A stretch of DNA of 64,000 nt from Bdellovibrionales bacterium (GTDB lineage: Bacteria; Bdellovibrionota; Bdellovibrionia; Bdellovibrionales; UBA1609). This document shows, piece after piece, positions 1-64,000 of the stretch. Numbering within the stretch: position 1 is the first letter of the stretch; every line of letters starts with the position of its first letter. The notes under the pieces were generated by a model. The model had not been told where the DNA came from. It saw only the letters and a list, made by a program, of their open reading frames with translations, and did no database searches. Made by a program: the position numbers and the translations under genes. The stretch spans positions 576,394 through 640,393 of the forward strand of contig CBDBIB010000003.1 in NCBI GenBank assembly GCA_965205945.1. Reading direction: 5' to 3'.

Positions 1-449
1 TAACTGAATTGGGTGAAAGGGTTAATAAAAAATCAAATTCAAGAAGGCCTTTTGTAGAGTTAAATGTACAAAGTAATAATGACTTAGCTTTGAAATTTTT
101 TTTAAAGAACAGTCAAATAAATTGGTCTGTTAAAGAACGCAAAAGTTTTGTTTTTAGACATGGGGCACAGGCTGTTGTTTTTATAAAAAAATGGCCAGGT
201 TTAAGATCAGAAGAGCTAGAGGCAAAAATTGCAATTCATTATTATTTTTGCGGCTCATTAACAGATTTTTACTTTAGACGAGTGCCTTATTTATTAAAAG
301 GCCCAGCGTATTTACAAGAAACTTTACCTTTCATAGGGAAAATTTTTAAGAGTGATTTGGGTTTAAATGATGAGCAGTTTAAATTACAGGTGCTAGAGCT
401 TAATAAAGCTGTTGCATTTGAGAACTCCTGGAGGCAGGAGACATGTTGA
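1..449 (+). CDS. glpD: C-terminal part of a probable FAD-dependent glycerol-3-phosphate dehydrogenase (5' end outside window)
   Basis: Frame is open from the window start. EAKIAIHYYFCGSLTDFYFRRVP resembles the GlpD C-terminal E..yAi..E....L.Dfl.RR motif. Confidence 0.55.
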   Translation, partial: TELGERVNKKSNSRRPFVELNVQSNNDLALKFFLKNSQINWSVKERKSFVFRHGAQAVVFIKKWPGLRSEELEAKIAIHYYFCGSLTDFYFRRVPYLLKGPAYLQETLPFIGKIFKSDLGLNDEQFKLQVLELNKAVAFENSWRQETC

Positions 450-496
450 CTATATCTTAAGTCCAGTGTGAAATGAATTAAAAAAGATGGTGGTAA

Positions 497-1540
<1,044 letters not shown>

Positions 1541-1550
1541 TAGGTTTTAG

Positions 1551-1973
1551 GTGAGAGAAGAAAATAACTTTGAGTTAGCAGCGAAAATACTTTTTTTTGG
1601 TACTCTTGAGGAACATTTTTCTATTGAAGCAGCTAAAAAAATTATCAAAGCTGAAAATAAAAAACTTCTTTTAGAGGCCATTCATAAACTTCTTTCACGT
1701 AGAAAAGATAAAGGGGTTACAAGGGTACATCTTACTGACATTGTATTTGTATTTCCCATAGGTGTGGATCTGAGTTATTGGAGAGAGTTTAAAATAAATT
1801 GTCAAAAAGATGTATTTTGGGCTATTTTATATAAATGGATTGGTGGAGTTTCAGATCAAAATCTATGTGAGGTGCTTCAAATTTCAAAAGGAAGTCTTTA
1901 TTCTCGTTATAATCAAGGTTTAAGTAGTTTAGGTAAGCTGTTGGTTAATAGTCAGATTACATTAGGTATTTAA
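1551..1973 (+). CDS. Hypothetical protein with C-terminal sigma-70 region-4-like HTH
   Basis: GVSDQNLCEVLQISKGSLYSRYNQGLSSL resembles the ECF sigma r4 pattern G.s..eiA..l.is.gtv.sR...gl..L. Confidence 0.55.
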   Translation: MREENNFELAAKILFFGTLEEHFSIEAAKKIIKAENKKLLLEAIHKLLSRRKDKGVTRVHLTDIVFVFPIGVDLSYWREFKINCQKDVFWAILYKWIGGVSDQNLCEVLQISKGSLYSRYNQGLSSLGKLLVNSQITLGI

Positions 1974-1975
1974 TT

Positions 1976-2338
1976 ATGAGCATGAATGATAAACCGTTGG
2001 TACAAAAAAAAATCTTTTCCTTATTTTTTTATAAAAGCAAATTGTATGAGTTTTCACAAAAGAAACTGTTTAAAACGGATCATCTAGCAATGAAGCAAAT
2101 GTCTGAAAAAATCTCTGAAGCAAAATATGAAATAGGAGGAGTGCTTCTTTCTTTAGAGTATTTGAGCAAGCTTAATGAAGTGTCATTAGAAATTAAAAAT
2201 AAAGACCATAATAGCTTAGAAAGAAAATCATCTTTATATAAAACATCAATTGTTTTATTTTTTATAGTACTAACGATTATTTTTTCTGTTTCAGGATATT
2301 ACATAGTCAGTATATTTTTTCAAGGGGATTTAAACTGA
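1976..2338 (+). CDS. Hypothetical single-pass membrane protein
   Basis: 120-aa ORF starting 2 nt after the upstream stop, with a C-terminal hydrophobic segment. Confidence 0.6.
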   Translation: MSMNDKPLVQKKIFSLFFYKSKLYEFSQKKLFKTDHLAMKQMSEKISEAKYEIGGVLLSLEYLSKLNEVSLEIKNKDHNSLERKSSLYKTSIVLFFIVLTIIFSVSGYYIVSIFFQGDLN

Positions 2339-2349
2339 ACAAATATTCT

Positions 2350-4029
2350 TTGAAGTCTTTTGCGTTTTTATGGATGTCGCTTTTTATAGTTTCATTTCTA
2401 GGTTTTTTATATATTATACTTAATCTTTTTTTTTCTGAACACTTAACCAGATCAAGCTTAAAAGATTTAAAATATATGGCTCATGTTGCAAAGCTAACAT
2501 TGTCAAAAGAACAAGAGAAGATGAAAACTTCGTTGGCTTTGCATGTAAGCTCTGAAGAATTTGTAAATCGTTTGTCTCAACGCGCTTTTAAGAAAGTAAA
2601 TAAATTTATTCAAAATTGGAAACAACTTTTAAATATAGATAATATCTGGCTTTATAATAGTAAAGGAGAGCTTCTAGAGCTTAAGACCGGGTTAGTGTCT
2701 CAGAACAGTGTTGGTCTTTTAAAAGAGAGTATGAGAAAGCTAGATTTGGGCTATGATCAAACAAGGTATGTGGCCACTAAAGATGGGTTACTGGTTTCTG
2801 TACGAAGAAAAATTATAGATCATAATTATCTTTCTCAAGGATATTTAGTAGAGGAGAAGAAAATACCATATAAAGCATTTTTAAAAGTTGATGTGGATAG
2901 TGATTTGATTGTAATGTCCTCTAAGGGCATAGTTTTTACTACAAAAAATGTTGAAATAGTTAAGAAATTTTCAAAAAAAGTATTTGCCAAAGGAGCAGGG
3001 GCGTTTGAGCTTTCATTAGAGGGGAAAACTTTTGATGTGTCTAGACTGGATTTAGCACCGGGTATAACGTTTTTCTTAGCAAAAAAGAATTTAAAAAAAA
3101 TAGTTCTTAATAGTTTTTACAAAAAATATTTGGTTTATTTTGGATTGTTGATAGTGTTTTTGATACTAGGTTTTTATTTTTCGTATTATAGACAGGTATT
3201 TCGTCCATTAAAGCAAATTAGTGAGTTTATTGTACGTGATGGAGGAAAGTTTAAAGTTGAAACCTCAATTCATGAGATAAACCTTATTGGAAAAAAACTA
3301 GAGGAAAGAATTTTTGAACTTAGTGGGGATGTTGAAAGAAGTAAACGTGGTAGAGTAAGTGATATGTCTAGACTTGTTGCTAGCGTTGCACATGAGCTTA
3401 ATAATTTTCTTTCATATTTGGGAGGCAATCTTGAGTATTTGCAAAGTGAATTAAATGAAACGAAAAAGATAGATATAGAGGAATTTAAAGCGGCTGTTTT
3501 GTCTGCTCAATCAGGTTACGAGCATATTAAAAAAATTGTTTCTGATTTAAGGGTATTTTCTTCTAAAAGAGATTTGTTGATTTCTTGGTATGATGTAGTG
3601 ATTTTAAAAAATAAAATCCAAAAAGAATTTGATAGTGTGAAGTTAAGTTTTCTAGAAGATTTACATACTTATGAGGTAAAAATAGATTTAGATAGATCAT
3701 TTCAAATTATTAAAAATCTTATTATTAATGCAGAGCAGGCGTATCAAGAGAGGATAATAAATAAGAAAGTGTTAGTTTCTTTTTATTTGGATAAGGGTGG
3801 ATTTGTAATCTCTGTTAAGGATTGGGCCGGAGGTTTTTCAAAAGAAATAAGAAATAAGATTTTTGAGCCTTTTTATACAACTAAGAAGAACATTGGAGGC
3901 GCTGGTTTAGGTCTTTCTCTCTCGCGTAATTTAGCAGAAGAGATGAATTCAGACTTATTTTTAAAAGAAACTAGTGCTGATGGAACAGTATTTTGTTTTA
4001 AATTGAAACACTTTAGAATTAAAGTGTGA
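2350..4029 (+). CDS. Membrane sensor histidine kinase (orphan)
   Basis: Two TM segments; H-box SVAHELNN, N-box NLIINA, D-box DWAGG, F-box IFEPFYTTK, G-box GAGLGLS. Confidence 0.92.
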   Translation: MKSFAFLWMSLFIVSFLGFLYIILNLFFSEHLTRSSLKDLKYMAHVAKLTLSKEQEKMKTSLALHVSSEEFVNRLSQRAFKKVNKFIQNWKQLLNIDNIWLYNSKGELLELKTGLVSQNSVGLLKESMRKLDLGYDQTRYVATKDGLLVSVRRKIIDHNYLSQGYLVEEKKIPYKAFLKVDVDSDLIVMSSKGIVFTTKNVEIVKKFSKKVFAKGAGAFELSLEGKTFDVSRLDLAPGITFFLAKKNLKKIVLNSFYKKYLVYFGLLIVFLILGFYFSYYRQVFRPLKQISEFIVRDGGKFKVETSIHEINLIGKKLEERIFELSGDVERSKRGRVSDMSRLVASVAHELNNFLSYLGGNLEYLQSELNETKKIDIEEFKAAVLSAQSGYEHIKKIVSDLRVFSSKRDLLISWYDVVILKNKIQKEFDSVKLSFLEDLHTYEVKIDLDRSFQIIKNLIINAEQAYQERIINKKVLVSFYLDKGGFVISVKDWAGGFSKEIRNKIFEPFYTTKKNIGGAGLGLSLSRNLAEEMNSDLFLKETSADGTVFCFKLKHFRIKV

Positions 4030-4041
4030 ACTCCGATAAGG

Positions 4042-4554
4042 ATGGCAGTGGCCTTAAATTCTGGCGTAAAAGACGTCATATTTATTATTATTTTTTCAGC
4101 ACTAATATTTTTTGGTGCATTTTTCCTATTCTCTTCTTTAGCGAAAACAAAGGTTAATAAACAGATTTCTGTACGATCTTTAGAAGAAAAGATGAATCAT
4201 AAGGTAAATGAAAGAATTCAAGTGCTACAAGCAAAAAATAAAATTTTTAAGAGCCAACTTGTTAAGACTGAGGGTGTAGGCAGGGATGAAGTTTTTGAAG
4301 AGAATTTTTCAAATACCAAATCAAAATATGAATTAGATGTTTTTCAGGGTCAGGGCTCTCAAGTTTTAGAGATTTTACCACAAAATGCATTTGAAAAAGT
4401 TCAAGCCCTTTTAGACCTTGAAGACTTAAAGGCTCTTGAAAAAAAAGAACTTCTTAAAGAGTATAAAAAGCAAATTATTCAAAGAGCTTTTAAGCAGGGG
4501 TGGGCCATTAAACTTAATGATGACTTAGAGGTGACTTCTGTAAAAAAACGATAA
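4042..4554 (+). CDS. Hypothetical N-terminally anchored protein
   Basis: 170-aa ORF with an N-terminal TM helix and a helical C-terminus. Confidence 0.65.
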   Translation: MAVALNSGVKDVIFIIIFSALIFFGAFFLFSSLAKTKVNKQISVRSLEEKMNHKVNERIQVLQAKNKIFKSQLVKTEGVGRDEVFEENFSNTKSKYELDVFQGQGSQVLEILPQNAFEKVQALLDLEDLKALEKKELLKEYKKQIIQRAFKQGWAIKLNDDLEVTSVKKR

Positions 4555-4645
4555 AGTATTATTGTGACACGAATTCGAACTTTTTAAATCTGCTGTAACA
4601 TTCTATTTTTGTGGGTTTTTGAATATGAATTGATGGTTTAAAAGG

Positions 4646-6140
4646 CTGACTTTTACCCACAAATCATAAGTTATTACCTGTTTTAATATCATTAAATTTT
4701 ATCATCGCCCTCCACAGAACTTGTTGGCCTGGAGGTGGGTCAGAGTTCCTTTCTAAATAACCTCCTAGTCTTGCAAACGATTTTACAAATTTTGCCAAGC
4801 TATCATTTGCTCCTAATAACCTGCCTGACTGCTCTTCTAATTTTGATAACAAAACTTGTTCCTCTTTTGTAAAACAGTGATCTGCATTTACTTCGCAATC
4901 AACTCTAGAAATCCTTGAAATCCAAAATATTCGCCAAGCTAAAACACTCCTAAACGCTACATACTTTTTGATCCTCTCTAAACTCCTTAAACGACTTTTC
5001 TCTACACTAAAACCTGATTTTAACGTCTTAAAATACACTTTTATATTCCAACGAAGTTTATACCAGTTCACTTTCTCTATAGCCTCTTCAAAATTTGTTA
5101 TTGGGATATTTGTTAAGAGTTTCTAATCAACTTGATCCTCTCGCTTAGGGCCATCTTCTTTTGCAGATACAACATAGACCTCAACGGGGGGATAATCTTT
5201 ACTCCTATGTGGAGAAGGCAGGACTGTAACTTTATAGAAGCGAATCTTTACTTTCGCAGTTCTTGCCTCTCTTTTATGAGTCTTAGGCAGATTGAGATTG
5301 TAACTGCCTACAGGAGCTGTTTTCGGGATATTATCATAAATCTTTATTTTCTTCCTTGATGTACACCTATCATGAACTCCACGAATTAAAAAGTTTGTAC
5401 CAAAACTAATACAATTAAAAAATAACTCATACATATCCCCGCACCTCGGTCACAAATGTGCACTTGCTTTTCAGCTTGAAATTCAGCAACAACTAAGTTC
5501 ACCCCCCTCAATCCAACTAAAACTTTCTTTTTCTTGAACAGGGACTCTGGTAAAGTTCTTTCCAGCTTTTCTTATTTTTCTTCTGTTTTTAGAATCACGA
5601 GACCACATTTTTTGATTCACTAAACCTAAAGGAACTCCCGTTTTACTTAATAGAGCAAGAGATGAATGTATCATTAAACCTGGTGTATCGTACTCTTTAC
5701 CATTTCGATGATCTATGTAGGACCCTAAGTATCCTGCGTTGCCTTAAAAGACTTTATTTTTTGAGAAAGTTATTTCACTTAAGTCATGTAAAATTAAAGA
5801 CATATCATTTTCATCTAGAGCATTCATTCTGTTGAGCGTTTGTTTTATGTGAGGTTTGAGAATTTCTTCAGCCTGAAAGTTGTCATTATCAAAGAATCTA
5901 TAAGCCGCCTTAGAAGATTTCCAATCTTGGCATGAAAAAGAGATAGACTCACCATTATTTTTACTCAAAGCCTCAGCAAGGTATTCAAGTCTGTGGTTAA
6001 GTCGTTTATCACCAAGTTGAGCATTTTTAAATTCATTTTTAATATTCACAAAAACTCCAATTCTTAAAATCAATTTGGAGTTTAATATTATTTTGATTTT
6101 AAAATTATAAAACCTAGACCTATTTGTGGGTAAAAGTCAG
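4646..6140 (-). mobile_element. IS4-family, IS50/Tn5-like insertion sequence with perfect 19-bp TIRs
   Basis: CTGACTTTTACCCACAAAT at 4646-4664 and its exact reverse complement at 6122-6140; 1,495 bp; encloses transposase fragments. Confidence 0.92.
4664..6073 (-). pseudogene. Tn5-like (IS4 family) transposase broken into at least 4 fragments
   Basis: Motifs LGDKRLNHR, KAAYRFFDN, WYKLRWNI..YFKTLKSG and LGGYLERNSDPPPG spread over different frames (5744-6073, 5483-5674, 5123-5434, 4664-5071). Confidence 0.9.
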
Positions 6141-6228
6141 GGTTTTAGGGCGCTTACAAAAAAGGGAACTGTCTTACATAAAGCGGATCTCTTAAAGTAA
6201 GCTCTTCTATTCATCAAAAAAAAATAAA

Positions 6229-9200
6229 TTAATAACCAGGGCTACAACGTGTAAAATTAGGTTTTTCAGCACGAGTCCAAGAAGTTAAAGTTCGGGATGA
6301 AAAACTGCCGCAATAGACAACGTTAGAAACATTCCATAAACTGATGTCTTGATCAAAAGAAGCTGCATCATAAAACATAAAGCCCATACTAGTAACCTTA
6401 GAAGTGTCCCAGTTAGAGGTGTCAGGGTTAGCTAAATCTGCATCATAAAACATAGAGCTCATACTAGTAACCTTAGAAGTGTCCCAGTCAGAGGTGTCAG
6501 GGTTAGCTAAAGCTGCACTATTAAACATAGAGTTCATAGCAGTAACCTTAGAAGTGTCCCAGTCAGAGGTGTCAGGGTTAGCTAAAGCTGCACTATTAAA
6601 CATAGAGTTCATACTAGTAACCTTAGAAGTGTCCCAGTTAGAGGTGTCAGGGTTAGCTAAAGCTGCACTATTAAACATATAGCTCATATCAGTAACCTTA
6701 GAAGTGTCCCAGTTAGAGGTGTCAGGGTTAGCTAAATCTGCATTATAAAACATCCCGCCCATATTAGTAACCTTAGAGGTGTCCCAGTTAGAGGTGTCAG
6801 GGTTAGCTAAAGCTGTATTAGAAAACATAGACCTCATATCAGTAACCTTAGAAGTGTCCCAGTTAGAGGTGTCAGGGTTAGCTAAAGCTGTATTAGAAAA
6901 CATAGACCTCATATCAGTAACCTTAGAAGTGTCCCAGTCAGAGGTGTCAGGGTTAGCTAAAGCTGCATTAGAAAACATCTTATACATACTAGTAACCTTA
7001 GAAGTGTCCCAGTCAGAGGTGTCAGGGTTAGCTAAATCTGCATTATAAAACATAGAGCTCATACTAGTAACCTTAGAAGTGTCCCAGTCAGAGGTGTCAG
7101 GGTTAGCTAAATCTGCATTATAAAACATAGAGCTCATACTAGTAACCTTAGAAGTGTCCCAGTTAGAGGTGTCAGGGTTAGCTAAAGCTGCACTTAAAAA
7201 CATCCGGCTCATACTAGTAACCTTAGAAGTGTCCCAGTCAGAGGTGTCAGGGTTAGCTAAAGCTGCATAAGAAAACATATAGCCCATACTAGTAACCTTA
7301 GAAGTGTCCCAGTTAGAGGTGTCAGGGTTAGCTAAAGCTGCATAAGAAAACATATAGCCCATACTAGTAACCTTAGAAGTGTCCCAGTTAGAGGTGTCAG
7401 GGTTAGCTAAAGCTGCATAAGAAAACATAGAGTTCATACTAGTAACATGTCTAGTTGAGCCACCATTAACAAGAGTTAAGTTATCTGCTTTATAAAACAT
7501 ATAACTAAAACTTTCCCACCCTGTGTCTCCTAATTCTGTAACCTCAATTATTTGCTCGCTATCACGAAAGTTAAGATATGGGCAGCGCCCAGTGATTTTA
7601 ACTATATAAGTCCCTGAAGATGAATAAGTATGATTTTTATCTAAATCACTTGATGAAGTAACAACTCCCGAGGTTCCATCCCCCCAATTAACCATAAAGT
7701 TATATGTATAAGAAGAATTTAACCTAAGATTTAAATTTAAATCACTACCATAAATTCTAAATTTAGCTGTAAAAGGGGTTCCTAAATTTTGTATTTCAGT
7801 GCTTAAACTAACTACATCAGACAGGTTTCCGGCTGCATCTTGTGCAACACCAGAGGCGATTGTAATTTGAATATTTCCGGTTTCATCACTGCAGTCTGAA
7901 ATCCTAATACTTGGATTAATAGTTGTTCCATTTGTTACTAAAACTGTGCAACCTGTAGTAGTTCCAGTAAGGCTGACATTGCTCTTTTCTAGGTTTATAC
8001 TACTAAAGTCTTGGCTTACAGTTATGGGAAAGTCTATAGAATTTGAACTGCTTATTATATGGCTTCCAATACTGACAATAGGGGGTTTAGTATCTTTTAT
8101 TAGATTTAAAACACCTGAAGTTTTAGAATTTCCAGCAATGTTTGTGATACTAGCAGTTAGTGAAAGTGGACCATCACTTAGGCTTGAAAAATCAATATCA
8201 CCACTAAAGCTTTTATTAGAACAAGTAATAAAGCTTGTACCATGTGAAAATGTGATAAGCTCACCATCTTCAGAACATGTTCCTAAAACCCTAAAACCCC
8301 CCTCATTAATAGAATTAATGTAAGATCCACTTAAAGAGTTTGTAATAGAAATTGTTGGATCATTGTTACTTAAAAAAGTTTTCCACACTACCCCATCGCA
8401 AAACTCCAGTTTTTTTCCTAAAGAATTATACCTTAAAGTACCCTCAGTTAAACTGTCACAAGGGGTTGTAACTGTTCCAACTTTTTTTAAAAATGTAACA
8501 GTAGATGTACTAATAGATCCTGGAGTAGAAATGCTTCCAGAGACAGAAACATCACCATTATTGTTAATAGTGATTCCTTCATCATCGCCGTCTCCACTTA
8601 AATAATTTTGGTTAAGATTTATATTTAATCGAGCCCTGCCATCTCCCATATTATCAGCACTGCTTGGTAAGTTTATAAGCCGACTTCCATCAACAGCAGG
8701 CAGTCTTAAAGAGCTATCAAGCTTAATAAGCTGATTGCTCCCTGTGCCAACATCTAATCTAGCTGTGCTAATGGTTCCTGAAGTGATCTTTTCTCCATTT
8801 AAATCTGGTATATCAGATTTTAATAAACTTAAACCCTCAACCACTCTTCCTTTAACATCAACTCTAACTTTTGGGTACGTCCCTTGGGTTACACCCGTTG
8901 GTATAAGACTAGGGTTCGGGTAGGTTCCTGTAAGATCCCCTTGAGCCTGGCTTCCTAAAAGACTTGTGTCTGTCACACATGACCATAAATAAATAGGACC
9001 TTCACTCATTTGAAGTTTTTCATTGCTTTCACAATTAGGCACTCCACCAGCATCCATTGCGTTGCCTGCATTTTTTCCTAAAGAAGCTTTTAAATAACCG
9101 TTTAAAAAGTTTGAATGTGTTATTTTTTTAAGACCACTTTGAGAAACATCATACATTAAAACACTGTCTAAAGAATCAGCCGTAGTTTTTTCTGTAGTTT

Positions 9201-12200
9201 TGTTAATGTCTACACTTAAACTTCTATTAGTTGATAAATCTCCACCTCCACTTAATCCACTGTTTAAAGCCGTTCTAATAGTTCTAGTTATTGGAGCTTT
9301 TCTAGATTCAAGTTCATTAAGTGCACCTTCTACATCTGTAGCCTGAATGTTTCCAAATGGAGTGTAGGTCACCGTGTTTGCCGCTAGACTTGCTAAACTC
9401 CAACCTTCAGACACATCCTTACAATTTGCTCCTCTTTCATCACAAATTTGTGTTATTCTTGCTGTTCCAGCAACGTCTAATAAAGCCTCAGGACTAGCCT
9501 TACCAACTCCAACCCTTCCACTAGCATCAATAATAATTCCCTCATTATCACCGTCTCCACTTAAATAATTTTGGTTAAGATTTATATTTAATCGAGCTAT
9601 ACTATCTCCCATATTATCAGCACTGCTTGGTAAGTTTATAAGCCGACTTCCATCAACAGCAGGCAGTCTTAAAGAGCTATCAAGCTTAACAAGCTGATTA
9701 CTCCCTGTGCCAACATCTAATCTAGCTGTGCTAATGGTTCCTGAAGTGATCTTTTCTCCATTTAAATCTGGTATATCAGATTTTAATAAACTTAAACCCT
9801 CAACCACTCTTCCTTTAACATCAACTCTAACTTTTGGGTACGTCCCTGGGGTTACACCCGTTGGTGTAAGACTAGGGTTTGGGTAGGTTCCTGTAAGATC
9901 CCCTTGAGCCTGGCTTCCTAAAAGACTTGTGTTTTGATCAACTTCACATGACCAGGAATAAATAGGACCTTCACTCATTTGAAGTTTTTCATTGCTTTCA
10001 CAACTAGGCACTCCACCAGCATCCATTGCGTTGCCTCGACTTTTTCCTAAAGAGGCTTTTAAATAACCGTTTAAAAAGTTTGAATGTGTTATTTTTTTAA
10101 GACCACTTTGAGAAACATCATATATTAAAACACTGTCTAAAGAATCAGCCGTAGTTTTTTCTGTAGTTTTGTTAATGTCTACACTTAAACTTCTATTAGT
10201 TGATAAATCTCCACCTCCACTTAATCCACTGTTTAAAGCCGTTGTAATAGTTCTAGTTATTGGAGCTTTTCTAGATTCAAGTTCATTAAGTGCACCTTCT
10301 ACATCTGTAGCCTGAATGTTTCCAAATGGAGTGTAGGTCACCGTGTTTGCCGCCAGACTTGCTAAACTCCAACCTTCAGACACATCCTTACAATTTGCTC
10401 CTCTTTCATCACAAATTTGTGTTATTCTTGCTGTTCCAGCAACGTCTAATAAAGCCTCAGGACTAGCCTTACCAACTCCAACCCTTCCATTAGCATCAAT
10501 AATAATTCCCTCATTATCACCGTCTCCACTTAAATAATTTTGGTTAAGATTTATATTTAATCGAGCTATACCATCTCCCATATTATCAGCACTGCTTGGT
10601 AAGTTTATAAGCTGACTTCCATCAACAGCAGGCAGTCTTAAAGAGCTATCAAGCTTAACAAGCTGATTGCTCCCTGTGCCAACATCTAATCTAGCTGTGC
10701 TAATGGTTCCTGAAGTGATCTTTTCTCCATTTAAATCTGGTATATCAGATTTTAATAAACTTAAACCCTCAACCACTCTTCCTTTAACATCAACTCTAAC
10801 TTTTGGGTACGTCCCTGGGGTTACACCCGTTGGTATAAGACTAGGGTTCGGGTAGGTTCCTGTAAGATCCCCTTGAGCCTGGCTTCCTAAAAGACTTGTG
10901 TTTTGATCAACTTCACATGACCATAAATAAATAGGACCTTCACTCATTTGAAGTTTTTCATTGCTTTCACAACTAGGCACTCCACCAGCATCCATTGCGT
11001 TGCCTCGACTTTTTCCTAAAGAGGCTTTTAAATAACCGTTTAAAAAGTTTGAATGTGTTATTTTTTTAAGACCACTTTGAGAAACATCATACATTAAAAC
11101 ACTGTCTAAAGAATCAGCCGTAGTTTTTTCTGTAGTTTTGTTAATGTCTACACTTAAACTTCTATCAGTTGATAAATCTCCGCCTCCACTTAATCCACTG
11201 TTTAAAGCCGTTCTAATAGTTCTAGTTATTGGAGCTTTTCTAGATTCAAGTTCATTAAGTGCACCTTCTACATCTGTAGCCTGAATGTTTCCAAATGGAG
11301 TGTAGGTCACCGTGTTTGCCGCCAGACTTGCTAAACTCCAACCTTCAGACACATCCTTACAATTTGCTCCTCTTTCATCACAAATTTGTGTTATTCTTGC
11401 TGTTCCAGCAACGTCTAATAAAGCCTCAGGACTAGCCTTACCAACTCCAACCCTTCCACTAGCATCAATAATAATTCCCTCATTATCACCGTCTCCACTT
11501 AAATAATTTTGGTTAAGATTTATATTTAATCGAGCTACGCTATCTCCCATATTATCAGCACTACTTGGTAAGTTTATAAGCCGACTTCCATCAACAGCAG
11601 GCAGTCTTAAAGAGCTATCAAGCTTAATAAGCTGATTGCTCCCTGTGCCAACATCTAATCTAGCTGTGCTAATGGTTCCTGAAGTGATCTTTTCTCCATT
11701 TAAATCTGGTATATCAGATTTTAATAAACTTAAACCCTCAACCACTCTTCCTTTAACATCAACTCTAACTTTTGGGTACGCCCCTTGGGTTACACCCGTT
11801 GGTATAAGACTAGGGTTTGGGTAGGTTCCTGTAAGATCCCCTTGAGCCTGGCTTCCTAAAAGACTTGTGTCTGTGTCTGTATCAATATCAGCCACGCAAG
11901 AATAGCTTATTATAGCACCAGGGTTTCGTTGAATCTTTTCCCCACTAGTACACACAGGAAGAGTGTCCACTTGCATGAGCTGTCCTAAACCACTTCCTAT
12001 ATCTGCTTCTAAACCCCTTGGCGTAATTTTTAAACCACTTCCTACTTTTACTTTTAATTTATTTATATTAAACTCTAAACCCCCAGAAGAATCTAAATCT
12101 AAATCTATGTTTCCACTGTTGTTGTATAAACCCCTACCAAGGTTGATGCTTATTGTTGGGTTGCTACCACCTGAAGAGGTTAAAGGAGCATTGACTAAAA

Positions 12201-13470
12201 CACTTGATGCACTACTTAAGGTGCTTAAAACTTCTAAGCTAACACCATTCCAATACTTAAGCGCTCCAGAGTCACTATTGTACCAAGTAGCCCCAGCATT
12301 GCTCATGTTCATAGATCCTAAAAGACTAACTTCTTCTAAATTCGTATAAGAACCTAAGGTCATGGTACTTCCTGGGTTTTGCATAATATGACTTGTGTTT
12401 AGAATCTGATTATTATTAAAGTTAAGGTCACCTAATAAAACCCCTCCTGTAAGAGGAAGTTTTGTATTGTCAGTTCCTGTGGGAACCACTGAGCTTGGTA
12501 GAATTCCACTTGTGATTTTATTTGCATGAATACCGCTTGCAAGATGACTGTTTAAAACACCCCCTGGTGCAATTAAAATTGTGCCACTGTTTGTAATGGT
12601 TCCACCACTTAAGCCACTTCCTGCTGTAATACTGGTTACAGTTCCACTACCTTTACCAACAACAGTGGCTGCTGATCCATTGTAGTACATGATTTGATTA
12701 TTTGTAGAGTTATACCAAATATCTCCTGCCTGAGAATTAGGTGGTGGATGAGAGCTTGAAAAACTCGGTAAAGAGCTAGCTCCACTGATGCTTAATGGGG
12801 AGTATTGATTAGAGCTGCCATTAATTAAAGCCATAAGCTCCCTTTGATTGGCATCATTATCAAACACGGTCTCTAAATTGCTTTGAGTAACACCACGACT
12901 TACTTGAATAAAATCATTAACAGCTTTTCCACCAAGTTTGCCGGCATACTGAGCATAGGGCACACTGTGAATTATATGATCATTTGTTAAAGTAAGAGGG
13001 CCGCTGCCATGATCAAAAGTTACTCTAAGCCTTCTTGTATCGTTTAAGGTTGGAGTGTATGAAGACCCAAAGGCACAACTAAGACTTTTATTGTTTAAAA
13101 AAGAATTGTCTAAAGCTTTAGATAAATTTGTTAAGCCTCCATTTCCTGTGTTTATTCCAGACCCAACGTTTAAGTTAAAAACTCCCTTTGATCCTATCAT
13201 ATTAAGATTAAAACTTTCTTCGTAAAGAAGACAATGATCCATGGAGGATAAAACTTGAACAAGAAAGCTGACATTATTTTCTTCTAAAGCGTCTCCATTG
13301 GGTTTTACAATTTGACCTTGAAAAACAAAAGAACTTGGGGTGGCTAGAGAATGGGGAGTTAATAGTAAAATTGTGAAGAAAGTTAGAGCTTTCACACCTA
13401 TTTCTATGAAATTTTTTAATAAGTCATATACTCTATACATATTGTATATTTCGGATAAAAAGCTTAACAA
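6229..13470 (-). CDS. Giant fibre-like surface adhesin: Bdellovibrio-type fibre N-terminus, repeated stalk, Ig/PKD domains and a DUF285/BspA-like repeat tip. True start probably GTG 13395 or ATG 13440.
   Basis: Signal peptide VKALTFFTILLLTPHSLA; N-terminal FQGQIVKPNG..LE.NNVSF...CLLYEE...GVFNLNVGSG; fibre motifs GDIWYNS and C....EGTLRYN....EFCDG..W; PKD-like VNWGDGT..HTY...GTY; C-terminal WDTSKVTxMxxMF repeats. Confidence 0.9.
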   Translation of the reverse strand: MLSFLSEIYNMYRVYDLLKNFIEIGVKALTFFTILLLTPHSLATPSSFVFQGQIVKPNGDALEENNVSFLVQVLSSMDHCLLYEESFNLNMIGSKGVFNLNVGSGINTGNGGLTNLSKALDNSFLNNKSLSCAFGSSYTPTLNDTRRLRVTFDHGSGPLTLTNDHIIHSVPYAQYAGKLGGKAVNDFIQVSRGVTQSNLETVFDNDANQRELMALINGSSNQYSPLSISGASSLPSFSSSHPPPNSQAGDIWYNSTNNQIMYYNGSAATVVGKGSGTVTSITAGSGLSGGTITNSGTILIAPGGVLNSHLASGIHANKITSGILPSSVVPTGTDNTKLPLTGGVLLGDLNFNNNQILNTSHIMQNPGSTMTLGSYTNLEEVSLLGSMNMSNAGATWYNSDSGALKYWNGVSLEVLSTLSSASSVLVNAPLTSSGGSNPTISINLGRGLYNNSGNIDLDLDSSGGLEFNINKLKVKVGSGLKITPRGLEADIGSGLGQLMQVDTLPVCTSGEKIQRNPGAIISYSCVADIDTDTDTSLLGSQAQGDLTGTYPNPSLIPTGVTQGAYPKVRVDVKGRVVEGLSLLKSDIPDLNGEKITSGTISTARLDVGTGSNQLIKLDSSLRLPAVDGSRLINLPSSADNMGDSVARLNINLNQNYLSGDGDNEGIIIDASGRVGVGKASPEALLDVAGTARITQICDERGANCKDVSEGWSLASLAANTVTYTPFGNIQATDVEGALNELESRKAPITRTIRTALNSGLSGGGDLSTDRSLSVDINKTTEKTTADSLDSVLMYDVSQSGLKKITHSNFLNGYLKASLGKSRGNAMDAGGVPSCESNEKLQMSEGPIYLWSCEVDQNTSLLGSQAQGDLTGTYPNPSLIPTGVTPGTYPKVRVDVKGRVVEGLSLLKSDIPDLNGEKITSGTISTARLDVGTGSNQLVKLDSSLRLPAVDGSQLINLPSSADNMGDGIARLNINLNQNYLSGDGDNEGIIIDANGRVGVGKASPEALLDVAGTARITQICDERGANCKDVSEGWSLASLAANTVTYTPFGNIQATDVEGALNELESRKAPITRTITTALNSGLSGGGDLSTNRSLSVDINKTTEKTTADSLDSVLIYDVSQSGLKKITHSNFLNGYLKASLGKSRGNAMDAGGVPSCESNEKLQMSEGPIYSWSCEVDQNTSLLGSQAQGDLTGTYPNPSLTPTGVTPGTYPKVRVDVKGRVVEGLSLLKSDIPDLNGEKITSGTISTARLDVGTGSNQLVKLDSSLRLPAVDGSRLINLPSSADNMGDSIARLNINLNQNYLSGDGDNEGIIIDASGRVGVGKASPEALLDVAGTARITQICDERGANCKDVSEGWSLASLAANTVTYTPFGNIQATDVEGALNELESRKAPITRTIRTALNSGLSGGGDLSTNRSLSVDINKTTEKTTADSLDSVLMYDVSQSGLKKITHSNFLNGYLKASLGKNAGNAMDAGGVPNCESNEKLQMSEGPIYLWSCVTDTSLLGSQAQGDLTGTYPNPSLIPTGVTQGTYPKVRVDVKGRVVEGLSLLKSDIPDLNGEKITSGTISTARLDVGTGSNQLIKLDSSLRLPAVDGSRLINLPSSADNMGDGRARLNINLNQNYLSGDGDDEGITINNNGDVSVSGSISTPGSISTSTVTFLKKVGTVTTPCDSLTEGTLRYNSLGKKLEFCDGVVWKTFLSNNDPTISITNSLSGSYINSINEGGFRVLGTCSEDGELITFSHGTSFITCSNKSFSGDIDFSSLSDGPLSLTASITNIAGNSKTSGVLNLIKDTKPPIVSIGSHIISSSNSIDFPITVSQDFSSINLEKSNVSLTGTTTGCTVLVTNGTTINPSIRISDCSDETGNIQITIASGVAQDAAGNLSDVVSLSTEIQNLGTPFTAKFRIYGSDLNLNLRLNSSYTYNFMVNWGDGTSGVVTSSSDLDKNHTYSSSGTYIVKITGRCPYLNFRDSEQIIEVTELGDTGWESFSYMFYKADNLTLVNGGSTRHVTSMNSMFSYAALANPDTSNWDTSKVTSMGYMFSYAALANPDTSNWDTSKVTSMGYMFSYAALANPDTSDWDTSKVTSMSRMFLSAALANPDTSNWDTSKVTSMSSMFYNADLANPDTSDWDTSKVTSMSSMFYNADLANPDTSDWDTSKVTSMYKMFSNAALANPDTSDWDTSKVTDMRSMFSNTALANPDTSNWDTSKVTDMRSMFSNTALANPDTSNWDTSKVTNMGGMFYNADLANPDTSNWDTSKVTDMSYMFNSAALANPDTSNWDTSKVTSMNSMFNSAALANPDTSDWDTSKVTAMNSMFNSAALANPDTSDWDTSKVTSMSSMFYDADLANPDTSNWDTSKVTSMGFMFYDAASFDQDISLWNVSNVVYCGSFSSRTLTSWTRAEKPNFTRCSPGY
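6361..7446 (-). repeat. 75-bp (25-aa) tandem coding repeat, DUF285/BspA-like: 14 full constant blocks and 15 variable cassettes
   Basis: Constant block AGTAACCTTAGAAGTGTCCCAGT(T/C)AGAGGTGTCAGGGTTAGCTAA recurs every 75 bp and translates as LANPDTS(N/D)WDTSKVT. Confidence 0.97.
8578..11870 (-). repeat. ~3.4 near-identical tandem copies of a 969-bp (323-aa) stalk module (one interval is 963 bp)
   Basis: Identical shadow ORFs at 9374, 10343 and 11312 (period 969); TSLLGSQAQGDLTGTYPNPSL occurs four times in the protein. Confidence 0.97.
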
Positions 13471-14148
13471 TTAGAGGGAATTAAATAGTTTTTTAGCTCT
13501 AATTCTACATTTTTATTTTCATTTAAAATCTGTGCTTTTACAAAATATGCCGATAAGGGGGATTATGTTACTACGTCTATTTTAAAATTATATTTAAGTT
13601 TAAAAGTATTTAATTATAAAAGTTTAGACTTTATTTTTTTAAAATTATTATTTTCAATAAAATTTTTATTATTAAAAATAAGGACTGCTTTAGAATTTAC
13701 TTTAAAAATATTTAATATTTAGCGCTCTTTTTTTAAAGCTTAGATTTAAATATCTTTATTTATCATAGCTGTTATTTTAACCAACATCTAAGTTTAAAAG
13801 TTATTAAGATACAGCATATGTATTATATAAAATTAAATAAATATTTAAAGCGATATTCTTTAAGGTTTTTTTAATATTTATTTGTATAGAGATATTATTT
13901 AAACAAGAAAATCTTGTTAATTAAACGTAACTATTTTGCAACATTTTTATGTCACAAAGAAATTTACACTTAAGCACCATAGTTAAAATCAGCAGGTCAA
14001 ATCAAAAATAATGTGGTTTTAAGCAGAAATAGTAACATAATCCCCCTTATCGGCATGTTTTGTAAAAGCACAGATTTTAAATGAAAATAAAAATGTAGAA
14101 TTAGAGCTAAAAAACTATTTAATTTCCTCTAATTGTTAAGCTTTTTAT
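13455..14148. repeat. 119-bp inverted repeat (13455-13573 / 14030-14148) around a 456-bp AT-rich spacer
   Basis: By eye the arms are reverse complements with 2 mismatches. Each contains GCCGATAAGGGGGATTATG pointing inward. Confidence 0.95.
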
Positions 14149-14450
14149 TTAAAAAATACAAATCCCTGACATCTTTGACTAGGATATTTTTAAGGTTACT
14201 GATATAAGATTTATGTTTTATAAGAGAGTCTATAAAACAAATTATTTAACTGCTTAACAGTAAACTAGGATTGAGTATCTTTAGTATGTTTTCTTTTTTA
14301 AATTTATTTTAGCATGGATAGGAAGTGGTTTTTAAACTTTTGGTTTAAGTTAAACACTTATGTGTAACAACGCCTAAAACTTCTAGTTTTATTAAAAACT
14401 AATTTTTTATTAATTCTAGATCATTATAAATTTTTATTGTAATAAAAAGA

Positions 14451-15452
14451 TTAAAGATTAAGTACAACTTGGTTTTTAATCTTTTTTAATTGATCTGACA
14501 CTTTAACTTTTATTAGAAAATCTTTTAATTCAGAAATTTTATTTTCATTTATAATCTTTAAAGCGTTTTTTTTTAAACCTGTTCCTCTTGCTCTATTTAA
14601 AGGAAATTTTTTATAATCTTTTTCAAGCTGTTTGTTAGATCTAGATAAAATACTTTTTAACTCATCAAGTATTTTAGAGGTAACCGTAAGGGGTTGGTTT
14701 AGATTTTTCATGTTTTCCTTTCCATGAGCTTTTTCATTCCATGGGCAAACAGTTTGACAAACATCACAGCCAAAAAACCAGGAATCTGTTTTTTTATCTA
14801 GTGAGAGTATAGAAGTGTCTTTATCTTCAATATTTCTATAGGAGATGCATTTGTTAACCTCAAGTTTTCTAGGGCTTAAGGCTCCAGTGGGGCAGGCGTC
14901 AATACATCGGGTACAAGTGCCACAGTGATCAGTTTGGAGTGTATTTTTACTTAGGAAGTTGATGTCGGTTAAGATTTCTGATATATAAAAAAGGCTTCCA
15001 TGCTTTTTATTTAAAAGACAGGTGTTTTTTCCAATCCATCCAAGGCCTGCTCTATAAGCAAGATCTCTTTCAAGAACAGGAGCAGAGTCTATAGAATGAG
15101 AAAATCTATTGTTAGGGTAAAGTTTATGAAGTTCATTGCTTATTACACCGAGTTTTAAATTGATTTGATGATGGTAGTCTGCTTCTTGTGCATACAAAGC
15201 AACCTTAAGAGAGCTTTTAAGTTCATTATTGACCGGGTAGTACGGATAAAGGGCTATAAAAGCTGAGGCAAACTCTTGTTGAAGTGGGTTTTTCCTAGAA
15301 AGGTGATCTTTTAAGAAATTCATTCCTCCAAAATTTTCATTCCATATTTGAGCCTTATAGTTATTAAAGGAAATACTTTTTTTTAAAGAAACATGGTTTA
15401 CGCTTAAAAACCCTTGTTTAGTAAAAAGTGTAGTTATTTTTATTAAATTCAA
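14451..15452 (-). CDS. queG: Epoxyqueuosine reductase
   Basis: DSAPVLER.LAYRAGLGWIGKN, CGTCTRCIDACPTGAL and FGCDVCQTVCPWN. Confidence 0.95.
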   Translation of the reverse strand: MNLIKITTLFTKQGFLSVNHVSLKKSISFNNYKAQIWNENFGGMNFLKDHLSRKNPLQQEFASAFIALYPYYPVNNELKSSLKVALYAQEADYHHQINLKLGVISNELHKLYPNNRFSHSIDSAPVLERDLAYRAGLGWIGKNTCLLNKKHGSLFYISEILTDINFLSKNTLQTDHCGTCTRCIDACPTGALSPRKLEVNKCISYRNIEDKDTSILSLDKKTDSWFFGCDVCQTVCPWNEKAHGKENMKNLNQPLTVTSKILDELKSILSRSNKQLEKDYKKFPLNRARGTGLKKNALKIINENKISELKDFLIKVKVSDQLKKIKNQVVLNL

Positions 15453-15667
15453 ATCACAACCCCATGTTTTAAATATATTACATTAAAAAAAATAGATAAT
15501 AAAAGTATTTTAGGATTAAAAAGCAAAATAAGATAAAGATTTTTTTTAAAATTCTATGTAAGAAACTCTTAGAAGGAGGCCTTGTATTATAATAAAGAGG
15601 CTTGGCTCTTAAAAAAGTTGTTTTAAATATTAACCCTACATTCCTTTAAAAATCAAATTAAAATTCT

Positions 15668-16435
15668 TTAGTATAAAACTCTGATTCCAGTAGATAAAAT
15701 TGAATCAAATCGTTTTAACCCTTGGGTGGCAGGGGCATTATCATACATACCTTTATACGCCACTTTTAAACTTATGCGAGCCGGGTTTGTGCTTGAGAGG
15801 AGTTCGCCTAAAGCTACATTAATTGAGGGTTTAAAGTTAAACTCAATATTTTTTGAATCTTTCGGGTCAATTAAAGTTTCAATCCAGAATTTAAAGTTTA
15901 AAGTTGAATTTAGTTTCCCTCCAAGTTCAAAGTAAACTCGTCCAAAATAAGTTTCTAATTTATCACCCTGACCAGGTCCAACAACTGAAGCGTACTGAGT
16001 TCTTTGTCTGTAACCAGTTTCATTAAAAAAGTAAAAACCTTTGGTTTTTTTTATATTATACTTTAAGCCCAGGTCTTTAGAATATCTGTTCTCAAAGCCT
16101 GCAAAATGGTTTTTTTCCCAAAGAAAGCCAATAAAAATACCAAGTTTTTTAGATATAGTTCTTGTAAACTTTAGGCCTGCTTGAGCAGATTCTGCCAATC
16201 TTACATTGAGGCCCTCACTGGTTGTACCTACAGAATTGATGTATTGACCATGAACTGTGTAGATATTTTTAATGGATTTTTTAGTCCATTTAGTTCGTAA
16301 AAGGGTATTGTCTTGTTTTGTGTTTCCACTTTGTGAAATTAAGCCAAGATCACTCTCTGCTTCCCAATGGGCATGAGTTTTTAAAGATATAAACACTAAA
16401 GTTAGTACAATTAAAAATTTCATTCTTTCTTCCAT
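15668..16435 (-). CDS. DUF481/YdiY-like outer-membrane beta-barrel protein
   Basis: Signal peptide, LG....SGNT motif, amphipathic strands and C-terminal aromatic residue. Confidence 0.75.
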   Translation of the reverse strand: MEERMKFLIVLTLVFISLKTHAHWEAESDLGLISQSGNTKQDNTLLRTKWTKKSIKNIYTVHGQYINSVGTTSEGLNVRLAESAQAGLKFTRTISKKLGIFIGFLWEKNHFAGFENRYSKDLGLKYNIKKTKGFYFFNETGYRQRTQYASVVGPGQGDKLETYFGRVYFELGGKLNSTLNFKFWIETLIDPKDSKNIEFNFKPSINVALGELLSSTNPARISLKVAYKGMYDNAPATQGLKRFDSILSTGIRVLY

Positions 16436-16529
16436 AAAGGCATCGTTTAAGTTATTATTACCACAATAGAGTATTTGTGTTATTAAATATTTGTCAAATT
16501 CAAATAAGAGATTTTATATGAGGTGTAGT

Positions 16530-17498
16530 ATGAATCTAGCGAGTAGACCCCAGAGAAATCGTAAATCTAATGCTTTACGAGATGCTGTAGCTGAAACAAA
16601 TTTATCCATTAAAAGTCTTATACAGCCCTTATTTGTTTCATATGAGACTTTAAGCATTAAAACTCTATTTGATCAAAAAAAATACTCTTTAAAAGATTTT
16701 AGAGTTTTTTGTAAGGAGCGCTTAAGTAAATCAAAAATTATGGGCGTTTTATTATTTGCCTCCATTAAAAATTCTTTAAAAAACTCAAACGCAACAGAAG
16801 CTTTAAATCCAAAGGGACTACTCCCACAAGCTGTTCAGATTGTTAAGAAAGAGTGTCCTCATTTAGAAGTGATGACTGATGTGGCATTAGACCCATTTTC
16901 TTTAGATGGTCATGATGGTATTGTTAAAGGTGGTAGAATTTTAAATGATGAAACAGTTGAAATTTTAAAAAAAATGTCTTTAATTCATGCTAAGGCAGGT
17001 GCTGATTGGGTGGCTCCTTCTGATATGATGGACGGTCGAGTTGGGAGAATTAGAGAGTATTTGGATGAAAAGGGTTTTAAAGATGTAAATATTCTTTCAT
17101 ATACTGCAAAATATGCATCAAGTTTTTATGGACCTTTTAGGAGTGCTTTAGATTCAAAACCAAAATTTGGTGATAAAAAAACTTATCAAATGGACTATAG
17201 AAACAAAAAAGAAGCGTTAAGAGAGCTTAAGGCTGATGAAATAGAGGGCGCTGATATGGTTATGGTTAAGCCAGCTCTTTCATACCTTGATATTATCTTA
17301 AAATTTAAAAACCATACAAAGCTTCCTATAGCAGCTTATAATGTAAGTGGTGAGTACGCTATGGTTAAAGCAGCAGCGGCGGCAAGGTTAATTGATGGGG
17401 ATGCTGTTCAAAATGAAATTATAACATCAATTTTTAGGGCGGGCGCTGACGTGGTAATAACATATGCAGCCCTAAGCTTAGAAGATATGCATACCTAG
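16530..17498 (+). CDS. hemB: Porphobilinogen synthase (ALA dehydratase)
   Basis: DVALDPFSLDGHDG, APSDMMDGRV, SYTAKYASSFYGPFR, MVKPA and AYNVSGEYAM; RBS GAGGTG before ATG 16530. Confidence 0.96.
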   Translation: MNLASRPQRNRKSNALRDAVAETNLSIKSLIQPLFVSYETLSIKTLFDQKKYSLKDFRVFCKERLSKSKIMGVLLFASIKNSLKNSNATEALNPKGLLPQAVQIVKKECPHLEVMTDVALDPFSLDGHDGIVKGGRILNDETVEILKKMSLIHAKAGADWVAPSDMMDGRVGRIREYLDEKGFKDVNILSYTAKYASSFYGPFRSALDSKPKFGDKKTYQMDYRNKKEALRELKADEIEGADMVMVKPALSYLDIILKFKNHTKLPIAAYNVSGEYAMVKAAAAARLIDGDAVQNEIITSIFRAGADVVITYAALSLEDMHT

Positions 17499-17500
17499 GA

Positions 17501-17620
17501 AGTTTTTTAAGACTTCGGTGTCTGGGGTGTTTAATATGAAACTCTTCCTTTAAAATTCCCAAAACAGTCTCAACAATATTTATTCAAAACTTAGGTCCTT
17601 AGAAAAGTCCTAACTCGGGC
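17501..17620 (-). mobile_element. Degenerate, internally deleted IS982 relic
   Basis: 17501-17580 resembles ~17779-17856 of the neighbouring IS982; 17589-17620 resembles its terminus at 18647-18678. Confidence 0.75.
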
Positions 17621-17656
17621 TTAGTAAAAACTTACATGTCTCATTGGTGTTAGTTA

Positions 17657-18678
17657 ACCCGAGTTCGAACTTTCTAAACCTACTGAAGCAGCCTTTCTTC
17701 AAGTACTTCAAAGTCTAATGGAGGGTTTTCTTGGACGCAAACAGTACGCCGTTAGTGCCGAAAGTAAATTTACCACAAAGTTTTTTGGGCTTCGGTGTCT
17801 TGAGTGTTCAAGATGAAATTCCTCCTTTAAAATCCCAAAAGCAGTTTCAACAATGTACCTTTTCCTCAGGAGTAGTTTATCAAAAAGAGGAACAAACTTA
17901 TTTTTCATATTGGATTTAAGATTTGTTATGACTTGAACCCCTTTACTCATCAATTTTTCAAATAGCTTTTGGGATATATATCCTTTGTCTCCAAACAATT
18001 TTGCAAAAATATTTTCAGCTAAACCCTCTACAGGCTTTGTATCATGAACATTTTCTGGGGTTATGGTAAAACTTAAGAGCTCCCCTTTGTGAGAAATGAC
18101 TATGTGAACTTTAAAACCAAAGAACCAGCCCATTGTTGATTTCCCACGTTTTGCAAGTCCTTTAAAGGTTTTGTGACGACTGATTCTTTTGTTATTACAA
18201 ACAACAATGGGGCTGGAGTCTACCAACAGATATTCCTGTGCAAATATTTGATTGCATAAGTGAGTGTAAAAAAATGAGAATTTGAGGTGCTGAAGATTTT
18301 TTAAGTTCTACAAACCTATTGTAGGACAAGAGTTTTGGGAAATAAGGTTTTAGAAATTTTTGAACATAACCTGTATAGAAAGCTTTAAAATTTCTGAAGC
18401 CGGAAAATTGGAATAATAAACAGATGGTGATGACTTCAGACTCAGATAACGCAGATGGAAAACCTCTCTTTCTTTTGCTGGGTATGAGTTTGGACTGTTC
18501 TTTGTTTAACCCTAAAATAAAGTCGTCAACAAGAGTAAAAACTTCTATAATTTGATTTTCTTCGATCATTCCCGGCTCCTTTTTGCAGATCAGTAAAAAA
18601 CAACTAAATCTTACAAAAGGCTGGGATGATTTTTTATTTATCCAGCACTTAGGTCCTGAAAAAAGTTCGAACTCGGGT
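17657..18678 (-). mobile_element. IS982-family insertion sequence
   Basis: TIRs ACCCGAGTTCGAACTTT and AAAGTTCGAACTCGGGT; 6-bp direct repeat TAGTTA on both sides; 1,022 bp. Confidence 0.93.
17708..18569 (-). pseudogene. IS982 transposase with a single frameshift near 18225
   Basis: LSYNRFVEL in the first frame; DSSPIVVC, GWFFGFKVH, FGDKGYIS and RYIVET in the second. Confidence 0.9.
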
Positions 18679-18724
18679 TAGTTAGCATGATTTAAGTAAC
18701 AAAAAATTAAAAATCTGTTACTTA

Positions 18725-19588
18725 GAAGCTGTTTGAAAAGTCTAATTTGACTTGATTTAATAAGGCAAGAACTTCAAGGAAGAGGTAAAAATGTCTATTA
18801 AAAAAGGTTACGGAAGCGATTTAATAGATACTCAGTGGGAACAGCTCAAAAAATATTTACCAAAAGCAAAATCTGGAGGTCGACCAAGAGAAGTTGATCT
18901 TAGAGAAATAATGAACGCAATATTTTACATCAACAAAACAAGCTGTCCGTGGAGGTGGCTGCCAAAGGACTACTCACCGTGGCAAACAGTATATTCGTAT
19001 TTTAGAAGTTGGCGTCTTTCAGGGGCCTGGGAAAAAAATCAACTCCCAATTGAGCAAGTACTTGAGGAAAAAAGAGGGAAGAAATTCAACACCCTCAGGG
19101 GCGTGCATGGACTCTCAGTCTGTGAAGACTACTTCTGTCGGAGGAATAAAGGGCTACGATGGTGGGAAAAAGGTGGTTGGCCGCAAACGCCACATTCTAG
19201 TGGATACTTTGGGGTTCATAATGACAGTGGTTGTACATGCAGCTGACATTCAAGATAGAGATGGTGGGATTTTAGTTTTACAAAATATCATTTCAAGGTT
19301 TTCAAGTTTAAAATTGATTTGGGTAGATGGCGGTTACCGTGGGAACGTCATTCACTTTGCTAAAACTCTTTTCAGCCGTACGCTTGAGGTGGTTTTACGA
19401 ACCGACAAGGATCCAGGATTTAAGGTTGTTAAAAAACGTTGGATTGTTGAACGAACTTTTGCATGGCTAGGAAATTATAGAAGGCATTCTAAAGATTATG
19501 AAAGGCTGGCAGAATCAAGTGAAGCTATGATTTATATTTCTATGATTCATCTCATGGTCAGGAGAATTTAGACTTTTCAAACAGCTTT
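18725..19588 (+). mobile_element. IS5-family (IS1031-like) insertion sequence
   Basis: TIRs GAAGCTGTTTGAAAAGTCTA and TAGACTTTTCAAACAGCTTT flanked by a TTA target duplication; 864 bp. Confidence 0.9.
18791..19571 (+). pseudogene. IS5-family transposase split by one extra A in an A7 run (~19032-19038)
   Basis: N-part CPWRWLP..YSPWQTVY; C-part DSQSV, KRHILVDTLG, WVDGGY, RWIVERTFAWL. Removing one A gives WEKINSQLSKYLRKKEGR. Confidence 0.85.
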
Positions 19589-19599
19589 TTAGGGATTTA

Positions 19600-20170
19600 A
19601 TGGACTACTCAGATCGAATAGGAGCTTATTTAAGAATCAAATAGGCAGATGAAAGCTAAACGCTTATATTCCTAAAAATCTACCGCCGGATCCTCTAATT
19701 CAAATAGATCAGTTGTACCCACTTTTAGACAAAGCTAACGTAGCCTTAGGCCGTCTAGATGCAATGAGTACAATTTTACCAGATTGCTCATTATTTTTAT
19801 ACATGTACATTAGAAAAGAGGCGGTCCTTTCGTCTCAAATTAAAGGGACTCAGTTGTCACTTTCAGATCTTTTACTTTTTGAGAATAAAGATGCGCCAGG
19901 AGCTCCTATTGATGATGTCACAGAGGTCTCTAATTACATCTCTGCTATGAACTATGGTTTAAAAAGAACCAAAGAGTTTCCTTTATCTCTTCCACGAGTA
20001 AAATCAAAGATGAGTGTGGCGCTTCCTTGCCAACTGTTCTGCGTTCGCTAGCAGTACTTGAAGAGCTTAAAATAGTTAAAGAAATTACAGGAAAAGACTG
20101 TCATAAAATTTTTATTTATAGTGATTATTTAGATATTTTAAATAGCAGCATTCAACCTGAAATTGTTTAG
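19600..20170 (+). pseudogene. Fic-family protein remnant; catalytic core deleted
   Basis: AYIPKNLPP...ANVALGRLD...RKEAVLSSQI.GTQ joined out of frame to the C-terminal LEELKIVKEITGK...IFIYSDYLDIL; no HPFxDGNGR motif. Confidence 0.85.
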
Positions 20171-20520
20171 TCACGTTTCCATTCAGAGTAATAACTTGGT
20201 AATGACAGGAGATCCACTTAAGGCCTTTTATTCCAGCGAGTTCTTAAAAACTCAATTCTTGTTCAGCCAGCTCCGTATCAGGAAATTATTGCTAGAAAAC
20301 AATAAGGCCAGTCAAGTGCATACCCAGGTTTTCTATATTAAAGCTTTATATTTATACAAAAGCTTATTAAAAGGTCGATTTTATTCATTAACGGCAGCAA
20401 GGTGGTTTAGAGCCTTATAAATGCAATGTTTTAGCACTTTAGAAAAGTAATTATAATTAAAGTTTTAGCGCTATTTGTTTTAAATATGTTTGTAAATAGT
20501 GCATAAAAGAGAGTTTTCAC

Positions 20521-20537
20521 TGACACTTCTGTGACAT
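20521..20537. promoter_or_regulatory. Candidate OmpR/PhoB-type direct-repeat operator upstream of hemA
   Basis: TGACAC-N5-TGACAT with 11-bp period (reverse strand ATGTCAC-AGAA-GTGTCA). Confidence 0.4.
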
Positions 20538-20568
20538 AATGAAAGCTAGTTAGTATACGTTGTTTAAT

Positions 20569-21459
20569 ATGTTAGTTTTGTTAAATAAGTATAAAGGTAG
20601 TGGAGAATTTAAAAAAGAAAGTTCTTTTTTAAAGAAGGGTTTATGTCTTAAGACATGCTTGCGTAAAACAGTTTTTTTTAGCGAGGCTCAATTTGAATCC
20701 TTTAAAGCAGAAGATGCTAAGTTAGTTAGTGGTTTTGATGTTTATAAAGGCTTTGCTGCTGCTGAGTACATAGTTAAGGTTTTATCAGGTCTTGAATCTC
20801 CTGTTGTTGGCGAAACTGAAGTTCTTGGACAATTTAAAAAGCAAATTATTCCGCAGTTAAAAAAGAATTCTGATTTAGAACAAATTATTCAATTTATTCT
20901 AAATTTAGTTAAAATCATAAGAGCAAAACATCTTATAGGGTTAGGCTCTCAAAGTTATGGAAGTATGGTTCGTAGGATTTTAAAATATCATCAGCATATT
21001 TTATTTGTTGGCTCAGGTGCTTTAACAGAGTCTGTTCTTCCTTGGGTTAAGGCGTCTAAAAATGTTATGATCTTAGTAAGGTCTTTAGAGCGCTATGAGA
21101 AAACAAAGGTATATAAAGAAAATACGGGTTTAAAAGCTTTTTCTTTAGATGAAGACTTTATATTTGATTTTGCATTGCACGTTATAGTTTGTGCTCCAAT
21201 AAAAGCTAAAGTTTTAGAAAGTTATTTAACCAATGCTAATGTTGAAACTATAGTGGATCTGCGAGAAGAATCAAAGACTGATCCTATCTTAAATTTATCA
21301 TGTAAAGTATTTGATTTAGAAAATGTTTTTAAAGGTTTTTATACTGAGATAAATAAAAAAAAGAAACTTATTAAGAGTATTGAGGAAGATATTTTTCTTA
21401 AAGTTAAGGAACGATTTGTAAAGCACCGACCATTTGGTTGGGATGATTTATGTCTATAA
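20569..21459 (+). CDS. hemA: Glutamyl-tRNA reductase, short form
   Basis: TCLR (catalytic Cys), SGLESPVVGETEVLGQFK and Rossmann motif FVGSGAL; first gene of the heme operon. Confidence 0.85.
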   Translation: MLVLLNKYKGSGEFKKESSFLKKGLCLKTCLRKTVFFSEAQFESFKAEDAKLVSGFDVYKGFAAAEYIVKVLSGLESPVVGETEVLGQFKKQIIPQLKKNSDLEQIIQFILNLVKIIRAKHLIGLGSQSYGSMVRRILKYHQHILFVGSGALTESVLPWVKASKNVMILVRSLERYEKTKVYKENTGLKAFSLDEDFIFDFALHVIVCAPIKAKVLESYLTNANVETIVDLREESKTDPILNLSCKVFDLENVFKGFYTEINKKKKLIKSIEEDIFLKVKERFVKHRPFGWDDLCL

Positions 21460-22946
21460 AAATTGGATCTCGAAAAAGTCATTTAGCTCAAGTTCAGGCA
21501 AGAATATTTAATGGAATTTATAAGAAGAATTTTCCAGAAGATAAAACAGAGTTGTTTTTTAAGGCTTCTTTAGGAGACTTAAATTTAGATATGGATTTAT
21601 CTAAAACAGATAGTAAAGGTGTTTTTACAAACGATTTTTTAAAACTTTTAAAAAATAATGAATGTGATTTAATTATTCATTCATGGAAAGATCTTCCTAT
21701 TGATGATAATGGTGTGACGCAAGTAACAGCAACTCTACATAGAGAAGACATAAGAGACGTGTTTTTTTTAAAAAAAAGATCAAGATCTAAGATCAGTTGG
21801 GCGGTGCAAACCTCTAGTCCAAGAAGAGAGTTTAATTTATCAGAATTTTTCTCTTATTTGTCTAAGGGTGAGCAAAAGTTAAACTATATTCCCATCAGAG
21901 GTAATGTTCCTACAAGATTTTTAAAGTTTTTAGAAAATGAATCTTCAGATGGTTTTTGTGTAGCTGTTGCTGCGGTAAAAAGGCTTATTAATGATGAATT
22001 TTTTAATAAAAATAATCCAGGTATTTGGGATAAGATTTCTAATGAATGCTACTGGTCAGTGCTTCCTGTAAGTTATTGTCCTTCAGCAGCTGCTCAAGGA
22101 GCATTAGCAGTTGAAACTAAGATTTTAAATGTGGAATTAAATAAAAAATTAGCAAAAATTAATAATAAAACTGTTATGGGCTCTGTTCTTAAAGAGCGAG
22201 CTATACTTAAAGGTTATGGCGGAGGTTGTCACTTATCAGTAGGGGTTAATGTTATTAAAAATAATCATGGTGAGTTTACGTTAAAAGCAGGCCTTATAAA
22301 TGGTAAGAAGTTTAGAGATTTAAAATTTAAACCTTTTAAAAAATACCCTGATAAAATTAAGGAAAATAAAGTTTGGATATCTACACAAGAAGTTTTAGCA
22401 AAACGCATTAAAACAGATTATAGAATTAAAAGTTCAGGGCTTAAGAGCTTTATGGTTACAAGGTTTGAATCTTATAAAAAAAATGTGGTTTCAGATAAAG
22501 ATTTAGTTCATTCAGCAGGTCTTAAAACATGGAAAAAACTTTATCAATGTGGACAATGGGTGAACTCATGTCTTGATAGTTTAGGCTCTGATTTATATGT
22601 TGGAGACCTTTTGCGTCAGGGGGTTAAACATTATTGGCTTACACGAGACGATGTGGTCGCGCCAAAAGGTTTTAAAACAGTTAAGACTTATAGCTTAGAA
22701 AGTAAATTTAATAAAACTTCTTTTTTAAATAAAGATTATTTTTTATGGATGAATGGAGAATTGATGGTTAAATCTCTTAAATATAATAAAAGCCTTCGCT
22801 GTAAAAAACATTTTATAGGTATGGGAAGATCATACGATGTTGTTAAGGCATTTGTAAAAGACAATCAAGATTTTTTAAGTAAAGACTTTGAAGTTTTTCC
22901 AATTTATTCGTTAGAACAATTTAAAAAAGATATAATTAAAGGTTAA
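21450..22946 (+). CDS. hemC: Hydroxymethylbilane synthase with C-terminal extension (probable degenerate HemD)
   Basis: IGSRKSHLA, KGVFT, HSWKDLP, TSSPRR, RGNVPTR and GGGCH, plus ~190 extra C-terminal aa. Confidence 0.9.
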   Translation: MSIKIGSRKSHLAQVQARIFNGIYKKNFPEDKTELFFKASLGDLNLDMDLSKTDSKGVFTNDFLKLLKNNECDLIIHSWKDLPIDDNGVTQVTATLHREDIRDVFFLKKRSRSKISWAVQTSSPRREFNLSEFFSYLSKGEQKLNYIPIRGNVPTRFLKFLENESSDGFCVAVAAVKRLINDEFFNKNNPGIWDKISNECYWSVLPVSYCPSAAAQGALAVETKILNVELNKKLAKINNKTVMGSVLKERAILKGYGGGCHLSVGVNVIKNNHGEFTLKAGLINGKKFRDLKFKPFKKYPDKIKENKVWISTQEVLAKRIKTDYRIKSSGLKSFMVTRFESYKKNVVSDKDLVHSAGLKTWKKLYQCGQWVNSCLDSLGSDLYVGDLLRQGVKHYWLTRDDVVAPKGFKTVKTYSLESKFNKTSFLNKDYFLWMNGELMVKSLKYNKSLRCKKHFIGMGRSYDVVKAFVKDNQDFLSKDFEVFPIYSLEQFKKDIIKG

Positions 22947-22950
22947 AATT

Positions 22951-24243
22951 ATGCAATCAGTTAAATTAAATCAACGCTGTTTAAAAGTTTCTCCTGGAGG
23001 AGTGCATTCTCCAGTAAGAGCTTATAAATCAGTTGGTGGAAATCCTGTTTTTTTTAAAGAGGGACAAGGAGCTTACTTAACTTCAGTGAACGGCGATAAA
23101 TATATAGATTTTTGCCAAAGTTTTGGTCCTTTAATTCTTGGACATAGAGACCCAGAAGTTCAGCAAGAAGTTGAGCGTATGATTAGAACTCTTTGGACCA
23201 GTGGCACATGTGAGCACTACTCATTAGAGCTTGCTGAATGGATATGTGAGCATATTCCTGCAATGCAAAAGCTTAGGTTTGTAAGTTCAGGAACAGAGGC
23301 TGTTATGTCAGCTCTTCGTGTGGCTAGAGGTGCTACAGGAAAAGATAAGGTTTTAAAGTTTGAAGGTTGTTATCATGGTCATGTGGATTCTCTTTTAGTT
23401 CAATCAGGTAGTGGTCTGGCGGGTAAGAGTGCGGCAAGTTCTGCAGGGATTGCAAAATCTACAGCATTACAAACATTAGTTTGTCCTTTAAATGATATAG
23501 AGACTTTTAAAGAAATTGTTGAAACAAATAAAAATAACCTAGCTGCTATAATTTTAGAGCCTCTTCCTGCAAACTTTGGTTTGTTAGAACAAGAAAAAGA
23601 TTTTATAAAAAATGTTGTAATGATAGCTCGCATAAATGGAGCTCTTGTTATTTTTGATGAAGTTATCTCTGGTTTTAGAGTTGGTCTGGGTGGAATGGCA
23701 GAGAAATTAAATATCACTCCGGATTTAATTATTTATGGTAAAGTTATTGGTGGTGGTTTTCCGGTAGGTTGTTATGGTGGGAAAAAAGAACTTATGGACT
23801 TAGTCGCGCCTCTTGGACCTGTTTATCAAGCAGGAACATTAAGCGCTAATCCTGTTGGAATGGTGGCAGGATTAACAACTTTAAAAAAAGCAAAAAGAGA
23901 TGGAATCTGGGATAAGTTTTTAGCACTAACAGATATTTTTAAAAGAGATTTTAATTCTTGGGCAAAAGATAAAGGTATTAAAAAAAGACTTCATGTTTAT
24001 GGATCACTTTTTTGGTTTGTTGATCTAGTAGAGCCGGTAAGAGCCATTTCACAAATACCTAAAGATCATGAAGATAAGTTTAAGTATTTTTTTAATTCAT
24101 TATTAGAACAAAAGGTTTACCTTGCTCCAAATGGTTATGAAGTAGGGTTTTTAGGAAATACTCATACAAGACAAATTATGGAAGAATCTTTAGGGAAATT
24201 TAAAAAAGCAGCTCTCTTTACCCATGAAAACTTTAAATGTTGA
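22951..24243 (+). CDS. hemL: Glutamate-1-semialdehyde 2,1-aminomutase
   Basis: PGGVHSPVRA, SSGTEAVMSALR, FDEVISGFR, GKVIGGGFP and AGTLSANP. Confidence 0.97.
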   Translation: MQSVKLNQRCLKVSPGGVHSPVRAYKSVGGNPVFFKEGQGAYLTSVNGDKYIDFCQSFGPLILGHRDPEVQQEVERMIRTLWTSGTCEHYSLELAEWICEHIPAMQKLRFVSSGTEAVMSALRVARGATGKDKVLKFEGCYHGHVDSLLVQSGSGLAGKSAASSAGIAKSTALQTLVCPLNDIETFKEIVETNKNNLAAIILEPLPANFGLLEQEKDFIKNVVMIARINGALVIFDEVISGFRVGLGGMAEKLNITPDLIIYGKVIGGGFPVGCYGGKKELMDLVAPLGPVYQAGTLSANPVGMVAGLTTLKKAKRDGIWDKFLALTDIFKRDFNSWAKDKGIKKRLHVYGSLFWFVDLVEPVRAISQIPKDHEDKFKYFFNSLLEQKVYLAPNGYEVGFLGNTHTRQIMEESLGKFKKAALFTHENFKC

Positions 24244-24264
24244 GTTAAAATTATAAAGGAAAAT

Positions 24265-25149
24265 ATGAAAAGACTTTGGTTATTTATAGCTTTTATTTTT
24301 TGGGCAGTGTTTACATTGGCTCTTCTTACATGGTGGGTGATCTTTAGTTTTAGACAACTGGAATCTTTAAAAAACTTAAACCTTAAAACTGAATCTGTGA
24401 TATTAGGCCATCAAAAAATGCTTATGTATGAAGGGCTAACACTTTATGCCTGTCTTATTATAGGGGGGTTAGCATTAGTTTATTTTATTGTTAAAGAAAA
24501 TAAGCTTTTAAGAGAGCGTAAAAACTTTTTATCTTTATTTACTCATGATTTAAAAACCACTATATCAGCACTAAGGCTCATGCTTGAACGGTTATCTTCA
24601 AAGGTTTTAGAGCCTACATTAAGAGGTGAGGTGAAAGAAATTCAACAAATTGGAATAAGGCTTAATCAGCAGTTACAAAATGCACTGCAAGCTACATATG
24701 AGAATGATAGAAAATTTATATTTGAGAATTTAAATTTTTGTAAACAAATTAATTATATAAGGCCTTTATGGCCGGACCTCTCATTTAAGACAGAGGAGGG
24801 ATTAAATATTGTAGCAGATACAGCAGCTGTGAGAAGTATTTTAATCAATTTAATTCAAAATGCGCTAACTCATGCAGGGGCTTTAGAGGTGGTTTTTTCC
24901 AAAAAAAAGGATCAAAAAGGCTATATTGGAATTTGCTGCTCTACGCCAGGAGGGCGTAAACTTCCTATTTCCATTAAAGAATTTGAAAAAAATCTAAGAG
25001 CATTTCAATCTACAGATGGTAGTGGAGTAGGTTTAAAGCTTACTAAAGAGATTATGGAGAAAATGGGCGGGGCTGTAAGCTTTGATTTATCTTGTGAAGG
25101 TGTGTTAGAGGTGACTTTATTTTTTAAAGAACAGGAGGCGCACTCATGA
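24265..25149 (+). CDS. Sensor histidine kinase
   Basis: Two TM helices, FTHDLKT H-box, NLIQNA and GSGVGL. Confidence 0.9.
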   Translation: MKRLWLFIAFIFWAVFTLALLTWWVIFSFRQLESLKNLNLKTESVILGHQKMLMYEGLTLYACLIIGGLALVYFIVKENKLLRERKNFLSLFTHDLKTTISALRLMLERLSSKVLEPTLRGEVKEIQQIGIRLNQQLQNALQATYENDRKFIFENLNFCKQINYIRPLWPDLSFKTEEGLNIVADTAAVRSILINLIQNALTHAGALEVVFSKKKDQKGYIGICCSTPGGRKLPISIKEFEKNLRAFQSTDGSGVGLKLTKEIMEKMGGAVSFDLSCEGVLEVTLFFKEQEAHS

Positions 25150-25811
25150 GGGGTTTATATGTGGAAGATGATTTAAATCTTGCAATATCAGTTATTCAAA
25201 GCCTTAAAGAAAAAAATACTGAAGTTTTATGGGCCAGAAGTGTTGCTGAATCTATAGAGGTTATTAACAAAGAAGATTTTAAATTTTATATACTCGATGT
25301 GGGTCTTTTAGATGGTGAGGGGTATGAGGTGGCTAGATACCTTAATGAAGCTAAAAAAACAGATCCAATATTGTTCTTAACAGCTAGAAATAAAGCTGAA
25401 GATAGACTTAAGGGATACGAACTTGGAGCTGTTGAGTATATTCCAAAACCATTCTTATTCGCAGAGCTTTGGATAAGATTGAGCCATGTTTTACAAGATC
25501 GTGTTGAAGAAGAGTCTTTAAAGCTAGGTGATCTAACTATTAACTTTAAATCTTATTCATTTAACTGGAAGCATTCAGAAACTTTATTTCTTTCAGAAAA
25601 GGAATTTGGAGTTTTTTTATATTTGTATAAAAATTCTCCAGCTGTTGTAAGGCGTTCAGATATTTTAGATAAAATATGGGGGAAGAATCAATTTCCAACA
25701 GAGAGAACAATTGACAATGTTATTTTAAAATTAAGAAATAGTCTTAAGCACTACGGTTATTATGTAAAAAGTATAAGAGGAGTAGGCTACTCATGGGTGA
25801 GAGAACAGTAA
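25146..25811 (+). CDS. OmpR-family response regulator
   Basis: VEDD, ILDVGL, FLTA, KPF and winged-helix RTIDNVILKLR..IRGVGY. Confidence 0.95.
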   Translation: MRGLYVEDDLNLAISVIQSLKEKNTEVLWARSVAESIEVINKEDFKFYILDVGLLDGEGYEVARYLNEAKKTDPILFLTARNKAEDRLKGYELGAVEYIPKPFLFAELWIRLSHVLQDRVEEESLKLGDLTINFKSYSFNWKHSETLFLSEKEFGVFLYLYKNSPAVVRRSDILDKIWGKNQFPTERTIDNVILKLRNSLKHYGYYVKSIRGVGYSWVREQ

Positions 25812-25823
25812 GGGTGAAGTAAA

Positions 25824-26852
25824 ATGAATAAAAAATTTCAAAATGCTTTAAATAATATAGTTCAAGATGTTCCTCCTATTTGGTTAATGAGGCAGGCAGG
25901 AAGATATCAAAAATCATATAGAGTTTTAAGAAAAAAATATTCATTTATGGATTTATGTAAAGTTCCTGAGTTAGCAGCAAAAATTGGTTTTAATGCTGTT
26001 GATGAATTTGATTATGATCTTTGTATTTTATTTTCAGATTTGTTGTTTCCATTAGAGGCTTTTGGTATGGGTTTAGAGTACTCTCCAGGGCCGATTTTAT
26101 CTTGGAATTTAAAAGATAAAAATGATTTTAAAAAATTTAAATCTCAAGAAGAAGCTTTTGAAGGAATAAAATTTCAAGGAGACTGTTTAAGGGCAACTAG
26201 ACAGATTTTACCTAATAATAAAAGCTTAATTGGTTTTGTCGGCGGATTTTGGACTCTTTTTGGATATGCTGTAGAGGGTAGGCATAAAGGTAATATGCTT
26301 GAGACTAAAAAGAGTTTACATTTATTTGATGAATTTGTTCAAATTCACATGCTTCCATTTTTAAAGAGAAATATTCAACTTCAGTTAGACAATGGTGCTG
26401 AAGTGGTTATGGTCTTTGATACTGCTGTAGGTGAGGTGAGCGCAGAGTTTTTTAAAAATAGAATTTCACCTTATTTATTAACATTAGTTAAAAAATTTCC
26501 AGGTAAACTTGGTTACTATGCCAAAGGTGGAAACTTAGATTATTATTCCTTAGAGTTTTTAGATCAGTCTTGGGCTGGAATGGGTTGGGATCATAGATGG
26601 GATCTTTTAAATATCTTAAAAAATAAAAAATACTCAGGTTTTGTTCAAGGAAACTTTGATCAAGCGCTTCTACACCAATCTCTTCCTGATTTTAGAGTTT
26701 CTTTAGCCCAATACTTAGATCAATTTAAGGGCCTTTCTCCTCAAGACAGAAAAGGTTGGGTGGCAGGACTGGGGCATGGTGTTTTGCCACTAACTCCTGA
26801 GGATAATGTTAAATATTATGTAGATACTGTTCGTAGTTGTTTCAGTAAATAA
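25824..26852 (+). CDS. hemE: Uroporphyrinogen decarboxylase
   Basis: PPIWLMRQAGRY, LFSDLL and GLGHGVLP. Confidence 0.96.
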   Translation: MNKKFQNALNNIVQDVPPIWLMRQAGRYQKSYRVLRKKYSFMDLCKVPELAAKIGFNAVDEFDYDLCILFSDLLFPLEAFGMGLEYSPGPILSWNLKDKNDFKKFKSQEEAFEGIKFQGDCLRATRQILPNNKSLIGFVGGFWTLFGYAVEGRHKGNMLETKKSLHLFDEFVQIHMLPFLKRNIQLQLDNGAEVVMVFDTAVGEVSAEFFKNRISPYLLTLVKKFPGKLGYYAKGGNLDYYSLEFLDQSWAGMGWDHRWDLLNILKNKKYSGFVQGNFDQALLHQSLPDFRVSLAQYLDQFKGLSPQDRKGWVAGLGHGVLPLTPEDNVKYYVDTVRSCFSK

Positions 26853-26869
26853 ATAAGAAAGAGGTTAAA

Positions 26870-28210
26870 ATGAAAGAACTGCTAGCTAAATATGATATTC
26901 CTGCTCCAAGATATACGAGTTATCCAACAGTTCCTTATTGGGACAACAGCCCAACAACGCAAGAATGGACAGCTTCTATTAATCACTGTCTTATTAAGGA
27001 AAACACTAGTTGGTCTATGTATATTCATATTCCTTTTTGTGAGAGTTTATGCACATTTTGTGGATGTAACACAGTAATTACAAGAGATCATAAAAGAGAG
27101 AATATTTATATAAATCAATTATTAAGTGAGTGGGAGATGTATATTCAAAATTGCCCAGATTTAAAATCAAGACCACTTAAAGAGTTGCACTTTGGTGGAG
27201 GAACTCCAACCTTTTTTTCACCAGAAAATTTAAAAAAGCTTATTAAGGGAATCTTTAAAGATTGTACATTATCTAATAACTTTGAAGGATCTATTGAAGT
27301 GGATCCAAGGAGAACAACAAAAAAACATTTAGCGATTCTTAAACCATTAGGGTTTCACAGGGTGTCTATGGGGGTTCAAGATTTTGATTTAGAAGTTCAA
27401 AAACTTATAAATAGAATCCAACCAGAAAAAACGACTAAGGACTTAACAAGTGCTGCAAGAAAAATAGGGTACACATCAGTAAACTATGATTTGATTTATG
27501 GTTTGCCAAAACAAGATATTTCTAAAATAAAACATCTTGTTAAAACAACCATTAAACACAGACCTGATCGTGTAGCTTTATATAGTTTTGCTTTAGTTCC
27601 ATGGATTAAGCCAGCACACAGAATTTTTAAAGATGAGGACTTGCCAGTAGGAGCTGAAAAAAGAGAGCTTTATGAGGTTTCTAGAAAAAAGCTCATTGAT
27701 GCAGGTTATATAGAAATTGGTATGGATCACTTTGCTTTAAAATCAGATTCTCTTTATAAATCTTTAGAGGAAGGAAAACTTCATAGAAATTTTATGGGGT
27801 ATACTGCTACTAGAACTGACTTACTTTTAGGTATTGGGGTAAGTTCAATTTCTGAAACACCAGATATGTTTCATCAGAATGAGAAAAAGCTTATTGTTTA
27901 TGAGAGAGAAATTTTAAAAAAAAATATTCCTACATTTAGAGGTCATAAGCTAACAAGTCAAGATAAGGTTTATCGAGAGCTTATTTTAAATCTTATGACA
28001 AAATGGAAGGTAGAGCTTACTCAAGCAGACAAGACTGATCTTGAAATTTATTTAAACCAAGCAATTAAAGATGGGTTTATACATTTTAAAGGTTTAAGCT
28101 TAGAGGTGCTTAAAAAGGGCCGTCCATTTTTAAGAAATATCTGTATGGGGCTTGATAAACGACTTCGTTTAAAAAATCCTACAAGAAAGGTGTTCTCTCA
28201 ATCAATATGA
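26870..28210 (+). CDS. hemN: Oxygen-independent coproporphyrinogen III oxidase
   Basis: PRYTSYPT, YIHIPFCESLCTFCGC, GGGTPT and RNFMGY. Confidence 0.96.
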   Translation: MKELLAKYDIPAPRYTSYPTVPYWDNSPTTQEWTASINHCLIKENTSWSMYIHIPFCESLCTFCGCNTVITRDHKRENIYINQLLSEWEMYIQNCPDLKSRPLKELHFGGGTPTFFSPENLKKLIKGIFKDCTLSNNFEGSIEVDPRRTTKKHLAILKPLGFHRVSMGVQDFDLEVQKLINRIQPEKTTKDLTSAARKIGYTSVNYDLIYGLPKQDISKIKHLVKTTIKHRPDRVALYSFALVPWIKPAHRIFKDEDLPVGAEKRELYEVSRKKLIDAGYIEIGMDHFALKSDSLYKSLEEGKLHRNFMGYTATRTDLLLGIGVSSISETPDMFHQNEKKLIVYEREILKKNIPTFRGHKLTSQDKVYRELILNLMTKWKVELTQADKTDLEIYLNQAIKDGFIHFKGLSLEVLKKGRPFLRNICMGLDKRLRLKNPTRKVFSQSI

Positions 28211-29397
28211 TTAAGCCAACTGTTGTAGTTTATGGTTCAGGAGTAAGTGGTTTGATTGCCGCATATTTTCTTTATAAGAAGGGGTTTAAGGTTACTGTTA
28301 TTGATCCCTATAATAAACATAAGATTTCAACATTAATAGTTTCTGAGGGTTTGGTGGAGAGAGCTGCAAATTCAATATTATGTAATCAAGCAACAAAGGA
28401 TTTGTTAAATGAAATAGGTTTAGAGTATGAGTTTTATTCAGATCTAGGGAAAAAAAAGTATGTTTTTATAAATGGAAAAACTAAAAGGTGGCCATTAAGT
28501 TTTATTCAAACTTTAAAAAATTTAAAACCTCTTTTTGCTTTAATGAAAAAAAATCCTCAGATAAAACCACTTGAAAATGAGACTTTAAAGGATTGGGGTT
28601 TAAGAGTTCTTAGGGAGCCTTTATTGGATAATTTAATAGTTCCAGGGCTTCAAGGAATATATGGTGGAGATGTTAAAGAGCTTAGTGCAAGCTTGGTGTT
28701 AAAGAACTTTTTTCAATTAGATAGGAAAGATTTTTTAGGAAGCATTAGTTTTAAAAATGGAATGCAGGAATTTTGTGACTATTTAAAGGGGTATTTAATA
28801 AAAAAAGGAGCTTCTTTTGAAAAAGAATCTTTAAAAAATTATAATTTTAGAGTAATTTCAACTCCAACATATTCATTGCCTGACTGTGTTTCCATGGATA
28901 TTAAAAATATTTTAAGTAAAGTTTCTTATAAAAAAATATCTACTATGACTGTTTTTATGGATAAAGAAGATAGAGTGCCCTTTAAAGGATTTGGTTGTGT
29001 GTTTAAAAATCAAAAAAAAGGGGTGTTAGGTTTAATCTTAAATTCAGATATTTTTACAAATAGAGCAAAACAAGGTCTGGTTTCTGAAACTTGGATTTTT
29101 AATGGTTGTTTTATAAAGGAAGAAAAAACGGCATTGTCTTTAGTAAAATCTTTTCGAGAAGAAAAATTTTTTAGAAAGAATAAAATTATAAGATCATATT
29201 TTAAGTACTGGGAGCAAGCCTTTCCTGCCTATGATCTTACTTTAGAAGGGGTGTTAAAAAAAATAGAAAAATATAAACATGAAATGTATTTTTTTGCAAA
29301 CTGGACTGGTAATTTAGGCATAGGTTCAATGATCCAAAATGGTGAAGCCTTTGCAAAAAATATTTTAAAAAAAAATAAAGAAACTAAGTATGTTTAA
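28207..29397 (+). CDS. hemY: Protoporphyrinogen oxidase (HemY-type flavoprotein)
   Basis: N-terminal GSGVSGL..AY, GLQGIYGGD..LS and GFGC; located between hemN and hemH. Confidence 0.85.
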   Translation: MIKPTVVVYGSGVSGLIAAYFLYKKGFKVTVIDPYNKHKISTLIVSEGLVERAANSILCNQATKDLLNEIGLEYEFYSDLGKKKYVFINGKTKRWPLSFIQTLKNLKPLFALMKKNPQIKPLENETLKDWGLRVLREPLLDNLIVPGLQGIYGGDVKELSASLVLKNFFQLDRKDFLGSISFKNGMQEFCDYLKGYLIKKGASFEKESLKNYNFRVISTPTYSLPDCVSMDIKNILSKVSYKKISTMTVFMDKEDRVPFKGFGCVFKNQKKGVLGLILNSDIFTNRAKQGLVSETWIFNGCFIKEEKTALSLVKSFREEKFFRKNKIIRSYFKYWEQAFPAYDLTLEGVLKKIEKYKHEMYFFANWTGNLGIGSMIQNGEAFAKNILKKNKETKYV

Positions 29398-30424
29398 AAA
29401 AGCAATTGTACTTGTGAATATTGGAACACCGGAAGTCTTAAGTATAAAGGCTGTTAAAAAATATTTAAAAAAATTTTTAATGGATAAAAATGTTATTGAC
29501 CTTCCTTTTTTAGCAAGGTTTTTTTTAGTTAGAGGAGTTATAGTTCCTTTTAGAGCCTTAAAATCTTTAAACGCATATAAGGTTATTTGGAAAAAAGAAG
29601 GCTCTCCTTTAGATGTTTATACTAAAGAAATAGTTAAAGAGCTTACTAAAGAGTACCAAGGAGAGTACTTAGTGCGATACGCTATGAGTTACTCAGCCCC
29701 GTATATTAATAAAACATTAGATAAGTTAAAAGAAAAAGGTGTAAAAGAGGTTTATTATATTCCTATGTATCCACAGTATGCTCAGTCGTCTTCTTTAAGC
29801 GCTTTAGAAGAAGCTGAAAAATGGGCTAAGAAGAATACAGATATTCAGATTAAATCTAGAGCGTATTATTTTAATCATCTTGATTTTTTAAATACTTCAG
29901 TGGAAAAAATAAAAAACTATAAAGATAAGGATATAAAAGTACTATTTAGCTTTCATGGAATTCCTGAAAAACATCTTAAAAAAATCCATAAAGAATGTAA
30001 TAATTGTAATAAGTGTTGTTTGGTTTGGCATAAGGCGAATAAGTTTTGTTATAGGGCTCAGTGCTTTAAAACAGCATCTGATATTTCAAACAGATTAGGT
30101 CTTTGGGACTGGGAGGTGTCGTTTCAAAGTCGTTTAGGTACAAATCAATGGATACTCCCATATACCGTTGATAAGGTGAAAGAGCTGGCTAGAAAAGGTA
30201 TTAAAAGGCTTATTATGGTTCCTTATGCCTTTACAGTAGACTGTTTAGAGACGGAAGAAGAGATAGATTTTAGGATTAAAGAAGTTTTTATTAAGGCTGG
30301 AGGTAAAAGTATCATAAGAGTTCCTTGCTTGAATAAAGATTTTAAAAAGTTAGTAACAAGTCAATTTTTAAATGATTTAAAGCCATTAAAAATGGTTTTA
30401 TATGAAATAAGGAGCGCTGAATAA
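29390..30424 (+). CDS. hemH: Ferrochelatase with Cys-rich insert
   Basis: LVNIGTP, PMYPQYA, FSFHGIP, FQSRLG..WI.P and DCLET.EE. Confidence 0.96.
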   Translation: MFKKAIVLVNIGTPEVLSIKAVKKYLKKFLMDKNVIDLPFLARFFLVRGVIVPFRALKSLNAYKVIWKKEGSPLDVYTKEIVKELTKEYQGEYLVRYAMSYSAPYINKTLDKLKEKGVKEVYYIPMYPQYAQSSSLSALEEAEKWAKKNTDIQIKSRAYYFNHLDFLNTSVEKIKNYKDKDIKVLFSFHGIPEKHLKKIHKECNNCNKCCLVWHKANKFCYRAQCFKTASDISNRLGLWDWEVSFQSRLGTNQWILPYTVDKVKELARKGIKRLIMVPYAFTVDCLETEEEIDFRIKEVFIKAGGKSIIRVPCLNKDFKKLVTSQFLNDLKPLKMVLYEIRSAE

Positions 30425-30579
30425 AAAAATAAGAAGATTTTAAAATCAAAATAGTTATAATAGCCGCTACATGATTAGTTTAGAGTTTTTTATAAATTTT
30501 AAGTTTTATTGGATAGACTTTGGACTAGATAATTTAAAAAATCATTCTTTTTTAAAAGATCTAGTTGGAGAATATTAGT

Positions 30580-32034
30580 ATGAAAAAAATATATAAAGAT
30601 ATACTAATAGGTTTAATTTTAGCTTCATTTGTTTTTACACCAACTGCATTTGCAAAGCCTCAGGGCGTTGATATTAAAAATTCAGTAAAAGTGCCTTCTT
30701 ATGCAAAAATGTCTAAGGTAATAAAGAAGAATAAAAAAGCTTTAAAAGTTTCAGATTTTATAGAATCAGCAAAACCAATGCTCAATAAAAGAGCGTATAA
30801 AGACATTTTAAAAATGGCTTTTCCTGTTTGGGATAAGAAATTTGTTAAATTTAAAGTTGGACAGGATTATTTTAAGATAAAATTTAAAGATCAGTCTCTT
30901 TTTATAAGGTATGTGGATCAAGGGCCGGTGGCTTTTATAGTAAACGATGAACCTTTTTTATGGAAAGATTTTTTAATTTATAGCCGAGTAAAAGCAAGGC
31001 TTACTCAGATTATTATGAATGGAAAAACTAAAAAAGTTTCATTTATTGAGTCTATTTTAAAGGATCTTTTTCCTAAAGCATATGCAGTATTGCCAGAAAT
31101 TTCTTATACTTCTGCTGAGTGTCAAGAGAAGAAAGCTAAGGGTGGAGATCAGTGCAAAAGTAAAAATCCTATTCAATGTCATCCTAGGGCTATAGCGTGT
31201 GGATGTTCTTTTGGAGGGAAAGCCTTGGTGGGTACTACTAAAGACGGCAATCAGGTTTATGGCGGTTGTAAATGCCCTAATGAGTATATCTTTAAACCCA
31301 ACAAAAGTCCAACATTATGCCCAAAATGTGACGAAACTACAAATATGATAATGGAAAATGGAAAATGTAATTGTATGCCTGGCACTAAGGAGATAAATGC
31401 TAAAAAACTAAATCGTTCCTGTGAATGCCCTGAAGGTAAAGAAATAGTTAACCAGGAATGTATTGAAAAATGTAAGTCACCAACTACGAGAAATACAGAA
31501 GGAAAATGTAGTTGTCCTGAGGATAAAGATTTAGTAGGTGATAAATGTGTTGAAAAATGTAAGTCACCAACTACGAGAAATACAGAAGGAAAATGTAGTT
31601 GTCCTAATAATCAGATACTTAAAGGGAAAGAGGGAAATCAATCCTGTGGTTGTCCTGAGGATAAAGATTTAGTAGGTGATAAATGTGTTGAAAAATGTGG
31701 TTTCTTAAAAAAGAGGAAGGACGATGGAACATGTGGGGTTGCGCTTATTCCCGTGTTACTTATTGCTGCTGGCGTGGCTGGATTAGCCTTTTTATTCTTT
31801 TGGAATAAAAACAGAAGAGAAAAAAGAAGAGAAGAAAAAAGAAGAAATAGTGGGTTACCAGTAACCAATTGGATTTCAAATTCTGAAGGAATGTGCCCAT
31901 CAGTTGGTGCTGATAAAAGAGGTATTGACCCCAATGATCTTTCACCACAATGTAGAAATGCAGTTTGTTCTGGTGGATCATGTGAAAATGACAATGATGC
32001 TAATTCAATAGAGGAAGGTGGGGAAGGGGAATAG
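30580..32034 (+). CDS. Cys-rich, secreted and membrane-anchored repeat protein of unknown function
   Basis: Signal peptide, CxCP-type repeats, TM segment ALIPVLLIAAGVAGLAFLFFW followed by a basic stretch; RBS GGAG before ATG 30580. Confidence 0.8.
   Translation: MKKIYKDILIGLILASFVFTPTAFAKPQGVDIKNSVKVPSYAKMSKVIKKNKKALKVSDFIESAKPMLNKRAYKDILKMAFPVWDKKFVKFKVGQDYFKIKFKDQSLFIRYVDQGPVAFIVNDEPFLWKDFLIYSRVKARLTQIIMNGKTKKVSFIESILKDLFPKAYAVLPEISYTSAECQEKKAKGGDQCKSKNPIQCHPRAIACGCSFGGKALVGTTKDGNQVYGGCKCPNEYIFKPNKSPTLCPKCDETTNMIMENGKCNCMPGTKEINAKKLNRSCECPEGKEIVNQECIEKCKSPTTRNTEGKCSCPEDKDLVGDKCVEKCKSPTTRNTEGKCSCPNNQILKGKEGNQSCGCPEDKDLVGDKCVEKCGFLKKRKDDGTCGVALIPVLLIAAGVAGLAFLFFWNKNRREKRREEKRRNSGLPVTNWISNSEGMCPSVGADKRGIDPNDLSPQCRNAVCSGGSCENDNDANSIEEGGEGE
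31462..31698 (+). repeat. Recent internal duplications in the Cys-rich gene
   Basis: EKCKSPTTRNTEGKCSCP twice and CPEDKDLVGDKCVEKC twice, each identical at the DNA level. Confidence 0.85.
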
Positions 32035-32585
32035 TAAAGCGTATAGCATATGTATTTTTTGGGTTTAAAAAACATTAAAAGCGCATACTTAAGATTTTAA
32101 AGCGCTTAGTGAAAGGGTAAAAAAAGAATACTAAACTAATGTGAGTTTTTTTAGTGGGTGTAGGGGTTATGTTTTAAAAAAGGTAATGTTAAGAGTGTTT
32201 GCTTAATAATAGGGTTGCACTTAGTTATCTACGTTGGATTTTGGAATGATGCAAATAAAGAGTTCATGCTTTAAAAGATTTTATTAAAAAGATTACTATT
32301 TACTTTAAATTTAAAACCCTAAAAAAAATAAATATTTTAAATTTAGATATGAAACAGGTTTTGTGTAAGAAAAGCTTTTTATACAGGTTTATTTTTTAAA
32401 AGAGGTAAATTTTAATATAGAGTAGAAGATATTTTTTAATTTTAAGTGCTAAAAGTTTTGAATCAAATAGAGCGTATTTTTAAAAATTCACCCAAGAGTT
32501 TTAGTGGTTTTAAACTTAGAGATTAAACTATTTTTTAAAAACAGTTAAGAAAGGGTGTTTTTAAAAGAGGGGAGTTGTAGTTTTA

Positions 32586-35012
32586 GTGGCAATTAAGATT
32601 TTATTTTTTGTTGCTTTTTTTATGCCGAGTGCTATGTTTGCTCACTCTATTTCTAATCATATCTTTAAGAATGTACAAAAACATGTTTTAAATAATGAAA
32701 ATAAGAAAGCTTTAGATTATTTAAGGAATTATTCAGGTGAATTAGAGGGTATTGATAAGCTTTTAGCAAAATATGTACAGGGTGTTTTAAATATTGAGCT
32801 TGGTGAGTACGAAAAAGCAGAAAAAAATTTTAATCAAACTGATGGCGTTAAAGAGCTGAGCGTATATATAGAGTACTACAGAGCTGTTATTGATTATAAT
32901 CAAAAAAAAATTTTAAAAGCAGAAGTGCATCTTAAGAAAGCTTTAAAAGAAAAAAACATTCAAAATTCTTTGTTACAAAGAATAAATTATTTATATGGTC
33001 GAATAGATTTAAAAAATAAAAAAGGACGAGCTGCATATAAAAAATTAAATCCACTTTTATACTCATGGAAAGGTGCTTCAACAAAGGCAGAGTTGTTAGA
33101 GGAGCTTTTGTTAGTGTCTATTCAAAAAGGACTCTTTAGTAAAAAATATTATTGTAAATGGTTTAAGGATTTATATATAAATCATCCCCTAAATAAATAT
33201 TCTTATGAGTGGGGGTTTAAAGATAAAAACTTATTGTTTGAAGGTAAAAAGATAAGGTGTAGTTTAACTTTAAAAAACATGAGATCTAAACTTAAACGTT
33301 ATTATCTTCAGGGGCTAGATAAAGAAATCCTTAAACATTTAAAAGAGATTAAAAATAATAAATATACATATGCAAGACTATTGTCTAGCTATTATTATTA
33401 TATTGGGAAGCCTGATAGATCATTAACAGTTATATTTAAAACTAAAAAAATTGAAGAAAATTATGATGAAAAAATTAGAATAGCAAAAGTCTTATACTAT
33501 GCTGGACAACCAGAAAAAACTCTTTCTGTTTATAAAGAGCTTTATAAGAAAGAAAAAACATATAGAAAAAAAGCAAGTCTTTTGTTTAAGCTTGCAAATT
33601 TAAATTTAGAGCTTTCAAACTTTAAAACTGCTCAGTTGTATTTTCAGAGTCTTTTAAAAGATTATGGAGGATCAACTTATGCTAAAAAAGCTCAATGGTT
33701 ATTTCCATGGAGTATGTATTTAGGTAAAAAATATCAAGAAGCATATTTAAGTTTTGTGATGCTTGGTGAAAAAATAAAAAAGAATTCTAAGCGATTTAAA
33801 CATGTTGATAAAAAAAAGGTTTACTATTGGGCCGCTAGATCTTTAGAAAAATTAGGTGAAGAAAGCAATGCTGTTTTAATATATAAGCAACTTATTATGG
33901 ATCCGTTAGTTTCCTATTACTCTATTCTTTCGGCCTTAAGATTAGAGGATATTGCTAAGAAAAATCAAATTTTGCTCACTACAAATAATTTTTTAAGGCT
34001 TGCTTGGGCTGATAAAAAGAAAAATATTTTAACTAGGCGCGATCTTTTTTTAGAAAGTTTTAAGCCTTTAACACGTATACCCTCAACACTTTATATAAAA
34101 ACAGGGTTAAAAGATATGGCATTAATAGATTTAAAATCTTTTTTTCCAAAAGATGAAGTTAAAGATGTACCTTTAAAAGAGTCAGATTACTTTTTATATA
34201 TGCAACGCTATACTTATTTAGCTAGAATGGGGTTTTGGAATGACGCAAATGAAGAACTTGTTGTTATTAAAGAACTTTCAAAAACTAAAGGCTTAAAAGA
34301 AAAACTATTAGGACTTTTTCAAAATACAAGAGATTTTAGTAATCTTTCAAAACTGGCTTCTACGTCATTTTATAAAGAACATTATTTTTCTAAGCCTAAA
34401 AGAGCGTATAAATTTTGGTCTAAATCATATCCTAAAGCTTACGAAAAACATGTTTTAAAGATGTCTAATTTATTTAATGTTTCTAAAAATTTAGTTTGGA
34501 GTGTAATGAGGGCTGAAAGCTTTTTTGATGCAAAAGCACTTTCTTCAGCTGGAGCTAGAGGGCTTCTTCAAATTATGCCATATACAGGGGCCAAAATTTT
34601 AAGCATTTTATCTGGTAAAAACCCTTTATTAGACAAAATTACTTCAGATCAACAAGCACATATTTCAAAAACGCTTTTAAAACCAAAAGTAAATATTCTT
34701 TATGGAACAAAATATTTAAGTAGGTTAAATAAACAGTTTAAAGGTTATTTACCCTTTGTTGTGGCAGCTTATAACGCAGGTCCACATAGAGTAAAGATGT
34801 GGAGTAAAATGATTGGTCAAATGGACCAGGATGAGTTTACTGAGCGAGTGCCGTTTAAAGAGACAAAATCTTATATTAAAAAAGTAATGCGCAATATGTT
34901 TGTCTATAGCTCTTTATATGGCAAAGAGGCTAGTATGTATTATTTAATTAAACCCACAGCCTATATAGAAGTAGGAGAAGCTCCAACAGCAGAATATTGG
35001 GGTAAATTTTAA
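32586..35012 (+). CDS. slt: Soluble lytic murein transglycosylase with TPR-like N-terminus
   Basis: VMRAESFF, GARGLLQIMP, AAYNAGP and ETKSYIKKV. Confidence 0.9.
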   Translation: MAIKILFFVAFFMPSAMFAHSISNHIFKNVQKHVLNNENKKALDYLRNYSGELEGIDKLLAKYVQGVLNIELGEYEKAEKNFNQTDGVKELSVYIEYYRAVIDYNQKKILKAEVHLKKALKEKNIQNSLLQRINYLYGRIDLKNKKGRAAYKKLNPLLYSWKGASTKAELLEELLLVSIQKGLFSKKYYCKWFKDLYINHPLNKYSYEWGFKDKNLLFEGKKIRCSLTLKNMRSKLKRYYLQGLDKEILKHLKEIKNNKYTYARLLSSYYYYIGKPDRSLTVIFKTKKIEENYDEKIRIAKVLYYAGQPEKTLSVYKELYKKEKTYRKKASLLFKLANLNLELSNFKTAQLYFQSLLKDYGGSTYAKKAQWLFPWSMYLGKKYQEAYLSFVMLGEKIKKNSKRFKHVDKKKVYYWAARSLEKLGEESNAVLIYKQLIMDPLVSYYSILSALRLEDIAKKNQILLTTNNFLRLAWADKKKNILTRRDLFLESFKPLTRIPSTLYIKTGLKDMALIDLKSFFPKDEVKDVPLKESDYFLYMQRYTYLARMGFWNDANEELVVIKELSKTKGLKEKLLGLFQNTRDFSNLSKLASTSFYKEHYFSKPKRAYKFWSKSYPKAYEKHVLKMSNLFNVSKNLVWSVMRAESFFDAKALSSAGARGLLQIMPYTGAKILSILSGKNPLLDKITSDQQAHISKTLLKPKVNILYGTKYLSRLNKQFKGYLPFVVAAYNAGPHRVKMWSKMIGQMDQDEFTERVPFKETKSYIKKVMRNMFVYSSLYGKEASMYYLIKPTAYIEVGEAPTAEYWGKF

Positions 35013-35095
35013 GGTTTTTAGAGTTTAAATTAAGAACCCTCTTTGCAAGAAATCTTAATATGTGATTAAACCCTTCTTTATAAAAGGGGGCATAA

Positions 35096-36679
35096 GTGCT
35101 TAGGATTTTAATACTATTTATTTTGTTAATTCCACTTACGACGTCTTGTAAGAAAAAGAATTCTAAAGGGGACTTTGGGCTTAAGGTATCTGAAACATTA
35201 AGAATGAGGATTATCGGGGAGCCTCCAACACTAGATTGGCATAAATCAACCGACTCAACATCGAGTTTTTTAACTCAAAATATTATGGAAGGATTGGTGC
35301 AGTTTAAATACACTAGTGGTGAGGTTAGGTTATCACCATCTTTGGCAACAGAATGGAAGCCCTTAAAAGGCGCTAAGGTCTGGGAATTTAAAATTAGAGA
35401 GGGTATGAAGTGGAGTGATGGTCAACCTTTTGAACCTCAACATATTATTGATGGTTGGGAAAGGCTATTGAATCCTTTAACAGCGTCTCAGTACGCATAC
35501 TTTTTATATGGTATTAAAAATGCAAGAATGTATAATGAAGGTAAAATAAAAGATTTTAATCAAATTGGAGTAAAGCTTAAAGGAAATATTATTCGCGTTG
35601 AATTAGAAAAGGCAATGCAATTTCCATATCTTTTAACTCATGCCTCAACTTTTCCAATAAGAAAAGATATTGTAAATAAATTTGGTAATAAATGGACTGA
35701 TCCTAAAAATATTGTAACCTTAGGGCCTTATAATCTTATTAAATGGGATCATGATAAGGCTTTAATTATAGAAAGAAATCCTCTTTTTTTTGATAAACCT
35801 GCAAAGATTAAAAATATTATTTTTTATGTGATTTCAGAAACACAAACTGCTTTAAATTTGTTTGATGCAGGAAAAATTGATGTATTAAGAACGCTACCAG
35901 CTAAAGATCTTCCTATTTTAAGGGCAAGAAAAGAGTTTTTAGAGTATCCGGTGTTAGTCACTTACTATTATGGGTTTAACACCCAAAAAGCCCCTACGGA
36001 TAATGTGTTAGTTAGAAAAGCCTTATCTCATGCAATTGATAGGAATCAAATTACAAAGATGTTGCAAGGAGGGCAAAAGCCTTTAACAGGGTGGATTCCC
36101 CATGGAATGTTTGGGCACAATGGTGATGTAGGTTTAGCCTTTGATCCGATCAGGGCTAAGAAATATTTAAAAGATGCTGGATATGATGAAACAACCCCTT
36201 TTCCTAAAATTGAGCTGTCTTTTAACACCCTTGAAGATCATAAAAGAATTGCTGAAAATATTCAATCTCAATTAAAAGAAAATTTAGGTGTTATAGTTGA
36301 AATTAAAAATGAAGAGTGGAAGGTCTACTTACAAACTATAAGAGTCAATCCATCTCATATGTATAGAATGGGTTGGGTTGCAGATTATCCAGATCCAAAT
36401 AATTTTTTTGAGTTATTATTATCATATTCTGAGCAAAATCATACGGGTTGGAAAAATAAAACATTTGATAAAATAATCGAAGATGCTGTGGAGTTAGTTG
36501 ATAATAAGCCTAAGAGATTAGCTCTTTATTTAAAAGCACATCAAATTTTAGTAAATCAAGATGTTCCTGTTTTTCCGGTGTATACAAAGGTTGCTCATCA
36601 TCTTATAGCAAATAGGGTCATCTCTTTTCCAACTAATGTTATGGAAGAGTATAAGTTAAAAAAGACAAGTGTTCAATAA
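35096..36679 (+). CDS. oppA: Oligopeptide ABC transporter substrate-binding lipoprotein
   Basis: Lipobox LTTSC, EPPTLD, KWSDG, GPY.L..W and GWVADYPDP. Confidence 0.92.
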   Translation: MLRILILFILLIPLTTSCKKKNSKGDFGLKVSETLRMRIIGEPPTLDWHKSTDSTSSFLTQNIMEGLVQFKYTSGEVRLSPSLATEWKPLKGAKVWEFKIREGMKWSDGQPFEPQHIIDGWERLLNPLTASQYAYFLYGIKNARMYNEGKIKDFNQIGVKLKGNIIRVELEKAMQFPYLLTHASTFPIRKDIVNKFGNKWTDPKNIVTLGPYNLIKWDHDKALIIERNPLFFDKPAKIKNIIFYVISETQTALNLFDAGKIDVLRTLPAKDLPILRARKEFLEYPVLVTYYYGFNTQKAPTDNVLVRKALSHAIDRNQITKMLQGGQKPLTGWIPHGMFGHNGDVGLAFDPIRAKKYLKDAGYDETTPFPKIELSFNTLEDHKRIAENIQSQLKENLGVIVEIKNEEWKVYLQTIRVNPSHMYRMGWVADYPDPNNFFELLLSYSEQNHTGWKNKTFDKIIEDAVELVDNKPKRLALYLKAHQILVNQDVPVFPVYTKVAHHLIANRVISFPTNVMEEYKLKKTSVQ

Positions 36680-36694
36680 AGTGATAAGTTTAAA

Positions 36695-37777
36695 ATGAAA
36701 AGCTTTAATTTATCAAAAATATTTTTATTCATTATATTAATCACGATTTCATTTATTGTAGGGCTTAATTTATTAAATTATGAAGTTTCATACTTTTTAA
36801 GTGGAATATTTGCTGTAGAAATATTTAGTGGTTTAGTATTTTTTGCATATATTAACAATTCAACTATATATTGTCTTAAAAGAATTTTAGAGGCTATGGT
36901 GACTCTTTTTGTTATAGCAACTTTAACTTTTATTTTATTAAGATTCATTCCTGGAGGGCCTTTTGATACTGAAAAAGTTTTACCTCCAGAGATTAAGGCA
37001 AATATTGAAAAAAAATATGGTCTTGATCAGCCGGCTATAGTTCAGTATATGACTTATTTAAAAAAAACTGTCACCTTAAAGCTTGGTGAGTCATATAAAT
37101 ATATAGGCAGATCTGTCGGAGATATAATAGTAGAAAGCTTTCCGGCCTCATTTATTTTGGGTATTTACGCGTTTGCATTGTCGTTTATTATTGGAATACC
37201 ATTGGGGGTTTTTGCAGCATCAAGACACAACACATGGTGGGATACTATTGCTATGGGAGTTGCTATAAGTGGTGTTGCATTGCCTAACTTTTTAGTAGGC
37301 TCAGTTTTAATTATGATATTCTCATATTACTTAAAAGTTTTACCCCCAGCTATGTGGGACAGCTCGCTTCATTATATTTTACCTGTTGTGACTTTAGGGA
37401 TAAGACCTGCAGCATTTATAGCAAGGCTTACAAGATCTACGGTTTTAGATGTCATTAGAGCTGACTACATTAGAACCGCTAGATCTAAAGGTTTATCTGA
37501 ATTTACAATTTTATATAAGCATGTGTTAAAAAACTCTCTTATTCCAGTGTTGACGTATTCAGGACCTTTACTTGCAGGGATTCTTTCAGGATCGTTTGTA
37601 ATTGAAATTTTATTTGCTGTTCCTGGAATTGGTAAGTATTTGGTTCAATCAGTTACAAATAGAGACTATCCATTAATATTAGGCTTAACTCTTTTATATT
37701 CAGTATTGTTAGTGTTGAGCAACCTTGTTGTTGATTTATTATACTCATTTTTTGATCCAAGAATTAGATTGGCTTAA
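36695..37777 (+). CDS. oppB: Oligopeptide ABC transporter permease
   Basis: PGGPF, DYIRTARSKGL and NRDYP. Confidence 0.92.
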   Translation: MKSFNLSKIFLFIILITISFIVGLNLLNYEVSYFLSGIFAVEIFSGLVFFAYINNSTIYCLKRILEAMVTLFVIATLTFILLRFIPGGPFDTEKVLPPEIKANIEKKYGLDQPAIVQYMTYLKKTVTLKLGESYKYIGRSVGDIIVESFPASFILGIYAFALSFIIGIPLGVFAASRHNTWWDTIAMGVAISGVALPNFLVGSVLIMIFSYYLKVLPPAMWDSSLHYILPVVTLGIRPAAFIARLTRSTVLDVIRADYIRTARSKGLSEFTILYKHVLKNSLIPVLTYSGPLLAGILSGSFVIEILFAVPGIGKYLVQSVTNRDYPLILGLTLLYSVLLVLSNLVVDLLYSFFDPRIRLA

Positions 37778-37787
37778 GGGAACTTGT

Positions 37788-38690
37788 ATGAGCGAAAATA
37801 AAATTTTAAAAAATATAGAGTCAAAAAGTCTGTGGGGAGATTCTTTTTTTAGATTAAAAAAAAATAAGGCTTCAATGCTATCATTTTATTTTGTATTTTT
37901 AATTTGTTTAGTAGCTTTATTTGCTAAATATTTAGCGCCGTATTCTTTTGAAACACAACATATTGATCATTTACTAGAAGCTCCAAGTTTAACATTTTTA
38001 TTAGGCACAGACAGTTTAGGTAGGGATGTTTTTTCAAGAATTATTTATGGAGCTAGAATGTCTATGTCCATAGGAATTTTTACGGCTCTAATCTCAATGT
38101 TTATAGGAACTATTTATGGGTGTATTTCTGGCTGGATTGGAGGTCGTGTAGATGCTATTATGATGAGAACTATAGATATTTTGATTTCCATACCATCAAT
38201 GGTTCTTTTAATTTTAGTGAAAGTTATTTTTGATTCAGTAAACTTTTTTCAAAACCCGGAGTTAAGAGCCTTAACGGGGATGCTGTTAGCGTTGAGTATG
38301 GTGGGCTGGGTTACCTTAGCAAGGGTTGTTAGGGGGCAGGTCTTGCAAGTTAAGGAGTTAACCTTTATTGAAGCGGCACAAGCTTTAGGATCTCCAGGAT
38401 ATAAGATTTTATTAAAGCATATTTTCCCTAATATTTTAGGGCCGATTGTTGTACTTCTAACCTTTCAGATTCCTTCAAATATTCTTATTGAGAGTTTTTT
38501 AAGTTTTATTGGATTGGGTTTACAACCGCCTTATAGCAGCTGGGGAGTGTTAGCGGCTGATGGCTGGCGCTCTATGAGATCCTTTCCACACTTAATACTC
38601 TACCCCTCAATTGCGTTAGGGCTTACTATGCTGGCTTTTAATCTTTTTGGAGATGGTTTAAGAGATGCATTCGATCCTAAAATGAAATAA
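37788..38690 (+). CDS. oppC: Oligopeptide ABC transporter permease
   Basis: LGTDSLGRD, EAAQALG, LSFIGLG and GDGLRDAFDP. Confidence 0.92.
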   Translation: MSENKILKNIESKSLWGDSFFRLKKNKASMLSFYFVFLICLVALFAKYLAPYSFETQHIDHLLEAPSLTFLLGTDSLGRDVFSRIIYGARMSMSIGIFTALISMFIGTIYGCISGWIGGRVDAIMMRTIDILISIPSMVLLILVKVIFDSVNFFQNPELRALTGMLLALSMVGWVTLARVVRGQVLQVKELTFIEAAQALGSPGYKILLKHIFPNILGPIVVLLTFQIPSNILIESFLSFIGLGLQPPYSSWGVLAADGWRSMRSFPHLILYPSIALGLTMLAFNLFGDGLRDAFDPKMK

Positions 38691-38781
38691 TATCTGAATT
38701 TTTTTCAACTATAACCTTAATAATAGCTAATTTAAAGCAGATAAGATATTTTGTAGAGCGATTTAGATTAAGGATGTAAAT

Positions 38782-41214
38782 ATGTATGATAAAAAAAATA
38801 AGCTATTAGTATTAAAAACAGCTTTCTTTTGTTTCTTTATTTGTACAAACGTAAATGCAGCGATCACTTGTAAAAGTTTTTTAAGACAAGAAATCCCTCT
38901 TAAAAGTCTTGAATATTACTCAGCTCAACTTTCTAAGGAAATTAGTATTTCAAAAGCGATAGAGCCTAAATTTTTAGACCCAGTTAAAGAAATTAAACTT
39001 ACTAAAAAGTGGAGGGGAATAATAACGGGTGTTCCAAAGTCAGTAAGGTCAGTTCTTCATAAAGGAGCTAGAATATTAGATTATCAAGTTTTAACAGCCG
39101 ATAAAGATGCTGTGGTTAGAGCTTCTGCGGGAAAATTTACAAGTTTTAGATTTATTCATGAGTGGCGTGGCAAAGATATGTCTACTAATATAGGTCTTCC
39201 TATTTCTTCAATTTTTTTAAAAGCTTTAGAGAAGAAGAATGAAGGAAAGCTTGTTCCTGAAAATGCAGAGGCTGTTTTTATATTTATGCATGGTGGTGGT
39301 ACTAAGACTACCGGGCATCAAGTTGCTGCTAATATCACTAATTACTTAGAACAGTTTGGCGTAGTTGTACTTTCTATAGATGCTCCCTTTCATGCTTACG
39401 GTCCAAGAGTTCAGGATTTAAGTCCTAAAGAGTATTATGAATATTTAAGGGACTTTAGACATAAATATATACCTGCTAGAGTGGATACATTTATCGGTGG
39501 GCATAGCATGGGTGGTCTTCATGCTGATAATATCATGAGAATGTCTGATAATAAAGAGCTTAAAATGGCTGAAGCCTTTAAGGGGTTAATTAATTTATCA
39601 GGTCCAATGGATAGTGCACCAGGCAAGTCTGTTGGGGAGAAGGAAAAAGCTGCTAAAGAAATTAGCTCTAATAAGGAATTAATGAAATTAGTGCCTGCAG
39701 AGGAAAGAGATTTAATGACTACACTTCTTCTTCAAGGTAAATCTTCAGCTTTAAGTAGCTTAAGTGCAGAAACTTTTTCCATAGGTGTAAACTGGGTTAA
39801 GCCTTTGCATAATGGAAAAGATTACATTCCAACACTGGTCATTATGGGAGAAAGAGATGCTTTATATGTTGGGCAGGAAAAAATATTTGATGAGCATTTA
39901 ACTGCTTTACAAAATACAGAAACACATATCTTGGGTCAGAGAAAATCTTTAAAAGAGGAAAGAGATATTTGGGTTTCTCATATGATTTTTGATCATAAAA
40001 GACCTAAAAGCCAAGTAGATACAGGTGAAACATTTTTACTGATTAAAGAGTTTATAGAGACAACTTTAGGGAAGAAATTAAATAGTGAAGTCCCTTTTGT
40101 TGTTGCTTCTAAAGGAAAACAAAACCAGAATGCCACAGGGGCTCAAGCTGGACAAATTGTGAGTCAATTCATTCAAACTTATATTGGAAATTTAGCGTTT
40201 AGAAAATTTGCTCAGCAATATGTTATTACTGAAAAAAAAGCATCTTCTTTACTTAATGATATGAATAAAGAATCTCAAGAAAAATATAAAACTTTAAGTT
40301 TACTTAGAAGAGAACTTAAAATGCTTAAAAAATCTGATTCAAAATCTGAAAAAATTACTGAATTAGAAAAAACCATTAATGCTCAAGATGCTGAAGTTAA
40401 AATTTTAAAATCAAAGATTCAATCTAATTATATTCCTGAGAATGCAGCAGATAATGCTTTTGCTAAAATTAATATAGAGGAGCGAGAAAGGCTGAGAAAA
40501 AAAATATTTGAAAATAATGGGAATAAAAAAGCTCTTAAAGGTAAATTACGAGCCCTTCAAGAGCAAGTAAAAGATCTTAAAATTAAATCTGAAAGAGTTC
40601 TTGCTGAGGTTTTACATAGAGAAAATCATAAAAATAGAGAACTTGTATTAGCAAAAGATGCAATTCGGCTGTCGTTAAATAGACTGTTAAAGCTTCAAAT
40701 TCAAATGAATAAGCGTAATAGTGAAATAGTGAGAGCAAACCATGAAAAAGGTATTTCTAAAATTAACCCTCCAGCAGATCTTATTAAAATCTATGAAGAA
40801 TTAAATCAAGCCTATGCAGAGTATAATCAAGAAGTTACTAAGGGTAAAGAAATTGTAAAAAAACTTATTTTAGAGGGTGAATTTGGAGATGATTTTTTAG
40901 CTATTTATACCAAGCTTCATGGGGTAGGGCCAGAAAAAGGCCTCCTTAATGGTATTCATGAATTAAGAGTTGAGTTAGTTGAGATTGAAAAAAATCATGC
41001 TGATTTAAGTAAGAAAACTTCGGATCTATTAGTAGCTTATATTCATAGAATAACACCAGAACTCTATACTATAATTAAGACAACGGGGGAAAAGGAGCTA
41101 GATAGGCCGATTAATGAGCTTTTAAAAGACACTTCTGGACTTCAAAGTATTTGGGCTGTTTGGCTTCATATTTGGAGGGATCGCCCAGCTGAGCAGGGAG
41201 TATCTCTGTACTAA
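38782..41214 (+). CDS. Secreted alpha/beta-hydrolase with long C-terminal coiled-coil region
   Basis: Signal peptide, FMHGGG, nucleophile GHSMG, GERD and SHM; heptad-rich K/E/L C-terminal half. Confidence 0.8.
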   Translation: MYDKKNKLLVLKTAFFCFFICTNVNAAITCKSFLRQEIPLKSLEYYSAQLSKEISISKAIEPKFLDPVKEIKLTKKWRGIITGVPKSVRSVLHKGARILDYQVLTADKDAVVRASAGKFTSFRFIHEWRGKDMSTNIGLPISSIFLKALEKKNEGKLVPENAEAVFIFMHGGGTKTTGHQVAANITNYLEQFGVVVLSIDAPFHAYGPRVQDLSPKEYYEYLRDFRHKYIPARVDTFIGGHSMGGLHADNIMRMSDNKELKMAEAFKGLINLSGPMDSAPGKSVGEKEKAAKEISSNKELMKLVPAEERDLMTTLLLQGKSSALSSLSAETFSIGVNWVKPLHNGKDYIPTLVIMGERDALYVGQEKIFDEHLTALQNTETHILGQRKSLKEERDIWVSHMIFDHKRPKSQVDTGETFLLIKEFIETTLGKKLNSEVPFVVASKGKQNQNATGAQAGQIVSQFIQTYIGNLAFRKFAQQYVITEKKASSLLNDMNKESQEKYKTLSLLRRELKMLKKSDSKSEKITELEKTINAQDAEVKILKSKIQSNYIPENAADNAFAKINIEERERLRKKIFENNGNKKALKGKLRALQEQVKDLKIKSERVLAEVLHRENHKNRELVLAKDAIRLSLNRLLKLQIQMNKRNSEIVRANHEKGISKINPPADLIKIYEELNQAYAEYNQEVTKGKEIVKKLILEGEFGDDFLAIYTKLHGVGPEKGLLNGIHELRVELVEIEKNHADLSKKTSDLLVAYIHRITPELYTIIKTTGEKELDRPINELLKDTSGLQSIWAVWLHIWRDRPAEQGVSLY

Positions 41215-41222
41215 AATGAGTT

Positions 41223-43592
41223 TTAAAATATAGCTAAAGTAGCTCCATCGTTTAACTCTGCTTTCCAGGTTTTAACAAGAGGGTGACGAGATAAAAAGCT
41301 TCGAATATTTTTCTTTATTGTTTCAGTACCATGGCCGTGAATCACTTTTAAGCCATCAGACTCTAAACGAAGAGATTTATCAATAGAGCTTTCAAGCTCT
41401 TCAAGAGCTGTTTCAATGTCCATACCCCTTAGATCAACTTGGTTTTGAATTATACTTTTAAGTACATTTTTAGTAAATGGGGATCTTTTCATAAGCTTAG
41501 AGCCTTGTGTAGATGGGCTTACTGATCTAGCATCAGACCACTTAATAAGAAGTCTCATTGAACCACTCATGACAGGGACAAAGCCTTTAGAATTTGGAGT
41601 GCCTTGAATAATCCCCTTTTTTTTTAAGGAAGGGATGTAGACAGGGGTTCCCGGTGGAAATTTTAAAGAAAAATTTTTTTCAGTAATGTTTATAGTAGAG
41701 GGAGCAGAGAGTGTTTTTATAAGTGTTGGGGCTTTATCTTTCATTTTATCTAAGTGGGCTTTATTTTTAATAAAATTTTGTATATTTAAATAGGCTGAAT
41801 TTTTATTTAGATTATCTTGAGCACGTTTAATGCTCATTTCAAGAAGACTGTCTTGTTCTTGTCTGAATTCTTTTATCATTCCCTGGTACTCAGATTTAAG
41901 TTGATCAAGCTCCTTTTGTTTCTCTTTATAAGCCTTTCTTTGAGTTTTTAAACTTTCTTGTAAAAATTCAACCTCTATAAGACCTGAATATTTTTTCTTT
42001 TGATCGGGATTGAGAAAAAAAAGAGCCCGGTTAATAATATTAGGGCTTACTCCAACTTTTTTAGCCGTTTTTAAAGTTAAAGAATCTCCAGGAACACCTT
42101 TAATAAATTCGTAAGTAGGGGTTCCTTTTTTTTGATCAAAATACATAGAGCCATTTACAACCCCTGAATCTTTGGACCATCCGGATTTAAGTGGGCCTAA
42201 ATGTGATGTGATAAAACCCTTAACATTATTCTCTGATATTTTTTCAATAAAAGCCCTTGATAAAGCTGAACCTTCTCCGGCCTCCGTGGAGCCACAGATT
42301 TCATCAATAAGAATAAGGTTTTTAGGGCCTTTAAGGTTTGAACAAGCATCAAGAGCTTTTAAATGAGCAGCAAAAGTTGAAAGAGATTCTTCAACAGATT
42401 GGTGATCCCCAATGAGAACTTTAATAGTTTGAAAAAAAGGGACTACGCTGGATTCATGGGCACAGACAGGAAGGCCGCATCTTGCCATATGACAAGCAAG
42501 ACCAACACATTTAAGAAAGACTGTTTTTCCTCCAGCATTGGGTCCAGATAACAAAAGAATATTTTCTTTCTCAGAGAGTTCAAAATTATTTTTAGTTAAT
42601 TTTATTTTCTCATCAATTAGAAGAGGGTGAAAATTTTCTTTTAAACTTATAAAATGATTTTTATTAATAGTTATGCGGCTTGCACAATATTGGATAGACC
42701 AATCGGCGCAAGCAGATAAGGCATCAATTTCAATTGCAGCAAGGTAGGATTTATGGATTCGAGCATATTTAAGATGTAAAAAATCAGAAATTTCTTTTAA
42801 AAGGCGGTCAATCTCTTTTTTTATAATATTTTCAAGCTCACGAATACTGTTATTTAATCCAATAACTGCTTCAGGTTCTATATATACAGTTTGCTTAGAG
42901 TTACTAGAGTCATGAACGATTCCTTTAAAATCGTGTTGTTTTCCACTTATTATAGGTAAAACCCATCGACCTTCACGAGTTGTAACATATCGATCCTGTA
43001 AAATATGTTCTAAAGAAAAATCTTTTACAAGTTGATCTAAGGCCTTGTGAATTCTTTGAGAGAGAGATTTTTTTTTATTAAAGCTTTCAAAAAGTAAATG
43101 ACTAGCGTTGGATCTAAAAGCTCCATTTTCAGTGATAAGGGAAGAGATTTTTTCTAAAAATAAATCAGAATTAAGAACTCTGTCTATAAGTGAAGAAATT
43201 TTTTCAAACTCTGTCCAAGGGTAGATCGTATTTAAAGCTTTTAAATCTTCAAAAAAAAGTCTCATAGAGTTTAAATCTTGAGAGGTTAAAGATTGTCCTT
43301 TTTTAATGGAGTAAAGAATAGACTCAATGCCTTCAATACCATCAAGGTGAATTCTGTTAATATTGCTTAAAAGGATTTGTTTAAAGGAATCAATCATATC
43401 CATATTTTTTTGAGCTATAGAAATATGTTGGTAAGGTTTTATTTGAAGAAGCTTATCTTTTGCTTGAGAACAGCTTGTAAAACTTGCTATTTTTTCAAGA
43501 ACAATCTGCCAATCAAGGTCGGTTTGTTCTATTTTTGTATTTTGAAGTGACTGTTTCAAATTTATCTTTCCCACTAGGCTTTTTATACACAA
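41223..43592 (-). CDS. mutS2: Endonuclease MutS2 (start may be slightly downstream)
   Basis: GIVHDSS.S.QTVYIEP, SGPNAGGKT, LSTFAAH, DEICGST and C-terminal Smr domain DLRG..IHGHGT. Confidence 0.95.
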   Translation of the reverse strand: MCIKSLVGKINLKQSLQNTKIEQTDLDWQIVLEKIASFTSCSQAKDKLLQIKPYQHISIAQKNMDMIDSFKQILLSNINRIHLDGIEGIESILYSIKKGQSLTSQDLNSMRLFFEDLKALNTIYPWTEFEKISSLIDRVLNSDLFLEKISSLITENGAFRSNASHLLFESFNKKKSLSQRIHKALDQLVKDFSLEHILQDRYVTTREGRWVLPIISGKQHDFKGIVHDSSNSKQTVYIEPEAVIGLNNSIRELENIIKKEIDRLLKEISDFLHLKYARIHKSYLAAIEIDALSACADWSIQYCASRITINKNHFISLKENFHPLLIDEKIKLTKNNFELSEKENILLLSGPNAGGKTVFLKCVGLACHMARCGLPVCAHESSVVPFFQTIKVLIGDHQSVEESLSTFAAHLKALDACSNLKGPKNLILIDEICGSTEAGEGSALSRAFIEKISENNVKGFITSHLGPLKSGWSKDSGVVNGSMYFDQKKGTPTYEFIKGVPGDSLTLKTAKKVGVSPNIINRALFFLNPDQKKKYSGLIEVEFLQESLKTQRKAYKEKQKELDQLKSEYQGMIKEFRQEQDSLLEMSIKRAQDNLNKNSAYLNIQNFIKNKAHLDKMKDKAPTLIKTLSAPSTINITEKNFSLKFPPGTPVYIPSLKKKGIIQGTPNSKGFVPVMSGSMRLLIKWSDARSVSPSTQGSKLMKRSPFTKNVLKSIIQNQVDLRGMDIETALEELESSIDKSLRLESDGLKVIHGHGTETIKKNIRSFLSRHPLVKTWKAELNDGATLAIF

Positions 43593-45102
43593 GTGAGATA
43601 ATAAACAGAATTATAATAAGGGGCAAAGGAATCGCATAGCCCCATCTTTGGTAAATGGTTTTCTGTGGCTTAGAGGAGTAGGGGATTTCATAAAAGCCTC
43701 CCCATTGAGCATAAAGAGGTGACTCTTCTAAAAATGTTCCATTAGAAAGAATAACAGTTGAAATTCCTGTATTTGTAGATCTAATTAGTGGCTGACGGTT
43801 TTCAATAACTCTAAAGGCACTTGAATACATGTGTTGCCAAGGTTGAGAATACGGACCATACCAAGAGTCATTTGTCAGATTTACCATGATCTGAGAACCT
43901 TTTTCTACAAGCTTACGACTAAACCAGGGGTATAAGCCCTCATAACATATTTGTATACCAATGTTAGCTTCATCAAAGCTTCGAACCTGAGGAGACTCTC
44001 CTCTTTGGAAATCACCAACCATAGGAAACCATTTTCTTAAAAAAGGAAATATTTCTTCAAAAGGCATATATTCACCAAAAGCTAAAAGAATTTTTTTGTA
44101 CACAGGAGCAGAGGGTGAGGAGCCTGTTTTATTTAAAAATAAGACGGCGTTAGCAGTTTTTTTATTAGGAGTCTGTGCAAAAACTCCTGTAATAAGGTTA
44201 GTATTGTTTTTTCTAATAAACTCCATAAGCTTTTTAGTGTTAGGGGTTTGAAAGAATCTTTGATCATAGTATTCTGGAAATGCAGTTTCAGGCCAAATGA
44301 TTAAGTCAGCCTTCTTTTTTGATTTATTAAGTCCTAGCTGTGTGACCCTAAAGTATTCATTAACAATTTTTGATTTGTAATTATACTGGTTTTGCATGAA
44401 TTGATCTTGAATATTTCCGATATTGGCTTGGCCTATGACTACGTTGTAGGTTGAGTCAGTTTTTGGAAGGCTTTTAACGTATAGACTTCCTGTAAAATTA
44501 AAAAAGAGAAGAAAGCAGATACCTGCTGTCATAGGAAGTTTTGTTGTCTTTAGTTTTAAAAAGCTAAACAGAAAAAGAGCATTTAAGAAGATAGTGAGCC
44601 CACTTATTCCGTCTGAACCAATAATATCTGCAAATTGATATCCTTCAAGGCCCCCATAAAGCCACCCTAGACTAAAGTTCCAGGGAAATAGAAGCGGGAA
44701 TACCGACCATGAAAGAGCAAAAATAGCTGCTGCTGAAAGTAGTTTTTGGCTTGCAAATGGGCGAATCCATTTGGCAAAAATAAACCCTATAAAAGAGATG
44801 TGAATATGGCAAAAAACTGTAAAAAGTAAACATATTAAAATGCTTAAAGGCCATGAAAGGCGGGCAAATTTTTGAATTAGATAAGCTATCCAATAAAAGC
44901 CAATTATGGATCCAATAAAAAAGCTTAAAGTAGTGTAGAGAAAAACTTTTTTAGGACATTCTTTAATCCAAATATAAAAAAGAGGAGCTAAACAAAAAAA
45001 CAAGGCCCATGGAGGGAAAGGAATTATGCTTGTGCCTAGAAAAAATCCTGTTAAAATTGAAAGAGTAAGTGATGAATTAAATTTTATATGTTTTTTTATC
45101 AT
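43513..45102 (-). CDS. lnt: Apolipoprotein N-acyltransferase
   Basis: Multi-TM N-terminus; WPETA, K..LLAFGEY, ICYEG, TNDSW and RSTNTG. Confidence 0.95.
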   Translation of the reverse strand: MIKKHIKFNSSLTLSILTGFFLGTSIIPFPPWALFFCLAPLFYIWIKECPKKVFLYTTLSFFIGSIIGFYWIAYLIQKFARLSWPLSILICLLFTVFCHIHISFIGFIFAKWIRPFASQKLLSAAAIFALSWSVFPLLFPWNFSLGWLYGGLEGYQFADIIGSDGISGLTIFLNALFLFSFLKLKTTKLPMTAGICFLLFFNFTGSLYVKSLPKTDSTYNVVIGQANIGNIQDQFMQNQYNYKSKIVNEYFRVTQLGLNKSKKKADLIIWPETAFPEYYDQRFFQTPNTKKLMEFIRKNNTNLITGVFAQTPNKKTANAVLFLNKTGSSPSAPVYKKILLAFGEYMPFEEIFPFLRKWFPMVGDFQRGESPQVRSFDEANIGIQICYEGLYPWFSRKLVEKGSQIMVNLTNDSWYGPYSQPWQHMYSSAFRVIENRQPLIRSTNTGISTVILSNGTFLEESPLYAQWGGFYEIPYSSKPQKTIYQRWGYAIPLPLIIILFIISLVYKKPSGKDKFETVTSKYKNRTNRP

Positions 45103-45140
45103 TCTAGATATAGTTTGACAGTTAAGTAAGAGAGGACCAA

Positions 45141-45893
45141 TTGAATAATGTAGATTCTTACATAAATAATGAAAATCATGATTTAAGTCGTATTTATTTT
45201 AAATGTCCTAACTGTTTAAAGTCTTATTCCTCAGATCCGGCAAAAATATATGTAGAAGAGCCTGAGTATACTTGTTTAAAGTGTCAAACAAAGTTTTTAA
45301 TTCCACTATTAGCAACCCTTCAGCAATCTGAAGTTATTGGAACTCCTTTAAAAACAGTTCAACTGCCTAAAGCGCTGAAGGTAGAGACTTTAGACACAAA
45401 ATCAGTATTAAATCAGCTTCAGCAAGAGTTTGATTTTAAAGCTCTAAAAAAAGGTAGCTTTAATGAGCTTGTGGAGAAGAATCTTGAAATAGATTTTGAA
45501 TTTGAATGGTCAAAGGTTTTAAAAGATTATAAGGATAGAGCTGTTCACCTTGATTTTATAGAGTATTGTAAAAAGAAAATGCATCTAGAATTTGCTATTG
45601 AAAAATATGCAAAACTTATAAGTGTAAATCCTCATGATTCATTAGCTAAAAGTTTTTTAAAGAAAATTGAATTTGATATAGAATCTAGAATGAATCTTGA
45701 GTCTGTTAAAAAATTTAAACTGTTTACAAGATCATTTTATACCACTTTAGGAATCATTTGCTTAGGTATTTTAATGATTCTTATGGGAACTTTATGGTTT
45801 CAAAATAAAAATATAACAGGCCTGGGATTAGGACTCATATTTTTTACGTTTGCTGTTAAGGCGTTTTTCCAACCTCGTCAATTAGGGGACTAG
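45141..45893 (+). CDS. Zinc-ribbon (MJ0042-like) membrane protein
   Basis: CPNC...CLKC near the N-terminus and two C-terminal TM helices. Confidence 0.7.
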   Translation: MNNVDSYINNENHDLSRIYFKCPNCLKSYSSDPAKIYVEEPEYTCLKCQTKFLIPLLATLQQSEVIGTPLKTVQLPKALKVETLDTKSVLNQLQQEFDFKALKKGSFNELVEKNLEIDFEFEWSKVLKDYKDRAVHLDFIEYCKKKMHLEFAIEKYAKLISVNPHDSLAKSFLKKIEFDIESRMNLESVKKFKLFTRSFYTTLGIICLGILMILMGTLWFQNKNITGLGLGLIFFTFAVKAFFQPRQLGD

Positions 45894-47325
45894 TGTTTTT
45901 TTTAGGATGAAGTGTGCTTTTAGAATTAAGCTGACGTTGAGTGGTTTTAATTTTATTTAAAAGGTTTGTTGAAAAATATATCATAGAGTTTTTATTGCCG
46001 CTAACCTCATTATTTTTATCATCGCTATAAGTGAATTTATCCCCAGAAAAAGATTCATTGGGCAGGTTAGAAATATTATTTGCTACAACTCCTGTAGCCC
46101 CTACGTTTTGATCTAAAATGCTTAAGGCTCTATATGAATTTAGCTTTCTATGGTATCGAGTTTTTCCCTTTAATGATTCAACAATATCTCCGGTGTTTTT
46201 TATGTACTTAGCTATTTGATTAGCGTCAAAATCTGGGTTGTGAGCCATTAATAATGCAGCAACACCACTTACAAAAGCTGTAGCCTGAGATGTTCCAGTC
46301 ATATATCCATACCTACTATGTGGTAGAGTAGAGTAGATGTTTTTTCCAGGTGCTGCAATATCAACAGTGATAACTCCATAGTTACTTGAAGGCAGAATAT
46401 TTTTTTTAGAATCTAAAGCTGTCACTGAGATGATATTATCCAACTTATAGTCGGCAGGATAATACTTATTTGTATCAGAATTTGATTTTTCGTTACCTGC
46501 AGCTGCAACAAATAAGATCCCTTTTTTTTGTGCTTTTGAAATAGCATTTTTTTCTTCTTTACTAAAATCAAGGCCTCCACCAGAGTAATTTATTATTTGT
46601 GCACCGTTTTCTATGGCATAGTGAATAGATTTAACAGTATTTTCTAAATTGTTTAAGCCTGGAGATTTTGGGTCATAGTATTTTAGAGTCATGATGCTTA
46701 CATTTGGGGATACTCCACTAATACCTTTTGCATTGCCTCCAACAGCTCCTAAAATACCTGAAATATGTGTTCCGTGTCCATGATTGTCAGTAAGATCATT
46801 GTTTTGTGAAGTAAAACTCCAGCCATGTATATCATCAATATAACCGTTTTTATCGTCATCAATACCATTTGTGCGTTTATCTTTGCCTTTGATGTCTTTT
46901 CCAATCTCACCTTTATTTATCCAGATATTTTTTTTAAGATCTTCATGGTTTTTATCAATTCCAGTATCAATTACTGCAACAATAATATTCTTACTGCCTT
47001 TTGTTAAATTCCAGGCTGCCTTTGATTCAGTGAGTTTTAGCCCCCATTTTTCAGACATATTAGGATCATTCATAATCACGGCGTTCTCATTTTTTTTCTT
47101 TTCTGCCGTTTGAGCATTGCTTAAAAGAGTGGAGCGTTTTATGTTTTGATTAATGGAGTTTAGAGATAAGATTTTAAAATTTTTATTTTCTTTTTGGTGA
47201 AGATTATCTTTTTTAAAGCTTTGTATGGATCTCCAATGTGGCTCTAGTCCTTGAATACTTAAAAAGCCAAGGCATAAAAAGCCAACCAAATATTTCTTAT
47301 AGTGGTTTAAAAATTTAACTAACAT
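45856..47325 (-). CDS. Secreted subtilisin-like serine protease (S8)
   Basis: Catalytic triad IDTG, HGTH, GTSQA and oxyanion AAAGN; RBS GGGGAAG before ATG 47325. Confidence 0.95.
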   Translation of the reverse strand: MLVKFLNHYKKYLVGFLCLGFLSIQGLEPHWRSIQSFKKDNLHQKENKNFKILSLNSINQNIKRSTLLSNAQTAEKKKNENAVIMNDPNMSEKWGLKLTESKAAWNLTKGSKNIIVAVIDTGIDKNHEDLKKNIWINKGEIGKDIKGKDKRTNGIDDDKNGYIDDIHGWSFTSQNNDLTDNHGHGTHISGILGAVGGNAKGISGVSPNVSIMTLKYYDPKSPGLNNLENTVKSIHYAIENGAQIINYSGGGLDFSKEEKNAISKAQKKGILFVAAAGNEKSNSDTNKYYPADYKLDNIISVTALDSKKNILPSSNYGVITVDIAAPGKNIYSTLPHSRYGYMTGTSQATAFVSGVAALLMAHNPDFDANQIAKYIKNTGDIVESLKGKTRYHRKLNSYRALSILDQNVGATGVVANNISNLPNESFSGDKFTYSDDKNNEVSGNKNSMIYFSTNLLNKIKTTQRQLNSKSTLHPKKNTSPLIDEVGKTP

Positions 47326-47347
47326 AGTATGATCTTCCCCCATATAC

Positions 47348-47374
47348 GTATCGGAAAAAAAGACAAAAGTCTTA
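47348..47374 (-). promoter_or_regulatory. Sigma-28 (FliA)-type promoter for the S8 protease
   Basis: Minus strand TAAG-N15-TCCGATAC versus consensus TAAA-N15-GCCGATAA. Confidence 0.55.
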
Positions 47375-47681
47375 GGACTTTAGTTTATTGTTTTAAATTA
47401 ATACGTTTATACTTTAAATTAAGGGCATTAAAATGTTTTGCCTACGTAAACGTTGTACTTAATTGTTTTGTTTTAAGACAAAGTTATCCCACAACTAAAA
47501 GCTAGAGACCTTTTTGATCTTTGACCGCTGCTGCCTTAGGTATTTTAAATCTTGTTAAAGAAATATAAGGTGACAATTTTAATATATTTAAGATATAGTG
47601 TTAGTTTTATTTTGAGTATTAAAGAAGGTTTTATGATAGAATTATTAGCAATGAGTTTTATGAAAATAAGAAAGCGAGAAG

Positions 47682-48749
47682 ATGTCTTTTTTTAGAAAAA
47701 ATAGTAATTCTAGGTATTTAAAAGAGCAGCGAAAAGATGTTGTTGCTTTTCATTATGTCTCTAAAAGTAAGGTTAAGGATGCATCTTATGTTTTTATCTG
47801 GGATCTTGATAAGACATATTTAGATACGCATTTTGAAAGTTTTAGTGGTCTTATGCGAGGAATTTTTGAAAAAGCATTTCAAAAAAGAAATGTCCCAGGT
47901 ACAGCAGAGTTAGTGAAGGCTCTTTCTAAGCAAATAAACCCATTGCCAATTTATTTTATTTCAGCTTCTCCCCCTCAAATGCAAGAAAAGATTAAAAGCA
48001 AACTTGATTTAGACGGTATTCAACCCTTTGGATTTTTATCAAAAGATAACTTAAAAAACCTACGCCCAGCTCTTTGGAAGCATTTGACTAATCATATAGG
48101 GTTTAAGATTCAAGCCTTAATGGAGATAAGACTTTTACTTTCAAAAGACTGTAAGATGATTTGTTGGGGCGATGACAGTGAAGCTGATGCAACTGTTTAT
48201 TCTTTATTTTCAGATATTTGCTCTTATAGGTTAACAGATAGGGAGATTAGATCGCTACTAATAGATTTTAGTATTTCTGTAGATCAAATTGATTTAATTA
48301 TTGAGCTTAGAGATGAAAAAAAAGATTTTGATCCTTTAAAAAGAGTCTATATTAATTTGGCTATTGATACTGATCCTGAGTATTATAGGAGATATGGTAG
48401 AAGGCTTATGGCTGTAGACAATACTTTTGAGGTTGTATTAGACCTATTTCAAAGAGGTTTTGTGAGTTTAGAGGGTGTTTTAGATGTAGTAAAGGCTTTA
48501 AAAGAAAACTATAACTTTAATAGGCATAACTTTGAACGTTCTTATGAGCTTTTATGTGTAAGAAAAAGAATGTCAAACCTTGCAGGAGATTTGATTAAAT
48601 CTGCGCTTAAAGATTTAGGGTTTATGCATGAAAACTACGAGCCTACAGTTGCACCTTTGAATTTAGATAAGATACCTCTTAAGAATGATTTTACTCAAAT
48701 TGTAAGGCCTTGGGTTTCTGAAAGAATTGACTATCTTTCAGGTTATTAA
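47682..48749 (+). CDS. HAD-like phosphatase (App1/DUF2183-like)
   Basis: WDLDKTY (DxD), YFISASP and WGDDSEAD. Confidence 0.7.
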   Translation: MSFFRKNSNSRYLKEQRKDVVAFHYVSKSKVKDASYVFIWDLDKTYLDTHFESFSGLMRGIFEKAFQKRNVPGTAELVKALSKQINPLPIYFISASPPQMQEKIKSKLDLDGIQPFGFLSKDNLKNLRPALWKHLTNHIGFKIQALMEIRLLLSKDCKMICWGDDSEADATVYSLFSDICSYRLTDREIRSLLIDFSISVDQIDLIIELRDEKKDFDPLKRVYINLAIDTDPEYYRRYGRRLMAVDNTFEVVLDLFQRGFVSLEGVLDVVKALKENYNFNRHNFERSYELLCVRKRMSNLAGDLIKSALKDLGFMHENYEPTVAPLNLDKIPLKNDFTQIVRPWVSERIDYLSGY

Positions 48750-48806
48750 ACTATAAGGTTAAGATAATTTTATATAAAAAGCCTTTAAGTTTTAATAATT
48801 TAAAGT

Positions 48807-49604
48807 TTATTCAAATTCAATAGGGTAAGTAACTAAAATAGAGCTGCCATCAAAGGGGAGTGTTTTAATACGTGTAAATACTTCTATGATGCAGTTCTTA
48901 AAAAGTTCATCTTTAAAAAAACTAGAATCTTTTATTCTAGAAGAGCTTACTTTGCCTGTGCGCTGTAGTGTAAACTCTACAACAAGTTTTCCTGTAGCCA
49001 TGGGATTTTTACGTAAATAGTTTTCGTAACATTTTTTAAGTAAAGATCTTTTATTTGCAATAAGTTCATCTAGTAAGGGTTTTTTATTTAAAATATTATT
49101 AGAAGTGTCTTTGGATTTTGCAGGGATATTAATATCGTGGTGAGTAGAGTCTTTTAGATCATTCTTGTTAAAGTAAGGTTTAATAATCCAGCCCTTGTAG
49201 GTTAAAATTAAATTTTGAAACTCATTTTTTGGACTTACTTCTTTAAACTCTGAAAAATTTATGAAAACCTTTTTTGTCTCAGGAGAGATAACTTGAAAGT
49301 TTACATCAGCAGGACCGAAGAGAGTGATTTCTTCATCAGATAGAATAAGGGTTATAACAGAATTTGGGGCTAGAATAAAGCGTTCTTTTGAATAAATTTT
49401 TTGTTTAATTATAACAGGCTTTCTTTTTGATTCTGTTAAGTATTTTTCAACACTACCAGTAGTTGAGACAACAGAACCAATTTCATATTGAATCTGTGGT
49501 TTGAGTAAAGAAGGATTAAGGCTTAAGAAAAGACTTAATCCTGCAATAGATAGGCAAATTAAACCGAGTGAAAAAAGGAAAAAGAAAAGTTTATTGATCT
49601 TCAC
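48807..49604 (-). CDS. AgmX/PglI (TonB-C-like) domain protein
   Basis: N-terminal TM; LKKCYENYLRKNP...GKLVVEFTL...GKV...CI.......F.......VTYPIEF. Confidence 0.8.
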   Translation of the reverse strand: MKINKLFFFLFSLGLICLSIAGLSLFLSLNPSLLKPQIQYEIGSVVSTTGSVEKYLTESKRKPVIIKQKIYSKERFILAPNSVITLILSDEEITLFGPADVNFQVISPETKKVFINFSEFKEVSPKNEFQNLILTYKGWIIKPYFNKNDLKDSTHHDINIPAKSKDTSNNILNKKPLLDELIANKRSLLKKCYENYLRKNPMATGKLVVEFTLQRTGKVSSSRIKDSSFFKDELFKNCIIEVFTRIKTLPFDGSSILVTYPIEFE

Positions 49605-49956
49605 CTTTAGACGCTTTTTTCTTTGTTTTTGTTTTAATGTTTTCTATAGCTTTATTTTTTGTTGTATCAGCTCCATCTAAAACAGGGGCAGAAATTTTGA
49701 CATCATCATCAACAGCGCTTGAATTGTTGTTTTTCATTAAACTATAGTTAATTCCTATTACACAAAATGCAAATAAAACGGCAATGACTCTGGTGGCTTT
49801 AACAATAAAACTCGTAGCACCTGTAGCACCAAAAAGACTTTTTCCACCGCCTCCACCAAAAAGTGCACCTCCACCACCCTTAGGGTCCTGTAAAAGAACT
49901 AGGCAAATAAGTGTTAAAGCAATAAAAACATAAAATATAATTAAAGCAGATGTCAT
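49591..49956 (-). CDS. secG: Preprotein translocase subunit SecG
   Basis: LVLLQDPKGGG...FGGGG..SLFG.TG and two TM helices. Confidence 0.92.
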   Translation of the reverse strand: MTSALIIFYVFIALTLICLVLLQDPKGGGGALFGGGGGKSLFGATGATSFIVKATRVIAVLFAFCVIGINYSLMKNNNSSAVDDDVKISAPVLDGADTTKNKAIENIKTKTKKKASKGEDQ

Positions 49957-50071
49957 AAGTTGTTCTCCAAAAAAGGAAAATGTACTCTAAAATCATTAAA
50001 AATGGCTACCTTTAGTTTGAACTAAAGCCGCTTAAGAGCAGCGTGTCATTTAAGAAAAATTGGAGCTATTC

Positions 50072-50704
50072 ATGTTTATTGTGTTTGAAGGTTTAGACGG
50101 CTCAGGAAAGTCTACTCTTATGAAAGCATTTAAAAAAAGCCTTTTAAGCAAGCAGATAAGGTTTGAGCAGGTCTTTGATCCTGGTGGCACTAGGATTGGT
50201 GATCAAATCAGAAAAATTTTATTATCAAAGGAAGAAAAGCTATTAGGCGAAACAGAGCTATTACTTTATCAGGCTTCGAGAGCAGAACTTGTAGCTAAAA
50301 AGATTAAACCAGCTTTAAAAGAGGGAAAGTGGGTGATTTCTGATAGATTTTATCAAAGCACGCTAGCATTCCAAGGTTATGGAAGAGGGCTTAGTTTATC
50401 TAATATAGATTGGCTAAATAGCTTTGCTACAAAAAGTTTAGTTCCAAATGTTGTAATCTGGGTAGATACTCCTGTTGATATTTGTCAACACAGGCTTCAA
50501 AAAAGAAAATCTGAAGGTAAGGTTTTAGATAGGCTTGAAGAAGAAAAACTAAGCTTTCATAATAAAGTCTATGAGGGTTATAAGAGTATTTTAAAAGCAG
50601 ATCAAAAATCTTATTGGATTGTTTTAAATGGAGGGCAAAGTTTTAAAGAACTTATAAGGGAATTAGATAAAAAGTTTTTAGACTTTCAGAGGCAAAATGA
50701 TTAG
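50072..50704 (+). CDS. tmk: Thymidylate kinase
   Basis: FEGLDGSGKST and SDRF..STLAFQG. Confidence 0.96.
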   Translation: MFIVFEGLDGSGKSTLMKAFKKSLLSKQIRFEQVFDPGGTRIGDQIRKILLSKEEKLLGETELLLYQASRAELVAKKIKPALKEGKWVISDRFYQSTLAFQGYGRGLSLSNIDWLNSFATKSLVPNVVIWVDTPVDICQHRLQKRKSEGKVLDRLEEEKLSFHNKVYEGYKSILKADQKSYWIVLNGGQSFKELIRELDKKFLDFQRQND

Positions 50705-51425
50705 TTCATCACTTGAGAAAAAACTCTCTATATTAAAAAAGACTAAAAAAATTCCAAATGTTTTTTTAATTACAGGGCTATATGATCAGGAAACAAAAGC
50801 AAAGATTTTAGTTGAAATAGCCTGTTATTTAGAAGGATCAACAGTTTCAGAGGCTAAGGGGAGTATTATTTTTTTAAACTCACAAGCTTTAAGTTCTATT
50901 AAAGTCGATGAGGTAAGAGATCTTTTAAAAAAAATATCACTTCGTAATTGGGATCCTTTATCAGGCCGATATGTTTTGGTGCCAAAATCAGAACTTTTAA
51001 CTACACAAAGTTCTAATGCCCTTTTAAAATCATTGGAAGAAACTCCTAAAGGAACTTGTTTTATTTTAGGTGCTCCCTCTAAAAGAAGTGTTTTAAAAAC
51101 TGTGTTATCAAGAAGTTTTGTAATAAATGAAGAGGTAGACTATTTGACTTTAAAAGAAAAACTAAATGTATTTGAAGAGGCTTTTTTTACTAAAGATCTT
51201 AACCCTTTTTTAAAATTATCGAAAAAAGATATTCAAGGAGAATGGCAGGAGTTTTTTTTAAAAGTTAAAGAAAACTTTATAAACAAAGCATACTCTGGAG
51301 AGTTAGATAAAAATGAATGGCATAGGCTTTTTGATTTTATAGATGATTTAGATGAAAAAATTAAAGCAAATATGGATGTAAAATGGTTGGCTTCATCAAT
51401 TCAAAGGTTTGGATTTAATGACTGA
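50697..51425 (+). CDS. holB: DNA polymerase III delta-prime subunit (divergent)
   Basis: IKVDEVR, SNALLKSLEE.P and TVLSR; tmk-holB-tatD synteny. Confidence 0.85.
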   Translation: MISSSLEKKLSILKKTKKIPNVFLITGLYDQETKAKILVEIACYLEGSTVSEAKGSIIFLNSQALSSIKVDEVRDLLKKISLRNWDPLSGRYVLVPKSELLTTQSSNALLKSLEETPKGTCFILGAPSKRSVLKTVLSRSFVINEEVDYLTLKEKLNVFEEAFFTKDLNPFLKLSKKDIQGEWQEFFLKVKENFINKAYSGELDKNEWHRLFDFIDDLDEKIKANMDVKWLASSIQRFGFND

Positions 51426-52194
51426 TTTTTGGACTGATTCACATGTACATTTAAATATGCTTAAAGAAAGAACTCCTTTCCAAGCTATAGAACTAGCTAA
51501 ACAAGAAGGAATTCATAGATTTATTAATATTGGAACCAACTCTAAAGATCACCCAATTGTATTAGACTTAGCTAAAAAACATGATGAGGTTTATTGCACT
51601 TTAGGGGTACACCCCCATGATGCAAAAGACTTTATAAATGCTAAAAGCTTTATGCTTAAAAACTTAAATCATCCAAAAGTTCTAGCTATTGGGGAAATTG
51701 GTTTGGATTTTTACTATGATAATGCGCCAAGAGATTTGCAAATCAAAGTTTTTAAAGAGCAAATGGATATTGCTGAAAAGTTTAAGCTTCCTGTTCAAAT
51801 TCATACAAGGCATGCTGAAGAAGAAACTATTCAGATTTTAAAAGATTATGAGGGCAGAGTACAGAGTCTTCTTCACTGCTTTTCAAGTTCTAGAAAACTT
51901 GCTCAAAAAGGTGTTGAATATGGCTGTCACTTTTCTTTAAGTGGGATCTTAACGTTTAATTCAGCCGGTTCTTTAAGGGAAAGTATTCAAAACGTAATTC
52001 CCTTAGATAGAATTCATATTGAAACAGATGCTCCTTTTTTAGCTCCTGTTCCTAAAAGAGGGAAGGAAAATCATTCAGCGTTTATGATTCATACAGCAAA
52101 GAAAATCGCACAGCTTAAAGGAGTAAGTTTAAAAGAGCTTAAAATTATAACTGCTAAGAATAGTTTAAAACTGTTTTATAAGCTTAAACATTAA
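51418..52194 (+). CDS. tatD: TatD-family deoxyribonuclease
   Basis: DSHVHL, GVHPH, GEIGLD, IHTR, HCF and ETDAPFL. Confidence 0.95.
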   Translation: MTDFWTDSHVHLNMLKERTPFQAIELAKQEGIHRFINIGTNSKDHPIVLDLAKKHDEVYCTLGVHPHDAKDFINAKSFMLKNLNHPKVLAIGEIGLDFYYDNAPRDLQIKVFKEQMDIAEKFKLPVQIHTRHAEEETIQILKDYEGRVQSLLHCFSSSRKLAQKGVEYGCHFSLSGILTFNSAGSLRESIQNVIPLDRIHIETDAPFLAPVPKRGKENHSAFMIHTAKKIAQLKGVSLKELKIITAKNSLKLFYKLKH

Positions 52195-52561
52195 AGTTTA
52201 CCCTGGAAATTTGATTAAAAGCAGATTTTTTTAAGGGCTATTACTTAACGAGTTTAAGAAGTATTTTTCTAAACTTTGGTTTAATTTAAACTAAAACGAA
52301 GATAGAGTTTTTAGAATCACTCTAAATTTTTTAAATACGCCTGAATTAAAGGCTTTTTATACTTTTTCATATTTTATTATTGAATTTTTTTCTCCTGTTT
52401 TAATAGTTTTATCTTTCTGCCTGTTATAGAGAGTTTTAAAAAATAAGCATTTTGCTCATATTTTAATCTTAAGGTGATAAATTTAAAATAAAAGCTATCA
52501 TTTAGTTATATCTATGTTATGAAGGGAGCACAAACAAATAAACAAAAGTAAGAGGTTATTA

Positions 52562-52756
52562 ATGAGTACAGGTACAGTAAAGTTTTTCAACAATACAAAA
52601 GGTTTTGGTTTTATCACTCCAGACAGTGGAGATGATTTATTTTTTCATATTTCTGAAGTTCAAGGAAATGAGCCACGTGATGGTGATAAAGTTGAGTTTG
52701 AAGTTGGACAGGGTAATAAAGGCCCATGTGCTGTTAAGGTAAAAGTTTCAAATTAA
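52562..52756 (+). CDS. cspA: Cold-shock domain protein
   Basis: GTVKFFN.TKGFGFI and FFHIS; RBS GAGG. Confidence 0.93.
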   Translation: MSTGTVKFFNNTKGFGFITPDSGDDLFFHISEVQGNEPRDGDKVEFEVGQGNKGPCAVKVKVSN

Positions 52757-52784
52757 AAATTTTTAAATTAAACTATAAAACTTT

Positions 52785-52815
52785 AAAGCTGATATTTAAA
52801 ATATCAGCTTTTTTT
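52785..52815 (+). terminator. Intrinsic terminator after the cold-shock gene
   Basis: Hairpin AAAGCTGATAT-TTAAA-ATATCAGCTTT followed by a T run. Confidence 0.75.
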
Positions 52816-53190
52816 ATATGTACCTTTTAGAACTCTTTACAAGGAAGAGAGCAAGGAATTTTAAGCTCTTTATAGGCTTGTAGTACAATTTTATTAGTGC
52901 CCGTCCCTACAGAAATAAATGATCATGTTAAAGATTCGGTAAAAGAAGAGTTAGAATAGAGTGGCAGCTCAGTTTTAGATAGTTTTGAATGCACACGTAT
53001 TTATAAAAAGCTAGATTTTAAGAGGCATGTATCAGATGAGCCTCTTTTAGAACTATATTAGAGCTGTTTTTAGCAAGTTGATTTTGAATAAAGTTTTCGG
53101 GCGCTTTGCTTTTGTATAGTTTTCCTGACTTTGAGCAACTTGCATCACCGGTTTTTTTTACTAGCAATTAATTTTGCTTGAATAAAATTT

Positions 53191-53685
53191 CCAGCATATG
53201 CACATAGCTACACTTAGCGTTTTCTAGCCGCGTTATTTCCTTGTAGGGAGTGGGAGCTACACAGCATTAAGTTTTCTATAACTCTTAAAAGCTTCATCAA
53301 CTTCAACCTCTCCACGCAAAAGATTCCAGTCCCCATGGTAATGACAGGCTTAGTGCGCTTGCTCCAGTTTTTTGTGCAGTGATCCACCAGATTGCATAGA
53401 GCCATGTTTTAATCGGAAGTTTTGAGGACTCAAAAATAGAACCAACTTTGACTGAATTTGCAAAAAGATAAGTTTTACATTTGCAAAGTTTAGTTGAAAT
53501 TAACCAGTATGTGTTGTTGCCACAGGCCTGGCATTTAAAGTCTTTACCCCAACACTGCTCCTTAAGAAAAGCCAAGCAAGCGTCATCATCTTTAAAAATT
53601 TGATCAAATTCTCGTAGGTTTTTAGGATACTTTAAGACTGATATGTCTAAAATACCCTGTTAGTGTAGTTAAGTGCATATGCTGG
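53191..53685 (-). mobile_element. Internally deleted IS1595-family element
   Basis: 24-bp TIRs (22/24) CCAGCATATGCACATAGCTACACT and AGTGTAGTTAAGTGCATATGCTGG; flanks TAAAATTT and TTAAATTT; Zn-ribbon transposase N-terminus (DDACLAFL, CQACG, GSIFESSKLP). Confidence 0.88.
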
Positions 53686-53761
53686 TTAAATTTTTTATAG
53701 TAAGTTGTTACAAGAAATTTAAAAAGTTTGAACTCGGGTTACTCAGTCCAGTATAAAACCA

Positions 53762-54953
53762 TTACTCAGGGTGATAAGTGCAACGAAACCCTGAGGCCTC
53801 GAATCCCAATTTCCCTGCAAACATATGGAGACTGGTATAGAATACACCGGAGAAAGTGCCAGAAAGCGAACTGCCACCGCGAAAGATCCCAGTATTCGAA
53901 GTACTTAAATAACCGTATCCAAGTCCTCCATGAGGGCTAGAGTTCAAACTTGTATAATCTCCACTAGGACCAAATTGATTTTTAGCAATTCTTGAGATCG
54001 TTGTTGTAGTTCCCCCACTAAGACTTCCTAAAGTTGTGTGTGAGGTAGTAGTTATTTGAGAAAAATTAGTATTGGAACCGTAACTGTTATTACTATGGTC
54101 TTTCATCAACTCCGAGACGTTACCAGCCAGATCCCAAATGACTTCATTATTAGAAAGCCTGTGTGTTCTTTTTTGGTTATTCCAAGTACTGCCATTACAG
54201 GTTTGCCCTGTAGCATAACAAGGATCGTCATCGTCACTGCTGGCTTCTAGGGCATTTTCAAATTCACCTGAAACGTCTGAATGACCTTGATTCAGACCTC
54301 CTGAGGCTCCTATAGTACCTGTATCCCAATTTGAGGCTATCAGTTCAATATTGCGAGCTAAACTCTGCCATTCATCATTGGTAATTAGGTCATAGTTCTC
54401 TCCAAGTTCAATACATTTAGCAATAGCATTACTACGATTAATGTTCACATAAGGAGTACCAGTGGCTTGAGAGACTGCACCGCCTGAACCATCGTTTTTA
54501 GCTTCGTACTTCATTACACAAAAGCTATTTGTCGTATAATCTGAAAGAGACGGAACCGCTATAAAGTTTTCCGGACAAAGAAAGTTATTTGTTATATTCG
54601 CAGTAACCTGAGTGCTATTTTCTCCACTAGAAGAAGTTTGATTTGCTGTAATTAAAATTTTTTGAAATCTTGTTAAGATTCGTTACATCTAAAGTTGTTT
54701 CCCATACTTCATTAGAGCATATAGGAGCTGTTGTAGGGCTAACCCCTCCAACACTTACTGTAATGAGTTTCCCTTCTTCCGAACAATTTCCACTCACCAT
54801 AAAGTTTTTTGCATTAGAGGCATTAATATCTTGTACGCTATCAATGGAAAAAGTAGGCTTTACTTCTCCATTTCCTGAGGGAGTGTTAGCGGGCTTTTCA
54901 TTTTTTGAACCGCAAGAGATTAAAAAAAAATTTAAGATTAACAAGATTTTCAT
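53762..54953 (-). pseudogene. Lipoprotein with Ig-like and FGE-sulfatase/C-type-lectin-fold domains, frameshifted in an A6 run (54658-54663)
   Basis: Lipobox LISC. Removing one A joins ...NKISK to ILITANQ...CPENFIAVP...FCVMKYEAK...LITNDEW...DLAGNVSE...RGG...GFRC. Confidence 0.85.
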
Positions 54954-55012
54954 AATTTCTCCTTAAACATATTTCTCTATCGGAGATAATTTAACCTTAA
55001 TTTAACCTTACT

Positions 55013-55230
55013 TTAACTTTTTTTAAATTCCCTGTAAAAATTGGGTTCTATAAATGCTGTTACAGTATTTATTCTCGGCAACAATTCATCAGGATCTACA
55101 CTTGCTGATTTTCTTGGTAAATGCTTGTATCTTAAACTTCCAACATCATTATAACTTTTCCAGCCATTAGTATGGGTGGTCGAATCAGGCTCTATATTTG
55201 CCAAAATAAATGTTTCTAGGTTTCCGCCTT
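55013..55230 (-). pseudogene. Isolated central fragment of an IS1595-family transposase
   Basis: LETFILANIEPDSTTHTNGWKSY...H...LLPRI resembles the ISXO2-type i.TDgw.sY region. Confidence 0.7.
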
Positions 55231-55243
55231 AAGCAAGTCTATT

Positions 55244-56080
55244 TTAAATTGTTTTGTGTTTTATATAGTTTTCAAAAAATAGTGTTAAAGCTTTAATTAA
55301 TAAAGGTTTAACTCTCATAGAAGTTTTTGTAACCTCTTTATGAGAAAGAGGAGTTTTAGAAATTCCACTTGCAAAGTTAGTTAAACAAGAAAGACCTGCA
55401 ACTTTTAATCCTGCGTGGTTTGCCGCTATGCACTCTGGTACAGTACTCATTCCTACAGCACTTGCTCCGAGTATAGAGAAAGCTTTGATTTCAGCTGGTG
55501 TTTCATAGGAAGGGCCGGTAACGCCAATGTAGGTTCCTTCGTGAGTGTTTAAACCTGCTTTTATACACGATGTTTTTAAAAGTTTAGATAGATTTTTATT
55601 ATAAGCCTTAGACATGTCATTAAAGCGAGGACCTAGCTCTAAAGTATTTTTACCAATGAGAGGGTTACATCCTGTAAAATTGATTTGATCTTTAATAATC
55701 ATCATATCTCCTGGGGGCCAATGAGGGTTTAAAGATCCTGAGGCATTGGTAAGAATTAAATCCTCCCCTCCAATCCATTTAAAGAGCCTTGCAGGAAAAA
55801 CAACTTCTTCAAGCGTATAGCCTTCATAAAAGTGAACTCTTCCTTGAAAGAGGGCAATATTTAAACCCTTATAGGAGCCGATAATTAAATTACCCTTATG
55901 GCCGACAACTGTAGATTTTGGAAAATATGGAATATCTGTAAAAGGGATGATTTCTAAAATCTTTAGTAATTCTGCAAGATCACTTAGCCCAGAGCCTAAT
56001 ATAATGCCAAGTTTTGGGGTGTTTTTTATTTTTTCTTTTAAGAAGTCTGCGGCTCTATTTAATTTTAAGATAGTGTTCAT
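55244..56080 (-). CDS. punA: Purine-nucleoside phosphorylase (trimeric type)
   Basis: ILGSGL, GRVHFYEG, GPSYETPAE and VGMSTVPE. Confidence 0.94.
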   Translation of the reverse strand: MNTILKLNRAADFLKEKIKNTPKLGIILGSGLSDLAELLKILEIIPFTDIPYFPKSTVVGHKGNLIIGSYKGLNIALFQGRVHFYEGYTLEEVVFPARLFKWIGGEDLILTNASGSLNPHWPPGDMMIIKDQINFTGCNPLIGKNTLELGPRFNDMSKAYNKNLSKLLKTSCIKAGLNTHEGTYIGVTGPSYETPAEIKAFSILGASAVGMSTVPECIAANHAGLKVAGLSCLTNFASGISKTPLSHKEVTKTSMRVKPLLIKALTLFFENYIKHKTI

Positions 56081-56099
56081 ATGTAGCCTTGCTTTAATT

Positions 56100-57413
56100 T
56101 TATTGGTTGTAAATAATTTCTTGAATTAGCTTAGGTTTAAGAACTGGGGTTTTTGAAAATGTAAAAGCTGTTTCTAAAAGTTTAACTGAGGCCTTAAGTT
56201 TTTCTTTATTTGAATAAAATATTCTAATAAGTGGTTCATTACTTTTAAGCTTATCCCCAATTTTTTTATAAAAGTAAAATCCAGCAGAAGAATTAACTTT
56301 ATCAGTTAAAGTCTTTCTTCCTGCGCCGAGTTCAACTCCAGCCCAGCCAATAGCCTCATTCTCCATTGTTAAGATATAACCAGCTTCTTTTGGTGACCAA
56401 TCAAGGTATTGAGAGTGAAGTTTAGGATATGAACCATCCCATCCCTGAGCTTTAAAAATATTAATTGCAACCTTTAAAGGTTTTTTTGACCACAAACAGT
56501 TTTTGGCTTGTTGATATAAGGTGTCATAATTTTCTTGTCCCTCATATAAGCTCATGAGTCTTGCTGCTAGATGTAGTGTAAGTTTAATGGTGTCATCAAA
56601 CTCTTCATAGTGTTTTTCAGGGTCTTCCATGATTTTAAAGCACTCATATACTTCACAAGTGTTTCCAACGTATCGACCTAAAGGTTGAGACATATCACTA
56701 ATTAAAGCCACAGCTTTTGCACCAAGCTCTTTAGAGGTTTCTACAAGAGATGTGGCTAAAGCTTTTGTATCTTTAAAGTTTTTAATAAAAGCACCACTTC
56801 CAGTTTTAACGTCATAGACTAGGCTTTTAACACCTTCAGCTATTTTTTTAGACACAATACTTGCAGTAATTAGAGGAAGGGATGAGACTGTACAGGTCAC
56901 ATCGCGTAAGGCATAAAGTTTTTTATCTGCTGGGCAAAGTTCTTTGGTTTGCCCTATAAAAGAAACCCTATGTTCATGGATAAGATTTTTAAATTCTTTT
57001 AAAGAAAGATCGGTTCTTAGTCCTTTCATACTTTCTAGTTTATCAAGTGTTCCGCCTGTATGACCAAGGCTACGTCCAGACATCATGGGGATTTTATAAC
57101 CTAAGGCTGCAAGTAGGGGGGCTAAGATTAAACTAGTTTTGTCTCCGGTGCCACCAGTGCTGTGTTTATCTACGTAGTTTGCATCATTAGGCCATACTAT
57201 TTGTTGCCCTGATGTTAATAAAGCTTTTGTTAAAAAATTTTTTTCAAATTTTGAAAGATTCTGATAATATACGGCCATTAAAAAAGCAGACATTTGATAC
57301 TCAGGAACAGTTCCTTTTTCAAATCCATGGATAAGGTTTGTTATTTCCTCTTTTGTTAAAGATGTTTTTGTTTGTACTTTTCGTATAAGAAGAGGTGCAG
57401 ATATATCAGACAT
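56100..57413 (-). CDS. pdp: Pyrimidine-nucleoside/thymidine phosphorylase
   Basis: DKHSTGG.GDK, SGRSLGHTGGTLDKLES and SKKIAEG. Confidence 0.94.
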   Translation of the reverse strand: MSDISAPLLIRKVQTKTSLTKEEITNLIHGFEKGTVPEYQMSAFLMAVYYQNLSKFEKNFLTKALLTSGQQIVWPNDANYVDKHSTGGTGDKTSLILAPLLAALGYKIPMMSGRSLGHTGGTLDKLESMKGLRTDLSLKEFKNLIHEHRVSFIGQTKELCPADKKLYALRDVTCTVSSLPLITASIVSKKIAEGVKSLVYDVKTGSGAFIKNFKDTKALATSLVETSKELGAKAVALISDMSQPLGRYVGNTCEVYECFKIMEDPEKHYEEFDDTIKLTLHLAARLMSLYEGQENYDTLYQQAKNCLWSKKPLKVAINIFKAQGWDGSYPKLHSQYLDWSPKEAGYILTMENEAIGWAGVELGAGRKTLTDKVNSSAGFYFYKKIGDKLKSNEPLIRIFYSNKEKLKASVKLLETAFTFSKTPVLKPKLIQEIIYNQ

Positions 57414-57414
57414 A

Positions 57415-58068
57415 CTAAAGGTCTCCTTTTATAATGTTGATACTTGCACTGCACCCAAGACGATTTGCGCCGGCTTTTATAAAGTTGAGTGCTTGGCTTT
57501 GGTTTTTAATGCCTCCACTTGCTTTTATTAAAACTTTTTTAGGCAAGTGCTTACGCATAATCTGAACAGCTTTAAGTGTTGAATGTATTTTTGCAAATCC
57601 TGTAGAAGTTTTTAAGAATGTTACTGGGTGTTGAGTTGCAATTTTACAAACTTTAATGAGTTCATTGTTTGATAAAATTCCAGATTCAATAATTACTTTT
57701 AAACATTTTTTTTTAAAAAAATTTGAAAAAACTCTAAACTCATTTTCAACTAGACTCCAGTTTTGATCTTTTATATTTGAAATATTTAAAACCACATCAA
57801 CCTCATCGCACCCAATAGAGTATAAATGATTAATTTCATTTTTTTTATCTTCAAGGGTGTTGTACCCTAATGGGAACCCTGCAACAGAGCAAGTTTTTAT
57901 AGGGCTGTTTTTTAACTTTTCATGGGTATGTTTTACTATATGTGGTGGAACACAAACACAGAAAAATCCATAGGTGATAGCCTCATTAATAAGATTATTA
58001 AAATCAGTTTCAGAGGCCGTATTTTTAAGTAACGTATGGTCTATGAAAGTATTTAAATTCATAGACAC
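57415..58068 (-). CDS. deoC: Deoxyribose-phosphate aldolase
   Basis: IDHTLLK, GFPLG, KTSTGF and KASGGI. Confidence 0.96.
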   Translation of the reverse strand: MSMNLNTFIDHTLLKNTASETDFNNLINEAITYGFFCVCVPPHIVKHTHEKLKNSPIKTCSVAGFPLGYNTLEDKKNEINHLYSIGCDEVDVVLNISNIKDQNWSLVENEFRVFSNFFKKKCLKVIIESGILSNNELIKVCKIATQHPVTFLKTSTGFAKIHSTLKAVQIMRKHLPKKVLIKASGGIKNQSQALNFIKAGANRLGCSASINIIKGDL

Positions 58069-58112
58069 AGGAGTACTTTTTATTATTCTTAATGAACATA
58101 GTTAAATGGCTG

Positions 58113-59153
58113 TTATGCGGCGCGTGCAGAAGAGTTTAAAAATCGAGCTGCTGTAGAATCAGTTATTAAACCTTTAGTTAAAAGCTGTTGGATATAATGT
58201 TGCATTGTAAACATACCCTCTGATCTTCCTGTTTGTATTACAGATGGAATTTGAAAAGTTTTTCCTTCACGGATTAGGTTTGATATGGCTGTGTTGTTTA
58301 TTAAAACCTCTATTGCAGCTATGCGACCTTCATCTACACGAGGAAGAAGACGCTGTGCAATTACACCTCTTAAACTTTCTGCAAGCATTGTTTGAATCTG
58401 TTTTTGTCGCCCTTCAGGAAAAACATCTACGATTCTATCAATTGTTCGAACAGCAGTATTTGTATGTAGTGTTCCAAAAACTAGATGACCAGTCTCTGCT
58501 GCGGTAATGGCTAGTTGAATGGTCTCTATGTCGCGCATTTCACCGACTAGAATAACATCTGGATCTTCACGAAGTGCAGCTTTTAGTGCTGATGCAAAAG
58601 ACTTTGTGTGATTCTCAACTTCTCTTTGATTGATTAAAGATTGCTGACTTAAATGAACAAATTCTATTGGATCTTCAATAGTAAGAATATGTTTATTTTG
58701 AGTTTTATTCATGTGATCAATTAAAGCTGCAAGTGTGGTTGATTTACCACTTCCTGTTGCACCTGTAACAACAATTAAGCCTTTATGAACCTGGCACAGT
58801 TCAGTTAAACCTTCAGGAAGATTTAACTCTTCTACAGTCATAATTTTATCTGGAATGGATCTAAATGTAGCCCCTAATCCACGTCTTTGCATGAAGATAT
58901 TACATCGAAACCGGCCGTAGTCATTTAAAGAATAAGCACAATCTAGTTCCCATTCTTTTTTAAATTGAGCTTTTTGTCGCTCGGTTAATATTTCAAAAAT
59001 AAGGGTTTTAACTTCCTCATTAGTAAGAGCTTTATGTTGTGATCTTGTCATTTCACCATGAATTCTAAAATAAGGGGGCTCTCCAGTTGTGATGTGTAAA
59101 TCAGAAGCTTTTTGTTGGATCATGATTTTAAACAGTTCGTCAATTTGTGCCAT
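58113..59153 (-). CDS. pilT: Type IV pilus retraction ATPase
   Basis: ASDLH, GATGSGKSTT, TIEDPIE, LREDPD..LVGEMRD, ETGHLV..TLH and SNLIRE. Confidence 0.95.
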   Translation of the reverse strand: MAQIDELFKIMIQQKASDLHITTGEPPYFRIHGEMTRSQHKALTNEEVKTLIFEILTERQKAQFKKEWELDCAYSLNDYGRFRCNIFMQRRGLGATFRSIPDKIMTVEELNLPEGLTELCQVHKGLIVVTGATGSGKSTTLAALIDHMNKTQNKHILTIEDPIEFVHLSQQSLINQREVENHTKSFASALKAALREDPDVILVGEMRDIETIQLAITAAETGHLVFGTLHTNTAVRTIDRIVDVFPEGRQKQIQTMLAESLRGVIAQRLLPRVDEGRIAAIEVLINNTAISNLIREGKTFQIPSVIQTGRSEGMFTMQHYIQQLLTKGLITDSTAARFLNSSARAA

Positions 59154-59235
59154 AAATATTTTCTCCTAAGATTTAAAATCTAATCGGCATAAATAAGTGC
59201 TTTCATTTAGTCTAGAATAAGCGTTATAAGGTATT

Positions 59236-60768
59236 ATGAGTAAAAAAATTCTTGTTAATATCAGGCCTAACCAGACGAGAGTCGCATTTTTAGATAATGA
59301 TAGGCTTATTGATTTACAAATTGATCAAAGTACTTTTCCAACCTTAGTGGGTGGAATCTATAAGGGTCGAGTTGAAAGAATTTTGCCCGGAATGCAGGCG
59401 GCTTTTGTAGATATAGGTCTTGAGCGGGCTGCATTTCTGCATGTGGGGGATATTATAGCAAAAGAAGTAACTGAAGTAACTGATGTAAAAGAGTTTAAGG
59501 AGGCTGTTGTTGATGAGTCAGATTTGCCGTTTCAGTTATTTGAACCACCTCAAGTAGAGCATAAAACACCTATTCAAGAGCTTTTAAAACAAGGACAGGT
59601 GATTTTATGTCAGGCTGCAAAAGATCCTTTGGGAACAAAGGGGGCTAGAATCACAATGCATATTTCCTTGCCGGGTAGAACGATAGTGTATTTACCAAAT
59701 ATTTCTCATTTAGGGATTTCTAAAAAAATTGAACAAGAACAAGAGCGAAGCCGGTTAAAAGGTATTATTGAAAAAGCTAAGCCCCGTGGTGGTGTCATTG
59801 TAAGAACTGCTGCAGAGGGATTGTCTCGAGAACAGATAATACAAGATTTAGATTACTTAAATCGTCTTTGGAAAGATGTTTTAAAGAGCTATGAAAAAAG
59901 AAAAACCCTAGGTTGTTTTTATAGAGATTTAGATTTAGAGCTTCGTGCTGTTCGAGATAATTTAACCTCAGAGGTTTCAAGGGTAATTATTGATGATCGT
60001 AAAAGTTATAAAAAAACTACTGCATTCATCAACCAATTCATGCCTAAGTTTAAAAATATTACAGAATTTTACGGTAAATCCCAAGCATTGTTTGATGCTT
60101 ACAATATTGATTTAGAAATAAAAAGATCTCTAGGGCGAAGAATCTGGCTTAAGTCAGGTGGCTATTTGGTTTTTGATGAAGCCGAAGCGTTGGTTGTTAT
60201 TGATGTGAATACAGGCCGCTTTGTTGGTAAAAAAGACTTAGATGAAACAATTCTTCAAACTAATCTAGAGGCCGCTCAAGAAATTGCTCATCAGCTTAGA
60301 ATTAGAAATTGCGGTGGGATTATAATTATAGATTTTATTGATATGGAAAGAGCAGCTCATAAAGAGCAGTTGTTTAATTTATTTAAAGATGAATTAGAGT
60401 TGGATAAAGCTAAAACAAAAATTACAGAAATTTCAGAATTTGGCTTAGTTGAAATGACAAGAAAAAGAATACGACCAAGCTTGGTTTCAATTCTTACAAG
60501 ACCTTGTACATATTGTGATGGGAAAGGTTATATTAAACGTAGAATGACCGTAGCTAATGAAATTTTTAGGGCCTTAGAGCGTGAAGCTGAAGGAGTGAAT
60601 AAATCTTTAAAAGCTTATGTTGAATGCCACTCTGATGTTGCAGATTGGATCTATGAAGAGGATGCTTTAACCCTTGATTTTATTGAATTAAAACTTAAAA
60701 GCTCTGTAGTTTTTAAAGTAAATCATAAACTTCATATTGAAGAGTTTACGGTGAGTTTAAAAAGTTAA
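59236..60768 (+). CDS. rng: Rne/Rng-family ribonuclease (RNase G-like)
   Basis: PGMQAAFVDIG, IDVNTG, GGIIIIDFIDM and CTYCDG. Confidence 0.93.
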   Translation: MSKKILVNIRPNQTRVAFLDNDRLIDLQIDQSTFPTLVGGIYKGRVERILPGMQAAFVDIGLERAAFLHVGDIIAKEVTEVTDVKEFKEAVVDESDLPFQLFEPPQVEHKTPIQELLKQGQVILCQAAKDPLGTKGARITMHISLPGRTIVYLPNISHLGISKKIEQEQERSRLKGIIEKAKPRGGVIVRTAAEGLSREQIIQDLDYLNRLWKDVLKSYEKRKTLGCFYRDLDLELRAVRDNLTSEVSRVIIDDRKSYKKTTAFINQFMPKFKNITEFYGKSQALFDAYNIDLEIKRSLGRRIWLKSGGYLVFDEAEALVVIDVNTGRFVGKKDLDETILQTNLEAAQEIAHQLRIRNCGGIIIIDFIDMERAAHKEQLFNLFKDELELDKAKTKITEISEFGLVEMTRKRIRPSLVSILTRPCTYCDGKGYIKRRMTVANEIFRALEREAEGVNKSLKAYVECHSDVADWIYEEDALTLDFIELKLKSSVVFKVNHKLHIEEFTVSLKS

Positions 60769-60797
60769 GAATTTATTTAGATGTTTTAATTTCTTAA

Positions 60798-60939
60798 GAG
60801 CCTGTAAATTAAATTGTGTAACTGCTTAATGATGAACTAGGATTAAAGCTCCTGTTAAGAGATAGGGGATTTTCCTCTTGCATGGTGATCATCGAGTTTG
60901 TAATTTATTTTGTGTAACTGCGATTTATTTTTCAGGCTC
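60798..60939. mobile_element. Short MITE-like relic with IS256-like termini
   Basis: GAGCCTGTAAATTAAATTGTGTAACTGC at 60798; similar direct copy at 60894; inverted end ATTTATTTTTCAGGCTC at 60923-60939 (15/17). Confidence 0.5.
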
Positions 60940-61180
60940 ATAACTATCGTTTCGTTACCACTAGTTAACGTATTGTAGGGAGTGTTGCTTAAGTTGAAAA
61001 TTCTTGTTATAAATGGGTCATTTTATTCTCGAGTAATGGGTTATTTGCAATTTTTCTTAACCTCACTGCAAGCCGCGGTCTTAATTACTGTTTGAATTAA
61101 ATTTAGGTATCCGGAAACTTTTTTTTTAAGCTCTCATATTACTTTTAATTTAATCAGTTTTCAGGAAAAATTAGTGTTCT

Positions 61181-62077
61181 TTAAGGTATCATAGCCAGGT
61201 GTGAAGATATTGGATAATTCATGTGATTTTTTAGCCATTTTGAAACAGTCATTAGTGTTTTAAGATTTACTCCTGTTTTATAGCCCATTTTTTCTAAACA
61301 ATAAACCAGATCTTCTGTTGCAAGATTTCCAGCTGCTCCAGGAGCATACGGGCAACCCCCTAATCCACCAATTGATGAGTCAAACTTAGTAAGTCTAAAT
61401 TTTAAAGATGCAATAACGTTACTTAAGGCTGTGCCTCTAGTATTATGGTAATGGCCAGCAAGCTGTTCAGGTTTTATTCCAGAGTTTATAAGTGCTTTTA
61501 AGGTTTCGTTAACTTGCTTTGGCGTGGCTGCTCCAATGGTATCGCCTAAAGAAACTTCATATACACCCATATCTAAAAGTTTTTTAGTGTATTTAATAAC
61601 TTTAGAGGTTTTAACATCACCTTCAAAGGGACAGCCAAATACCGTGCTTAGATAGCCTCGTACATTTATATTGTTTTTTTTTGCTTCATTCATAATAGGT
61701 TTAAAGCGGTTAAAACTTTCTTGAATTGAGCACTCAATATTTCTTTGGGAAAAAGATTCTGTACAAGATGTAAAAACAGCCACATCTTTTAAACTAGATT
61801 TTTTAAAATCTTGAAACCCTCTTAGATTTGGTACTAAAGCTGAATATACTAATGTTTTATCTTTTTGAGTTTTTAAGCAAGATTTAGCAACCTTTAATGA
61901 ATCTTTCATTTGTGGAATTTTTACCGGAGATACAAAGGCACCAATTTCAATTCTTTTTAGTCCTGCCTTTGTTAATTTTTTAACTAGAATAGAACGTTTT
62001 TGATGTGTGAGGATTTGTTTTTCATTTTGAAGACCATCGCGGGGTCCAACTTCAATGATTTGAATTTTTTTACTCAT
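61181..62077 (-). CDS. liuE: Hydroxymethylglutaryl-CoA lyase
   Basis: EVGPRDGLQNE, SLGDTIG, H.HNTRG and GGLGGCPYAPGAAGN. Confidence 0.93.
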   Translation of the reverse strand: MSKKIQIIEVGPRDGLQNEKQILTHQKRSILVKKLTKAGLKRIEIGAFVSPVKIPQMKDSLKVAKSCLKTQKDKTLVYSALVPNLRGFQDFKKSSLKDVAVFTSCTESFSQRNIECSIQESFNRFKPIMNEAKKNNINVRGYLSTVFGCPFEGDVKTSKVIKYTKKLLDMGVYEVSLGDTIGAATPKQVNETLKALINSGIKPEQLAGHYHNTRGTALSNVIASLKFRLTKFDSSIGGLGGCPYAPGAAGNLATEDLVYCLEKMGYKTGVNLKTLMTVSKWLKNHMNYPISSHLAMIP

Positions 62078-62460
62078 AATTTAATGTCCTTTTTAATTTT
62101 TAAAATGACATCATTTTTTGAAACAGTGTCTCCATCCTTAAAATCTAAATTCATAACTATTCCTTTATAAGGTGCTTTTAAAGTATGTTCTATTTTCATA
62201 GCCTCAACAACAAAAAGAGGATCCCCTTCTTCAACCTTTTGATTGATTGTAACAAAAATTTTTAAAATTTGTCCTGGCATAGGAGCTGAAAACTCACCGT
62301 TTTCACCTGTAATTTGTTTTCTGGATTTAAGCCTTTTGGTTCCAATATTGTCAATTTTAAAATTCCAACCATTAATACACACCCAGGTCTTTGTTCCTAA
62401 AATTTCTGAAAAATAAAAAGGCACATGGTCATTATTAAAGTTCATAGGCCTGGTCTCCAA
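62074..62460 (-). CDS. Biotin carboxyl carrier protein
   Basis: APMPG and EAMK biotinylation motif. Confidence 0.92.
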   Translation of the reverse strand: METRPMNFNNDHVPFYFSEILGTKTWVCINGWNFKIDNIGTKRLKSRKQITGENGEFSAPMPGQILKIFVTINQKVEEGDPLFVVEAMKIEHTLKAPYKGIVMNLDFKDGDTVSKNDVILKIKKDIKL

Positions 62461-63899
62461 TTCTTATTAAAAACTGAATTTGTTTGAGTTGTCAGATATG
62501 ATTTTGAAATATCTTGAATTTGTTTAAGTGTCCATGGAGATTTTAACCCGTTTTTAAAATAAGTCTTAAAAAAATCAGTATTCATTGTACCGTTTATAAA
62601 TTCAGTGTGTTTTAAGATTTGAATAAGAAGGGGTATATTTGTATGAACTCCTGTTGTAATAGTTTTTTTAAGGCAAGCTTTCATTTTATCAATAGCTAAA
62701 GGTCGAGTTTTAGCCGTGCAGATAATTTTTGCGATCATTGAATCATAGAAGGTTGTAATTTCATCTCCTTGCTCAAATCCTGATTCAATACGAATATACT
62801 TTTGGTCTTGATCTACTCCAAAAAATAAGGTTCCTATTTTGCCAATAGAGGGAAGACCTTGTAGGTCTTCTGTATAAACTCTACATTCAATAGAATGACC
62901 TGTTGGAACCAGGCTTTTTTGAGTCCAAGAAAGATCTTGCTTAAATGCTGTTTTTATTTGTGCTTTAACAAGATCAACATTAAAAACTTCTTCTGTAACA
63001 GGATGTTCAACTTGAAGCCTTGTATTAACTTCTAAGAAATACAATTTCTGACCATCAAATAAAAACTCAACAGTTCCTGCTCCAAGATATTTTGATTTTT
63101 CAGCAAGTAACCTAGAGTAAGAATAAGCTGTAAGACGTTGTTTTTGTGTTAAACTAGGAGATAAGGCCTCTTCAATTATTTTTTGATATCTTCTTTGAAC
63201 GCTGCATTCTCGTTCACCAAGAACAAAAATCTCACCTCTATGGTCACCAAAAATTTGTACTTCAATGTGTTTTGCTGAGGGTAGATATTTTTCTAAAAAC
63301 ATTTGACTTGAACCAAAAGCCTTTAAGGCTTCATTTTTTGCAGAATTTAGTTGTGATTCAAGGTCGGATTGTTTTTCCACAATACGCATCCCTCTTCCAC
63401 CACCACCAGCTGCAGCCTTAATCAAAATTGGATAGCCAATAGCCTGGGCTTCTTTTTTTAATCTAGAAATGCTTTGCTCCGACTCTTTATAGCTTTTTAA
63501 GGTAGGGATCTGTTCTTTTTCACAGAATTTTTTTGCTGAAATTTTATCTCCAAATAAATCCATAGACTCAGGTCTTGGACCGATAAAGATAATATTATTT
63601 TTCTTACAAGCCCTAGCAAATTCGGCATTTTCAGATAAAAAACCAAACCCTGGATGGATAGCAGTTGCACCGGCTTTTAGCGCTCCTTGTATGACATTAT
63701 CAATGTTAAGATAACTTTTTAAACTCAGTCCTTCGCCAATGTTTTGTGTTTTGTCACAAGTTCGGTAAGCAATTGAGTTTTTATCTGGATCAGAGTGTAA
63801 AAGTATAGATTGAGCTCCGAGTTTTTTAATAGCTCGGTGTATACGGTGTGCTACTTCCCCTCTATTTGCAATAGCAATTTTAATATTAGAATCTAGCAT
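62442..63899 (-). CDS. Biotin carboxylase subunit (probably methylcrotonyl-CoA carboxylase)
   Basis: IANRGE, HPGFGFLSEN, GGGGRG, ECSVQRR, EVNTRLQVEHP and YDSMIAK; clustered with HMG-CoA lyase. Confidence 0.92.
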   Translation of the reverse strand: MLDSNIKIAIANRGEVAHRIHRAIKKLGAQSILLHSDPDKNSIAYRTCDKTQNIGEGLSLKSYLNIDNVIQGALKAGATAIHPGFGFLSENAEFARACKKNNIIFIGPRPESMDLFGDKISAKKFCEKEQIPTLKSYKESEQSISRLKKEAQAIGYPILIKAAAGGGGRGMRIVEKQSDLESQLNSAKNEALKAFGSSQMFLEKYLPSAKHIEVQIFGDHRGEIFVLGERECSVQRRYQKIIEEALSPSLTQKQRLTAYSYSRLLAEKSKYLGAGTVEFLFDGQKLYFLEVNTRLQVEHPVTEEVFNVDLVKAQIKTAFKQDLSWTQKSLVPTGHSIECRVYTEDLQGLPSIGKIGTLFFGVDQDQKYIRIESGFEQGDEITTFYDSMIAKIICTAKTRPLAIDKMKACLKKTITTGVHTNIPLLIQILKHTEFINGTMNTDFFKTYFKNGLKSPWTLKQIQDISKSYLTTQTNSVFNKNWRPGL

Positions 63900-63902
63900 G
63901 AA

Positions 63903-64000
63903 TTATTTTATTCCTTTTAAAAAAAAGATCATTTTTTTTTGAGCATCAGAGTTTACTCTTAACGATGCAATAGTTTTAACAGTAAGCTCTTTAAAATCTT
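63903..64000 (-). CDS. C-terminus of a probable enoyl-CoA (methylglutaconyl-CoA) hydratase; 5' end outside window
   Basis: TVKTIASLRVNSDAQKKMIFFL* resembles crotonase C-termini; fits the gene context. Confidence 0.55.
   Translation of the reverse strand, partial: DFKELTVKTIASLRVNSDAQKKMIFFLKGIK

Follow-up and report, generated by a model that had tools for sequence, protein, structure and literature searches.

A near-invariant DNA scaffold and five hypervariable codons in the tandem DUF285 tip of a giant surface fibre from a Bdellovibrionales bacterium

In the window analyzed here (a stretch of 64,000 nt from a Bdellovibrionales bacterium), a giant surface-fibre gene ends in a tandem array of 75-nt units in which the DNA of a 45-nt scaffold is nearly invariant while five codons per unit vary strongly. 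We consider that this array most probably evolves by gene conversion and unequal crossing-over combined with diversifying selection on one stripe of a solenoid, the stripe being a putative ligand-binding surface for the recognition of prey or other cells; we would put the probability of this reading at roughly 0.7.

The gene occupies positions 6229-13470 on the minus strand and appears in the ORF listing with 2413 amino acids (aa) counted from a TTG start; an in-frame ATG (MYRVYDLL...) lies 30 nt past the TTG, at about 13440, and the same start is used in the sister gene C2_110033. The C-terminal end of the 2413-aa protein, encoded at 6361-7446, belongs to DUF285 (PARCEL/BspA-like; Pfam PF03382, 361.9 bits against a cut-off of 25, E 6.7e-110), and TRF reported a single array at 6360-7446 with a period of 75, 14.5 copies and 92% matches. 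Cut in register, the minus-strand stretch 6361-7410 holds 14 tandem units, each composed of the 45-nt scaffold (LANPDTS[N/D]WDTSKVT) and a 30-nt cassette (xMxxMFxxA[A/D]), with codons 16, 18, 19, 22 and 23 of the unit as the hypervariable ones; the consensus of 49 aligned family members has the same pattern as the window units (xMxxMFxxAxxxNxDxSxWDxSxVT). A leading variable cassette, SMNSMFSYAA (7411-7440, minus strand), closes the N-terminal cap and represents the 15th cassette in the list drawn up in an earlier, sequence-only reading of this DNA; that list of 15 matched our in-register cutting one for one, including its adjacent duplicates and re-assorted halves. The array is preceded by the first part of the tip module (7441-7800, minus strand), which comprises a PKD-like match (weak, with E 7e-4, below the cut-off) and the solenoid N-cap and is common to two short lipoprotein paralogues. 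It is followed by a C-terminal cap and tail (6232-6360, minus strand; SFDQDIS.WNVSNV..C.SFS..TLTSWTRAEKPNFTRCSPGY), whose few variable positions are in register with the cassette positions.

The scaffold peptide was present in 14 of the 14 window units, and the DNA differences between its copies were limited to AAC/GAC at codon 8 and one synonymous change (ACT>ACC), located at 6778, exactly where the sequence-only reading had placed it. Per-codon substitution counts, which that reading had suggested as a check, gave a pN of 0.43 at the five hypervariable codons of the window gene, as compared to a pS of 0.016 and a pN of 0 at the 15 fixed codons, a contrast far beyond chance. Across all 119 units in the genome, the corresponding Nei-Gojobori values were a pN of 0.39 for the hypervariable codons and, for the 15 fixed codons, a pS of 0.0037 and a pN of 0. 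Over these 119 units the amino acid was constant at 18 of the 25 codons, and only two synonymous changes occurred, both as singletons. Conversely, codons 16, 18, 19, 22 and 23, all of which fall inside an 8-codon stretch, showed 5 to 11 codon types each. The third positions of the variable codons were almost always kept, changes involved all four bases, and the A's of the scaffold were invariant. As had been noted for the window, the variable residues are mostly Y, S, N, G, D or R, which account for 90% of the 595 residues at the five positions (S 35.6, N 24.5, Y 12.1, D 10.1, G 5.2 and R 2.5%).

A genome-wide search for the 45-nt scaffold, likewise proposed earlier, yielded 119 copies (105 exact and 14 with one mismatch) in nine genes of the 1.87-Mb genome. 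Seven of these paralogues are giant MAT-type fibres and the other two are short lipoproteins with an LVGC lipobox, and all nine end in the same tip module; their reading frames are intact in nine of nine loci, extending up to 2838 aa, and together they sum to about 51 kb, or 2.7% of the genome. Each of the nine arrays has a period of exactly 75 nt and contains 5 to 31 units. Although the 6-kb bodies of the giant genes are 98.9-99.75% identical (pS 0.006-0.018 and pN 0.0015-0.009 in four of the seven giant genes), unit number and order differ between genes, and the longest exact DNA stretch common to any two arrays spans 0.8-3.7 units. Because the whole family is very young or has been homogenised over 6 kb, the identity of the scaffold is just 2-5 times tighter than this background. 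While 47 stretches in the genome match the DUF285 profile, the only DUF285 pieces found genome-wide outside the nine genes were two decayed relics with stops. A build-up from silent donors as in the lamprey VLR (variable lymphocyte receptor) genes, which the sequence-only reading had envisaged, thus gains no support here, as all nine genes are complete ORFs and these relics are the only other copies.

The shuffling of cassettes that had been proposed from the window alone is supported by their distribution in the genome. Positions of the same cassette had significant mutual information (p 0.0002). Codon 8, in contrast, had none with the cassettes lying 24 nt away on its two sides (p 0.25 and 0.83), nor had successive cassettes that are separated by a scaffold (p 0.63). 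Identical cassettes were adjacent in 16 of 110 cases, as compared to 5.5 under a within-array and 1.6 under a genome-wide null, and 9 of 101 pairs at lag 2 were identical. Of 68 cassette types, 42 were singletons and 14 occurred in two or more genes. The Asp-8 allele was found in eight of the nine arrays.

The companion proposal, that the scaffold is homogenised, gained support from a same-genus genome, in addition to the 119 near-identical scaffolds in nine genes. In this sister species, the scaffold core occurs 36 times in five genes, 35 times with a full cassette, and the variable positions are the same; its scaffold (GCAGCA...AAC) has its own fixed version, four nt off the one described here (41 of 45 nt identical), and none of the 35 units with a full cassette has the Asp-8 allele. 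The two genomes (67 and 23 full cassettes compared, respectively) have no full cassette in common. Synonymous divergence of the flanks between the genomes is 0.26-0.34, as compared to 0.004 between the units inside the genome studied here. Four fixed scaffold differences together with the lack of any common cassette represent the signature of concerted evolution, and these species-specific fixed versions (119 and 36 units) point to concerted evolution both within and between paralogues. A constraint on the scaffold at the DNA level between the species was not significant (about 3.4 synonymous changes would be expected and 1 occurred; P about 0.15). In the most divergent paralogue, C3_401044, the scaffolds showed 3 mismatches in 495 nt against a flank divergence of 5-7%, which would be striking evidence for array-specific homogenisation when all sites are counted; for synonymous sites (1 difference against about 4-6 expected, P about 0.02-0.08; flank pS 0.05 and 0) the test is only suggestive, because the flank differences are mostly non-synonymous. 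The 32-nt scaffold core had no match in metagenome_contigs, matched only the sister MAG in genome_contigs and was present in 2 of 109 family genomes. Among 112 DUF285 homologues with at least 5 units, a scaffold identity of at least 0.98 was reached only in this genome and its sister, with the next value at 0.89 and the median at 0.69.

A structure prediction (AF2, residues 1930-2413), also among the checks suggested earlier, returned an LRR-like solenoid with a mean pLDDT of 91.3 and a pTM of 0.88, in which each 25-residue unit is predicted to form one turn and to contribute a single beta-bridge, at its position 16. The top Foldseek matches were all LRR solenoids or ectodomains (TLR3, E 9e-5; the Bacteroides LRR protein 4fs7, TMt 0.33), while a sequence search of the PDB with the protein gave no match and the DUF285 profile found nothing below E 0.079 among PDB sequences. 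Across the family (1076 units from 118 proteins), variability was highest at positions 18, 19, 22 and 23; positions 1, 4, 6 and 13 are variable across the family as well but frozen in the units of this genome. Solenoid geometry together with this family-wide variability suggests that the five variable positions lie on one exposed face.

The remainder of the protein relates the tip to known predator fibres. Residues 1-520 are homologous to "tail fiber domain-containing" PF13884 proteins of Bdellovibrio bacteriovorus (E 6e-19 to 1e-18; 38% of residues identical in alignments that cover about 30% of the query), which, judging from their S74 domain and length, are probably the MAT (mosaic adhesive trimer) proteins of Caulton et al. 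(2024, PMC10769870). A Pfam profile search found no PF13884 in the window protein itself, which would thus be of a non-S74 class. Same-genus proteins with a 72% identical N-terminus bear PF07603 tips instead, and the DUF285 tip module is found on fibres and also on the two lipoproteins; the C-terminal tip thus appears to be exchangeable, as in the MAT fibre superfamily. The recognition of prey proposed in the sequence-only reading is made plausible by the N-terminal homology to the MAT-type tail-fibre proteins of B. bacteriovorus, with the lifestyle taken from the labels of relatives. Directly upstream of the probable ATG lies a segment (13442-14161, no strand assigned) that has a 145-nt inverted repeat at each end (13442-13586 and 14017-14161, 92% complementary); before two sister genes this segment is oriented as in the window, and before three it is inverted.

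Under the explanation that we favor, homologous recombination between the periodic scaffolds would keep the scaffold homogeneous and would move, duplicate and delete the 30-nt cassettes, acting as unequal crossing-over within an array and as short-patch gene conversion between arrays. Diversifying selection would maintain and replenish the range of residues at positions 16, 18, 19, 22 and 23, which would face outward and stack as a single stripe along the solenoid. This stripe, rich in Ser, Asn, Tyr and Asp and situated at the distal fibre end, would be the ligand-binding surface, and the nine tip versions, each behind an upstream segment in either orientation, would represent a variable repertoire for the surfaces of prey or other cells.

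The same evolutionary regime could instead serve evasion, with the stripe varying to escape whatever binds the fibre (e.g., phages that infect the predator, defences of the prey or receptors of grazers) in a manner resembling antigenic variation. The proteins are surface fibres and lipoproteins, many paralogues behind segments in either orientation are the usual design of phase or antigenic variation, and mycoplasma PARCEL/DUF285 genes are described behind contingency loci (Roske et al., 2010, PMC2996958). However, evasion is expected to vary every exposed site, whereas variation here is restricted to one 8-residue stretch per turn and the family-variable exposed positions 1, 4, 6 and 13 are frozen, which makes this alternative unlikely. 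A composition rich in Ser, Asn, Tyr and Asp is typical of binding surfaces and fits such a surface better than evasion. The array is also located at the far C-terminal end of a MAT-type fibre, the end with which such fibres bind (Caulton et al., 2024, PMC10769870). We find it quite improbable that the cassettes are written by a dedicated, programmed diversifier, i.e., by targeted hypermutation or by site-specific cassette exchange at the scaffold, of the DGR (diversity-generating retroelement), shufflon or VLR kind. Such a device would account for the extreme contrast between five codons and the rest, for the loss of linkage within 24 nt and for the adjoining inverted-repeat segments of recombinase type; but local hypermutation is hard to reconcile with the many scaffold A's that never vary and with variable codons whose third positions are nearly always kept, and the genome holds no silent donor cassettes apart from the two decayed relics. 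Nor does the unit DNA have notable secondary structure (z +1.04), and a site-specific recombinase acting on direct repeats gives deletions rather than exchange. A reverse transcriptase (PF00078) had no matches in this 97%-complete genome, while control genomes gave matches, and the system is thus not a DGR; in addition, neither a template repeat nor an A-specific pattern was found, and this candidate was rejected. Exchange driven by hairpins or palindromes, a candidate raised by the term "palindromic" in the PARCEL acronym, was rejected as well, with two-unit DNA folding at -9.5 kcal/mol (z +1.04) and 173 of 200 shuffled sequences folding as well.

Two further alternatives were weighed. If the arrays had been amplified recently from one unit, with exposed positions drifting or adapting once thereafter, there would be no ongoing homogenisation, and both the gene family that is about 99% identical over 6 kb and the many adjacent duplicates would fit. 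Yet the multi-unit design is also present in the sister species, at a pS of about 0.3, where four fixed positions set the scaffold apart; the array is therefore old, although its units are identical within each species. Had one unit been amplified, the five codons would also have had to gain up to 5 changes in 6 nt without any change at some 10 synonymous scaffold sites per unit, and the derived Asp-8 allele stands beside all kinds of cassettes in eight of nine arrays, so that we hold this history to be very unlikely. The possibility that an assembler or polishing step homogenised or mis-joined the repeats deserves mention, as 75-nt repeat arrays are hard to assemble. Three sequencing runs from one study and two samples contain the stretch in part (shares 0.56, 0.55 and 0.37; gaps in the cover of X3 for some bins carry no meaning). 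All three consist of contigs built from short reads; these fall apart within the array, where the pieces measure about 61-75 nt, and they do not keep the nine paralogues separate. An artefact nevertheless seems extremely improbable given nine intact reading frames out of nine, the same design in an independently assembled second genome, and short-read pieces that match single cassettes and their scaffold flanks without differences (e.g., 6941-7013 in X1 and X2); the runs are possibly source data of the assembly and are therefore not independent of it.

The closest parallels to the combination of recombination and selection that we favor are found in other repeat proteins. In fungal NOD-like receptors, the HIC (highly internally conserved) WD, ANK and TPR repeats (Podospora nwd/hnwd; Paoletti 2007 and Chevanne 2010, via Dyrka et al., 2014, PMC4986451) are described as near-identical and variable in number, with concerted evolution within and between paralogues and diversifying selection at about four positions per repeat lining the interaction surface of the superstructure; RIP is a suggested mutator. 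The window protein likewise has an internal identity above 85% (92% DNA matches in TRF; scaffold positions 0.98-1.00) and evolves in apparent concert within and between paralogues, here with 5 to 31 units among the paralogues of one strain; selection at few positions may act here too, pN by counting being 0.39 at the five codons against a scaffold pS of 0.004. There is no homology between the systems, however: the fungal proteins are intracellular eukaryotic immune receptors with WD, ANK or TPR folds, whereas the protein studied here forms the tip of a bacterial extracellular fibre with a DUF285/LRR-like fold, and 45 of the 75 nt of its repeats are identical as DNA. The window protein is a member of the PARCEL/DUF285 family, for which Roske et al. 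(2010, PMC2996958) describe 25-residue tandem units with conserved hydrophobic and variable hydrophilic positions, found in membrane proteins and in lipoproteins of the surface; the number of repeats varies, and some of the genes lie behind phase-variable loci. The window protein stands apart from the family in a scaffold identity of at least 0.98, near-identical units being an infrequent exception in that survey, ascribed to recent duplication. MAT fibres of B. bacteriovorus are long surface fibres whose N-terminal part is conserved and whose C-terminal tips, compact trimeric beta-sandwich or S74-processed domains, are exchangeable; one member binds prey surface glycans, and the terms DUF285, solenoid and leucine-rich do not occur in that article (Caulton et al., 2024, PMC10769870). 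The window protein shares the conserved N-terminus and the exchangeable tip but differs in a repeat-solenoid tip of variable length, in codon-by-codon diversification and in a fibre twice as long.

Other comparisons had been drawn in the sequence-only reading, which called the diversification VLR- and TALE-like. TAL effectors of Xanthomonas are injected proteins with helical repeats of 33-35 residues, whose repeat-variable di-residues read one DNA base per repeat. The analogy stands for the evolutionary regime, as both systems have near-identical bacterial tandem repeats with variation confined to a few fixed positions and arrays that differ in repeat number and order; it does not extend beyond that regime, as the repeats of the present protein are extracellular and form 25-residue solenoid turns with five variable positions. 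Lamprey VLRs are LRR proteins that vary at exposed positions and DGRs vary a C-terminal ligand-binding fold, both giving a recognition repertoire. The window protein resembles them in focusing variation on a few, probably exposed, positions of an LRR-like C-terminal fold, but it has neither the incomplete germline gene and donor cassettes of the VLRs nor the reverse transcriptase, template repeat and A-specific pattern of DGRs. In the literature consulted, we found neither a description of DUF285 scaffolds that are identical as DNA and alternate with hypervariable codons nor one of Bdellovibrio fibres tipped by DUF285.

The nine repeat tips together look like a natural library of binding surfaces and may decide what the cell can grab. 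These data bear on how Bdellovibrio-type predators recognise a wide and shifting prey range: whereas the MAT paper presents a set of fixed, swapped tip domains, a relative here has one tip scaffold re-used nine times, with variation at five positions per turn and reshuffled arrays, and the question of recognition is therefore testable, the nine natural tips and 68 cassette types forming a ready-made panel for binding studies. The design also represents a natural template for engineered LRR-type binders, and it adds the extracellular adhesins of bacteria to the proteins in which conserved repeats bear hypervariable sites, known so far from TAL effectors and fungal NLRs. It is tempting, if doubtful, to go further and regard the nine tips as a heritable, rewritable recognition repertoire, in which five-residue "words", one per solenoid turn, drawn from small position-specific alphabets and stacked 5 to 31 deep would read a periodic polymer of the prey surface (e.g., glycan repeat units), short-patch conversion between the nine loci would rewrite the stacks and invertible segments would choose which is displayed. 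If true, this repertoire would be a bacterial predator's counterpart of an antibody or VLR library, with TALE-like modular logic for non-DNA ligands.

Repeats are not confined to the tip of this gene. Self-comparison identified internal repeats of about 969 nt in the fibre body (8555-11870, minus strand), with about 3.4 copies that are approx. 97% identical to one another and self-match offsets of 969, 1938 and 2897 nt (gene positions 1601-3942, 2570-4905 and 3539-4916). On its downstream side, the fibre gene is adjoined by a broken Tn5-like transposase of the IS4 family (4664-6073, minus strand), which is split into three ORF pieces (PF14706, E 2e-20; PF02281, E 7e-6).

Tandem Repeats Finder reported one array in the window (6360-7446; period 75, 14.5 copies, 92% matches, 0 indels), which forms the 3' part of a 7.2-kb minus-strand ORF (6229-13470, 2413 aa) matching the Pfam family DUF285 (PF03382; E 6.7e-110). 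When cut in register on the minus strand, the array consists of a leading cassette (7440-7411) followed by 14 full repeat units (7410-6361). The first 45 nt, i.e., the scaffold (codons 1-15), are alike in every window unit and encode LANPDTS[N/D]WDTSKVT, and the last 30 nt, the cassette (codons 16-25), encode xMxxMFxxA[A/D]. All 15 cassettes listed in the sequence-only reading were recovered exactly, and its claim of a near-invariant scaffold holds for the window, where only two differences were found, i.e., AAC/GAC at codon 8 and a synonymous ACT>ACC at position 6778. The fibre body contains a further set of tandem repeats (approx. 3.4 copies of ~969 nt or ~323 aa; window 8555-11870, self-matches at offsets of 969, 1938 and 2897 nt), which are ~97% identical to one another and add a second level of repetition, coarser than the array, to the protein. 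On the strand opposite the array, an 89-aa ORF (6779-7048, +) is itself repetitive and in all likelihood exists only because of the repeat, not as a real gene.

A whole-genome pattern search of the window's own genome (1.87 Mb, 5 contigs, 32.5% G+C, 97% complete; the window is C3:576394-640393) found 119 copies of the 45-nt scaffold (105 exact and 14 with one mismatch), while the reversed-pattern control gave 0 matches. These copies form nine arrays (31, 16, 12, 5, 10, 6, 14, 11 and 14 units) with a spacing of exactly 75 nt throughout, all nine inside intact ORFs. Seven of the nine scaffold-bearing genes are giant (2178-2838 aa), including one truncated at the end of a contig, and the other two are shorter (909 and 585 aa) and bear a signal of the lipoprotein type (…LVGC); a tip module comprising pre-array cap, array and C-terminal cap ends all nine proteins.

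No amino acid change was seen across the units at 15 of the codons or at Met17, Met20 and Phe21 (119 units compared), where only two synonymous changes occurred, both singletons. By comparison, 6, 8, 11, 5 and 5 codon types were observed at codons 16, 18, 19, 22 and 23, respectively, many of them separated by two or three base changes. Two alleles at frequencies near 50:50 occur at codon 8 (N/D) and at codon 25 (A/D), codons 13, 15 and 24 show minor variants, and 83 distinct 75-mers occur in total. Nei-Gojobori proportions over all unit pairs were pS 0.0037 and pN 0 for the fixed codons and pN 0.39 for the hypervariable codons. The residues found at these five codons are mainly S (36%), N (25%), Y (12%), D (10%) and G (5%). 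A higher local mutation rate could be proposed for these codons; as synonymous variants within them are rare (GGC/GGG, AGG/AGA) and the third base is nearly always retained, the pattern argues for selection on amino acid changes instead.

Over their 6-kb bodies, the giant paralogues share 98.9-99.75% identity with the window gene, with pS of 0.006-0.018 and pN of 0.0015-0.009 among the four equal-length giant genes compared. Given this near-identity, the fibre family as a whole is either of recent origin or homogenised, and its scaffold exceeds the body background in tightness by a factor of only ~2-5. The conspicuous feature is a 20- to 100-fold excess of change at the five hypervariable codons. 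The longest exact stretch common to any two arrays spans 0.8-3.7 units, and arrays are dissimilar even in a gene pair whose bodies differ at just 15 of 6030 nt. The caps flanking the array differ among paralogues mostly non-synonymously, and, within the C-terminal cap, the sites of variation keep the register of the cassette positions (V[LV][DYE]C[GEN]SFS[GSY][RQ]). For the most divergent paralogue, C3_401044 (G000:C3:400243-402000 in the window's genome, compared with window 6232-6360 and 7441-7800), cap pN was 0.06-0.09 as compared to pS of 0-0.05. Its flanks differ by 5-7%, yet its scaffold has only 3 mismatches in 495 nt; because the flank differences are chiefly non-synonymous (pS 0.05 and 0), this contrast is only suggestive on synonymous sites.

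Comparison with the sister species genome of the same genus (G003) points to concerted evolution. DUF285 was found in 10 of 41 related genomes, among which only G003 carries period-75 arrays (at least 5 copies, at least 91% matches), in five genes; DUF285 units in the remaining relatives are ordinary (67-90% matches, mostly 2-3 copies). Of 109 family genomes, 2 contained the 32-nt scaffold core, which matched only G003 in the species-representative genome collection and had no match in JGI metagenome records. G003 has 36 copies of the core, 35 with a full cassette attached, and its scaffold (AANPDTSNWDTSNVT) is four nucleotides off that of the window's genome (GCAGCA vs TTAGCT; AAC vs AAG). 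The variable codons are the same in both species. No full cassettes are common to the two (67 vs 23 cassettes), and preferred codons also differ: for serine at positions 16 and 23, one genome uses AGT and the other TCT. Scaffold conservation between the species is within chance (1 synonymous change vs ~3.4 expected). In the caps flanking the array, pS between the species was 0.26-0.34, as compared to 0.004 for units within one genome; this much greater likeness of units within than between species, across all paralogues, is the classical signature of concerted evolution.

Mutual information tests with permutation controls showed that sites within one cassette are linked (P = 0.0002). No linkage was detected between mid-scaffold codon 8 and the cassettes 24 nt upstream or downstream (P = 0.25 and P = 0.83, respectively), or between neighbouring cassettes across the scaffold (P = 0.63). 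The Asp-8 allele (GAC; e.g., window 7239, unit 3) is absent from the full-cassette units of G003 (0 of 35) and is present in 53 of 119 units and 8 of 9 arrays of the window's genome, beside all kinds of cassettes; it thus either spread through many short exchanges or recurs. Identical neighbouring cassettes were more frequent than expected from within-array shuffling (16 of 110 vs 5.5), and 9 of 101 pairs were identical at lag 2. Identical cassette pairs were seven times commoner within arrays (5.4%) than between arrays (0.78%), with 14 of 68 cassette types present in at least two genes. This pattern corresponds to frequent duplication and loss of one or two units within arrays, with less frequent transfer from one array to another. 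Patchwise repair of heteroduplexes spanning several units would account for the lost linkage.

Diversification by a diversity-generating retroelement (DGR) was ruled out, as the genome has no reverse transcriptase and the scaffold A's never vary. The sequence-only reading had raised both paralogues and silent donors as possible further carriers of the scaffold; paralogues are plentiful, whereas no silent donor cassettes were found in the genome, the only copies outside the nine genes being two decayed relics. The relic at G000:C1:322311-322442 corresponds to a C-terminal cap and that at G000:C1:644939-645079 to an N-cap and first unit, and both contain stops. Their scaffolds have drifted (6 mismatches in 45 nt in the latter) and show how the repeat appears outside homogenised genes. 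The secondary structure of the unit DNA is not unusual. Overall, we consider it probable (roughly 0.7) that short-patch conversion together with selection is the mechanism and that prey recognition is the function.

An AlphaFold2 model of residues 1930-2413 (48 homologues) reached a mean pLDDT of 91.3 and a pTM of 0.88, with repeat blocks scoring 94-98 and each unit forming a single beta-bridge, at its position 16. Its best Foldseek matches in the PDB were all leucine-rich-repeat solenoids (TLR3, TLR13, LGR4, SHOC2 and Bacteroides 4fs7), with low TM-scores, as expected since solenoid curvature differs; a sequence search found no solved DUF285 structure. The five variable positions probably lie on one face of the solenoid, as (i) the turns of a regular solenoid place equivalent positions in line with one another, (ii) all five are contained in a single 8-residue stretch, in which the invariant Met17, Met20 and Phe21 are interspersed, and (iii) positions 18, 19, 22 and 23 are also the most variable family-wide (1076 units from 118 proteins), while positions 1, 4, 6 and 13, variable in the family, are frozen here. 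Among 112 homologues with at least 5 units, scaffold identity of at least 0.98 occurred only in proteins of the two species (next 0.89, median 0.69).

The N-terminal 520 residues of the window protein are homologous to "tail fiber domain-containing" S74-domain proteins of Bdellovibrio bacteriovorus (E ~1e-19). Caulton et al. 2024 (PMC10769870) describe mosaic adhesive trimer (MAT) fibres with a conserved N-terminus and exchangeable C-terminal tips, one member binding prey glycans, and their paper contains no mention of DUF285, solenoid or leucine-rich; judged from sequence, the architecture of the window protein fits this family. Fibre tips have been swapped within the genus, as two fibre proteins of same-genus genomes (P0122 and P0123) carry PF07603, not DUF285, on an N-terminus 72% identical to that of the window protein.

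The probable ATG of the fibre gene is immediately preceded by a segment (13442-14161) between 145-nt inverted repeats (13442-13586 and 14017-14161; 92% complementary). Related segments (85-98% identity) are oriented like the window copy ahead of 2 sister genes and inverted ahead of 3, which would fit an invertible expression switch.

The evolutionary regime of these tips is already known. TAL effectors, with their repeat-variable residues, and VLRs, in which LRR variation is focused, can be compared with it, and it is common to fungal NLR repeats, for which passages of Dyrka et al. 2014 (PMC4986451) report near-identical repeats, concerted evolution and diversifying selection at few surface positions. 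DUF285 (PARCEL) repeats and MAT fibres are also each known from the published abstracts and passages; what appears new, within literature searched at that level, is the combination of a DUF285 solenoid that forms the tip of a fibre in a Bdellovibrio-like bacterium, the preservation of DNA identity across the 119 tip units of nine genes alongside five hypervariable codons per unit, and the coupling of each gene to an orientation-variable upstream segment.

Just downstream of the fibre gene, three ORF pieces (4664-6073) make up a broken transposase of the Tn5-like type (IS4 family). Copies of this IS adjoin fibre genes in both species and are 97-99% identical between them, while flanks of the two species are ~88% identical, which suggests that the IS was recently exchanged.
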